Source of the DNA: Octopus vulgaris
Lineage: Eukaryota
NCBI GenBank assembly: GCA_951406725.2
Contig: OX597825.1
Location: 75,082,001-75,146,000 of the forward strand
DNA: 64,000 bases
Direction: 5' to 3'
Both the position numbers and the translations under genes were made by a program. This document shows positions 1 to 64,000 of the stretch, in pieces; positions within the stretch are counted from its first letter, which is position 1, and each line of letters opens with the position of its first letter. The notes beneath the pieces were generated by a model that saw only the letters and a list, made by a program, of their open reading frames with translations, was not told the DNA's origin and did not search any database.

Positions 1-1874
1 AACAAAATGAAACCCCATTAAGTCAGCACAGACATATAATCATATGCATGGACACTCATACATATATATATATATACATATGTGCATACATACTTATGTA
101 CATACACTGGGAAGTGTAATAGTTTGTTTTGGTGATGTTGATTAGGGGTTAGTTAATGGGGGTGGTGGTAGATTTTGTTGGTAGTAAAGATCTTATGATA
201 AGCAATTTGTGTACTGAAATTTATTAAAAGACATCTATTCAAAATATTGAAGTAACAAGATAATATATGATTAATTCAAAATAATGTGAAAGAATAAGCA
301 TTACATTTGGCAGAGAAGTCTGAATGTTAAAGAGTTAAACTTTTAAACAAGGATTAAAAAAAAAGACTTTGTATTTGGAATATACCAAAATAATTTTTAC
401 TTGATCTCTTGTCTGCTACAAAGTACAAAACAAAGAAACACTACTCTCAATCCATTGGAAAGATTTTGATATACCACTGTAGTCTCAAATACACACTTGA
501 GACCTTCTCTTCCCTGCCACACCTTTGCCACAATACTTAGTTGTATTTTCCCATTCACCTAAGTACAGCTAGCTTGCATGTTGCTTGAGGGGTGGTAAAC
601 ACCTGAGAAGGAACGTATCTCTAAAAAGTCATGACTGAGATATAGTATAGAGAGTCTGGTTGTGTATGCTGTAGGGATGTGGTGTCGGTGGTGGTGGTGG
701 TGGTGGTTAAATAGCTCAGAAGCCATGTAAAAGTATGCAAAACTCTTCAGATATAGTGTAGTGTGTGGGTGTGAGTGCTGTAAAGTGGTGGTGGGGATGG
801 TGGTAAATTCATCAGAAGCCGTGCATCCATTTGCAAAAATCTTGATATAGAGCAGAGCAGGGATCAGCAACACTATTTGTAATAGCCTAGTTATTTGTTT
901 ATTTTTTGTTTTTTACCTATTTATATCTATTTTTGTATTTACCTGTGCCCCATATGCATGTTATATCATTATCTTACATCAGGAATCATCCCTGTGTATC
1001 CCCTCCCTTTCTTCCATCACTAGCAATGCTGATGTAAGCAAAAATTAAGAACTCATATTATGATAGACTAAATGGGCAAAATGCTTTGTGATATTTCATC
1101 TGTCCTCACGTTCTGAGTTCAAATTCAACTGAGGTCAACTTTACCTGTTATCCTTTCGGGGTCAGTAAATAAGTACCAGTTGAGTACTGTGGTTGACGTA
1201 ATCGACTTAACCCCTGCCTTGTGCTTTTAATAGAAAGGATTATTATTAACAGAATCATTAGCAAGCTGGGAAAAATACTTAGCGGTATGTCTGCCGCTAC
1301 AGTCTGAGTTCAAATTCCACTGAGGTTGACTTTGCCTTTCAACCTCTCGGGGTCGATAAATTAAATACCAGTTGAGTACTGGGGTCAGTGTAATTCACTA
1401 GCCCCATCTCCCACAATTTCAGGCCTTATGCCTAGAGTAGAAAGGATTATTATTATTGTTATTGTTGTTAAATCAATAGTCTTCTTAAGTAGCAGTTTGC
1501 TATCATAATAACTTGGAGAGTAATGATCTCCACTAGAATGATCACAATTTTTACTGTATGAAAGCGAAAATCTTAGTAGTGACCAAATGACCCTCTTAGG
1601 ATAAATGGAAGCTTGTCACAGATTCTGAAGTCTTATGATTCATAATTGTCCTGTGTGTTAGAAAAAGAAATAAATGTATGTCATTGGTGATAGAATGAGG
1701 TCAGTCTACAGATTACATCTTGAAACTGAGTCAGTAGTTGAACAAGTATTTTGGTCATAGACAGTAGAATCCTGTGATGATATATAAATATATTATGAGT
1801 TGTCAGCACCCCTACAGCTAGATTACATTGGCACTGATTAGCTGCATTTCTTATTTTCCATCATATTTAATAAT

Positions 1875-2460
1875 TTAACCCTTTAACATTCAGATTATAC
1901 AGTGAAATGTAATGCTTATATATTAACATTATTTTGAATTCATCATCATCGTTTAACGTCCGCTTTCCATGCTAGCATGGGTTGAACGATTTGACTGTGG
2001 GCTGGTGAACCAGATGGCTGCACCAGACTCCAATCTGATCTGGCAGAGTTTCTACAGCTGGATGCCCTTCGTAACGCCAACCACTCCAAGAGTGTAGTAG
2101 GTGCTTTTATGTGCCACCAGCACGAGGGCCAGTTAAGCGGTACTGGCGGCGGCCACGCTCAAATGGTGCATCTTATGTGCCACCTGCACAGGAGCCAGTC
2201 CAGCGGCACTGGTAACAACCTCGCTTGAATTGTTTTTCCATGTGCCACCAGCACAATTGCTGGTAAGGTGACACAGGTAAGGATCACGCTCGAATGGCGT
2301 TTAGTCATACATTATCTTATAGCTTTAAGATTTCAATTATGTTATTTAGTTTTAGAGTGACATTGTAGAATAGGTGTAAATGGTTGGATCTTGTCAGTTT
2401 GAACATAAAACAGGTAGAATATTCAGGTTGGGTATGGCTGGTTTAAATGCTAAAGGGTTC
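1875..2460. mobile_element. TTAA-CCC MITE (piggyBac-like ends) interrupted by a SINE fragment (~1940-2300)
   Basis: Ends ttaaccctttaacatt ... aatgctaaagggtt. An opposite-orientation partial copy lies at ~185-338. Confidence 0.65.
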
Positions 2461-3480
2461 ACCCTTTTTGAAACCAACTCTATTGAGACTGCTCTTTGTT
2501 CTACGATACAAACATCTTATTTCAAAATGATCTAATTTTAAACTGTTCATATTTATTTCATTTTTATTTTTGTTCCAAACACCAGCTTAATAATGACAGT
2601 AACGATTATTTTACAAAGTTCTTCATAATATTAAAAAATAATTGATACAAAGATGTAGTTTAACAGAAATATGGTAACAAAAAGGTTTATACACAGACAT
2701 ACATGCACATCTAAATGACTTATATTTTAGATACCCAAACACTTCACTCCAACTGAACATCATACTTTATTTCTACTCCATCTACCCCTATTCTACCCCA
2801 TCTCAGTCCCCATACTAACTAGATGTAAATCCTTTACTTTCTTACAAACTTTCACTCAAATATCCTCCTCCCCTCACACAAACCCTCCCCAAACACCATA
2901 TCTCACCTAGAGCTAGATTTATTAAGATAGGTATCTTTTCAGAAATTGGTGATTTACTATAATAGCTGCTAGCATTGCAGCTGCATATATATATATATAT
3001 ATATATATACATAGATGTGTGCACATGCATACATCTGTAATTTATTTTCACTTTATTTTATAATAGTCCTAGATTTGTAGGAATACTATATTACTATATT
3101 ATATCTCTACCATATGTGAGTAGAAAGAAAGAGAGCAGCAGCAGCAAACCAAAACTAGCTGGGGAAAGCATTTGATGTGACTGATGGGTGCATACAAATA
3201 CACTTGTCATATCTTGAATAAGTGTGCAGCACACCAGGCCTGTTGGTGTTGCTAAACAGCATTTCATTTTCCTCTATGTAGGTATAGCTACGTGGTTAAA
3301 ACTTTGGGTTCATAATCACATGCTTCTTTGTCTGAGCCCATTGCATGCCTCCTTGGTGGATGATGGCATTCTAAATACTGAATGGACAAAGAGGGCCACT
3401 ATATCTAGTCTTGGGTTGTAAGTGTTAATCAAGCTAATCCTCTATCGCTGATTAGCAGAATCCTAAGAATAATGACAAAA

Positions 3481-3880
3481 TCATCATCATCATCATCGTT
3501 TAATGTCTGTTTTCCATGCTAGCATGGGTTGGATGGTTCGACCGGGGTCTGGGAAGCCAGGAGGCTGCACCAGGCTCCGGTCTGATCTGGCAGTGTTTCT
3601 ACAGCTGGATGCCCTTCCTAACGCCAACCACTCCGTGAGTGTAGTGGGTGCTTTTTACGTGCCACCGGCACAGGTGCCAAGGGAGGCTGGCAGCAACCAC
3701 GATCGGTTGGTGCTTTTTACATGCCACCGGCACAGAAGCCAGTCAAGGCGGCACTGGCATCGGCCACGTTAGGATGGTGCTTTTTACATGCTACCGCTAC
3801 AGATATCACAACTACAATTTCCATTTGATATTTATTTTGATGTTGATGTACTTGACTCAGTAGGTCTCCTCAAGCACAAA
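3481..3880 (-). mobile_element. SINE 3' region with (GAT)n tail (family 3), containing internal tandem subrepeats
   Basis: catcatcatcgtttaa...ttccatgctagcatgggttgg...cagctggatgcccttcctaacgccaaccact recurs at 1940-2300, 26063-26220, 63215-63400 and, in the opposite orientation, 41365-41533 and 51815-51962. Confidence 0.8.
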
Positions 3881-4834
3881 TTCGAACATCATAATTTTTG
3901 AGTTCAAACCTTTTTGTCTTTCATCCTTTCTAAGGATCAATATATGAAGTACCAGTCTAGGGCATGGGAATAGTGAAATTATTAGAGTGTCATATGGGCT
4001 GTGTTGCATTATTTGATCCAGCTCTCTGCATTCTAAGTTCAAATCCCACTGTGGTCTACATGGTTTGTAAGCTTAATCTGTCTCCCAGTTTAAAATGATC
4101 ATCTGGCCTTGAAATCCTTGAGTGGAAATGCCCACTCTGTTATAAGCATTCAGGGCAGGTTTCTGGTTTAGGGAATCTTCTCACCACTCCTAAAAGCTCC
4201 ATAAAGGCTCATGCACTCTACCTTTCCTCCTTTGATTACATCGTAAAAATATATCTGTTGCTTGGTATAACGCCATCCTCCTAGCTTGTGAGTGTCTTCT
4301 ATAGTCCAGTCCATTGCAAGCATTTACACCAAGTGTCCAAGCTGTGGACATTCCACACAATTTTGTTTTTTTTCACTTTTCCTTCTCCTTAACCATGACA
4401 TTTTGGCAGAATACATCACAAATTTTGTTCTTCCTATTCTAACTATACCACACAAAAACCAAATTGTCAAGTATATTATATTTTTAAATGAATTTGGAAA
4501 AAATTTTCAGTGACCTAATACTTTTCAATGCAGTTAGCTTCTTGTGATTTTTAGTGATAGTGGAACTTAGATATAGATATATTAAAAAGCAAAAAAAAAA
4601 ACAACAAAAAAAACACTTGTGACTTGCATGTGGGTGTCACCTCTAGCATGTACCATGCTTAAGCTGTTTTAGGTACTTATGTTGTCACGAGCAGACACCC
4701 TCTCAGCCCTTGCATTCTTGATGTAACAGATCATCCAAGATGTGATGACTGAGTGGGGAGTAAGAGAGAGACAGAAAGGGTTGTTGCATTTGGTTGGTAT
4801 TCATTTCATCTGAGTAGACAGGAGCAACATGAAA

Positions 4835-5614
4835 TTAACCCTTTTGTTACCATATCTCTGTTGACATACACTGCCTTTGTTTCAATTAATTTTGAAAATG
4901 ATAAAGAAATTAGTTAATTATCATTATTAAGCTGGTATTTAAGGCAAGCTGCTAGACAAAATGCTCAGCAGTGTTTTGTCCATCTTTACTTCCAAGTTCA
5001 GATTCTGCCGAAGCTGGCATTTTATCCTTCCAGGGTTGATTAAATAATTACCAGTTGAGCATTGGGGGTAACTTAATCAACTTGCCCACCTTTAAAAATT
5101 GCTGGTCTTGTGCCAAAATATGAAAGGGTTATTAAGCTAGTTATGCTGTGACCCCCTTCAGTCATGACTGACCATGGGATTGCACCTAGAAAGTTACCCT
5201 CCCAGGCACAAGTCTGGGCAAGATTGTTTATGGAAGACCAGCAGTCGCCCATGCATACCGACCTCCCCTCTCCACGCCACCAGTGTTATCCAAGGGAAAA
5301 GTAAAGGCTGATACAGCTTGGTACCTGAGACGATGAAACTCATTTCTACGGCTGAGTGAACTGGAGCAATGTGAAATAAAGTGTCTTGCTCAAAAACACA
5401 ACACACAGCCCGGTCTGGGATTCGAACTCACAACCTCACAATTGTAAGTTCGATGCTCTAACTACTGAGCCATGTGCCTTCACTATTAAGCTAGTATTTA
5501 AAACATAAATTAAGTTTTGACAGGTGGTTTTAATTTAGGTCACTTTAAAACAGGAAATTTTGTATCATAGAAAATACAGGTAGGTTTCAGGTGGGTTTAT
5601 ATCAAAAGGCTTAA
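4835..5614. mobile_element. Second TTAA MITE family hosting two nested SINEs (~4940-5130 +; ~5148-5482 -)
   Basis: Ends ttaacccttttgttacc ... atcaaaaggcttaa. tattaagct.gt recurs at the insertion junctions. An uninterrupted opposite-orientation copy lies at ~2460-2688. Confidence 0.65.
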
Positions 5615-7966
5615 GTTCTTTGCTCAAGGACTCATGTTGCCTATTCCAACAACAGGACCCACAAGTTGTGATTTTGAGTGCAGCACTCTAACAACTAGAC
5701 CACACTCCTTCACCACATGTAAATGTAGATAGTATATCTATACACTAATTTAGTGTTAGTCTCCTTTGAGATCATGAAAGCAACAGGTTAGCACTAGCAG
5801 TGTAACACTGAACTAAAAGTTTTAGATTTAATTTGTGGGTGTGATTTTAATGGAATCAGGAAGGTGTATTTGGTATGAACCACTTTACAGGACTAATATA
5901 GTGTTTCTTTGGTGAATAACATTGGAATACCAACATGACTATAAGATGTGTGTAACCCAAATTTAGGGTGGTCAGTTCATGGTCATAAGGTCGTGAGTTC
6001 AGTTTCTGGACATGGTAGTGTGTTGTGACTTTGAGCAAGGATCTTCATTTCACATGGCTGCAGTCAGTTGTCGGGAGCCCTAGCCAGGGTGCTGGTACAG
6101 GTCTCTCTCCTTCCAGCTGTCACCTCTTGGATTTTAGCCAGGTCGAGTATGAGAGGACTGGAAGAGGTGTCTGTATCTGCTCATGATTATATATGCATCT
6201 AAAATAATTAGTACAAGCATAGTGCATGTTACCAAGTTGTAATCACTTGTGAGTAACACCCTGGTAACATGTACTATTTACAAGCAGCTTTACTGAAGTG
6301 TTGACAAATGTTATAGATGAATAAAAAAAAACTGTTAACTACGATTGGTTTTAATTGTTCTTTTCTTTTTATTAAGTTTAATTGGTTTGTTTTGCAGCAG
6401 CAATGAGTTTATAGTACTAAAATCAAGAATTCAAAACTCTCTGCAGCCATTGTATTTTCGTGTTTTCTTGTATGAAATGAATGCTGCTTTCCACAATCAA
6501 TGTGGCTGATAACATACATCAGATTCAATTTATAGTTCAGTGGTAAACAGCTGTAAAATCAATATACAACCATTAAAAACTTATTGAATTACACAGGTGA
6601 AAGATGTGTGAACTCTCAAAGCTGTAAACATTAGTTAATCAAAGTTCTAACCTGAATGCGGAATGGTTTTGTGAGAGACTTCTGTAAATTTTTTGTCTAA
6701 ATTCTAGAAAAGATTTATGATAATGAAACTGTTTCTGTCTCATGCTCTGAACTTCAAGATTATTCATGACTACCCCTTAGAAGAGTAAAGTCTTGTGGCT
6801 TTAGTGGTTAGCGCTGAAATCCTGGTTGCAAGGTTGTGGTTCTGATTCCTGAGCTGAGCAGGGCATGGTGTTCTTGAGCAAACCACTTCATTTCATGATG
6901 CTCCAGTCCACTCAGCTGATAAAAATAAGTAACCCTGTTATGAACCGGCATACTGTTTAAGGGGCTATGTTGTGATCTTGGTTACTTACATGCCATGGAA
7001 ACTGAATAACCAGCCCTGTGAATTGTAGAACTTGGGACACTACTTACTATTTAGAAGAACTACAGGAATTGTCACTTCTGTCTCACACACAGCTTGTAGA
7101 TTTCTCCAGGTAGAAAAGGGAAATGGCTTTTGCAGTGATATTTGTATTGTGAAGTCTTATTCAGTGAACTACACAGCTTCCTTCAGTGCAGTTGCACTAA
7201 TTCTGCACTAGTTAACAGTTCTTCGAAAGCTTCAAGATAAAATGCTAATTAGCTAGCAAGCAAGCAGACAGCCACTTGAGCAATGAAAATTGTCACAGCT
7301 TCGCGTAAACATGTACACATCTGATGAAACACAACAATCAAAACAGTAAACTTGTCTTGTAATTTCCTGGGTTTCTGCTTTCTAAGTGTTGCTCATCACA
7401 TTAGTGGGCTTTTTGCATAGTTTCTTTTCAAATGACATTAATTTTTAAAGTTATTCTGATATTTTTGTTGATGAGACAATGGAATAGAGACAGAGAGTGA
7501 AAATGAAAAAAAAAAAAGAGGGAACTTTTTTTCAATTTCTTTCTAAGTGTTTTTCTTCCTATTTCAGTTCTATACCCTTTCTTTTATTTTCTCTTTCATT
7601 TTCTCTCTCTCTTTCAAGCTAACTCTTTCTCTTTTGATTCAGTTAATCTCTTTCAATCTCTCTCTCTATTCTACTATATTTTTTCAATCCCCTGCTCTCT
7701 CTTTATCTCCTTATTCTCTCTCTTTATCATCTGTCAGTTTAAAATTCTACTTGGTATCAAATTTGCCATAGAAATTCATATCTAACCATAAACTAGTTAA
7801 CAAATGTGGGACAATATATGCATATACACATATAAATATACACTCTCTGCAAAGAAGAAAGAGTACTTAATCACAAGGAAATTATACTGCTGAGATTACT
7901 CTTCCATGCTAATCCAAGTTTTATGATTCTTTGTCGGTTATGCAAGAAAGGCTGTATTACAGAACA

Positions 7967-8388
7967 TAGGCGCAGGAGTGGCTGTGTGGTAAGTAGCTTG
8001 CTAACCAACCACATGGCTCCGGGTTCAGTCCCACTGCGTGGCATCTTGGGCAAGTGTCTTCTGCTATAGCCCCGGGCCGACCAATGCCTTGTGAGTGGAT
8101 TTGGTAGACGGAAACTGAAAGAAGCCTGTCGTACATATGTATCTCTTATTATAATATATATATATATGTGTGTGTTTGTGTGTCTGTGTTTGTCCCCCTA
8201 GCATCGCTTGACAACCGATGCTGGTGTGTTTACGTCCACGTCACTTAGCGGTTCGGCAAAAAAGAGACCGATAGAATAAGTACTGGGCTTACAAAGAATA
8301 AGTCCCGGGGTCGAGTTGCTCGATTAAAGGTGGTGCTCCAGCATGGCCGCAGTCAAATGACTGAAACAAGTAAAAGAGAAAAAAGAGA
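7967..8388 (+). mobile_element. Full-length tRNA-derived SINE (family 2) with internal TA/TG tract
   Basis: A box tggctgtgtggtaag, B box gggttcagtccc. Related copies at ~45010-45420, 22640-23060, 36470-37035, 47600-48180 (+) and 14450-14850, 16760-16915, 21100-21375, 44280-44580 (-). Confidence 0.85.
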
Positions 8389-8649
8389 ATAGCATTTTTG
8401 GTGAATATCCTGGGCATGAATGTTGCCTATGATACGAAAAGTATGAAGTCTTTATAAAAATAAATGTGTTGAGAGTGATTCTGGCACACCAGGATCCATT
8501 TGAGCAGCAAATGGTCATTAGGATAGGACAAAAAATGTCTTTTGAGATGCCTCTGTACACTTTTTTAATCTAGGGTGCTAGTGATGTGATTAATTGGACT
8601 ATAACTTTGAGCTGCCTCTGCCCCACTTTACAGTGCTCTGAAGAAGGTT

Positions 8650-9200
8650 GTGATTCAGTTACTCACCAGGGAAACATTTCCCTTATATCTCATCATCAGA
8701 TCTAAGCTTATTGAACTAAGACTATTCATTGACATCACTCAGTGAAGTTCCAATACAATGGAGCCTTGGTTTATGAACACCTCTCATCACAAACAAAACA
8801 GTTTATGGACAGTTTTTTAACATAAAACATCTTGTGTAAAGAATAGTGTCTTGAGTAATGAATACACAAGCCAGCAACAATGGCTATCAAACTGGGAGTA
8901 TCAGTTGGAGACCGTCAGTTGCTGTCTAGATTTCATTCAGTGCACATCCCTGCTTGAATTCATTGTGTCTTCTGTTGAATTTCCTATGGGAAAAATTACT
9001 TTGGTTTGCGAACATTTCAGGTGACAAACAGCCTTCAGGAACAAATTTAATTCATAAACTGAAGTTCCACTTTATATGTGAATCTTGGTGAATTCCAGGC
9101 ATATTTTTCAGTTTTACAAGGTATTTCATGGCTATCTTTTTGCAAGCCACACACCCATTTAGTTTTAACTTCTTGAACAATCTGTGAACTGTTCTCACCA
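8650..9200 (+). mobile_element. Heavily decayed Ty3/gypsy reverse transcriptase remnant (may extend upstream to ~6400)
   Basis: Frameshifted motifs in the correct order: FQY..(M)P.GL.N...Q.FMD (~8748-8815), (K)CVF...EF(L)G.KI (~8960-9000), EF(L)G...FY (~9090-9125). Read by eye across frameshifts. Confidence 0.45.
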
Positions 9201-9726
9201 GGAATTTGACTCTTTCCTGCATGTCCAGAGTATTAAGTGTGTACAGACATTCAGTAGATGTTGCTGCTATTATTATTATTATTATTAATGTGATGTGGTG
9301 GCAAAATTGTTAGCATGCTGGATAAAATGCTTAGTATTCTTCCATCTGTTTTTACATTCTGGGTTCAGAATGTAAAAACCATATGTAGGGAGTTGATGTA
9401 ATCAACTAGCCCTCTTGCCCAACATTTGAGACCTTGTGCATTTAGTAGAAAGAATTATTATTCCAATAGAAATTGTAGAGACCAAGTATATGTTGGTGCA
9501 GATTCAAAAATTGTGATAGTACTCCAGTACAGGTCTAATATTATGTGCCTCTATACTTAACTCACCCATGTCTCTATGATACCACAAATGCTCTTGAATA
9601 AAGCAGGAACAATTCTCACATCATCCTATTTCTCCTTTGCCCACTATTTAAAATTTTGTCTTGAACCAACATGAAATAAGTTATTATTATGTGTTCTACA
9701 TTAAATTCTTTTCTTTATTTCCACAG

Positions 9727-9769
9727 CATTGGTTGGATCCTATCAAAACAGTTTATAAACAGTTAAAAG
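9727..9769 (+). CDS. FRMD5: Internal 43-bp exon of a FERM-domain protein (FRMD5/FRMD3-like), F1 lobe: HWLDPIKTVYKQLK(G)
   Basis: Polypyrimidine tract + CAG acceptor (ttctttatttccacag) and GTAAC donor. The HWLD..K...KQ motif is typical of band-4.1/FERM proteins. Its phase-1 end joins in frame to 54106. Confidence 0.85.
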
Positions 9770-12099
9770 GTAACGTAAATTTATTTCTTGACATTCTTGT
9801 TTCTATGAACTCTTGCTAGGAGAAGGTTTCTGTTTAATTTTTATGTTTTTAAAATTATTATTCCATCCTAACCCCACCATCACAAAATTAATTTACTGCT
9901 TCTGGTTAGTAGGTTATGGCCATGCTGGAGTATTTACCTCACCATTTATATTTCTCTTTCTACATTGTACTTTCTTTTTCATTCTCTTTCCATCTCGATT
10001 ACCTCCCTTGCCACCCATTTTTCTTATATTTGTTCATCTTTTTTTTTTGTCTTCGTTAGTTTCTTTTTTCTATTTTCTTTTCATTTTCATAATTTTATCA
10101 AATTTCATCGTTTTATTATAAAATTCTGTTGAAGGTCAACTATGCATTCCATCTTTCTGAGCCCAATTTTGGAAGGCGTTGATTAGTTAAAGTATCAGTC
10201 CAGGGATGGAGTTAATTTAACCAACTATGTACATGCTTGTACCTGTGTGTGTGTGCATGCATATGGGAAGTATATATATATATATATATATCATCACCAT
10301 GATCATCATTTTAATGATTTTTTTTTAATGCTAGTACGGGTTAAGCAAGCGATATTTCTGAAGCCAGATGCCTTTTCTGTTACCAAATTTTTTCACAGGA
10401 AGATACTGTTTCCACTTGTCTTTCAAAAGAGGAGCCATTCAGATACTGGACATGATACGCATACATGATGTGCTTCTGTATTGTTTATCAGTTCCACTCA
10501 TAAGGTATTATGAGTACCTGATATCATAGTGGAAGACATTTGTCCACATGGTCAAACAGTGGGGACAAAACCAAACCATGAGGTTTGCATCTCCTTGTCT
10601 TGACCTTGTGTCATACTTGTAAATGAGTTTCACCATCATAAAAGCAGTGTTGTTTGCTTTCAATTTGCCAACAAAACATGTCTGACCATAGGGAAACATT
10701 ACTGTCTCATCAAATTGCCTTATCTGACTGATGCAAGCAAGGAAAAATGGTCATTAAAAGGATGATTACAATAATATATATGAACAGATTGATTGGTGGA
10801 TGTGTGTGGTAATGTATATGTAAACAACACTGCTTATATGATGGTGAAACTCATTTACAAGTATCACATGATGTCAAGACAAGGAGATGCAAACCTCATG
10901 GTTTGGGTTTGTTCCCACTGTTTGACCATGTATATATACTTGTATATGTGTATGCATGTATGTGTTTGTATATATGTGTGTGTATATATACATACATACA
11001 TACATACATACATACATGTTGCATGAGACTTATGGATCAATACCTAGAATAATTCCTTTCTTTGATACAAACTTGGCAAGGTATTTTTTGTGGAAAACCA
11101 GCAGTTACTTTGCTGTTCTCTCTCCTCCCCATGTATGCCAGTGTCCCTTGTTCATGGCACCAATGTTGTCCAAGATAAAGGAAATTGTCAATATTGATTG
11201 GAATCAGTGCTGACACATGCTTTGTAATCTGAATTTTATAAGCTGTAATAGAGAAACAGTAAGGTGACCCAGTCCAGTTCTCTAACAGTTTCACCAATCA
11301 ACAACTTTAGATCAGGTATTTTATTTATCGACACCAAACATCTAGAAAATGAAGTTACTTTCAGTGAGATTTGAACTCAGATAGCCATAAAAAATATTGT
11401 ATTTTTTTCTCAGACACTCCTGACAAGCTCTCAATTTATCTTTGTGTGTGTATGTATTTTCTCATCCTCATCTTGGAGTGTTTGATAGGATCTGATGAGC
11501 AGGGGAACTTCATTGTACCCTTAAGTTTTGCCTTAGCATAGTTTCTATAGTTGAATGTCATTCCTAATGCCATTTCTTCAGTGTATTGGGTGCTGTTTAT
11601 GTGGTAAGAGCACTGTGTATGCGCTTAAAGCATATATGTGTGTTCTTGTGCACATATAACACCATCATGTGTGGCATAGGGTGTGAACCTCAGCTCCCGA
11701 GAAAAGTTGGCTGTAAGGGCACCATCATGACATACAGCACATTCTGGGAATTTAAAACCTGGTGGAGTCCATCCCTTTTTAGGTCTGATGGCAACCAATT
11801 TCTTTCAGAGTGAATGTGTGTGTGTGTGTGTGAGAGGGAGAGAGAGAATAAACCCTAATACATAACTGGTACTTTAATTATAGGCCATGATTGGATGAAA
11901 AGCAAAGTTGACCTTGGCAGGATTTGAAATCAGAGACTAGAGAGCAGGAATGAATACTGCCAGGCATTGTATTCAATGTTCTTAGCACTCTGCTAATCTA
12001 CCACCTCGTCATTTTTGTAGTTCATGTTTTTACATTATTGTATTTGTATTGAAATGTTGTTGGCTGTCTGATAAATGAAATCATTTAAAATTATAAATG

Positions 12100-12118
12100 A
12101 TATATATGTATGTATGTA

Positions 12119-12165
<47 letters not shown>

Positions 12166-12465
12166 TTATAGATATTGGATATGTGTCTATATGTATGTGT
12201 ATATATATATTTATAGATATTGGATATGTGTCTATATGTATGTATGTATATATATATATATATATATAGGATAAGTGTCTATATGTATGTATGTATGTGT
12301 ATATATATATATATATATATATAGGATAAGTGTCTATTTGTATGTATATATACATATTTATAGATATTGGATATGTGTCTGTATGTATGTATATATATAT
12401 ATATATATGTGTGTGTTGTGTGTGTGCATGTATACATATGTACACACGCATGCACATATATATTG
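12100..12465. repeat. Compound TA/TG minisatellite with a recurring atttatagatattggatatgtgtct unit
   Basis: The unit is visible several times, separated by variable (TA)n. Confidence 0.9.
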
Positions 12466-12952
12466 TAATATTTAACATTTTTCTTTTTTTTTTTTCAGAT
12501 CAATTGTTTACTCTATATAAATATTCCAGTTAATATTTATTTTGAATCCTGAACGTTTTACTTTCTCTCCAAATTGTTTTTGATATAATATTTAATACCA
12601 TTTAATATATTTTACCTTTTTTTGTATTGTCTCTTAGCTCACTTTTCACCTCCTCCCTCCTTCGGTCTGTCTGTCTGTCTCTTTCTCTCACACTCAGCTT
12701 CATTTTTTTTCCTTTCCCTATTCAGTGTTTCAAAAAACACTTCTCTGACAGATTCAGCTATTTGCGTCTCTATGACTTGTTGCAGGAAGATGCCCATCTT
12801 CTAACTGTTGAGTTTCTGTGTGTTTGTTTTTTCAGGTTAACAATCAATTACATCATTGAGTCTGGGAGCTGTGCTGAGGCGCTTTTTCTTTTTATGTGTC
12901 TAGTTGTAATTGTATGTTGATGTGCTGTATACATACGAGTGTTTAAAGAAGA

Positions 12953-12992
12953 ATATATATATATATATATAATGTATATAAATGTATACAAA

Positions 12993-13031
<39 letters not shown>

Positions 13032-13429
13032 GTATAATATATATAAATGTATATATATGTATATGTATAATATATATAAATGTATATACATGTATGTATA
13101 TGTATAATATATATAAATGTATATACATGTATATATATATATATGTATAATATATATAAATGTATATACATGTATATATATATATATGTATAATATATAT
13201 AAATGTATATACATGTATATATATATATGTATATAATATACATAAATGTATATACATGTATATATATATATATAATATATAAATATACATAAATGTATAT
13301 ACATGTATATATGTATATAATATACATAAATGTATATACATGTATATATATATATATATATATGTATATAATATACATAAATGTATATACATGTATATAT
13401 ATATATGTATATAATATACATAAATGTAT

Positions 13430-13461
<32 letters not shown>

Positions 13462-13473
13462 ACATAAATGTAT

Positions 13474-13504
<31 letters not shown>

Positions 13505-13890
13505 ATATACATAAATGTATATACATGTATATATATATATATATATATATGTATAATATATATAAATGTATATACATGTATATGTATGTATATATTTATA
13601 TATAATGTATATAAATGTATATATTTATATATAATGTATATAAATGTATATATATATATAATGTATGTGTATGTATGTATATATTTATATATAATGTATA
13701 TAAATGTATATATATATATATAATGTATATGTATGTATGTATATATATATATATATGTATTTATAGATAATGAATATATGTATATATATATATATATATA
13801 TGTATTTATAGATAATGAATATAAATGTATATATATATATATAATGGACATAAATGTATATATATATATATATATATATAATGTATATAA
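12953..13890. repeat. ~940-bp TA-rich minisatellite (unit ~aaatgtatatacatg(ta)n-taatat)
   Basis: Direct inspection. It is the source of the YI-rich spurious ORFs. Confidence 0.95.
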
Positions 13891-14047
13891 ATGCATATCC
13901 ATATTTTTTGGCATTTTATATTTCATATAAATATGTGGGTATACTCACATGTATAGATATACATACCTGCATACGTGGATGTAAATATATACACACACAC
14001 ACACATGCACATGTTTGTGTGTAAAAAAAAATTATACATATATATTT

Positions 14048-14098
<51 letters not shown>

Positions 14099-16308
14099 TT
14101 GCATATTCTTGAATTAATGAAGCTTCTGTTGTGATGTTTCCCCCTATCCTAATGAGATCTGACCATTCAGACCTCATGTGACAGTGAGTTGGTTTTGACA
14201 GTTAGAATCTGTGGCTGTTTATCAGTAAACAAATATGAAGCAGCATGAATTAGGATTTGAAAGTCTTGGCACTTCTCCATTTTTGTTTTTTCTTTTCTTT
14301 TGAGATTGTTCAGCTGACTTCATGTATTTAACTTTCATGAGTGAGGGTAATCTCCTACATAAATATATAGTCTTGTATCTATATCAGATTCAAGGCATTT
14401 GGTTTTCCACTGTGCTCTACTGTTGGAAGAGGATAGATATATCATCAATGGCCTCTTTTCAAGACTTGCATGGTTCAGATGGAATTTGTTGAGGCAGATT
14501 TTCTACAGCTGAGTGCCCTTCCTGTCACCAACCTTCATCTGTTTCCAAGTGAGGTAATATTTCCCTATGGTCAGACAGGGTTTTCACAGAAGACTGGAAA
14601 TGAACAACATTGCTTGTATGACGGTGATGCTCATTTACAACCGTCAAGTGATGTCAAGACAAGGGTACCCACAAACACACCACACACACACTCAAACATA
14701 TGATGGGCTTCCTTCAGTTTCCATTTACCAAATCCACTCACAAGGCTTTGTTTAGCCCAGGGCTATAGAAGATACTCACCCAAAATGCTATGCAGTGGGA
14801 TTGAACCCTACCCCACACCTCTGGGAAGCAAGCTTCTTACCCAAATAGTCATTATTATGAAATAATAATAAAAGTAAAACTCCAAACCAGAAAAATATTT
14901 TGAAATTTGTCATCAAAAAGAAGCTATTTGTACAAATTATTTAAGAATCTTGGAAGAAGAAAAGGTAAATTTAAAAAGAAAAATGGCTATATAGTAAACT
15001 TTGATCTGGATAAAAATAAACCAGAATCCATTAATATGGAAGGTTGTCATGCTAAAAACAAGATGCCAGTTGAAAGGCAAAATGTATAGATATTGAAAGA
15101 ACCTTTAATTTGTTTGAAATGCCCTTCTACAAAAAAAAAAAAAAAAAAAGCAAAAAATAACTCCCAGAAAACAAAAGGCTGCCTCATGAAAATGCTAGCA
15201 TTTGCAGGGTTTGTCTAACAATAGTAAAATGTTTAAAGATATTTTGGACTTCAAAATGTTATTGGGAGATCTAAAGCACAATAGTATCATTGTCTGTGCT
15301 ACTGTTGTATGTATGGATGCTTACTATTTTCATCTCATTTCACATTACTAAGATATTGTAATTTGGATTGCTCAAAGCTCTACTAATACTAGGCTCTTCT
15401 TCTGTCCTCAAAAGAACCTTTTGTTTCCTATGTACCTTGTCTTTCTTTAGTCTGAAACTGAATCGCAAACAAACAAACAAAAAATTGTTTTTACTGGTCT
15501 GATTGACTTCTTTGATGAACTGAATCTAGTAACCTATTTCCTTGTCAAGGCTAAACTGAAGCAAGCAGCCAGCAGTATCATACCTTTGTTTTACGAATCA
15601 TTCCCAAACATTTTCAGGCCACTACAACTTTGTTTGATTCTGTTAATTATTTACAAATAGATTCATCCAAAGTTGTCCTAAGAATTAAACAATAGGAGTA
15701 ATTACAACAATTAATTCACCAGAGGACAATAATGACATAATATTAATTAGAATTGTAATTCAATAGCAATGGTTTCAATAGCAACCATAAACATATGTTT
15801 CTACATATATACAGAGCCACTGCTTGTGTTACCATCCCCAGATCTTTGACCTATTTTAAAGCATTGTAAATAATAATAGAGTGTATGACTTACTGACAAC
15901 AATAATATTAAAGTTGACACAAAGAGGATAATTAAATAACTGAAATCTAATTATTGCATGTGGTTAGGGCAGTATATTTAATAAAAATATTCACACTGCA
16001 TATTTATATTGACATCATAGGAATTCATAAACTTTTGTGAGAATCTGAAATAATTTTAAAGCACATAGGTAAAACTATAACTAATAGCACGTAAATGTTG
16101 GGTTAAAAGGCATTTTGGATAGAATGCCTGTCATATCTACAAGAGATGTGGGTTCAATTCTGATGAGCAGCCTTCAGCACTTTTACAATTTAAGAGGTTT
16201 TTAACCCAATATTTACATGCTGTTTAAAAGCTACAACAATGTGAAAAAGTGCATTGTGACTAGAGGTGTATAACAACATCCAATAGTCTGGCCGTTGCAG
16301 TGGTTTTC

Positions 16309-16339
<31 letters not shown>

Positions 16340-16345
16340 GTGTAC

Positions 16346-16382
<37 letters not shown>

Positions 16383-16434
16383 AATATATATATGTGTACA
16401 TGTGTGTACATGTATGTCAATATATATATATAAG

Positions 16435-16692
16435 AATATTTTGCATAATGAGACAAAAAATCAAGGCTGCATAGATATTAGAGCATTTATAGATAGAAGC
16501 TCTAATATCTATGCAGCCTTGGTTTTTTTTATCTCATTACGCAAAAAATTGTTATATACACATGCTGACATAGAACCAACGTTGAACCCTTTATTCACAA
16601 TATTACCGAATCTGGAACTTAACTATGGTCTGTCTATAGCACTTATCCAGCATTACCTGACACTTTTGGGTCTCAATGACACCATTATCTCT

Positions 16693-16695
<3 letters not shown>
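16435..16695. mobile_element. (TA)n-embedded element with a ~50-bp terminal fold-back
   Basis: Arms 16435-16484 and 16499-16550, with a perfect 23-bp core caaggctgcatagatattagagc. Confidence 0.65.
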
Positions 16696-16732
<37 letters not shown>

Positions 16733-19419
16733 GTACTTACGCATGCACATACATACATATGATGGGCTCCTTTCACTTTTTGTCCACCAAATCCACTTAG
16801 AAAGCTTTGGTTGACCTGGGACTATAGTAGACACATGCCCAAGGTGCCATGCAGTGGGATTGAAACCAGAACCATGTGATTGGGAAGTAAACGTCTTGCC
16901 ACACAGCCGTGCCTCTTTCAGCACCACACCTGTGTAATACAGGTACACTTGAACCTGATATGTAGTGTAGCTGTCAAGAAAGTTTCCTAACCACACAGCT
17001 CCCCACCCTTTTTTTTTTCTCTTTGTTCTTAGCACCTTCTCAAGTAATACCAAATTCCTGTATCAGAATTTGGTGACAGCTAATTAGGGGATAATTGCTT
17101 ATTACTAGGTGAAACAGTTTATTCAGTGAGTGCATGCACATTGAAGCAATACGTGTAATCACAAGCTTATCCGTTTCTGCTGTCTGTTGCAGTTATTGAC
17201 ACACTTTTCCTAATGTATTCACTGAAGTGTGACTGTGCATATAGTGAACATCAATTTGAAGACTTTCTTCTTATATTGATCTGTGAGCATTGATATTTTC
17301 ACAGCAGGATGGAATGGTGGGGTTAGGGGGTTTGTTATTTTAGTGATAAGTATATATTGAAAATCGGATCTTTATTACTCATTCAAGTTATACTTCCTGA
17401 TCTTTTTCCTATTTTCTTAAATGTGATCCATTTAGCATCATCACAATCCATGAACTCTTTCAACACCTGGTTTATTAGTTTTTCGCATTATGATGCATGA
17501 ATTCAAAGGCATGCAGGTATGCACACACACACACACACACACGCACGTACATGTGTTACATATGCATATGTGTATATGTATGTCAGCTTATCTAGTTGTG
17601 AATCTGTTTGGTGTTGTGCATGTATGTGTATGTGTGCATATATATATATATATGTATGTATATATATATATATACACATACAAACATACATACATACATA
17701 CACACATTCACACACACATAAATTACATATATCTGAGTGTGTGTGTATGTGAAATAATGCAATTATAAATATTTTCAATATCATTATTCTCCATTTAATA
17801 TAAATTAACCATTTAAATGTGGAATAGGACAAACTGAGGAATTATAAACACAATTATTTTGGAATTATTTTGGAATTTTAGCAAATGAAAATCTCATGGA
17901 ATGTTTTGCTTTCTCCCAGCATGATGCCTTATTATAAACAACATAAACAGAATGAAATATTTCTAACCAGGTATCAAATCTAAGATAACTCGTTAGCCTA
18001 CTAGAATTTAGATACTTCTATGTGACAGATATGTCCTACGCAAGAAGGAGTAAGAAGGCAGGGGAGGAGAGGAGAAGTTTTAAGATATGGGCAAATGAAA
18101 ATGTTTCAAACTTGGAAATGTATTTATAGTTTAGTCAATACTATAAGCAATGAGAAACAAATGGATAAAAACATTGGATTGTTGAGAAAGAAACTGAAGA
18201 AAAATTATGAGTGTTCAGCTGTTGCTGAATGACCTTCAATCATGATTTTGTTTATAGTGATCAAATGTATGGGCTGTACATTAACTGAGTCCTTCCATTA
18301 AATTGACATTACCTGAATGGGCGCATGGTGCACCATGTGTCAGGTGTTGGCTTTATCGCAGAGCAATGTGTGATGAAGTATTTTGCTCAAGAACACAACA
18401 CACCACCTGGTCGAGGAATTGAAACCACAATCTTATTTCTTTATTGCCCACAAGGGGCTAAACATAGAGGGGACAAACAAGGAGAGGCAAATGGATGAAG
18501 TCGATTACATCGACCCTCCAGTGCGTAACTGGTACTTAATTTATCAACCCCGAAAGGATGAAAGGCAAAGTCGACCCCGGCGGAATTTGAACACGGAACA
18601 TAACAGCAGACGAAATACCACTAAGCATTTTACCCACCACGCTAACGTTTCTGCCAGCTTTCTGCCACAATCTTGCAATCGTGAGTGCAACACCCTAACC
18701 ACTAAGCCATGTGTCTTCACACACACATGCACACGACAAACATAAATGTATAGACACACTCACATATATCTATATATACATATATGTACACACCCTCATG
18801 CACATATGTTTGGGAGTTTGTTCCCCTGTGTATGTCTTCACATTGACACCAATGAAACAACAGCAACATATATGTTTCATATAAGTAAAAAGTCCAGTTA
18901 AAGTTCAATGGACAAAGGTATTTGGAAAACAGGTAAGCATTCGCATCAGGAAGGGCATCTGGCTAGAAAATGAAAAATCTCGTCTGACCCATGTCAGCAT
19001 GGAGAAAGTGGATATAAAAATCAATGATGTGATTTAACTTCAGTGTAAGCTCTTATGTATCATAACATTTTATTGTACATATGTGACATTTTATATATAA
19101 ATCTAAACAGATGAGGTTTGTTTGTTTTTTTTAAGCTGATTACCTTTTTACATGATAAAATCAAATGGTATATTCAGGTTTGAAATTCCATTGTTAGCAG
19201 GGACCAGTTCTGTGGTTTTCGTTGAATTGCCTAATCAAATAGAAGAATAAGCAGTGCATATGACCTTTACGGACCCTCCAAGATAGGTGAAATCAATATA
19301 GTAAATGTTTAGGTTGAATATATTGTTAATGAGAAATAATATTTAATGTGAGTGGGGGAAGAGGGTTTGGCTGAAATGCTGTATGAGTGACTAAAGGAGA
19401 ACAGATAGTGTGTCAGGTA

Positions 19420-19835
19420 AGGCGGGAAGCTGGCAGAAACGTTAGCACGCCGGGTGAAATGCTTAGCGTTATTTTATCTGCTGTTACATTCTGAGTTCAA
19501 ATTCTGCCGGGGTCGACTTTGCCTTTCATCCTTTCGGGGTCGATTAAATAAGTACCAGTTATGCACTTGGGTCGATATAATCAACTTAATCCATCTGTCT
19601 GTCCTTGTTTGTCTTCTCTGTGCATAGCCCCTTGTAGATAGTAAAGAAATAGGTATTTCGTCTACCGCTACGTTCTGAGTTCAAATTCTGCTTAGGTTGA
19701 CTTTGCCTTTCATCTTTTCAGGGTCGATTAAATAAGTACCAGTTACGCACTTGGGTCGATATAATCGACTTAATCCGTTTGTCTGTCCTTCTTTGCCCTG
19801 TCTGTGTGTAGCCCTTTGTGTGCAGTAAAGAAATA
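19420..19835 (+). mobile_element. Dimeric tRNA-derived SINE (family 1) with a 17-bp TSD
   Basis: agatagtgtgtcaggta at 19403-19419 and 19836-19852. B box gagttcaaattc in each monomer. Many copies, e.g. 1065-1450, 18443-18665(-), 21520-21725(-), 30597-30812, 36573-36790(-), 43320-43770, 47868-48063(-). Confidence 0.9.
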
Positions 19836-20609
19836 AGATAGTGTGTCAGGTAGGCCTTTTTATAGAGGTGATATATAAGCTAGTCCAGAAGAGCTGAGAC
19901 CATTGTAGTAGTAGTAGTAGTAGTAGTAGTAAAGAGGAGACAGTACATCATTAAACAGAGTTATGCATTTCTAAGTAACTTCGGTATTCACTCTTTGCTG
20001 CATAGCTCTAACATCACTAAAATAAAATTTAATAAAAAAAAATAAAAAGGGACAAATGTATTTTCTCCTTCATAATATGAGATTATCACACCTAGATCAA
20101 CCGGCATCATGTCTGCTCCAGCAAAGCTGGCCTGAGATGAACAACAGAAACTGTATAATAGCAATACAGAAACTCATTTAAAGAGAGACTGACATACTTT
20201 AAAATGTATTTGCTTAGACTGTTGCATTCAATATAATGTAACTTTATTGTTGTTATTGTATTTTATCTTAGATTTCATGCTGTTTCCATTGTAGCTTCAC
20301 TTGAACCATTCTGATAACATTGTTAATTATAGGATATTAGAACACGCATTATAAAATCAGTATACTCTCCTTAATTAAGGTGTATCGTATAGTTACTAAT
20401 TAAATTTGTATGATGCCCCAAATCTAATTAGGTAACTTATTTTGCTGCAAAGCATGTCCTGCAGCTTGGTTGATTGCATGTTGCGTAGCTACTAGTTACT
20501 AGTTTAATCATTGCACTTTCAGAGAGATTTTACTAGTAGGACTTGCGGTATTATCGTCATGAAAATTTTCAAAGTAAGAAAGAGAAAAGCCTTATTTACT
20601 ATGGAATGC

Positions 20610-20943
20610 GGGACCCCCTTCGGTCACGACACTGACCATGGGATTGCACCTAGAAAGTTACCCTCCTAGTCACAACCCTGGGCAAGGTGGTTTATGGAAG
20701 ACCGGCAGTCACCCATGCATACCGGCCTCCCCTCTCCATGCCACCAGTGTTATCCAAGGGAAAGGCGAGGGCCGATACAGCTTGGCACCAGTGACGTTGC
20801 AACTCATTTCTACAGCTGAGTGAACTGGAGCAACGTGAAATAAAGTGTCTTGCTCAAGAACACAACACGCAGCCCAGTCCGGGATTCGAGCTCACAACCT
20901 CACGATCGTAAGCTTGACGCTCTAACCACTGAGCCATGTGCCT
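20610..20943 (-). mobile_element. tRNA-derived SINE (family 4)
   Basis: Minus strand: tggctcagtggttagagcg ... gagctcgaatccc ... ttgagcaagacactttatttcac. Copies at 5148-5482(-), 54903-55200(+), 50150-50465(-), 34490-34735(+), 55605-55830(+). Confidence 0.85.
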
Positions 20944-23076
20944 ATGAAGGCAGTAACAATAGTAATAACAGTGATGATCGTCTCTCCTCTCAATTTTCAT
21001 GTATGAATTTGAAGGAAAGGATTAAAAAAGAAGCTGCATCTATTTGCAGTGGATGCATAAATGTGATTCCAGATATGGATTTTGCTATGATGCCACAAAT
21101 TGTTTAGATGCATCATGACACACTTATTCTGTAAATCTTTTTCTGCCAAACTACAAAGGTACAGGGATGTAAACATCCCAGCACCGGTTGTCAAGTGGTG
21201 GTGGACACACACACTCACCATGGGCACTTCTTTTAGATTTGTTTTCCTCTACCAAATTCACTTACAAGTCTTTGAGTCGTCCCAGGGTTATAATAGAAGA
21301 CATTTGTCTAAGGTGTTACACGGTGGGATTGAACCCAAACTATGTAGTTGAGAAGCAAGCTTCTTACCACACAATCTTCACTGTGCTTATAAATCTGTAT
21401 CTGTAGGTTTTTAATTATTTATTTTCTTAATTAGTTATTGGAGTCTTATCCTCCCTTTAGACACTCTCTCGATATTTTTGTTAGAGTTTTCACCAGTTGA
21501 CACATGTTTCTTTCTACTCTAGGCACAAGGCTCAAAATTTTTGGGGAAGGGGGGGCAGTCAGTTAGATCTACCCTAGTACACAACTGGTACATAATTTAT
21601 CGACCCCGAAAGGATGAAAGGCAAAGTCGACTGCCGCGGAATTTGAACTCAGAATATAAACACAGACGAAATACTGCTAAGCATTCTGCCTGGTGTGCTA
21701 ACATTTCTGCCAGCTCCCTGCCTTCCAATCAGCACGTTATCTGTCAAAGGTTATCTTATTCTGATCCCCATGACATTTATTTGGTTAGAGTAGATTTTTA
21801 GCTAGATTATATTATTTATTTCAAATAGGATTTACTATGTATGAATCAGTAGTATAGTATCTGAGCTTGACGCTTACCTCATTGTTTATAGCTGAGTAGT
21901 CTGAAGAACTTTATTCTGTGTTACCTTCTACCTTTTTTTTATCTGCAATCCATTAATAACCTTTATCATCACAAACCTCTTTCTAATAACACCATTTTTT
22001 TGTTCTTTCACCAAAGGATTTCTCCTTCTCTGAAGAGTATTCATTTCTCATTTCCTTTCTCTGATATTTATTTAGCTTAGGTAGATATCTAACCTATTTA
22101 AACAGGAAGTGACATGCTATTAAAATACATTAGAGATTCCCTCTACCAATATTTTATGCTTTCTTGTTTGATTTTCTTGGTTTTGGTTCTTATTTCATTT
22201 TCATTAAAAAAAATATATATATATCTTTGCTTTTTTTTTCTCCCCTTTCCATACCTGAATTGTTTCATTACTTGGAATTTTAAAGTTTATTATGTTGTGT
22301 TTACATAGATTCACTAAAATAAATATATGCCTTAACATGTTGGGCAAAACTCTTCAGTTTGAGAATTCTGCTCACAGTAACCTAAATATCTTTCTGTCTT
22401 TTTATGTTCAGATGCCCATACTTCTTTTCGAATCCTTGGAATTATATTTACTATTGTTATAGATTGTAATGACACACATACGCACACACTGCCCAAGAAT
22501 TCATAGGTTAGAAAAACATATACACTTATGTATTTGTCAGTAGAATGGGTATATTAATTGAAGTATACAGATCATCTGTAATAGGTATATAATACTGTAC
22601 ACTTCGATTAACATATATATATTTGTAATATATATAAATTGCATAGGCATGGCAAAAAGTTTGCTTCTCAACCACTTGGTTTCAGAATTCAGATTCTGTG
22701 AGCAAGTGTTTTCTACTATAGTATTATGCTGACAAAATCTTTGTGAGTGGATTTGGTGGATGGAAAGAATCCTGCTGTGTGCATGTGTAAATGTGTGTGG
22801 TTGGGCAGGTGTGTTGTCTTTGTGTTTCCTGTTCTTGACATTGTGTCACAGTTGTAAATAGGTACCACTGTCAAATAAGTATTATCCTTTATTTCCAATT
22901 TTCTATGGAAACATGTCCAGCCATGGAGAAATATTACCTTGTTTGGAAACAGTTGAGTTTTGGCAATGGGAAGTGCATTCAGCCATAAGAAATCTGCTTC
23001 AGTGAATTCCATCTGACTCATGCAAGCATGGAAAAGTGGACATTAAGATGATAATGATTATATATATATATATATT

Positions 23077-23372
23077 TAACAAGTAATCACAACATCAAAA
23101 TGGCTGTTCCATGTTACTACTACTAGTTTAACCTCAGACAGACCTTCTGCTAGCTGGTTATAGGTGTGGCGCTGCAGCTTGTATGTACGATATATGTTGC
23201 TAGCAGGGGGAACAAACCTCTACAATCCTCAAGTGCTGCACCGATAACCAGCTGGTGGAAGATCTGCCTGGGGTTAAACTAGTAGTAAGATGGAACAACC
23301 ACTTTGATGTGGCGATTAACTTTACTTGTTAGTATAGTTAATACTCTGATCTCTTCTTGAGATTTTACACCT
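23077..23372 (+). mobile_element. Older fold-back element in (TA)n (~97-bp diverged arms)
   Basis: 23077-23173 aligns to the reverse complement of 23232-23331 with many transitions and small indels. TA tracts at both ends. Confidence 0.7.
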
Positions 23373-25322
23373 ATATATGTTTATATAGTGTTTAGTCTGA
23401 AAATTATTAAGATATATTTTATCAATTTACCTGTCAATGCACTCATGTGTGACCTGTAGTAGTATTTACTCTTTTATTGCTAGTCTTTTTTTTCTTTGTT
23501 TTCCTTCTTTCACTGATTAAGCAATGTCAGTTCCCTAATCCATTTAATTGTTGGGAAACTACTTTAAAGACTTGACAAGATATAGATGGTATACCATTTT
23601 CTCAAAAAGTCAAAAAGGTGCACCTTAGTATATCTGTTCATAGTGTATCTTTTCTGAACCAGCAAAAGGAACCATATTCATTTCAATACCTTATTAATGG
23701 GAAGATCTGAACCCAGTTTGGCAAGCGAATGAAACACTGATCAATTCTAAAGTGTTGCTGATTTTATGTTTAAGTTGACAATATAAGTGTTGTCCACTGT
23801 CCTTTTTTAGCATCAGGATAGCCCCCTTCCCACAGACAAATCAACGCACTTGGTCCTATAGTATTTATTTATTGACAGCAAGCCACAGGTTAGAATTGAG
23901 CTCCTAGACCCTTAAGGCCCCTGGATAATTGCCCAGTGTGCCCATATGTCTGGACAGCACTGACTATCCAGTCCCATCAACTCAGTAAGTAATAATGTAA
24001 TGTTGCAGTTTGTAGGCCAATATTCCTTTAACCTGACTAGTTGTTTTTCCTTCATTACTAAAAGAAATAACCAAAAGTTGGAGGAGAGGCCAAATGGTTT
24101 AGAAATTTGCTTCACAATTACCAGGTTTTGCATTTGGTTCTTCTGTGTGGCAACTTGGACAAGTGTCTATTATCATGGCCTTGAGTTATCCCAACTGTGT
24201 GCAAGCCTGTTGGATGGTCTGCATCTAAAATTCAAAGGACCAGTCTTGTTACAAGACACTGTCATGATTCTGTTTAAAGATTACTTAAGGGTACATAGGT
24301 TTATGGAATACTCAACCGCATACGCTGTAATTCAAAAGTAGTTCTGTTGATTGAACAACTGGAATCAACATGAGAGCTACTACATACTCATGTAGAAATT
24401 TTACAAGATTATTCAGAGACAATGCTTTAAAGAAATACATAAGTGGAAATATACTGTTAAATGCTAAACTCAACATGTGCAAGTTTGGAGTATCGCTGTT
24501 TTTTTAGGATGGACTGCCATATATAAATAACAGTAAAAAACAATGCTTACAATAGAAAACTCAAGTAGTATACTGCATTTTTTTTTTGTCCTTATTCATG
24601 GAATTATTTTTGTGGGAGTTCATTTTATAGACATTATTATTTTATGATTAAAACAAATAATGAAGTATTTTTTTGTTACATTGTCATGTCTTTGAAAGAA
24701 AATGTAAGTCAAATAGGAAGGGCAAGAAAAAAAAAAATCCAAATCTGAAGTGGTTTATTCAATAGTTATATTTCTATAATTAGAACAACTATATTTCCAA
24801 TGCTGAAAGTAGCAAAAAAATTTACTCAAAATATTACAGTCTTTGCCTTAATTATAAAGTAACTTTTTTTTCTAGCACGTCTTTGTGTGTGTGTGTGTGG
24901 TACTATTCATCAACTTTCAGAGTCTTTGTAAATGACCATCTCATGAATAGTAAAGTTTACTTTTGTAGTCTTTTAATAATTGTTAAGTTTCTGTTCCAGA
25001 AAATATGAAAAACTACTCTGAAATATATGCATTTACTTTATTTTATTTTTTGCACACGTTTGAGATTATTTCTATTCAGTTTTGGATAGAGGGAACATTT
25101 ATTTCAAAGAATTCTCTGTATGAGTCATTAATGAAGATAAAAAATTAACAGATTTCACATACAAGTCAGATTCTATAATTTTCTCAAATTGTAGATAATG
25201 ATGATGATATATATATATATATATCAAGGGAAAGTTTATGAAAATAAACAAAATACAAAGGAAGGTGGAGTAGAAACAAACAAATGTATTAGTATAGCGC
25301 TCAGGAATAGAAATAGAAAAAG

Positions 25323-25360
25323 TCTTTTATGTTTTGAGCCTACGCTCTTTGACAGAAAGA
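25323..25360 (-). ncRNA. Decayed minimal hammerhead within a (TA)n-embedded ~190-bp element (25226-25410)
   Basis: Minus strand reads tcttt-ctgtcaa-a-gagc(gtag)gctc-aaaac-ata-aaaga. Stems I and II are perfect; three core G>A changes all fall at inferred CpG sites. Confidence 0.55.
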
Positions 25361-26432
25361 TACACAGAAAAAAATGCGTGTAGGAGCTAACGATCTATCA
25401 TGGCGTGGATATATATATATATCCACATCTAAAATCTATTCACCATTTCTGCACCATTTATAAACATTTTTTTACGAGGTGTGTGTGTGTTAATGTTTGT
25501 TTTAATGACAAGTTATAATAACACAATTTAACATTAAACTGAAAAATTACTCAACAGAGTGCATATTTAGTACATTTTTACAAGAAAAGGAGTGACAGTA
25601 ACGCCAACAAAAGCTAGTAAGTTGAATCATCAAAGTCACCTCACCCTGCTTGTAAAAGTATAATAAATATATATATGTATAGAGAAGGGGCTTAGATTTC
25701 TTTTACAAAACAATGTTGTGGTAATTCTTTTTGTTACTGCAGTATATCTTGTATCTCATACACCTGCCTCCTTCCACCATAAAGGTCCCAAACAAAGTAA
25801 ACGACATTCTTTAATGAAATGTTGCTGATTTTCCAATTTACCATATATTTAAAATTCATTAAAGAAAATAAAAGCTCTGCAGAATCTGTGTCTGTATTGT
25901 AAATATTGAAAAGAATGCAGTCACACAATATAAAATTGCTTATTCTAAACAAAACTTTCAATAATTTTGTCAAAGAAAATTAAATGATTTCTTTGTTGGT
26001 AGTCCCTCCAGCTTGGCGATAAAATTAAAATAGCTAAAACATTTCTGATATAACAATGTAATATCATCATCATCATTTAGTGTCCGCTTTCCATGCTAGC
26101 ATGGGTTGGGTGGTTCGACCGGGGTCTGGAAGCCATGGAGGCTGCACCAGGCTCCAGTCTGATTTGGCAGTGTTTCTACAGCTGGATGCCCTTCCTAATG
26201 CCAACCACTCCATGAATGTAATATATATATATAATTAAATACACAATATATTTATCAAAAAACAGTTAAAATGGCCTAGGAAAGAACAGAGTATGATGAC
26301 TACACTATTAAATTCAGTACATAGATACACTTGGAGTATATTGACATTTTGGACGTTAGTCCTTTTTCAGAGAGTAAAGGACATGATGACAAACATACAA
26401 AGAGAAAGAGAGGATGAGTGACATATACATAC

Positions 26433-26538
<106 letters not shown>

Positions 26539-26673
26539 CACATATATATAAACGTGTGTATGTAGTGAATTTCATCAGTTTAAATAAGTTTGTATACCTT
26601 AGGGAGAAAAGGAATGATGTATTGTAGCTGATAATTCAGCTGAGAGTTTTTCCAACATGAAAAATTGCTTTCT

Positions 26674-26706
26674 TCTCTGACGAAGGAACAACTCCAAAAT
26701 TTCAGA
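26674..26706 (+). ncRNA. Decayed minimal hammerhead
   Basis: tct-CUGACGA-a-gga(acaac)tcc-aAAA-tttc-aga. G12>A at an inferred CpG; stems are short. Confidence 0.4.
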
Positions 26707-29700
26707 TGCCTCTTCCCACTATGGCATTACAAACTTAGCCAAACTGATGACTTTCACTGTAGAATCTTTGCCAATGCAAGCCACTGTGCGTTTTTTTTTT
26801 TTTTTTTTTTTTTTGCTGTGTGAGTGGGTGTTGATAGTTATGAAAATATTTTATCCACTGAAATGTAGCAAGTAAATTATGTCAGGTAAATGACATGATG
26901 CATCTCTTCACTAAAGTGTCCTTCACCTTCATCTACAAAATATTTTCTGTCTTTGATGCATTCCAAATTTTTTTTCATATACGTTTATATATCTATTTAT
27001 TCCAGTACTATTTTTTCAAATATCAAACTGCTCTGCTATGTTGTTTAACATTAATATAACCTGTAAAATATTTTCTGTTTATTTATATGTGCTAATCATT
27101 ATTGATACATTTCTTTTATAGCTGTTGCACGACTGATGGAATTGTAAAAATATTAACCTTATTTATTTATTTTTTAATGATTTTCATAGCTCAATGTTTT
27201 AAACACTTTGGTTATTGACCATTGTCTTCTATGAAAGACATGTCTGAATCTTTTATTTCATATTTTAGAACTTATAGTTTCTGCAAAGAAAAATGACAAA
27301 GTCAGCCATGATTCTTCAAGTGAGTATAAAAACTTGTGAATTTTGAGCCTTATGTCAGCTTGGCTCCTCTCTCTTCCTGGCTCTATTGTACTGCCCTGCT
27401 ATGGGTATTTATATTATACATATTTGCCTGCCTTTCTAACAGTGTTGTCTTCTGCATTGTATAAACTCCTACTCCTCATTGGTGTTATGGCAAGCTCTAT
27501 CGATCTGTTTATTCTTTCTCTATGTGTCTGTGTGCATAAAGTATTTCCAGATATTTCCATGTAACTTGACTATTAAAATACTGATAAAATAGAACCTTTT
27601 GTTGATTGAAAAATTTAGCAAACCTATTAGAATCCTTGTCTTCCTGATTAGAAAATGTAGAAATGTTATTTATTCAAGCTCTTTAGTTCAGAGTAATATA
27701 TTTCCATATGCCTGATTAACTTTCCATTTAAGCATGATTTTTACCAAATCTTCAGTAAAGTAGAATCTAGATTTGTTTTTCTGAAGAAGTTCTTGTAGTA
27801 GACTACTAGATATCTGTAGAATGTTTCAGAATATGTTTAAGCAATATTGTTAACTCTGAGGGTTTCTTTTGTGATGCATGATTGAACAGAAAGAGAAAAA
27901 GAAAAGAAAATAACTGAATCAGATAATTTTTTTTTTCAAAAAGTTTGTGATAATTTATTGAATATATATATATTTACTCTTAGTGCCTACCAAGAACAAG
28001 ACCAAACTGAGAAACGGTGATAAATATTTTGAAATGTTTGTAAAGAAATTTCTTTGGAGTTTTATATCTCTAAAGAAAAAAATGTTAAGTTTTCCATGAT
28101 CTTTAGGTAACTGCAGGGAATTGGCAGAGTCATTAGAGCATCAGATAAAATAACTTACAGCATTTGTTCTAACAGTTAGTGCTGCGAGTTCAAATCCTGC
28201 TATGGTCAACTTTGCCTTTTGTTCTTTTGGTGTTGATATGGATTGGCAGTACCAGTTGAGATTGATGGATTAACAGAAATGGAAGAATATTAGACAAGAT
28301 GCATTAGGGTGTTTGTTCCACCTCTTTGCATTCAGAGTTCAAATTTCACCAGGACCTAATTGGATAGTGGTCACCCAGTTTAACACATTCCCTTGGCACC
28401 TTTGGTGCTTTTAGTGGGAATTATTCTGTTGCATAGTCTTTGATTTGAGGATACCTTCATCCCTTCCTCACTCGCTATCACTCGTCTCAGAGACTCTTGA
28501 AAGGTCATGGGCACTACTGTTTCTTCTGATTAAAAATATTTTTAAAAACAAACAAAACAAACAAAAATTGGAAAATGCAGATATAATGACAAATTAATTT
28601 TAAACTGCAGTGATGGTGCAAAGCTATTTTCCCATGTTTTTGATTACTTTGTTATCAAGCTAAGAAAAAAACCTGATAGAAATAGGGACAAATCCCTTTA
28701 TCACACCCTTCTGTCTTAAGGTAAAAAGGAATGACGCATTGTATAATGCAGTCCTTGATGCCCTGTCTATACAAAATAGATATGATGGTCATGTTTGAAA
28801 AGCTTTTGACTATAGGCCTTCCTAATCAAGGCTGACCTAGGGTGAAAAAACAACAAATTTTTGCTGCTTTAATTTCTGTTACCACCTCTTTCAAACTCTT
28901 TTCAAGTTCTGTGACATAGAACAGTAAAAGTTTACAAATAGCAAAAGCTGCTTATTGTTTCACTGTCAGACTTACAACATTATATTCTCTTTAAAAACCA
29001 TGATTTACTTAGAGTAACCTCATATACAACTCTTGTGACAACTTGAAATTATACGAAATTTCTTTACTCTAACCTTCATAAGTTCTATTTCAAAGATTTT
29101 TTGTAAAACAGACTTAGAGATTCCTTTCAATAAACCTGGATAACATTTTCCAATAAAAGATGCACCTTATAGACTAACAAAATCAAACTATTGTTCTCTA
29201 TTAGTGTTTTGGATGGGTCTCACTGTATTCTCAAAAGGAATTTTTACCATTTTGTCCAATTCTTTACTCACTGACATGATATCTTTGCAGCATAATGGTG
29301 CAAATTTTTGTGGGGTTTCAATGTCACTTCATATAACTTCTGAAGTTCCATAATATATTAAAGAAATTACATATATTCTTGTTCAGATATTGTTCTCCTT
29401 CCATCAACAAATTCCTGTTCTAGTTCTCAGTTCCTGTTCAGTCTACATCTTGGGGCCTTGTTTCCTGAAATTGGTTCCTATCCAATTTGCTTTGTGGGAT
29501 CTGTCTGTTTTGCTTTTTAGAACCTGTCTGTGTTTTTACCTCTCAGAGCCTGTTTATTTCCTAGTTCCTCAAACCCTGTCCATGTTCTTGCTTCTTTGAC
29601 TGTGTTCTATCTACCTAAAATGTAATCTTGGCCTGTGTTCATTCCAACTCTTCCTCTCCCTCTGTCCTTTATCCGTCTGTTGTCTATTCCTCACCCTACT

Positions 29701-30207
29701 GTCTTCTAAACATGCCGTATCTCGACATGTTTGTGTTGTCTCGCTTTCTTTGAACTTCAAGCTAAAAAAAAATCCATCTTTGCAAATACAAAATGACAGT
29801 CATAGAATCCATCGTTTAGATATGCATATTAGATCTGTTCTTCATCTTTCCAGTTGTTCTTAGATAATACCATTGAGGAGATAATTCCAACAAGATTTCA
29901 GCAAATTTATGATAAGCTTCTAATCTAAACATAACATGAACAAACAAAAATAATAAATAAATAATAATCCACGGTTTTTTTAATTTTTATTTTTGTCTTC
30001 TTTTTAAGCTAAACATTCACTTTAAGATGGTTTTAATTGTTTATCTTATATTGTGGTGTGAAAATAACTGACACTAAAATGTTTGCTTACTATTTCTCTT
30101 TTCTCTAATATTCAAGCAAGATTTTTCTTAACTTTCTCTCATTTCAGCTCTTGGTTTTGTGGTTCTTCATTTTCCACTCACTCACTCACTCACTTTTTTT
30201 CTTTCTT

Positions 30208-30283
<76 letters not shown>

Positions 30284-31257
30284 ACTCTGTCTCACTCTCT
30301 CTCTCTCTCTCTTGCTCTCTTTTAATACCACCACTTGCTTTATTGAATCCAGAAATATTTAAGGCACTAATTAATACATTTATTTATTTATTTATTCATT
30401 CATCGTTTTCTTTCTGCATTTATTCTTAAATTTTAAATTTTCCAAAGTTTGAAAGACATTGAATAAGAAATACTTTCCTTTTTCTTTTAAAATGAATATC
30501 TGTTCCTAATCCTTTTAAATATATATTGACTATTTGTATTGAAATTTTAAACTTTCTTCTGTCTTTTTTCTGACATTCATATTTTTTGTAACAGTTAAAG
30601 GCAGTGAGCTAGCAGAATTGTTAGTGTACCGGGCAAAATGCTTAGCATTTCCCCTGTCTTTACATTCTGAGTTCAAATCCCACCAAGGTCAACTTTGCCT
30701 TTCATCCTATCAGGATTGATAAAATAAGTACCAGTTGAACACTGGGGTCGATGTAATCGGCATAACCCCTCCCGCAAAATTGCTGGCCTTGTGCCAAAAT
30801 TTGAAACCAATATTTTTGTGACTGTTGTATTTACATAATAAAAAATTAAATGATAATTCAAGTAATTAAATGGTTGTAATTTAGTCTTTTATGATCTGAA
30901 ATGTTTATAAATTAAACGTGCATTTTATTTTGAGAATTTTGTTCTTGGTGAAAATGTGAAACTCTGAAAGACTAATCTCTACACAATTGCTACACACACA
31001 CAATCTATACTGTGACAAAAGAATTATTTGCGCTTGCTATCATCATCATTATCATTATTTATTTGTAACTACTTTCTCTTGTAGAACAAAACTTAACTTT
31101 TATTAATATCATTATTATCAACATTTTTCCAAGACAAAGAACCTATTTTATTTGTTTCTTTTGTTGAACCACTAGGTTATGGGGACATAGACAAACATAC
31201 ACTGGTTTTCAAATGGTAGTGGACAACAAATGCACACACACACACATGCACACACTG

Positions 31258-31295
<38 letters not shown>

Positions 31296-32712
31296 AGAGA
31301 GATGATGATGATGCAAGTAAACAAATGAAACCACTTGAACTAGATGTACAAAATATACATGCACATATACATGAAATAGAGAGAAAACAATATTTCATGA
31401 ATATTTATTTAGAAATATATAGATATTTATATGTTAACAGAGTGAACTTGCACAGAGTACAAAGACAAAAAAACCCCCCAAAAAACGAAGGGGATGACTT
31501 ATGGTGCTACAGGTCTGACAACTGTTTCTGTAGGCTCAGAATTACTTGATAATGTTCACAGATGCAGTTCACAAAATGTCAACGATATGCAACCAGTAGT
31601 GGAAGTATATAAACATTAGGTAGACCTGGCTTTCATCTTCAGGGTAGAGTGATAGACAACTAATCTGCAATGTCATTTGAAAAATAGATAATATCATCGG
31701 AATCTCAAAGCTACAAGATAATACAGGATTAATTCAAAAGAGTCTGAATAAATAAGCGTTACATTTGGTAGTAATCTGAATACTAAAGGGCTAAAACATG
31801 AAGGATGCAATGAACAGTAGTCTTTGATCTCTAAAAAGATGTGGCACTTACTACTGAAATGCTTTTGATCATAGATTTGTCTAAACAACAACAACAACTA
31901 TTCTGTTATAATTGCTAACAATGACAACAGTGTTGGGTACCAATGATGCAGGATACCTAAGTGGTGTATTACATAGGAGAAAATGTGTGTTGGAGCTTAT
32001 CATCCAATCTTTAACTGTTAATTGATTTGTGTCATCTTTGTGTCTCTAAAATGAATGTTAGTGGTTTTGTCCACGAGTGAAAGGAATTTGATCTCAATAG
32101 AGACACTTGTCTCTACTATGAAGCAATACAACTGCTTCTCATAGCAGCAAGGCTTCACTAACTCATGATTCCCATTCATATAAAATGTATTGAGTGATTG
32201 GGAGTTGAATACCTTTACTAAGGACTTAATAATCAATATATTAACAATTTAACTCTTCATTTCCAGGATAGTCTCTAAGAGTCTTAACTCTTATTGTTAG
32301 CTCATATTAAGGCAGGCAGTGGATAGCTCAATTGTTAAAGCAACAGACAAAATACATTGCCATTTATAGTTGCAACCCTTTACATTCTGAGTTCAAATCC
32401 CACTGAGGACAATTTTGCCTTTCATCCTTCCAGGGTCTGTGAAGTAATTCTCAGAAAAGTACTGGGGTTGTTATAATTGACCATTCATTTTTCTTCAAAT
32501 TTCTGGCCTTGTACCCGTATAAAAAAATTGTTAATAGTTCTTGTTACATTGATGTGGCAGGCTAGAAAAACTGTTAGACTGCTGGATAAAATGCCTTGCA
32601 GTTTATTTTCCAACTCTTTACATTTTTAGTTCAAATCTCACAGCAGTCTGTTTGCCTGTCATCAATATCAACTAATCCCCTTCCTTCAAAATTTCTATCT
32701 TTGTGTCTGATC

Positions 32713-32763
<51 letters not shown>

Positions 32764-33419
32764 ATGGGCTTCTTTCAGTTTCTGTCTATCAAATCCACTC
32801 ACAAGGCTCTAGCAGAAGACACTTGCCTTAGTGCATACATTGAGATTGAACCCAGACTCATGTGGTTGGTAAGCAAACTTCTTACCACACACACACACCT
32901 ATTGTTTGCAGATATTTGTATTACTGTTTTCTTCCTTAGTTTGCACTAATGCAAAACAAAACAAAAAATGTCATATTTACTTCACACTTCAGTGATTCAT
33001 CCAGGAAAAGCAGTCAACTGTAAAAACACCTGCAATATTTGACAATATTACTGATTAAATCTAAATCAGTTGAGATCATCCTTTTCTTGCTTTGAATCAT
33101 ACAGACTGTGAAAGATATCTGAAGTTGTTCATGTAGCAAGTCTAATGCTTTTAACACTTGGACCAAGTATCTAATTAAATCAATCTAGTGGTCAGCTTAG
33201 TATTATAATCTCCTGGTCAATTTTCTTTTTCTTTTTCTCCTTGTTTTTATATATATCTTTTACTTGTTTCAGTCATTGAACTGTGGCCATTCTTGGACAC
33301 CATATTGAAGTGTTTACTTGAACAAATCAAACAGAGTATTTAATTATTTCATCTTTTTAAAAGTCTGGTGATTATTCTATCAGTCTGTTTTGCCGAACTG
33401 CTAAGCAACGGAGCTGCAA

Positions 33420-33830
33420 AGGCGGCGAGCTGGCAGAAACGTTAGCACGCCGGGCGAAATGTTTAATAATATTTCAGCTGTCTTTACATTCTGAGTTCAG
33501 ATTCCGCTGAGGTCGACTTTGCCTTTCATCCTTTTGGGGTCGATTAAATAAGTACCAGTTACGCACTGGGGACGATATAATCGACATAATCCATGTGTCT
33601 GTCCTTGTTTGTCCTCTCTGTGTCCCTTGTGGGTAGTAAAGAAATAGGTATTTCAGCTGTCTTTACGTTCTGAGTTCATATTCTGCCGAAGTCGACTTTG
33701 CACTTCATCCGTTCTGGGTCGATTAAATAAGTACCAGTTACGCACTGAGGTCGATATAATCAGCTTAATCTGTTTGTTTGTCCTTGTTTGTCCCCTCTGT
33801 GTGTAGCCTCCTGTGGGCAGTAAAGAAATA
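33420..33830 (+). mobile_element. Dimeric family 1 SINE nested in a minus-strand family 2 SINE
   Basis: Same dimer structure as 19420. Diverged TSD aagcaacggagctgcaaa / aagtaatggagctgcaaa. Confidence 0.85.
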
Positions 33831-34768
33831 AGTAATGGAGCTGCAAAGTAACTAACACCAGTCATCAGGTGGTGGGGTGAAGGCAAAGATGCACAAACAC
33901 ACTCAAAGATTTCCACATGGCCTGCACTAGAAGACACTTGCCGAAAGTGCTATGCAGTAGGACTGAACTCAAAAATCACATTGTTGCAAAGCAAGCTTCT
34001 TAACCACACGGCCATGTTTGAGCGTGACTGGTACTGTGTTACATAAAGTATCTTATGTGCAACAGTCAGCTGCTAATTTGTGTATTACACAAGGGGATCA
34101 AAACAAGTAACTAACAAGCTAAAACTGTATTGTAGAATTATTTGTTTGGTCATATTTTGTTTGACTATTTCTCTGTTATTAACAAGGCAAGGCTAATAAT
34201 TGGCTATTAGTGTAAGAAGGGTAGAGATCACTATCACACTACCACCCCATCACCAACAATGAGGGAGCCTCTTTGTGGTTGCATGAACTGCTAGAAATTA
34301 CAGCAATGTCTCCCCAAGTCCTGTTCAACCATCTTGAAAAATATGGCAAGACATATTGGATAATGTATTCCAAGGTATTTTTAGAAAGACCAGATGGTCT
34401 GGTCTGCTAAACAATAACAGCCATCACCAACAGCAGTAACAATTAGCAATTGGACTAGCCATAGTAGCTGAGTGTGTGTGTGTGTGTGTGAAGATGCATG
34501 GCCTAGTGGTTAGGCTGTTACACTCATGAGCACTAGATTGTAGGTTCAATTCCGAGACTGGGCAGCACTTTGTGTTCTTGAGCAAGCCACTTCATTTCAT
34601 GTGATTCCAGCCCCCGCTTCAGTCAGGGGGTAATGTTGGCCTACCTGCCTAACCAGTGGGGTGGTGTCATTTGAAGGCGAAACTGCTGTAAAGTGTATTG
34701 TAGCCAGTGATGTATAACATCTGATAGTCTGATCAGTCACATATGTATGTATATATGTGTATGTGTGT

Positions 34769-34807
<39 letters not shown>

Positions 34808-35124
34808 CAGCTGAAATTGCAAAGATAATCTGGAACTCAACCGAGGAAAGAAAACTCTGAATAACCTGTCCTTGTTTTCTTTGCATCAACTGTCTGGATG
34901 TTTTGTTGCCCATTTTTTGTATCACCTGTCTGGATGATTTGAGTTTTTGTATTTTATATATATATATATATATATTTTGTTTGACTATTTTTCTGTTAAC
35001 AAGGCAAGGCTAATAATTGGCTATTAGTGTAAGAAGGGGAGAGATCACTATCACACTACCACATCCAACAATGAGGGAGCCTCTTCGTGGTTGCTTGATT
35101 AATACTGATTAGAAGATCGAAAAT

Positions 35125-35168
35125 CCACCTGAAGATTGTCGGTAGCAGACATGAAACATTTGTAGTGG
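35125..35168 (+). ncRNA. Minimal type I hammerhead ribozyme (family B, second copy)
   Basis: ccac-CUGAAGA-t-tgtc(ggtagca)gaca-t-GAAAC-attt-GUA-gtgg. The downstream ~90 bp is homologous to 46570-46668 and ends in (TA)n. Confidence 0.8.
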
Positions 35169-35252
35169 CGGTTTATTTAATTTATATTAAAATTTCATGT
35201 ATTGATTAAGTCTTTCCTTGTTTGGTTTTAAAATAGTGGTTTTGTCTCGAAT

Positions 35253-35295
<43 letters not shown>

Positions 35296-37221
35296 GGGCT
35301 TCTCTCAATTTCCATTTACCAAATCCATTCACAAAACTTTGGTCAGGCTAGGCTAGAGTAGTAAACACTTATCTAAGGTGCTCCACAGTGGGACTGAACC
35401 TGTAACCATGTGGATGGGAAACAAGCTTTTCAGCCACACAACCATGCCTAAGAAAATTTAACATTACTTAGGTGATTTATTTCATGTTATCTTAGTTTTC
35501 CCATGTTGCTTCAGAAATATGAATCTTTTTGAAGTAGAAAATTTTGTTGTAAGATTTGTTTGCCTCTTTCTTCACCTTCCTAGATAAATATGAATTGTTG
35601 TAACTGTCTCAATTATTTAAGATTACTTTAGTGGCTGAGTTTAAAGTAGGTGAATTATATGACCTTGACCATTGAAAGCTAAGTATATTGGCCATAGTTG
35701 AACCAAGACACAACTAACAGGATATGAATCATTAGCTTCATGGTGAGTCGTCTCAAATATATTTAATTCTGATTCTGACAAGAGAATGGAATACAGAAAT
35801 TTAGAAAACTTGATTCAGTATTATTTATTAAATGGTATACTAGTTGCTGAAAGTTGTGCTGCATAGCTGTGGGTCAATGTGAATTGAACTAATCTATGTT
35901 ATCGGTTAAATGTCTAGGTATGATAAAGGTTTTACTCTCACCCTTGAGTTCTGATGGGCTTCAAACTTATTTTTAACATTTCATTATTATACAAGGCGAC
36001 TAATTGGCAGTCATTAGAGGTCAGACAGAATGTTTCATGATATTTGTTGTGACTCCACGTGCTCTGAGTTCAATTCCTGCCAAGATCAACTGTACCTTTC
36101 ATCTTTTTGGGGTCCAAAATTTACTAATTTAGGGCGGTGTATTGGCTAAACTGTAAGGACATTAAACTGGATACCTTATAGTATGTGATCTGGGTGTTTT
36201 CATTCTGATTTCAAATCCTACCATGGCCTTCTTGGGTAGTACACTTAATTCCTTGCTTGTCTCAATATCACCATCTGGTACTTTGGTACCTTTAACTAAG
36301 TCCATTCTGTTGCTGGGTCCTATTGTTGGCTTGAGGTTACTTTCCTCCTCCCTCCAGTCTCGGAGATACTATAAAATTTTCCCTCCTTCCCATCAGTCTT
36401 TGGAGGCCCTGTGAGAGGTCGTGGGTACAGCCTTCTCTGCTGAATAAATAAAACATTAAAGAAAAAATTGCTTCCTAACCACATTGTTCTGGGTTCAGTC
36501 CCACTGCATGTCACCTTGGCCAAGTGTCTTGTACTATAGCTTCAAGCTGACCAAAGCCTTGTGAATGGATCTTATTTCTTTATTTCCCACAAGGGGCTAA
36601 ACATAGAGGGGACAAACAAGAACAGACAAAGGGATTAAGTCGATTACATCGACCCCAGTGCATAACTGGTACTTAATTTATCGACCCCTAAAGGCAAAGT
36701 TGACCTTGGCGGAATTTGAACTCAGAACATAATGGCAGATGAAATACCGCTAATCATTTTGCCCGGCGTGCTTACGCTTCTGCCAGCTTGTTTCTGGTAG
36801 ACAGAAACTGAAAAAGTCCCATTATATTGGTTTGTGTGTGTTGTTACCCACCACCACTTGACACCTGGTGATGGTGTCCCTATAACTTAGCAGTTTGGTA
36901 AGGAGCTCAATAGAGTAAGTTCCGGCCTTCCAAAAAACAAAAAAAAAAGTACTGAGGTCAATTCATTTGAGTGAAATGCTTCAAGGCAGTGCTCCAGCAT
37001 GGCTGCAGTCTAACGACAGAAACAAAAGCTGAAAGATATATGATGCACTCAGTGCTTGCAGCTCTTGCTGTCAACAAGATTCTACTTGTGCCAGCACAGT
37101 TTGTTAACTTATCAGAGATTTAAAATCAAGCAACTTCATATAAGTGGTATAATATCTACTGGTTTTGTGGCCAGGATTCTTCAACTCCTTGACCAAACCA
37201 CTAAGTACAGCGATTACTCTT

Positions 37222-37291
<70 letters not shown>

Positions 37292-37300
<9 letters not shown>

Positions 37301-37700
37301 TCATGATGTGTTACCGCTACTGTTTATAACTCGCTCTGAGATTTATCATTGTTTGATTTCACTTTTTCAATATCAGTGTCAAATTGACACTGGAAAAAGT
37401 ATATGTATTTGTGAAGGGATCTGACTTCTCATCGACAACCATGATTGTCACACGCTGATGAAAGGTAAACACCTTGAAACTCGGGTACGTGTGTATCATG
37501 TGTTGAAGACGGGGAGGATGACTCCCCTTCACAAATACTGACAAGACACAGATAGTGTGTCTATAGCCAACTGGAGGAGATATCTTCCTGGGGCTACAAA
37601 CTACAGTAGCATCCACCCTTATGGGTTAGCCATGTTCAAATGGCATATATGCATCACGATGTGTTACCGCTACTGTTTATAACTCGCTCTGAGATTTATC

Positions 37701-37703
<3 letters not shown>
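37292..37703 (+). mobile_element. Penelope-like/retrozyme-type element: 353-bp unit plus a 59-bp direct terminal repeat, inserted in (TA)n
   Basis: 37292-37350 equals 37645-37703 with 1 mismatch. (TA)n on both sides, internal hammerhead, no meaningful ORF. Confidence 0.8.
37449..37493 (+). ncRNA. Minimal type I hammerhead ribozyme, canonical core
   Basis: Stem I cacacg/cgtgtg; CUGAUGA; stem II aaggt-aaac-acctt; GAAA; near-palindromic stem III actcgggt; GUA cleavage triplet at 37485-37487. Confidence 0.88.
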
Positions 37704-37733
<30 letters not shown>

Positions 37734-38760
37734 ATTTGTGATTTCTGTTACTCAAAATTCTCTCTCTCACAGACACACACATATATATAATTTTTGAAAT
37801 GTGCACTTTTTCCTGTAACTTATTTGTCTCTTACCTCTTGAAGATATCATTTACCTTTTTAGACATAAAAGATAAAAGCATCAACATTCCAGTATTGAAA
37901 ATATCATTTAACACTATCTCTTCAAGATAACATTGTCACCCCTCATCTGTTAAAAATATAAAAAAAATTCTGTCACCTTGAAGATATCACCACCACTACC
38001 ACTCCACCATCAAGGACAGGCCTACAAATAAACTTCCACATTGTTTTAATCTGCTTGTAATAGCTGCTAAATCCTTCATGAATTATGTTAGGTTATTGCA
38101 CTCATAGTTGCATGATGATAGTTTCAATTCCCAGAGTGAGTTGTGCTGATAAGCAAAACATTTCATGGTACAAATGAGTAATACTGTAAAAGACTGGCAT
38201 CTTATTCAGCAGAGTGTGTTGTGATCTCAGTCACTAACATTCCATGGAAACTGGGTAGTTGTCCTTATGAGCCCTAGAACTCAAGACAGCAATGTCCAAT
38301 GTTTCAGCCTATAGGCTGCAGCCATTCTCTCATGATGTAACAGTCTTTGGTCACGAGAGTTGCAGAAATATATTCTGTATTTTTAAGTGGTGCTAGGGTT
38401 TGGAGTAAGCATTTCTTAAAATGTAATTCTATGGAAAGCAGATATTCTTACCAAAATATAAGAAATTGTATATAACTGCTAATTTTCCTTACTTTTAGGA
38501 TTATAGATTTAGTACATTAGAGTATTTATTTATATTCAAATATAGTCAGTTTTATTACATATCCTACTATGAACGAGTTAATTTGAGTTAATTATGTACA
38601 AAAATATATATTGAAATAATTGCATCTGTATAATCATTTGGGCTATTAAAACACATGTTCTGCTCTCTTCATTTTCATATACATAAAATGCTACTCACAC
38701 ATGTACACACACACACACACATACATTTATGTATATATGTATTTGTGCATGTGTATCTTA

Positions 38761-38807
<47 letters not shown>

Positions 38808-41204
38808 TACTCACACACATATATACAGCATAATGTATATGCATGTATAAATATGTATATATCTATACATGCACACACATGTGTTTGTCTAAGATTATAT
38901 ATATATATATATATATAAAGAGAGAGAGAGAGAGGTACGTGGGGTTGAAAAACACTCACACAAATTATTTATTTGAACGTCCATAAATTTTCTTTTTCTT
39001 TTATTTTTAAGCTTTGTTAAATCATTTGCTAAATGGGAGAAATTTGTTTAGAGTAAGAGAACAATCTAAATTTCAGCATTTTAATTCTCCAAGGTTCTCC
39101 TGCCTGTTATTTTTGGAAGGAAGCCTGATGATTTTTGCCCTTTACTTTTCCTTCCTCGCTTTCTCCTTCATATTCTCTCTTCATTTTTCTTTTCCAGAAC
39201 TCTTTCTCTCTTTGGCTTTTTAAATCGTACACTCTTTCCATTCATAACAGCATTCTACATTGTTGTCTCTCTGTTTTTGCATCCATAGTTTTTATTCTCT
39301 CCCTCTCTCTCTCTCATCGTTTCCTCTTTCTTTCTACATTGTCCTCTTCTCTTTGTCTGCCATTTTCTTTCTCTGTATCTTTCACCTTCTCTCTCAACCT
39401 TTCTCTCTGACTCGCTCTTTTTGTATTTCCCTCTCTCTATTTTGTCCCCCCTCTGTCTCTCGTCTCTTCTCTTCATTCATCTCCATCTGCTCATCTTTCC
39501 TTTCTCTTTTGGTCTGTGCATGCCCATTCTCTCTTATGATATCTACATTCCTTCCTCTCTGTCTCTCTCTCTCTCTTTCTTTCTTTCTCTCCTTCATGAA
39601 TGCATCGCTTTCCATCTCTCTCTCTCTCCCTCAATCTATGCTTTTCATTATTTCTATTTTTTCCTGTATATGGATCATACACACGCACACACACACACCA
39701 TTTCTTTAAATGCTACTGTCTGCTGTTCTCAACTTTCAGACATTTAAAAAAATATTTTTTTAAATAATTGCATTTTATTAATATTTTTCTGTGTATGTGT
39801 GTATGTGTATGTTGTCATTGAAAATCTCTATTGGTTTGTTGGGATTAGCTAACTCATGATTAATTAAGTAGTTTGCACTGAGGGATACATTTAAGGATTT
39901 GCTCTTCACCCATTCAGTGGGTCAAGTGACCACCTAAAGTGTTGTGTCATTACTTATGAAATTGCAATATACAAAGTAAATTCCTGTTACTTTTCCAGGT
40001 CCATGGAACGATTTGAGTTCAGCATTAAAAGCAAATGAAACACTCATATGAATTACAATATAAAACAATAAATATATACATACACACACACACTAGATTA
40101 CCTATAACTTGTTGGGTCACTGACAGTTGAGGTTATAAAACATTGAAGCTGATTTCAACATTGCATTGAAATGAAAGTTAATTTTATGATGATTCAGTTA
40201 AACATTTCAATTCGTTTGTGTCATCATAGGTTTGGCTTACAAGTTCATGTTTAAGGTTTTATTGATTATTTACAGCATCTAATAGAAATAGAACTTCCGA
40301 GATAAACCTGACCTGCAGTAATAGCGTTTATTTATGTCATATGTGCACACTTCTACAAAAATGTAAAAGGAATTGTTATATAACATAAATATAAAATTAA
40401 TGGAAACAATTTTCCCAATATTATATATTCCCATTTCAGAGTTATGTTAGTTTTGGAGTATTTTCCCATTATGTGCCATATTGGTTATTTATGAAGGTAC
40501 CCCCAAAAAACTGCTTATCTCAAGAATCCATGGCACAATTTATGTGAAACTTGTTTTATTCCATTTCTATTCACATTTCAGTGGTGCCTTTTAGAGTATT
40601 TTCCCATTATGCACTGGTTTGGCTGTATTGAATTACAGGCAAGAATGCAAGCAAACAATCGCAGAGTTTTAGTAGTAGTAATAGTAGTAGTATTTATATA
40701 TATATATTACACAATACTCTGTGGCTATTGTTTTTGGTTGGTAGCATTGTATGTAAGCAAGTGTCTGGGCACAAAATAAAGCTAACCATGGAAGGAAGTC
40801 TCCAAAATCAAATTCCCACTGAATTATGGCTAATTTTTAACTGGAAAAGTCTCAGAGAAGTTATCTCTGATAAAAGACACATGGATGAAATAGTTTCTTG
40901 CCATCTTGCTTTGACTTCTTGCTCGTCACTGAATATTGAACTATATTTATATTCAGATTAGCATAAGTGTCTGTTGTGTCATACAAGCATATGCTACTTC
41001 AGTCCAGTGATGTATGAATGTCTCATTCATAAGCTAGCTATCACATCATCCAGCTAGATAAAGCAATCATCATGTGTACTAATGTGTAAATGAATTAGCA
41101 TATTTCTAGAATTACACTCATGTGTTTGTGTAATTCATATTGTAATTGTGTGTGCTCTTCAGTAGGATGACCTTCAAGTAATGTGTATATGTCTATTTGA
41201 TAGA

Positions 41205-41239
<35 letters not shown>

Positions 41240-41708
41240 GTTTTCATGATCCTTATATCTCCTTTCCATGCTGGCATGAGTTGGGTGGGTTGCCACAGTC
41301 TAATTCATTTCCTAACCAGAGTTAAAGATTGAAAAATCCCACTTGCACACTGTTGGTGGCATGAAAAAAAGCACCCAGTACATGCTGTAAAGTGGTTGGC
41401 ACTAGGAAGGGCATCAAGCCACAGGGACCACACCAAAGTAGACATTGGAGCATTATGCTGTCCTTGGACCCATCATATTCTGTCAAACTGTCCAAACCAT
41501 GCCAACATGGAAAATGGACATTAAATGATGATGGAGTTCCACAGTGAACAATATCCTGATGTCTCTTTGTTCATTGACTTCCATGTAACTGGAAATCAAT
41601 GGAGGGAGTAAATTTGACATTACAGAATCCGACTTTCAGTTTGGGTTTTTTAGAGTGCAAATACTTATGTAATGCAAGGGATATCTATTTGTATGTATGT
41701 ATCTCCTG

Positions 41709-41747
<39 letters not shown>

Positions 41748-44700
41748 ATAGAGAGAGAGAGTATCCCCTCCATTACACACATAGATATACACACAAGCTC
41801 ATGCATTCATCTGAAACCAAAGTTTCATTCATACATTATACAATTACAGAGACTCTGGCGCTGCATGTTCTTCTTGTTGTTATAAAGGAACACCTCACCT
41901 AAAAGATATATAACATGGGACTGTGAATAAGTAACAAGAGTAAAGCCTGGGTGGGACACAAGTAGGCGTGTGTAGGTTAAGGGGCTTCAGGTAAATAAAG
42001 ATAAATTTTAAAATAAAGCTCTGCTTCATGTGGTGAGTGTACATGCATTTCTATCCCCTGAGGGGTTGGGTTTTTCCATTATGTGTGTGTGCTCTGTGCT
42101 CAGGATTTTTTCTCTTTCTCATCTGTCAATGTTTGAGAAATACAAAACCTGTTTTATATAACTTAATGGAGTATATTATTATTGTTTTGTCAATCAATTT
42201 TTATTATTTGTATTATTACCTTTTCTTTTCAGTGAGCTAAAGCAAACTTAACCAGCATCATTGCATTTAATTAATTGATTGATTACATTTTCTAAAAGTA
42301 CATATAAAATAATTAAAAAATAAACCATGTCAAATATTGTTTTGTTCGTTTTTATTTAAAGGAAGCTAAAATAAAAAAAAAACAATATAATAATTTGAAA
42401 AATTCAGCAAGACATTGAAAATTTCTAAAATTATTTCAAGCTTATTTTAAGAAATCTATTTTAGTTATAAAATTGTTTGAATTTATTTCTGTAGCATTCT
42501 AAGATTTAAATATAGATATCTTCTAAATTTTTTAAATATTTAGATTCACCCATAAAAACACTAAATTATGTTTCCTTTTTATTTTCCTTTTGTTTCGTGG
42601 ATTAGTGGTTAGGGTGTTTCACTCACAGTCAGGTGGGGATTTGTGTTCTTGAGCAAAGCACCTCATCTCATGTTGCTCTATGATCACTTCGACACCTGAT
42701 GCATGGTTCATCATGCACCTGTTCATTGATGGAGAGAGTTAGCTAATGTGCGGCACAAACATTTGATCTCTATAAAAAAATCATTTATACAGGTCATTTG
42801 GCAAAAAGCTGAATGTTCATACATTGTCTTCAATGGGAGAGTCCATTATTATTATTGAGTGAGAGAGCAGTGCATGCCATCAAAGATACACAGCAGTACA
42901 AATATACAAAGTCCAATATACCCACCATGACTACATGTCTGATAAGGATACACCAGACATAGGCATCACATCATGTGTGACATAGTGATCTCATATCAAA
43001 ATAAACAGTGCATGACCTTTCAGGTGGGGCCCAGTTAGGATCTTCTGCAGGTTGACTAGCCCATCCTGCCCAAAAGGTCCCTGAATAAGGTTTGTTTAAG
43101 GATGATGAATGAATCACCATGTTTCCAAAGGTGAATTATTTAAACTCCCAAAATTCCTCTCAACACATGGCTATGATGCTCACTCACTTATCTCTGCTCA
43201 TGATCAGAGATGCACATATCGTCAGCCACTAAGGGACATGCTCAACTGGTTAAGGTCAAACAACTGACAAGCAAATCTGTGGTATTGAGCAGAATATTTG
43301 CTGTAGCCCTTCGTTATTATTAAAGCAGTGACCTGGCAGAATCATTAGCACACCAGACAAAATGCTTGGTGGCTTTTCATTTGCCTTTATTCTTTAGCAT
43401 TCAAATGCTACTGAGGTTGACTTTGCCTTTCATCCTTTTGGTGTTGATTAAACAAATACCAGTTGAAAACTGGCACTGATGCGGTTGACTAACCCTCGTC
43501 CCTCAAAATTTCATGCCTTGTACCTACAGTAGAATGGTTTATTTTCTTTTCCATGGCAGTGAGCTGGCAGTTGTTAATATGTCAGGCCAAAATGCTCAGC
43601 GGCATTTCTTTTAGCTTTACATTCCAAGTTCAAATACCAACAAGGCTGACTTTGCTTTCCATCCTTTTAGAGTCAACAAAATTAGTACCAGTTGTACACT
43701 GGGGTTGATGTAATTGACTAACCTCCTCCACCACCAAAGTTTCAGGCCTTGTGTCAATAGTGGAAAGAATTATTATTATTATTACTATTACTACTAATAT
43801 TATTTTTGTTATTATTATTTACTAATATTATTTGCATTATTATTTTCGTTTGCATTGTGTTTTTTGTTATTTAAAAAATTTTTTTATAATTACTGTATTT
43901 TTAATGTTTGCTTTCTTCAAATGATATGTTTTTCAGTATTTTAAACCATTAAATTGTTTTATTTGATGTTTGTAATTACTGTTTATGGTCCCCTGTTTTT
44001 ACTTATTTTTGTACGTATGTGTATATCTAACAGGAAAAATAACACACATACACACACACTCTCCCTCTCAGATTCTCTCTCCTTCACACTCACTCACTGA
44101 CTTATTAGGTACATGCACATAGATTAATTTTACATATTTCCCCACAATGATATATTTTGTTCTGCATGTAATGCGATACATATCAAATAAATATTCTTTA
44201 TAAAATACAGGCCATTAGCCATTGTTGTCTGTATGATTTTATTTCATTATATTAAAACTATTCTTAAATCACCATCATCCTCATTTTAACGTCCACTTTT
44301 CTATGCTTGCATGGGTCAGAAGGAGATTATTGAGGCAGATTTTCTATGGTCGTTTGCCCTTTCGTTCACCAATTCTCACCCGTTTCCAAACAAGATATTT
44401 TCCCATGGCCAGACATGTTCTTGAAGAATATTAGAAATGAATGACACTGCTTGTATGATAGTGACAATCATTTTACAACTATCATGTGATGTCAAGACGA
44501 GAGCAGACACACACACACTCACACACATATAGGATGGGATTCTTTCAGTTTCCATCAACCAAATCCACTCTCAAGGCTTCAAAGGATTTAATCCATCATT
44601 CAGTTTAACACTATCGTCTGGTCTGTTGGTGCTTTTAGAAGAGTCCACTTTATTGCTAACTTTTTGAATGCAGTCTCCACTCTGAAGATAGCTTCTTTCT

Positions 44701-45167
44701 TTCCTTGCACCGATCATAAAATTTTTGAAATGGTCATGGCTGCTACCATTTCCCTTCTGATGAAGCTATTGAAAAAATAAATTCAAAGATGATAATCAAA
44801 CCTTCCTCATGTGAGTTCAGTTAACCTTTCAGCTCTTTTGATACTAATTTGCCTGAGACTAACCCTTGTTTGAAATGGTAACCATTTCAATTCCACATAC
44901 CAACTTAATAGCATCACTTTGGGCAACTATCTTGATCAACCAAAGCCTTGTGAATAGATTTGTGAAAGAAGTCCACCATTTTTTTTGTGTTTGTGTGTAT
45001 CTATCTAGGAATAGGAGTGGCTGTGTAGTAAGTAGCTTGCTTACAAGCCACATGGTTCTGGGTTCAGTCCCATTGCGTGGCACCTTGGGTGAGTGTTTAC
45101 TACTATAGTCTCAGGCTGACCAAAGCCTTGTGAATAGATTTGGTAGATGGAAACTGAAAGAAGCCCG

Positions 45168-45212
<45 letters not shown>

Positions 45213-45419
45213 TGTGTGTCTGTGTTTGTCCCCCCAACATTGCTTGACAACCGATACTGGTGTGTTTACGTCTCCATAACTTAGCAGTTCGGCAAAAAGA
45301 GGCCGATAGAATAAGTATTAGGCTTACAAAGAATAAGTCCTGGAGTCGATGTGCTTGACTAAAGGTGGTACTCAAGCATAGCCACAGTCAAATGACTGAA
45401 ACAAGTAAAAGAGTAAAGA

Positions 45420-45453
<34 letters not shown>

Positions 45454-46049
45454 CTTTTCTTGACATTGTGTGGTTGCTAAATAAGTGTTACTGTTATACC
45501 AGCAATGTTGTCCATTTTCAGTATTTTGCAAAAGTATGTCAGGTCATGGGGAAATATTATCTTGCTAAGAAAGAAGTGATTGTTGGTGACAGCTATAGAA
45601 AATCTGACCCATGCAAGTATGGAAAAGTGGACATTGAAACAATGAGGATTTGGATGGGTAGGAAGAAATTAATTTTGAATTACTGGAAACCTCTACAAAA
45701 TCAACTCTCTTTCTGAGACGACATTTTAAAATCTATAATCAGGAGATTAAAAATTGCACAGGTACACCTTTCCAAAATGTAAAAACTTTTGTTTTTGGGG
45801 CAATACTTGCAAATGACAGATATAAATATTGTAGTTTCTCCCCAGGTCTATTCTGATTAAGCAAGCCTAGGATCAAAGATTTTTCCGATGTTCAATTCCA
45901 TTTTGCTTTGTATATTAATGACTATATCCATCCCATGTGTCCTATTTTCTCAATACTGTTGGATGTAATTTGAAAGGAAAGTGGTTTGCTATTTCTAACA
46001 GATTAGGTGACAACATAGATGTTTCCTATGTTGGGTCATATACTCCTTT

Positions 46050-46133
<84 letters not shown>

Positions 46134-46139
<6 letters not shown>

Positions 46140-46668
46140 GTGAAACAAGGTGGAAAAAAGAGTACTCAAATACCAGTGGTAGAGTAATATGCTTTATTTA
46201 AAGCAGCAGAAAATTCAACAAAACCTGTTACTCTGAGTTTCACGTGTGTGTATTTGTGTGTGAATGTTTAGGTTAGGGGATTACTATATAGGTTTGTTTT
46301 AGAGTTATTTGTAAAGGAGATTTTATCGTTATATGTTTTTAAAGAGTTTTGTTTTATCATGGTTTTACTTTTGATAGAATTGTGGTAATTTGTCTATATT
46401 TTCGATATGGATTATATATAGAGTTATATATGGATTATATACTTATATTTTCTCATTTATACTTTAATTATTTAAAATTATTATTTTTATATTTTAAAAT
46501 TTTGATTTTTAGATTGAATGAATCCACCTGAAGATTGTCGATCAAGACAAGAAACGATACCTGTAGTGGCGGTTTTATTCCTTCGACTATTTATTAAAAT
46601 TTTATGTATTGATTAAGTCTTTCCTTGTTTGTTTTGCAAAATAGTGGTTTTGTCTCTAATAATATTTT
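46134..46668. mobile_element. Composite (TA)n insertion: family A fragment (- strand, 46134-46244) fused back-to-back with a family B element (+ strand, ~46245-46668)
   Basis: Left part is near-identical to 61367-61476. Right end is homologous to 35121-35258. TA tracts on both sides. Confidence 0.7.
46524..46569 (+). ncRNA. Minimal type I hammerhead ribozyme (family B), canonical core
   Basis: ccac-CUGAAGA-ttgtc(gatcaa)gacaa-GAAAC-gatacct-GUA-gtgg. Confidence 0.85.
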
Positions 46669-47041
46669 ATATATATATATATATATATATTATGTGTGTG
46701 TGTGTGAGTGGGTGGGTGCATATGTTTGTGTAGATTACTTTTGAAGCAGTTGTGCTAAGTAACTTTTGATTCAGTCTTTGGTGGTAGTGATAATATGAAG
46801 ATACTGTTAGTAATGGTTAAGAATAGAATAGAAAACCAGATGTCTGCTATGTGGGTGTGATGGTAGGTTGGTTGTAAGGTGGGAGTGGTTAGGAAGTGCT
46901 GAAATGTGTTTATAGTTAGACAGACATGGACAGACAGGGTGGTACCTTAAATTCCACATGCTTTAGGTGGCCAGAGTATGTTTAATTTCTAGGCAAGTTT
47001 CTGTAGGAGGTTGGTGCTTTTTTACACGCTGGAAGTGTCTA

Positions 47042-47106
<65 letters not shown>

Positions 47107-50100
47107 CACTGAGGTTGACTTCCGGGTCAATATAATAAGTACCAGTTGAGCCTTGACTGAATTTTATTATATCGATTAGCATTACCATGGCTAATAGTAA
47201 GGAAGCTGGAAAACTATTCAGCAACAAATATAAGGATATTGAATTGGAAATTCATACAATCTGGGTGTATGGCAATAAAAATTGCACCACGGATAACTCA
47301 AGCATTAGATTGCACTTAAAAAAAAATAGAAATCAGAGCTTCCAACTATAAACATGGTTTAAAAAATAAATAGTCCTGCTATGCAGAACACTTTCAGTTC
47401 AACAACACAACTTACACAGTTCAAATTAACACATTCCACACAGCGTGTACTCTATGCATTTCCCACCTAAGAAAATAATGCAACACATTTTCCATTACAT
47501 AATTGACACCTGATATTATAACACATAACACACATCACCAACTCCTCATTCAGAATACATTTTATACAGTAATGTAGTGATTATATTGTTAAAGGTGTAG
47601 AGATATGACTGTGTGGTTAACATGTTCAGTTTGCTTCCTGATCATGTGGTTTCAGGTTCTGTCCCACTGCATGGGTCACCTTGGGCAAGTGTATTCTACT
47701 TTAGCCCTTGGCTGACAAAATGCTTGCGAGTGGATTTGATAGGCAGAAACTGAAAGAAGCCTGTTGCATACTTAGACATACATCATAGGTACTGTGTATG
47801 TGTGTATGTGTTTGTATCGCTTTGTCTTGACATTTTGCATTAGCCGTAAAATGAGTGTCACCATACCTATTTCTTTATTACCCACAAGGGGCTAAACATA
47901 GAGGGGACAAACATGGACAGACATAGGTATTAAGTCGATTATATCGACCCCAGTGTGTAACTGGTACTTAATTTATCGACCAGGCAAAGTCGACCTCGGC
48001 AGAATTTGAACTCACAACGTAACGGCAGACGAAATACCACTAAGCATTTCGTCCTAGCGTGCTGGTGTTATTCAGTGTCCAGCCATTGGGAAATATTACT
48101 TTCTTTGGAAACACGTGGGGTTTTGGAACTGAAAGGGCATCGTGCTGTAGAAAATGTGCCTCAACAAAAAAGTAGATATTAAAACAATGTCTGAAAAGGT
48201 TCAGACATTGTTGAAAAGGTTAAACAAAGGCAACAATGAATAATGTAGAACTAGTTACTCCTCAGAAAAGACCAGATATTTACAACTGGAATGCATTTGA
48301 TTATAGTTCTGTTCAATCAGGATTTACCTGGGGTTAAACAACAACAACAACAACTGCTTACTAAACACTAAGACCTTATATGATTTAACAGCTATTAAAG
48401 TAGTTCTATTGAGTATTATTTTGCTTAGGTGTTTTATAAAGCAATAGCTGAATACTCAACACTGAACAGAGGAGGATCAATGTGACTGAGCACTTAAAGC
48501 TCACTTAATGCTCTTCAAACACAACTATTGCTGTGATATTTAATCCTACACAATGAAACTAATGCCAACTACTAAACTCAAATTTTCCCATTACACAAAC
48601 AGATATGTGTTCAAATCCCACAAGTAGCCTTTGAACAATTAACATATTTAAAACAATAACTCATTTGAATTAATTACACTATAGTCTTACACATCCATTA
48701 AGTTAACTCTGAGTGCAAAAATATTGACCAGGATTTTTTAAATAATTAACTTCAATGGGTTGTTTTGTTGTTGTAAATATGTTAAAAAGAGCTTTATAAT
48801 TTTTTGGTTTACTATTTAAAATAAGTACTATAGTTTCTAAAATAATGTCCTCAGTCCCATTACATTGACAACTTCCATTTTCACTTGTCCAAAACTCTTT
48901 TCGGCTTTCTTGTCTACATTGAAGAACTGACAACAGGAAACCACTCCAGACTGTTGTTTGACATAAAACACTCTGACACACAAGTTATATATTAATGACA
49001 TTGCTCATACGCTCTCTGTCTTGCATGGGTGTACGTGTCTATGTACACCTCTTAGAAGTTAGTAAATCTAGCTGCAAAAAACAGATTTCATATAATATTT
49101 CATAATACAAAAAATTATTTTTGTTTATGAGTTTTGTGGTATAAGAAAACTATTCAAGAGAGAGTCTCAGTATGATAACTTGATCTGCTAAAAACAGTAG
49201 CCAAATCTCCTTCAAATTACACCCCTACCGTTTTCAGAAAGGAAAGGTATATTGAATAAGGTGGTACTAGATACACTGTGCCTAAACATAAGATAGGGTA
49301 ATCATAGTTGGAATAATTTTGGTGATGAGTCTCCTGTCAGAACTGAACTGGGACTAAGCAACAGTAATTTGGTCATAACTAACTCTACTGTATTGTGAGG
49401 AGTAACATATATAACGGGACTCCAGAAACAATGGTACCATACACTAAGGCAGTAGTTACTCTATCATTGTATATTGGCCAGTACTTGTAGCATTAAGTAT
49501 TCAATATAGAGCAATACTCCACTACAGAGGATTGCTTTTGCATCTAGGATGATGTGGCTTGCTGCACACACAAATATCCTCAGACTGAATCCAGAAAAGG
49601 GTCAATTGACAGATTGACATAAAATTATTCAGGGATTCCCTCTAATGTCTGGCCGTCATTTGTGCTGTTGTCTGTCACTGCAGATTTTGTCGCTACTATA
49701 AGGGCTTCTGCTCCTTGGAGTTTGCTGGGCTTGTGTTACATCCAATCAGGGATTTCTTTCCTCTTCCTGTCACCCTTGTGTTTAACCTTGCAAGCCCTAC
49801 CCCGATCACTACACCCAGCCCTGTCTTCCCAGAATGTCAGCTCCCAGGAGTTCCCTCTTTGCTCATGTTTTTCATGCAGTTGTTCAAAAAAATATTAATG
49901 ACATTAATTTCACTAGTCTTGGAGGGGTTGCCAAATATCATGATTCTTGTTCCTTCTTCAAGTCCTAGCAAGTCTAAGACAAAAAAAGGGGGAGGGGGCA
50001 AAACTGCTGAGTTGAACCCAGGGGTCAGAAACAATTATGAGTGTACAAGTTTGGAACTTATTAATAGTTTCATAGTGTAGAAGTGAATGTCACTATTATA

Positions 50101-50921
50101 GTTTTATTTAAGAAGTGCAAATATGAGACTTACTAGTGAAGAAAGGACGGAGCACTCTGTCGGTTATGACAATGATGGTCCCAGCTGATACGATCAACTG
50201 AACAGCTTGCTTGGGAAATTAATATGCAAGTGACTGAGCGCTTCACAGACATGTCCCCTTAACAAAGTTCTCAGGGAGATTCAGTATGATACAGTGTGAC
50301 AAGGCTGACCCTTTGAAATACAGGTACTACTCATTTTTGCCAGCTGAGTGAACTGGAGCAATGTGAAATAAAGTGCCTTGCTCAAGGACACAACACCTCA
50401 CCAGGGATTGAACTCACAGCCTTATGGTCATGAGCCAAATGCCCTAACCACTAAGCTATGAGCCTTACTAGCAGCTACTTTAAATAGTTAAGTAGTGACA
50501 CAGCCAGTTGATTGTCCTTCTAAACAAAAAAGAAAGGTGATATTACCAAACAATAAAATAACATTACTTGTATAGAAAAGCCAATGTGAGTGACTTGACC
50601 CCTATCTGGTCTCTTGGTGTGTTAGAAATAGAAGCCAAATCTGTTCTACATCGTACCATACCGTCTTCAAAGATGGAAGGGCACATTGGATAATATAGTG
50701 TAGTCCTGGGTGCAATGCACCTACAAAAGAGATGGCATTGTCATGATTGGAATGTCTTTCCGGATCAGTCAACTCAATCAGAGATATCGCTGGTCTAACC
50801 TACTACAACTACATGTCTCGAATGCACATAGACTAACACATACACAATGCATATATACCATAAAGTCTGTATCCTGTATGATTTCGTATGTTTCTTTTCG
50901 TTGTTTTATTTGTTGTTATTA

Positions 50922-50972
<51 letters not shown>

Positions 50973-52309
50973 TCACTTCCTTCTGTCTTCCAACACAAAA
51001 CTCTGTTTCAAAGCTTACCTTCTGCAAGTATGTCATGTTAAGTTTGCTTTAATTTTCTCAACTTGCTTCATCAACTAAAATGCCAGTTATTTTTTGCTGA
51101 AGATGACTAATTAACTACTTTGCTTGAAAAGGTTGTTTAATTTTGTGCATCATCATCATCATCAATGTCATGTGTACAATCTACATTATCATCATATGTC
51201 AGTTACTATAACTGTCATCATTATCGTCCTTATTGTCTACTGTTGTCGTTAAATCTGTCATCATCATCATCATCATTATTATTGTTATTATTAGAGTCAA
51301 GAGGGTAATGGATTGACTGGTAGAATCCATTAGGCTAAATTTATCTTGCAGTATTAATTAAGGCTAAATTTACCTCAGTTAATTATCTTTAAAATATTTT
51401 TATATCTTCGTTTCTTCATTTTGTATTTAAGTCTTGTGGCAGCTGGACTTATCATTTTGTCCCCTTGAATAACAGTTGATAGGTGAAATAACAATAATTA
51501 AAAAACAAAACAAAAAACAAAATCAATTAGTAACTCTTAATTGGGTTATTTATTTTTTTGCTGTCATGTAGTGTATGTCAAGCATAATGTTATTTTACCA
51601 AGTCCTTACGTATGACAGGCTTCTATACAATTTCTATTTCTGAAATTTTACTCCAAAGGCGCTGGTTATCCTTAGGCTAGGTGTAAGAAATGTACTGAAG
51701 ATAGTTAACCCCTTGTCAACTAGCATGAAGCTGCCCCCCACCCAACCCCAGGCTTGTAGTCCTATGAAATGCATGGTGACCGCAATAGTACAGATGACAT
51801 GAATAAAAAGTAGTCTGCACTGTAAAATGGTTGGTATTAGGAAGGGCATTCAGCCATAAAACCATGCCAACATAGTCATTGAGCAGTCTTTAGAAAAACC
51901 AGTTCCTTTTAAACTGTCCAACCCATGCTAGCATGGAACATGGACATTAAATGATAATGATGTATAGAGCAATAAAGAACCTGTGTCTAGTGCGGTTTGT
52001 TTTTATGCTTGCCTTCTCTTCTATTTGTTGTCTGCACAACCACAAAGTATTTACTAGTCAGAGCAAGTAAGTTCAAAAAGGAGGTTGTGATGTTGTTGTT
52101 TAGCCTTTGTGGGATTGAACCTGGAACCTCATGATTCATGAAGTGCAGATCAAACTTCTTCACTATTCAACTATGTTGTGGTAATTTGAATGGTGTAATG
52201 AAACAGTAAGCAATTGTTTTCGGCTCGTTAATTCACCTTCCTGTCAAGTTAACTCTAGTATGGGATTTTCATGTAATGTGATATTAACCTTTATAAAATC
52301 TCTGGAAAT

Positions 52310-52643
52310 ATTTCGTTTTTGGATTCGGTTTGCAAGATTCTTTATATGAGTTCGTGTGTTGAAGCATATTCTGTTGTGTCTGGGGAGAGTCATTTTCTTT
52401 TTGTGCCTTATGATCTAACACACTCACCTGTAAAATTTCCACTTATTTTTATTTTCCTAAAATTTTCATTGCGTCTTGCAACCTTTTCAGTAGTCTTGAC
52501 TCTCAAGACTATTGAAAAGGTTGCAAGACGCAACAAAAATTTTAGGAAAATAAAAATAAGAAATAAGTGGAAATTTTACCGGTGTGTGTGTGTTACATTA
52601 TAAGGCACAAAAAGAAAATGACTCTCCCCAGACACAACAGAAT
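52310..52643 (-). mobile_element. Fold-back element (~135-bp arms, 3-nt loop) with a 13-bp target-site duplication
   Basis: Arms 52368-52499 and 52503-52643. aatctctggaaat occurs at 52297-52309 and 52641-52653. Confidence 0.85.
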
Positions 52644-53143
52644 CTCTGGAAATGTTTTTTTAAAAATATCAATATTCAACAAGATTTCTATACAAATAGT
52701 TGGAATATGCTTTGCAGCTCTTATAAGGAATAAGCATAAATGTGATTCAATAAATTTGACATCTCATTCTGGGGTTTAATATTTGTTAGATATTTTTTCA
52801 TTATCCTTCTCATCATCATAATTATCATTTTTATGATCATTATTTTTTATGTTTCCTAATAAAATCTATATTTCTTTTAATATTTCCATTTCAGGATATT
52901 TAATAAAATATATACACTAAAAAAAAATTACAGAAAGACTGTTAAATAAAATGAATAATAAATTCTCTAGTTGGTCCCCAAGAGCCTAACAAATTGTTAG
53001 GAACAATGCAAACAAACATAAAACACAAATACAACAACTGAAAAACATTGGGATTGGCGATGGCCTGCATGGAGTAAAGGGGCTGAAATCAATAAAGCAG
53101 TAAAAACAAATTAATAACAATAAACATCAATAGCAATATAAAA

Positions 53144-53662
53144 CAGTGGTTCTTAATCTGGACAGTAGTATTCCCCAAGAGAACATTGTGAACTCCCGAA
53201 AGACTGGCAAGTTTTAAGGGAGAGAACTCCCTTTTGAAATCTTGGAAATTTTTTTTTTAGAAATAAAATAATTTAACAAGGTGCAATATTTATGTTTTAA
53301 ACATGTTTTTGAAGAAAAAAAAAATCTTTCTTTAGATTAGAATATAAGTTGGACAAGAAGACATGAATGATGTGCCAAAGTTGAATATAATTTCATTATA
53401 TAAGTCCTTGTCTTTAGTAATTTCCTTAACATTTGACACTGGGAGCATTGATCTATGCAAATATCTAAAAAGAGGTACGTAGTGGAGTAGAATAGTATAA
53501 GAAAATCATTACCATCATCATCAATGGATAATAAACCACTGAGCACAATTTTGTTTAAGATGTTTTGCATTTTTTTTTCCCCACAAATGGCTCCTTTCAT
53601 AAAATATGTGAAGGGTACATGAGTAAAGTGGGGGCACTGAACTACAAAATATTGAATCACTG
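53144..53662. mobile_element. Possible decayed hAT-type MITE
   Basis: Termini cagtggttcttaat ... attgaatcactg resemble CAGTGGTTCTCAA-type TIRs. No clear TSD. Confidence 0.35.
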
Positions 53663-54105
53663 ATGTATATCCACAAAATAACAAGAAAGGGTCCTCCAAA
53701 ATAGTTTGTTAGATGGCAACCAACCACATGCAGTTGCTTCCCTTCTGTCACATACAAACACACACACAAGCCTCAAATTACATTGGCACACCAAATAATT
53801 ATAATAATATTAATACTAACAACACTGATAATGATATTTCTATTAATATTCATTAATATATTTTTACTTTCTTATTTCTTTATTATTTAAAAATTTAATA
53901 TATTTTTATATTGTTTTAAAATTCAATATCTCATGTAATAATAATAATAATAAAATAAAAACACAAGACTTTGCTCTTGAAGAAGAGTTATATTTCAGGT
54001 TTAAATAATGTTTTGATTTTTCCATACTTAGAAAGTTAGGTAAGTACACCATTGTCTACACTTATAAATACCTGACAGTTTCTTTTTCTCTTTTTAAATT
54101 ACCAG

Positions 54106-54184
54106 GTGTCAATCCAATGGTGCTGTGCTTCCGTGTGAAGTTTTACCCAGAAGATCCCATGTCACTACATGAAGAAATAACAAG
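54106..54184 (+). CDS. FRMD5: 79-bp FERM exon: (G)[25 protein letters not shown](R)
   Basis: Acceptor tttttaaattaccag, donor ag|gtatta. FRVKFYP.DP..L.EEITR is a hallmark FERM motif. Phase 1 in, phase 2 out, compatible with both neighbouring exons. Confidence 0.93.
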
Positions 54185-54225
54185 GTATTAGTTCAATTTA
54201 TTAGTTCAAATTATTATTATTTTTA

Positions 54226-54896
54226 TTAAGTTAAGTTAATTATTTGGCTCAAAAAGCAAGGCCATGTAGGGGGACATGGAGTTATGTACAGGGAGGGTGT
54301 TCATGCAAAGAGTTCAGGCCATTTGTGGTCAAGGGAGACTTTGAACCGAGCGGTCGTCGGCATCTTCACTATCTTGTCCGGCAGCTTGTTCCACGGATCC
54401 GCAACCCGGACGGAGAAAGCCCCTCTCCTTAGATTGAGATGAAATCGTTGCAGATAGAGCTTTTCAGAGTGACCCCGCAGCCGACGCTCTGGAGCAGGAG
54501 TGAAGAACAGCTCTTTCGAGAGGTTACACTTTCCGCTTATGATGTTGTGAGCAAGAATGAGATCACCACGGCGTCGTCGTTTTTCTAGAGAATAAAGGTC
54601 AAGCGTCTTCAGCCTTTCTTCATAAGACAAATGCTTGAGACCAAGAACCATGTGGGTAGCCAGCTTCTGGACTCTTTTGAGATGCTGTATGTCTTTGAGA
54701 AGATAAGGAGAAGAGGCTTGAATCCCGTACTCCAATATGGGTCTCACCAGCGTGACATAGAGCAGTAGGAATATGGCTGCTGTGAGCATTCCGAATGACC
54801 GTCGAATCAAAAACAGAACTCCGTGTGCTTTGTTGGCAGCATGGACGCACTGGGCCGAAGGCGAAAAAGAAGAATCCACCAAGATACCCAGGTCAT
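54226..54896 (-). mobile_element. 5'-truncated CR1-group LINE (ORF2 C-terminus, short 3' UTR, ttaac-type tail)
   Basis: ORF 54301-54882 has LY.TLVRPILEYG...SPY..KDI..L.RVQ.LAT...GL..LSYEERL..LDL.SLE.RR.RGDLI...RGH..KL...FSVRV...WN.LP, typical of CR1/L2-group RT C-termini. Confidence 0.9.
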
Positions 54897-55418
54897 TATT
54901 GTTAAGGCATGTGATTCATTGGTTTGCACTTTGGGCTTATGATTGTGATGTTGTGAGGTCAATTCCCAGACTGAGCTCTGTGTTGTGTTCTTGAGCAAGT
55001 CATTTTACTTCACATTGTTCCTGTTCACTCAGCTCACTCAGAAAGGAGTTGCAACATTACTGGTGCCATGCTGTATCAGTTTTTGCCCTTCCGTCGGGCA
55101 ACATTGGTGGCATAGAGAGGGAAGGCTCATGTGCATGGGTGACTGTTGGTCATCCCCAAACAGCCTTACTCAGACTTGTGCCTTGGAGCGGATTTTTATC
55201 CATTATTATTATTATTATAGTGTTGGAAAATCTTGCAGTATTTCTGCCAGTTCTTTACATTTCTGCTTCACATTTCATCCTCCCTGGGTCAATTAATTAA
55301 GTACCCGTGAAACACTGGGGTCAATGTAATAGACTAGTCCTCTCCCCACAAATTTCAGGCCTTGTGCTTTTAGTAGAAAGGATTTTAATAATAATAATTA
55401 TTTATTCTTCCTCCTCAG

Positions 55419-55516
55419 ATACTGCTTGTTCCTGCAACTCCGAAGAGATCTACATCATGGCCGTTTACTGTGCCCCCCAAGTGATGCTAACCTTTTGGCA
55501 GCCTACATAATACAGT
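55419..55516 (+). CDS. FRMD5: 98-bp FERM exon: (R)[32 protein letters not shown]
   Basis: Acceptor ttcttcctcctcag, donor t|gtaagt. FLQ.+RDL.HGRLLC..SDA.LLAAYI.Q matches the FRMD5/FRMD3 F2 lobe. The 43/79/98-bp exon series is what I recall for vertebrate FRMD5 (not verified). Confidence 0.93.
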
Positions 55517-56876
55517 GTAAGTTATCCAATTGTCACTTCTGTCGTAAACTCTGTAGATCAATGTTTTATTCAGTGTTTTATATTTGGTGTGCAATCAACA
55601 ATAAAGCATGGGTGTATAGCCTAGTGGTTAGGCTGCTGCACTCACAATCTTGAGACCGTTGGTTCAATACCCAGTCTGGACAGTGCATTGTGTTTTTGAG
55701 CAAAACACTTCATTTCACATTGCTCTGTGATCATTTGAACATATGACATGCACCTGTACAGGCAATATCGATTTGATTAAGGGAGTAAGCTAATGCATAA
55801 CATGAAATATTTGATCACTATAAACTGAGCACTGTATACAATAATTTCATTATTTTTTAAAGATATTGTGTCTACCGGGGGTTTGTACTGTTTATCAAGT
55901 CACAACAAGGACCTCAGACAGACAGTACTTTATGCAGTATGCATGCAGTTCCAAGTAATGCTGACTTTTGCAATACACCTTGATTGTTTTGTAATTTCTC
56001 CTCAGCAAGTAGTGCAAATCATCTGTGCAGGTTTTTTAGTAGTAAATTACAGAACTTGTCTTTCTTGGACTCAAGAGACTAACGTTAAACAATAAGATGT
56101 GAATGCTTGTGGCCTAGTAGTTAGACCATTGGAATATAATTTGTAATGTTGAGGGTTCCATTCCAAGGTACTTCATCTCTTGGTGCTTCATTCTACTCAG
56201 CTGAAAATGAGTTATATCTGCTGCAGAGCAGCACCTCACAGACTGTTATCCTCCAAATTTTAATCCCAAAATCTTGCAAATGCCAAAATGCTATTGGCTG
56301 TTGATGGTTACAGCACACTTTATGATGGTGCTGTTAAGGCAAATGGTGTGAACTGAGTGGTATTTGTTGAATCCTTAAAATACACCAAATCAAAAAATTT
56401 TGGTCAATATTGCTTTCATCCTTCAGGGGTTGATAAAATAAAGGACCAGTTTAGTACTGGGATTGATATAATTAACTGGTCCTTCTTTCTATATTCAAAT
56501 TTCTAGCTTTTTGAAAAAATTTCCAATTAGGAAATACCCCTCCCCACCACACACGATTACTAGTTTCATTCAACTTGCAAAATATTAATTAACCAAGTAA
56601 ATGTAGAAGACACTATGCCATACAGTGGGATAGAACCTGAAACCTGCTTATGTTGGGAACTCTGCATCCACAACCACATATCTATACACACACGCATATA
56701 TGCATGCATGAACACATACACACTTGATTTTCTACTCTTCACGGCAAGTTCATTGTACTCTTTTTGTCTGTTTTACAAAATATTACAGGTCTTACAGACA
56801 CAGAACAAATACCATTCTCTTTGGATTCTGTCTTATTGTACATATGTTTATATATGCATACATGTGTATGTTTCTT

Positions 56877-56877
<1 letters not shown>

Positions 56878-56940
<63 letters not shown>

Positions 56941-57490
56941 TTCCATCTATCTTTCTCATTGTATCAGCAACTTTGACTCTTTCAATGTTGCATTCTCGCT
57001 GTCTGTTAGCTATTTCTCATCTAAATTCCAACTTCCTTCTCTATCAATTCTCTCTCTCCCTCTCCCCCTCTCTCTCTCCCTCCCTTTCTTTCTCCCTCTC
57101 TCTCCCTCCCTTTCTTTCTCTCTCTCCCTCTCTGCCTCTCTTTCTCCCTCTCCCTCTCTCTTTCCCTCTCTCTCCCCCTCTCTCTTAGTTTCACTCTTTT
57201 TCTCAGTTCTCCTCCCCTATCATTTCTTTTTTCAAGCTGTCTTTCCTTCTCTGTCAGTTACACTTTTTGGTCTCTCTCTCTCCCTCCCCCTCTCTCCCGT
57301 CCCCCGTCCCCCCTCTCTCTGTCTCTCTCTCTTTCAGTTCCACTGCCTATTTATCAGTGTTTATGTATCAGTCTGTTTCTTTCTCATTCAGTTTCACATC
57401 TCTCCCTCCCCCTCTCTCCCTCCCTCCCTCCCTCAGTTGCACTGACTCTTTCACTCACTCACTCGCTCTCTCTCTCTCTCTCTTTCACTC
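56878..57490. repeat. (CT)n and polypyrimidine low-complexity region
   Basis: Direct inspection. Similar tracts at 30170-30322 and 39140-39660. Confidence 0.9.
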
Positions 57491-57703
57491 TCATTATTTC
57501 CAATCTATAACACACATCTCATTTACTCCCACTACATTTCATTCTCTTTGCTTTTCCTACCACCACCACCACCACCACCACCCTCTCTCTTGCCATGTTA
57601 GTGTTAAATAAATCTTGTTACCATAGCAACCTGACAGCTTGTCTAGGTCACCTACAGGTTCTCTTTCACCGTAGCCTCTCTAAGATGTATGCTTGCCTAG
57701 AGA

Positions 57704-57745
<42 letters not shown>

Positions 57746-57928
57746 ACAGATGTGTGTATGGTTATGCTTCTGTATGTCTATATAAATACAAACCAGTCAA
57801 GTTTTAGCTTGTGTGTGTGTGTGTGTGTCCTTTCATCAAGCGTCAAGCTAATACAGTTCTTGTGCAAGTCCTCATATTGTCCGTTTTTTATTCATTAATT
57901 TGAATTGTTTGTTTATTTTAATTGACTG

Positions 57929-57967
<39 letters not shown>

Positions 57968-58084
57968 ATTATGTATTTGTATTGGATTTGAATGGTAATA
58001 CATTGTGTGTATGGCTATGTTAAAATGTAAGTGAATGTGTATGTAGTTGTGTGTATGTAGATACGTGTATATGAATTTTAATCT

Positions 58085-58630
58085 GTGTGTATGTATGTAT
58101 GTATGTAGGTATGCATGCATGTATGTATGTAAGGTATGTATGTATGTATGTATGTATGTATGTGTGTATGTATGTAGGGTATGTGTGTATGTAGGGTATG
58201 TATGTGTGTATGTATGTAAGTATGTATGTATGTAGGTATGTATGTAGGTGTGTGTAGGGTATGTATGTATGTAGGGTATGTATGTATGTATGTATGTATG
58301 TAGGGTATGTATGTATGTAGGGTATGTATGTATGTAGGGTATGTATGTATGTAGGGTATGTATGTATGTATGTATGTATGTAGGGTATGTATGTATGTAG
58401 GGTATGTATGTATGTAGGGTATGTATGTATGTATGTATGTATGTATGTATGTAGGGTATGTATGTATGTATGTAGGGTATGTATGTATGTATGTAGGGTA
58501 TGTATGTATGTATGTAGGGTATGTATGTATGTATGTAGGGTATGTATGTATGTATGTATGTAGGGTATGTATGTATGTATGTAGGGTATGTATGTATGTA
58601 GGTAGGTATGTATGTATGTAGGGTATGTAT
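58085..58630. repeat. (TATG)n array periodically interrupted by TAGGG
   Basis: Direct inspection. Confidence 0.95.
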
Positions 58631-59439
58631 GCCTGCATGTAATGCAGAGAAGAGTAGCTGAGAATTCTTCATGGTATACCCAATGTAAACCAAGGATGCA
58701 CAGTGGCAAACTGGCAGGCCTTCATGTGTGGTTGATGCACAACAGTTGTGAGCACGTGTGAAACAAATTCCTTCAAATGCTTGCAAAGCACCCTACAAGT
58801 AACTGATAGGTTTTGCTACCTAGGTGAATTAAATAGCTGTGTGGGTGGCTGCTTTGGAAGCATAGCTGTCAGGTGAGAAAGGTAGTAGAAAAAGGATTCA
58901 GGGAGTTATTACTTCTGCTGCTTAGAGAAGGATTGATTACTTCCCACAGTGAAGGGCAAATACAAAGTGTGAGGTGTTGCACGGTAACAAGCCATGGGCC
59001 TTGATTTTTTTTTTTTATATCTTCTTTTACTGCTCCCATGCTGTAGCACTGCCTTGAAAGGTTTGGTCAAATACATTGCTTCCAGTAGTTTTTCTTCTTT
59101 TGAGTGTGTTACTTATTCTATCACTCTCTTAGCTGAACTGCTAAGTTAGGGGGATGTAAACAAACCAACATCAGTTATCAAGCAGTGGGGGCTGAGACAC
59201 ACCCACTCACACATACGCACTCAATCACATACACGCACTCACTCATACATACCCACCCACTCACGCATACCCTCCCACTCACACGTATGTACCCGCTCCC
59301 ACATATGTACCTGCAAACTAACACATGCGCTCACACATACATGCGCTTATACATACACGCCCACTCACACACATATATACACACTCACACATACACATCC
59401 GATCACACATACATGCCCAGTCACGCGTCACACCTGGTC

Positions 59440-59590
59440 ACGCATACATGCCTGCCCACACATACATACCCGCCCACACATACATGCCCGCCCACACATA
59501 CATGCCCGCCCACACATACATGCCTGCACACATATTCACACCGGCACACACATACACACCCGTCCAAACATACACACCTGCTCACATACT
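59440..59590. repeat. 18-bp minisatellite (cacacatacatgcccgcc) in a CA-rich tract
   Basis: Several consecutive units, decaying at the edges. Confidence 0.85.
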
Positions 59591-59756
59591 CACACAGTTT
59601 CACAGTTACACACACACACACACACACAATGGACTTCCACATAGCTTTCTCATTTCCCAGCATGTTTTTTATTAATTCATGGCTGAAGTTGCAGAGTGAC
59701 TCAAGGGCCTAGAGTTTCATGCATTGGCACTTTTAAAAATTAAAAAAAACTTGTAT

Positions 59757-60200
59757 ATACAAGGTGCATTCCAGAAGTTTTGAAAAATTTTCTGGCCAGG
59801 CATTTATTTCAAAGCACTTCACCCACTTTGTGAAGGTCCCAGGGAAGTCCCCCAAAGAGAAAGTGTTAGGGCCCTAATCACAATTTCCTTCATCTCCTTC
59901 AGCTTGAAAAGCGATTAAAAGTCACAGGGAGCAAGGTGGGCTGTAGAGAGAGGGACAGTTTTGGTGCCCATCTCTGTCAAATAGTTGCTTACTAGAATGG
60001 AAATGTGAACTGGTGCATTGTCCTTGTATAGATGCATTGGACTTTTGCATTGAAACATCTACTCTCTCAAGGCCTCCACAAAGTACTTTTTGTTGACTGT
60101 CTGGCCAGAGGGAACCATGTGGATGTAGATGATGCCCTTGACGTTGAAAATGAGGATCATGGTGGACTTGCTTTGCCTGGCCTTTTGTGCCAGTGAAAAG
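59757..60200 (-). mobile_element. Degenerate mariner-like transposon fragment
   Basis: Peptide KARQSK..TM....F.VKGII..H.VP.GQTVNK.YF.E.LR is typical of mariner transposases. TIR-like tacaaggtgcattccagaagttt at 59757. Confidence 0.65.
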
Positions 60201-60303
60201 CAGATGTTCAGCTTATATACATTAATCCATAAGCAGGGCAATATTGCAATTAAATACTAGCTATTTACTGAGGATTTATTTATTCTTTCCATTTTCTTAT
60301 TTG

Positions 60304-60338
<35 letters not shown>

Positions 60339-60405
60339 GTATGTATGTATGTGTGTGTGTGTGTGTGTTTTAATATTTCACTGAGGCATCGAGCTTCATG
60401 TTTAA

Positions 60406-60494
60406 GGCTCTGATGAAGCTACATGGTGTTACTCAGGCATTCAACTATGAGTACCCTAAACCTTATAGCAGAAACAGCGAAACAGCTGTAAGCT
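60406..60494 (+). ncRNA. Type I hammerhead ribozyme with enlarged stem II
   Basis: ggct-CUGAUGA-a-gct...(internal tactca/tgagta helix)...agc-GAAA; palindromic stem III acagctgt; GUA; agct. Lies in a ~180-bp insert between TG/TA tracts. Confidence 0.7.
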
Positions 60495-61313
60495 GATGAA
60501 GTCCATGAGATAATCATTTTTTTCCTTTGTCACATCTCTTTTTTCTTTTATACATACATACATATATACATATATATATAGTCATATATACATATATATA
60601 GTTTATACATACATATATACATATATATGGTTGTATGCTGTATCTTTTTTTTTTCTGAAATTGATGCCCAAATCAATACCTACCTCATTTTCTTGCTTTC
60701 CCAGTTTCCATAAAAATGTATATCTTAGATACAGCCCTAGTAGAATCAGTGCTTACAGATTAGACAAAATTTGAGCTCATTTAATATAAGTTGCCTGGAA
60801 GTTTGTATAACTGCTTAGTTTTCATTTCACAGTGTCTGTGAGATAAAGCACTCAAGTTCATGTCAACTGATAATGACAAATGTCATTAAAGATATATTAT
60901 CTGTCTAGACAACAAATGCTTTTTTTTTTTGCTGTTGTTGTTGTTGTTGGTGGTGGTGGTGTGTCTCTCTCTAACCGCCCCCATCAATACTCAACCCTGA
61001 ATAAAAGTGGGGTGTGGATACTTGGGTTACTGTTTATATTTCATCTCCTCCCTATTTAACAGTATCACATCAAATTACAGTAGGATTTCATGCAATCTAG
61101 AGTGAGTGAAGGTTGTGATGGTAAGGAGGAGTAGGAGGAGGAGAAGACTGTGAGGAAGATATATGTATGGGAAGTGGAGAGGCAAGAGATGTATGTATAT
61201 ATAGTGTGTATGTATATATATATATATATATAATGTATATATGTATATATATAATATATATATATATATCATCATCATCATCATTCAACAGCCACTTTCC
61301 ATGCTAGCATGGG

Positions 61314-61352
<39 letters not shown>

Positions 61353-61354
<2 letters not shown>

Positions 61355-61561
61355 GGAGTAAACACATAAATGTAAAACAAGGTGGAAAAAAGAGTACTCA
61401 AATACCAGTGGTAGAGTAATATGCTTTATTTAAAGCAGCAGAAAATTCATCAAAACCTGTTACTCTGAGTTTCCCGTTGCCATTCATCGGACAGTTTTTG
61501 AACGGCAACGGGAAACTCAGAGTAACAGGTTTTGTTGAATTTTCTGCTGCTTTAAATAAAG
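61353..61561 (-). mobile_element. Penelope-like terminal fragment with 5' fold-back (63-bp arms), in (TA)n
   Basis: Arms 61424-61486 and 61499-61561 are reverse complements (2 mismatches). Contains a hammerhead-like motif; homologous copy at 46134-46244. Confidence 0.75.
61457..61494 (-). ncRNA. Variant/decayed minimal hammerhead (family A)
   Basis: Minus strand reads ctgt-CCGAUGA-atg(gcaa)cgg-GAAA-ctcaga-GUA-acag. Sister copies (61499 arm, 46134-46244) imply a consensus stem II of acg-GCAA-cgt. Confidence 0.65.
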
Positions 61562-61992
61562 TATATATATATATATATATATATATAGTGGGCTGGTTTA
61601 ATCTTTGTGGAAACAGATGTGATCGATGGATGCTCCCACACACAAAAAAAAACATGTTTCCATCAGTGTTTAGAATAAAGCTGTCCTATTCTGACAAATT
61701 GCTATGTGGGTGTCTTTGAAGCAATCAACTTGATATATAATAAAGGTTAAGTTAATTGAACTATCAAATTTGCTTTTCATGTTGTTGTGTTTTAATAGTT
61801 ACATTCACTGATTAGAGAAATTCTATATTTTTTAAATATAGATACACATACATATATTCATATACACACTCATATATATGTATGTATATGAAAGTATATA
61901 TGGATGTGGCTATATATGCACACATACATATATGTATGCATATAAACGTGTGTGTGTATACATATATACCTGCATATATACGTGTATCTATG

Positions 61993-62019
<27 letters not shown>

Positions 62020-62023
<4 letters not shown>

Positions 62024-62414
62024 TGGTTGTATACTGTCAACTTAACGTGACAGTCCCGTATGGGAATTACACCACCGCTGTTTAGCCCTAAGAAGCATCG
62101 AACGCTTCCTGTCGGTTTTGACACATTTTCTGCGTCCTTATATTTGTGAAGGGGAAGCAAGCACCCCTACCAGCCAAGATTCACACCTGAGGACATGCAT
62201 GTTGGCTGGTAGGGATGCTTGCCTCCCCTTCACAAATATAAGGACGCAGAAAATGTGTCAAAACCGACAGGAAGCGTTCGATGCTTCTTAGGGCTAAACA
62301 GCGGTGGTGTAATTCCCTTACGGGACTGTCACGTTAAGTTGACAGTATACAACCACTCTATTGCTCCACCACCGCTCATGTCTCTGTGAGACATTTAGAA
62401 ATTTAATATTTCTG
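62020..62414 (+). mobile_element. Fold-back element: 158-bp inverted arms, 24-bp loop, 55-bp unique 3' extension, in TA/GA microsatellite
   Basis: 62020-62177 versus 62202-62359 are reverse complements with 3 mismatches. Confidence 0.85.
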
Positions 62415-64000
62415 ATATATATGTATATATATATACATACACACACACACACACATATCAATCTTTCTATTTCTCTGTGTATCTATATCTACATATACTC
62501 TCTTTTTATCTCTCTCTCTATCTATCTATCCATCTACACACAGTCATACATAAATATAAATAAGCATGTATACACTCGTGTGTGTGTGTGTATAAAAATA
62601 AGTACTTTTTTCTATAATTTAGGTGTATTTCATTATATTCTTTATGTATGAAAAAAATCAATCCTTATGGACATTATGGAATACTAATGTGTGTGTGTAA
62701 TATACAAGTGTCATTTTAAATCAGTCAACAATGTAAATATTGATGCAAACCTTGTGCGCTTCAAAGTTATTTGTACTGATTCACTGGCACTCCTTTGTCA
62801 TTCACACCATCATCATAAATCCTGTAAATTGCCTACTGGGAACCTGTAAGCGATAGTGTTATTATACATAGACTGCAACATAAAATAAATAAAATAATGG
62901 ACGGTCTGTGGTTAGATTCTGTTTCCTGGGTGTTGCTGTTTCACTTCACTTCTTTTTTTGTTTTGTCTCTCGTAAAGAAATGATTAATCCTTTTTTGTCT
63001 TAATAACAATGAAACCTTCTGGTTTATTGTTTTATAGACCCTGTAACAGATTAAGACAAAACAAGTTAGCAAATAGCATCATTGTTGGTGCTTTTGGACT
63101 TTCCTGTTGTGTGCGTGTGTGTGTGTGTGAGCAAAATACTATATTTCACATTGAGTCTTTGAGCAAAATACTTTATTTTACATTGCCCCAGTCCACTCAG
63201 CTGGCAAAAGTGAGATCATCATCATCATCATCGTTTAGCGTCCACTTTCCATGCTAGCATGGGTTGGACGGTTCGACCGGGGTCTGGGAAGCCAGAAGGC
63301 TGCACCAGGCTCCAGTCTGATCTTGCAGTGTTTCTACAGCTGGATACCTTTCCTAACGCCAACCACTCCATGAGTGTAGTGGGTGCTTTTTACATGCCAC
63401 CAGGGCTGGCCTTGTCACATCCTGGATCTTGCTCAATCTCCCAGAGAACTATGTTGAGGATACGTGTGTTTGTAGAGTACTCAGCCACTTGCACGTTAGT
63501 TTCATGAGCTGGCTGTTCCATTGATTGGATCAACTGGGGCACTCATCATCATAACCAGAATGCTGGTGTGTGTGTGTGTGTGTGTGTGTGGATGTATGTG
63601 TGTGAACATGCATCATTTAATGTTCATCCTCTATACTGGCATTGGCTGGATGGTTTAATGGGATCCGACAGGTCAAAGGACAGCATACTTCTGTACCTGC
63701 ATTGGCATGATTTCTATAGCTGCATGCACCTCCCTAATGCCAACCACTTTACTGAGTGATGACTGGGTGATTTTTGCCATGGCACCAATATATTGAGGTT
63801 ACCATTTAGCTTGCAAGGCTAAAACCCCTTCAACTGCATGGGGCTGCAGTAGAGTAGGGGACAATTTTATGCTAGGTGATGTAATGTTAGAGTATGAAGG
63901 AATGGACCGAGTTTCTCCTTGTGGAAGAGATACATAATTGCTCACATTATACAAGAATGCATGGAAGTAATCAGTGTGAAGGTGGAAAGAGCGAGGAAGA

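What the first reader, a model, noticed from the sequence alone, without database searches (positions are those of the whole stretch)
37498..37645. Unassigned multi-hairpin RNA fold shared by three diverged (TA)n-embedded elements, directly 3' of a hammerhead
Seen: three inserts that align poorly overall (37498-37645, 62198-62347, 23194-23342) have the same ordered architecture on the + strand. (1) A 5' tgttg segment pairing with the segment after the A-run: atgtgttgaag/ctacagtagcat; gctg/cagc; atgttgctag/ctagt(agt)aa(c/g)at. (2) A purine-run/pyrimidine-run hairpin (gggga..tcccc; agggg..cccct; ggggg..cctct) followed by a conserved linker (ttcacaaata identical in two copies, acaat in the third). 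(3) A second hairpin (gacac..gtgtc; gacgc..gtgtc). (4) An internally looped stem whose outer helix covaries (tagcc/ggcta versus taacc/ggtta; imperfect aacc/ggct at 62.2 kb) and whose inner helix changes sequence but stays paired (ggagg/cttcc; ggtgga/tctgcc; aggaagc/gcttctt), ending in GGGYTA..AAC. (5) Two more hairpins (ccc-tta-Yggg or ccac/gtgg; gccat/atggc, ctgtca/tgacag, ttaact/agttaa). (6) A 3' end containing tgaga(ca)ttt before (TA)n. Inference: a selected cis-acting RNA domain, such as an RT-recruitment signal or an unknown ribozyme, in Penelope-like/retrozyme termini. By eye it does not fit hammerhead, HDV-like, twister, pistol, hatchet or SECIS consensus.
Basis: partly seen in the sequence, partly recalled or inferred. 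Interest (0 to 1): 0.85.

Follow-up and report, generated by a model that had tools for sequence, protein, structure and literature searches.

The report
Folded reverse-transcription signal in hammerhead retrozymes
The three inserts are pieces of a large family of roughly 350-base non-coding jumping elements that carry a hammerhead-ribozyme motif and a predicted RNA fold kept by paired mutations, and their insertions stop at two fixed points on that fold, which likely mark where a Penelope-type reverse transcriptase starts copying them.

Summary
Partly confirmed, with a corrected structure. The three inserts belong to three of at least ten subfamilies (44-85% identical) of 346-364-nt non-coding units, each with a type I hammerhead motif: non-LTR retrozyme-like elements. 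The fold is supported across subfamilies (40 of 76 pairs change on both sides; 0 of 500 shuffles reach it). Those bases pair upstream in a ~50-bp rod that extends hammerhead stem I. The post-A-run segment forms a long-range helix (P4) with the tail. Only the 37.5-kb copy has a whole hammerhead; the other two are head-to-head inverted pairs. Copies end at two sites 43-55 nt apart (224 of 262 pieces). In 47 of 52 classified inverted pairs one arm ends at each site. That is the Penelope-like-element 'tail' footprint, so the fold is likely the RT-binding and initiation domain. No autonomous partner with this fold was found among seven sampled Penelope-like lineages. Expression and cleavage are untested. 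No Rfam match; this scan had not noted it on other DNA. A second ribozyme is unlikely.

The parts
37298..37703 (+). Copy A: 353-nt unit plus 53 nt (1.15 units) between (TC)n(TA)n and (TA)n; subfamily A, about 98% identical to other copies
   Evidence: (direct repeat, spacing 353)
37361..37400 (+). P8 hairpin with its extension, upstream of the rod; present in all 10 subfamily consensuses
37405..37538 (+). About 50-bp rod: extended hammerhead stem I (37405-37454 with 37488-37538).
   Evidence: (0 of 20000 permutations; 1 of 120 for five lineages)
37449..37493 (+). Type I hammerhead motif: stem I 37449-37454/37488-37493, core from 37455, stem II 37462-37475, short palindromic stem III; predicted cut after 37487
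   Evidence: activity not tested
37544..37562 (+).
37564..37596 (+).
37603..37676 (+).
   Evidence: (8 of 8 pairs change on both sides)
37615..37644 (+).
   Evidence: (P6 cognate test 5 of 20000)
37660..37703 (+). 'Tail': end site 1 at 37660 (16 nt 3' of P6), P4 3' strand, P7 hairpin, end site 2 at about 37703; inferred reverse-transcription start sites
62020..62203 (-). Copy B, inverted arm, ending at site 1; holds hammerhead stem III and cut site but no catalytic core
62196..62416 (+). Copy B, direct arm, 5'-truncated inside the rod, ending at site 2 before (TA)n
23079..23233 (-).
23233..23381 (+). Copy C, direct arm, 5'-truncated at P2, ending at site 2 before TA repeats

Best explanation
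These are fragments of ~350-nt non-coding, hammerhead-bearing repeat units (non-LTR retrozyme-like elements) whose predicted fold 3' of the hammerhead is conserved by compensatory change and likely serves as the binding and start platform for a Penelope-like reverse transcriptase supplied in trans. Shown from sequence: the unit, the hammerhead motif, covarying rod/P3/P4/P6, two fixed 3' ends, 5' truncation, head-to-head inversions with one arm ending at each site, and TA-rich flanks. Inferred: partial tandems are transcribed; hammerheads cut out monomers that are circularised (as shown for coral, mussel and axolotl retrozymes, PMC7229834), or uncut multimers serve as templates. A PLE RT-GIY-YIG protein binds P2-P7 and nicks both strands of a (TA)n target. 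One DNA end primes at site 1 in the linker that P4 holds open, the other at site 2 past P7. The two cDNAs run back through the domain and hammerhead, stop at variable points and join head-to-head, leaving a 43-55-nt tail on one arm only.
For: Ten subfamily consensuses, 44-85% identical, fold to one circular architecture. For the nine tested, z was -2.9 to -9.6 against 25 shuffles each. Sense is more stable than antisense in 9 of 10. On 8 natural copies: 82.8% of cells paired, 40 of 76 pairs change on both sides (shuffle mean 23.2; 0 of 500), slid controls 36-46%. On 12 copies of the 3' domain: 17 of 35 pairs, P4 8 of 8. Alignment-free cognate test: rod and P4 0 of 20000, P3b 2 of 20000, P6 5 of 20000. 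Hammerhead stem I pairs 6 of 6 in nine subfamilies and 5 of 6 in one; two subfamilies carry the U3-A8 core swap described for PLE hammerheads (PMC4209133). 3' ends: 80 at site 1, 144 at site 2, 38 elsewhere, of 262 pieces; 62 of 76 site-1 ends lie 14-18 nt past P6. Inverted pairs: 47 site1+site2, 5 site2+site2, 0 site1+site1, 19 with an unclassified arm, of 71. 148 of 249 free 3' ends run into TA. PMC11167929 shows a PLE RT starting at two internal sites of its RNA, 3' of the hammerhead, which makes the tail. PMC8557442 describes inverted copies, a tail often at one end only, and (TA)n targets. Young, near-identical PLE ORFs are abundant in G000.
Against: No autonomous PLE with this fold or sequence was found: no significant model or profile hit at PLE-bearing loci from seven GIY-YIG lineages. 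The PLE ends that I read are short and AT-rich, so the domain was not shown to derive from a PLE pLTR and the RT link rests on the integration footprint. A covarying fold could be kept for RNA stability or for the hammerhead rather than for RT binding. Most loci were picked with queries that include the tail, which inflates site-2 counts. The structure was derived from the same sequences it was counted on, only 8-12 rows were used, 'further pair types' was not above shuffles (384 of 500), and R-scape was not available. Consensuses F, I, J and K rest on 5-11 pieces. P2 and P7 show little covariation. Several hammerhead cores depart from consensus.
Confidence: 0.62

Rival explanations
1. The elements are PLE-mobilised retrozymes, but the conserved fold is selected for life as an RNA (compact nuclease-resistant circle, correct hammerhead folding, ligation, host-protein binding). 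The RT start sites are then set by accessible single-stranded stretches and TA microhomology, not by recognition of the fold.
For: The whole unit, not only the 3' domain, is conserved in structure. Known retrozymes are highly self-paired circles (PMC7229834). The autonomous PLE ends read here are short and AT-rich, without this domain.
Against: Site 1 keeps a fixed register to P6 across subfamilies whose linker sequence has diverged. The domain is branched with conserved loop bases rather than maximally paired. The PLE of PMC11167929 needs the region 3' of its hammerhead for activity.
Confidence: 0.22
2. The domain is a second, unknown self-cleaving ribozyme, and the two end sites are RNA cuts that give 3' ends for priming.
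For: No Rfam match; 9 invariant unpaired columns, including the P3 internal loop and the P6 loop; sharp ends.
Against: 80 of 262 pieces are longer than one unit and so read through both sites. The sequence at site 1 is not conserved between subfamilies. Two internal start sites are already explained by PLE RT behaviour (PMC11167929).
Confidence: 0.05
3. The units move or amplify as DNA (foldback/MITE, Helitron-like rolling circle or satellite), and the helices come from inverted duplications in DNA rather than selection on RNA.
For: 137 of 264 pieces have an inverted piece at their 5' end; partial tandems are common.
Against: Inversion points vary while 3' ends are fixed. Helices keep G-U pairs and bulges, and sense folds better than antisense in 9 of 10. 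The hammerhead stem and core are kept with compensatory changes. This matches the PLE description in PMC8557442.
Confidence: 0.05
4. The units are not independent retrozymes but 5'-truncated ends of a longer autonomous PLE, not sampled here, that carries this domain in its pLTR.
For: The footprint is identical to PLE insertions; PLE diversity in G000 was sampled only in part (15 loci, seven lineages).
Against: 71 stretches of 343-377 nt (some overlapping) show the unit joined head-to-tail to itself. No shared non-unit sequence abuts 112 free 5' ends or 249 free 3' ends, apart from simple or common repeats and one duplicated locus. No long ORF lies in the units.
Confidence: 0.06

Closest known systems
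Metazoan non-LTR retrozymes (Cervera and de la Pena 2020, PMC7229834; mussel 350-390 nt, axolotl 330/350 nt)
   Same: Non-coding ~350-nt repeat unit with a type I hammerhead; self-paired predicted circle; tandem copies; co-occurs with PLEs.
   Different: Here mostly dispersed partial tandems and inverted pairs in (TA)n; at least 10 subfamilies share one covarying branched fold; two fixed end sites. In the parts read, that paper calls sequences species-specific, reports no covariation analysis and names PLEs only as strong candidates for mobilisation. Expression and cleavage were shown there, not here.
Non-LTR retrozymes as non-autonomous PLE derivatives (Li, Clavereau, Pollet, bioRxiv 10.64898/2026.07.22.740005)
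   Same: Same conclusion on the mobiliser.
   Different: Their evidence is co-occurrence and pLTR homology in Xenopus; the main text has no occurrence of 'tail' or 'secondary structure'. Here the evidence is the integration footprint, and pLTR homology was not found.
PLE 'tail' and internal RT initiation (Poseidon of Anolis; Frangieh et al. 2024, PMC11167929)
   Same: Two start sites 3' of the hammerhead, tail between them, AT-rich targets, both strands extended, uncut RNA usable as template.
   Different: There the signal lies in the ORF of an autonomous element, is described as an AC-rich stem loop, and no strand difference in start site was seen in vitro. Here it is non-coding, a multi-helix covarying domain, the tail is 43-55 nt and the two arms of an insertion nearly always use different sites.
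Non-autonomous Chlamys elements such as MRC1 (Craig et al. 2021, PMC8557442)
   Same: Non-coding elements with PLE-type tandem insertions and microsatellite targets.
   Different: That paper says most Chlamys elements lack hammerheads, and the non-autonomous ones generally share 3' sequence with autonomous families; these units carry a hammerhead motif and share no detected sequence with the PLEs sampled.

Membership tests
Non-LTR retrozyme | Type I hammerhead motif in each unit | tested here: met
   All 10 consensuses; stem I 6 of 6 pairs in nine, 5 of 6 in one; some core departures
Non-LTR retrozyme | Repeat unit of 150-450 bp in tandem copies | tested here: met
   Consensus units 346-364 nt; 80 of 262 pieces longer than one unit; three or more units at L202
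Non-LTR retrozyme | No protein-coding frame | tested here: met
   Longest ATG-started frame 28-71 codons on either strand
Non-LTR retrozyme | Highly self-paired monomer | tested here: met
   Prediction only: z -2.9 to -9.6 for nine consensuses; covariation
Non-LTR retrozyme | Self-cleavage of the RNA | not testable with these tools
   Needs transcription assay
Non-LTR retrozyme | Expressed as linear and circular monomers | tested here: inconclusive
   Only contigs of runs guessed to be RNA were available; these cannot show strand, ends or circles
Non-LTR retrozyme | Target-site duplications, when present, longer than 4 bp | not tested
   TA-repeat flanks hide them
PLE-mobilised element (integration footprint) | Variable 5' truncation with fixed 3' ends | tested here: met
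PLE-mobilised element (integration footprint) | Inverted 5'-truncated copy at the 5' end | tested here: met
   137 of 264 pieces; 71 pairs
PLE-mobilised element (integration footprint) | Short tail present at one end only | tested here: met
   47 of 52 classified pairs; tail 43-55 nt against 30-40 in PMC8557442
PLE-mobilised element (integration footprint) | AT-rich or (TA)n targets | tested here: met
   148 of 249 free 3' ends; no genome-background control was run
Autonomous Penelope-like element | RT plus GIY-YIG ORF | tested here: not met
   not filed as an autonomous PLE
Deletion derivative of a known autonomous PLE | Sequence or fold shared with an autonomous pLTR | tested here: not met
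   No hit at loci of seven PLE lineages; sampling was partial and not every fetched stretch was checked to reach the element's end
Any Rfam 15 family (other ribozymes, SECIS, tRNA-SINE head) | Covariance-model match | tested here: not met
   No match at E up to 1 over copies A and C; over copy B only a sub-threshold miRNA-hairpin hit (44.5 of 79 bits) on its inversion; none at gathering score in three loci. Rfam also missed the hammerhead, so sensitivity is limited

The most novel reading that the evidence does not exclude
P2-P7 is a dedicated, telomerase-RNA-like template module for Penelope-type reverse transcriptases. A non-coding circular RNA parasite would have evolved it without matching the PLE's own pLTR. 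It would hand one start site to each nicked DNA strand, so that a dimeric RT twin-primes and makes the head-to-head insertions. It would be a portable ~160-nt tag that lets a PLE RT copy any RNA into (TA)n.
Probability: 0.25. Interest if true: 0.75.

Novelty: new variant of a known kind. Interest (0 to 1): 0.5.

Why it matters
How animal retrozymes get back into the genome, and what RNA feature a Penelope-type RT recognises, are open; the papers read propose PLEs from co-occurrence and pLTR homology. These families give footprint evidence (tail, inversions, TA targets) and place two start sites on a fold fixed by natural compensatory changes, so the question can be tested with a defined 160-nt RNA and a young PLE ORF from the same genome. 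The one-site-per-arm rule constrains models of PLE integration. The elements are also numerous: roughly 22,000 insertions (95% range 4,600-65,000, from 3 in 380 kb of unselected sequence).

Tried and rejected
Helix 1 reached 532 of 20000 with ten related subfamilies, but 16 of 120 with five lineages, like the non-partner control (12 of 120). The P6 row used the wrong 5' segment and was redone; the P2 and P3 rows have family C misaligned. Rfam: nothing. Search for the autonomous partner: a young PLE with an open frame of 1092-1200 codons, a 781-codon PLE and five more lineages lack the fold; the best blastn hit was 40 nt at E 0.04. Shared flanks: none pointing to a longer element. Metagenome motif scan: 119 loci, no profile hit better than E 0.16, so chance matches. 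Expression: no RNA holder listed; contigs of four runs guessed to be RNA cover the unit in pieces, with no joints listed, which is no evidence either way. Structure-aware MAFFT and R-scape were not available. Supplement text of PMC11167929 gave no hits; its figures S1-S2 could not be seen and may show the fold at the start sites. Supplements of the other papers were not read and may list related families. Earlier scan notes: none for this genome or sequence; one unrelated PLE-end note.

Full report
WHAT IS IN THE WINDOW. Copy A (37298-37703) is a 353-nt unit plus 53 nt, shown by a direct repeat at spacing 353. It holds the window's only complete type I hammerhead motif of these families (core at 37455, predicted cut after 37487). 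Copies B and C are head-to-head pairs: an inverted arm (62020-62203; 23079-23233) abuts a direct arm (62196-62416; 23233-23381). Rfam has no match over A or C and only a sub-threshold miRNA-hairpin hit on B's inversion; three other loci gave none at gathering score.

THE FAMILY. Each copy has many relatives in G000 (2472, 3067 and 1236 first-look candidates, 40 scored each). Upstream of B and C relatives there is also a hammerhead motif. A motif search gave 312 hits against 0 for the reversed control, and further DNA searches added subfamilies. From 212 loci plus the window, 71 head-to-tail unit stretches of 343-377 nt were cut out, some overlapping. Ten consensuses of 346-364 nt were built, 44-85% identical to each other, from 5-50 pieces each; copies are 89-98% identical to their consensus. 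No unit has an ATG frame over 71 codons. Three insertions in 380 kb of unselected sequence give about 22,000 in the genome (4,600-65,000).

THE FOLD. All consensuses fold alike as circles. In order: P8 hairpin; a ~50-bp rod with the hammerhead at its tip; P2; P3 with an internal loop; an A-rich linker; long-range P4 enclosing P5, P6 and a ~25-nt linker; P7. The z-scores were -2.9 to -9.6 for the nine tested, and sense beat antisense in 9 of 10. On a MAFFT alignment of 8 natural copies, 82.8% of 588 cells pair and 40 of 76 pairs change on both sides (shuffle mean 23.2; 0 of 500); slid partners give 36-46%. On 12 copies of P2-P7, 17 of 35 pairs change on both sides, P4 8 of 8; further pair types were not above shuffles. 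These structures were derived from the same sequences and hand-edited, which favours them. An alignment-free check asks whether a strand pairs better with its own subfamily's partner than with another's. It gave 0 of 20000 for both halves of the rod and for P4, 2 for P3b (1 of 120 on five lineages), 125-220 for P3a, P5, P7 and P8, and 2346 for P2; P6 gave 5. Hairpin 2 does form in prediction when the upstream strand is missing (0.33-0.83 in nine subfamilies, 0 in one), so it may be a transient form. Paired columns are better conserved than unpaired (0.82 against 0.68). Hammerhead stem I is compensated throughout (6 of 6 pairs). Helix sizes fit the canonical type I description, and two subfamilies carry the U3-A8 core swap (PMC4209133).

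THE FOOTPRINT. Of 262 distinct pieces, 80 end at site 1, 144 at site 2 and 38 elsewhere (with a narrower site-1 window, gave 76, 144 and 42). Uniform ends would put about 15 in the site-1 window (my arithmetic); site 2 is inflated because most queries included the tail. Site 1 sits 14-18 nt past P6 in 62 of 76 cases although the linker sequence differs between subfamilies. Of 71 inverted pairs, 47 have one arm at each site, 5 both at site 2, none both at site 1, and 19 have an unclassified arm. Subfamily E, selected with a query ending at site 1, gave 4 mixed, 1 site2+site2, 0 site1+site1 and 2 unclassified. The three pairs not selected for both arms (window B, window C, L129) are all mixed. 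5' ends do not pile up at the hammerhead cut (6 of 216), 129 run through it, and 80 pieces exceed one unit, so templates were circles or uncut multimers (inference). 137 of 264 pieces have an inverted neighbour and 148 of 249 free 3' ends run into TA (no background control).

MECHANISM. PMC11167929 (parts 1-2 of 4 read; supplement text searched without hits) shows a PLE protein cutting AT-rich DNA on both strands and starting cDNA at two internal RNA sites 3' of the hammerhead, which makes the tail; cleavage was not needed. PMC8557442 (passages) describes inverted truncated copies, a tail often at one end only and (TA)n targets. The units here show each of these features, so PLE mobilisation is well supported. 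That the fold is what the RT recognises is inferred from the fixed register of the start sites (overall confidence 0.62). The main rival is a fold kept for RNA stability or processing (0.22). A second ribozyme (0.05), DNA-level movement (0.05) and ends of an unsampled long PLE (0.06) fit poorly.

AGAINST. The partner was not found. G000 holds very young PLEs. Seven lineages by GIY-YIG identity were sampled at 15 loci. The ends that I read have a hammerhead-like motif followed by a short AT-rich stretch and a simple repeat, mostly (TA)n (part's output was cut). None matched the model or profile. Expression, circularity and cleavage are untested, and no other species could be searched. The organism was not established.

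COMPARISON AND NOVELTY. The element works like, and by all sequence-testable features is, a non-LTR retrozyme (PMC7229834, parts 2-3 of 6 and passages; bioRxiv 10.64898/2026.07.22.740005, parts 1 and 3 of 5 and passages; PMC8969392, passages). It is not an autonomous PLE. I found no description of a covarying non-hammerhead domain shared by retrozyme families, or of tail and inversion footprints on them, in nine searches (listings only, except the papers named). The library lacks most subscription papers and Repbase/Dfam entries. A 2026 octopus repeat annotation (PMC13282606, passages) contains neither 'hammerhead' nor 'retrozyme'. The terms 'twin priming' and 'telomerase-RNA-like' are recalled comparisons, not test results.

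VERDICT. New variant of a known kind; interest 0.5.

Noticed in passing
window 61352-61561: Another head-to-head pair between (TA)n tracts, with a ~75-nt extension on one arm; a related pair at L141:3745-3955 shows a hammerhead-like core. Probably the end of a different PLE or retrozyme family with the same footprint.
   Followed up: partly
window 52390-52640: A further imperfect inverted pair of about 115 nt per arm, unrelated to the fold by profile and model searches.
   Followed up: no
window 19485-19835 and 33470-33802: Two tandem dimers of a ~180-nt repeat, SINE-like by eye.
   Followed up: no
window about 54300-54900 (- strand frame): A 204-codon open frame resembling the C-terminal part of a LINE reverse transcriptase (by eye; not searched).
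   Followed up: no
L123, L124 (G000:C2) and one search hits: Very young PLE with RT, Zn-finger linker and GIY-YIG: 150 scored copies about 96-100% identical, open frames up to 1200 codons, partial tandems at 4478-bp spacing. A candidate source of active RT.
   Followed up: partly
L332, L333, L341, L342: Second young PLE lineage (781-codon frame, a longer open frame upstream by eye) whose 3' region holds variable tandem repeats with CCAAT-like and CRE-like boxes before a U3-A8 hammerhead motif; possible internal promoter.
   Followed up: no
subfamily consensuses: Hammerhead core departures fixed in consensus: U3-A8 (F, G), U3 with G8 (E), C at position 4 (J, K), A at position 12 (I, low coverage), mismatch at the base of stem II (B). 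Activity unknown.
   Followed up: partly
L035, L055, L068, L186: Units sit beside or inside the TA tracts of other subfamilies or of PLE ends, suggesting repeated use of the same targets.
   Followed up: partly
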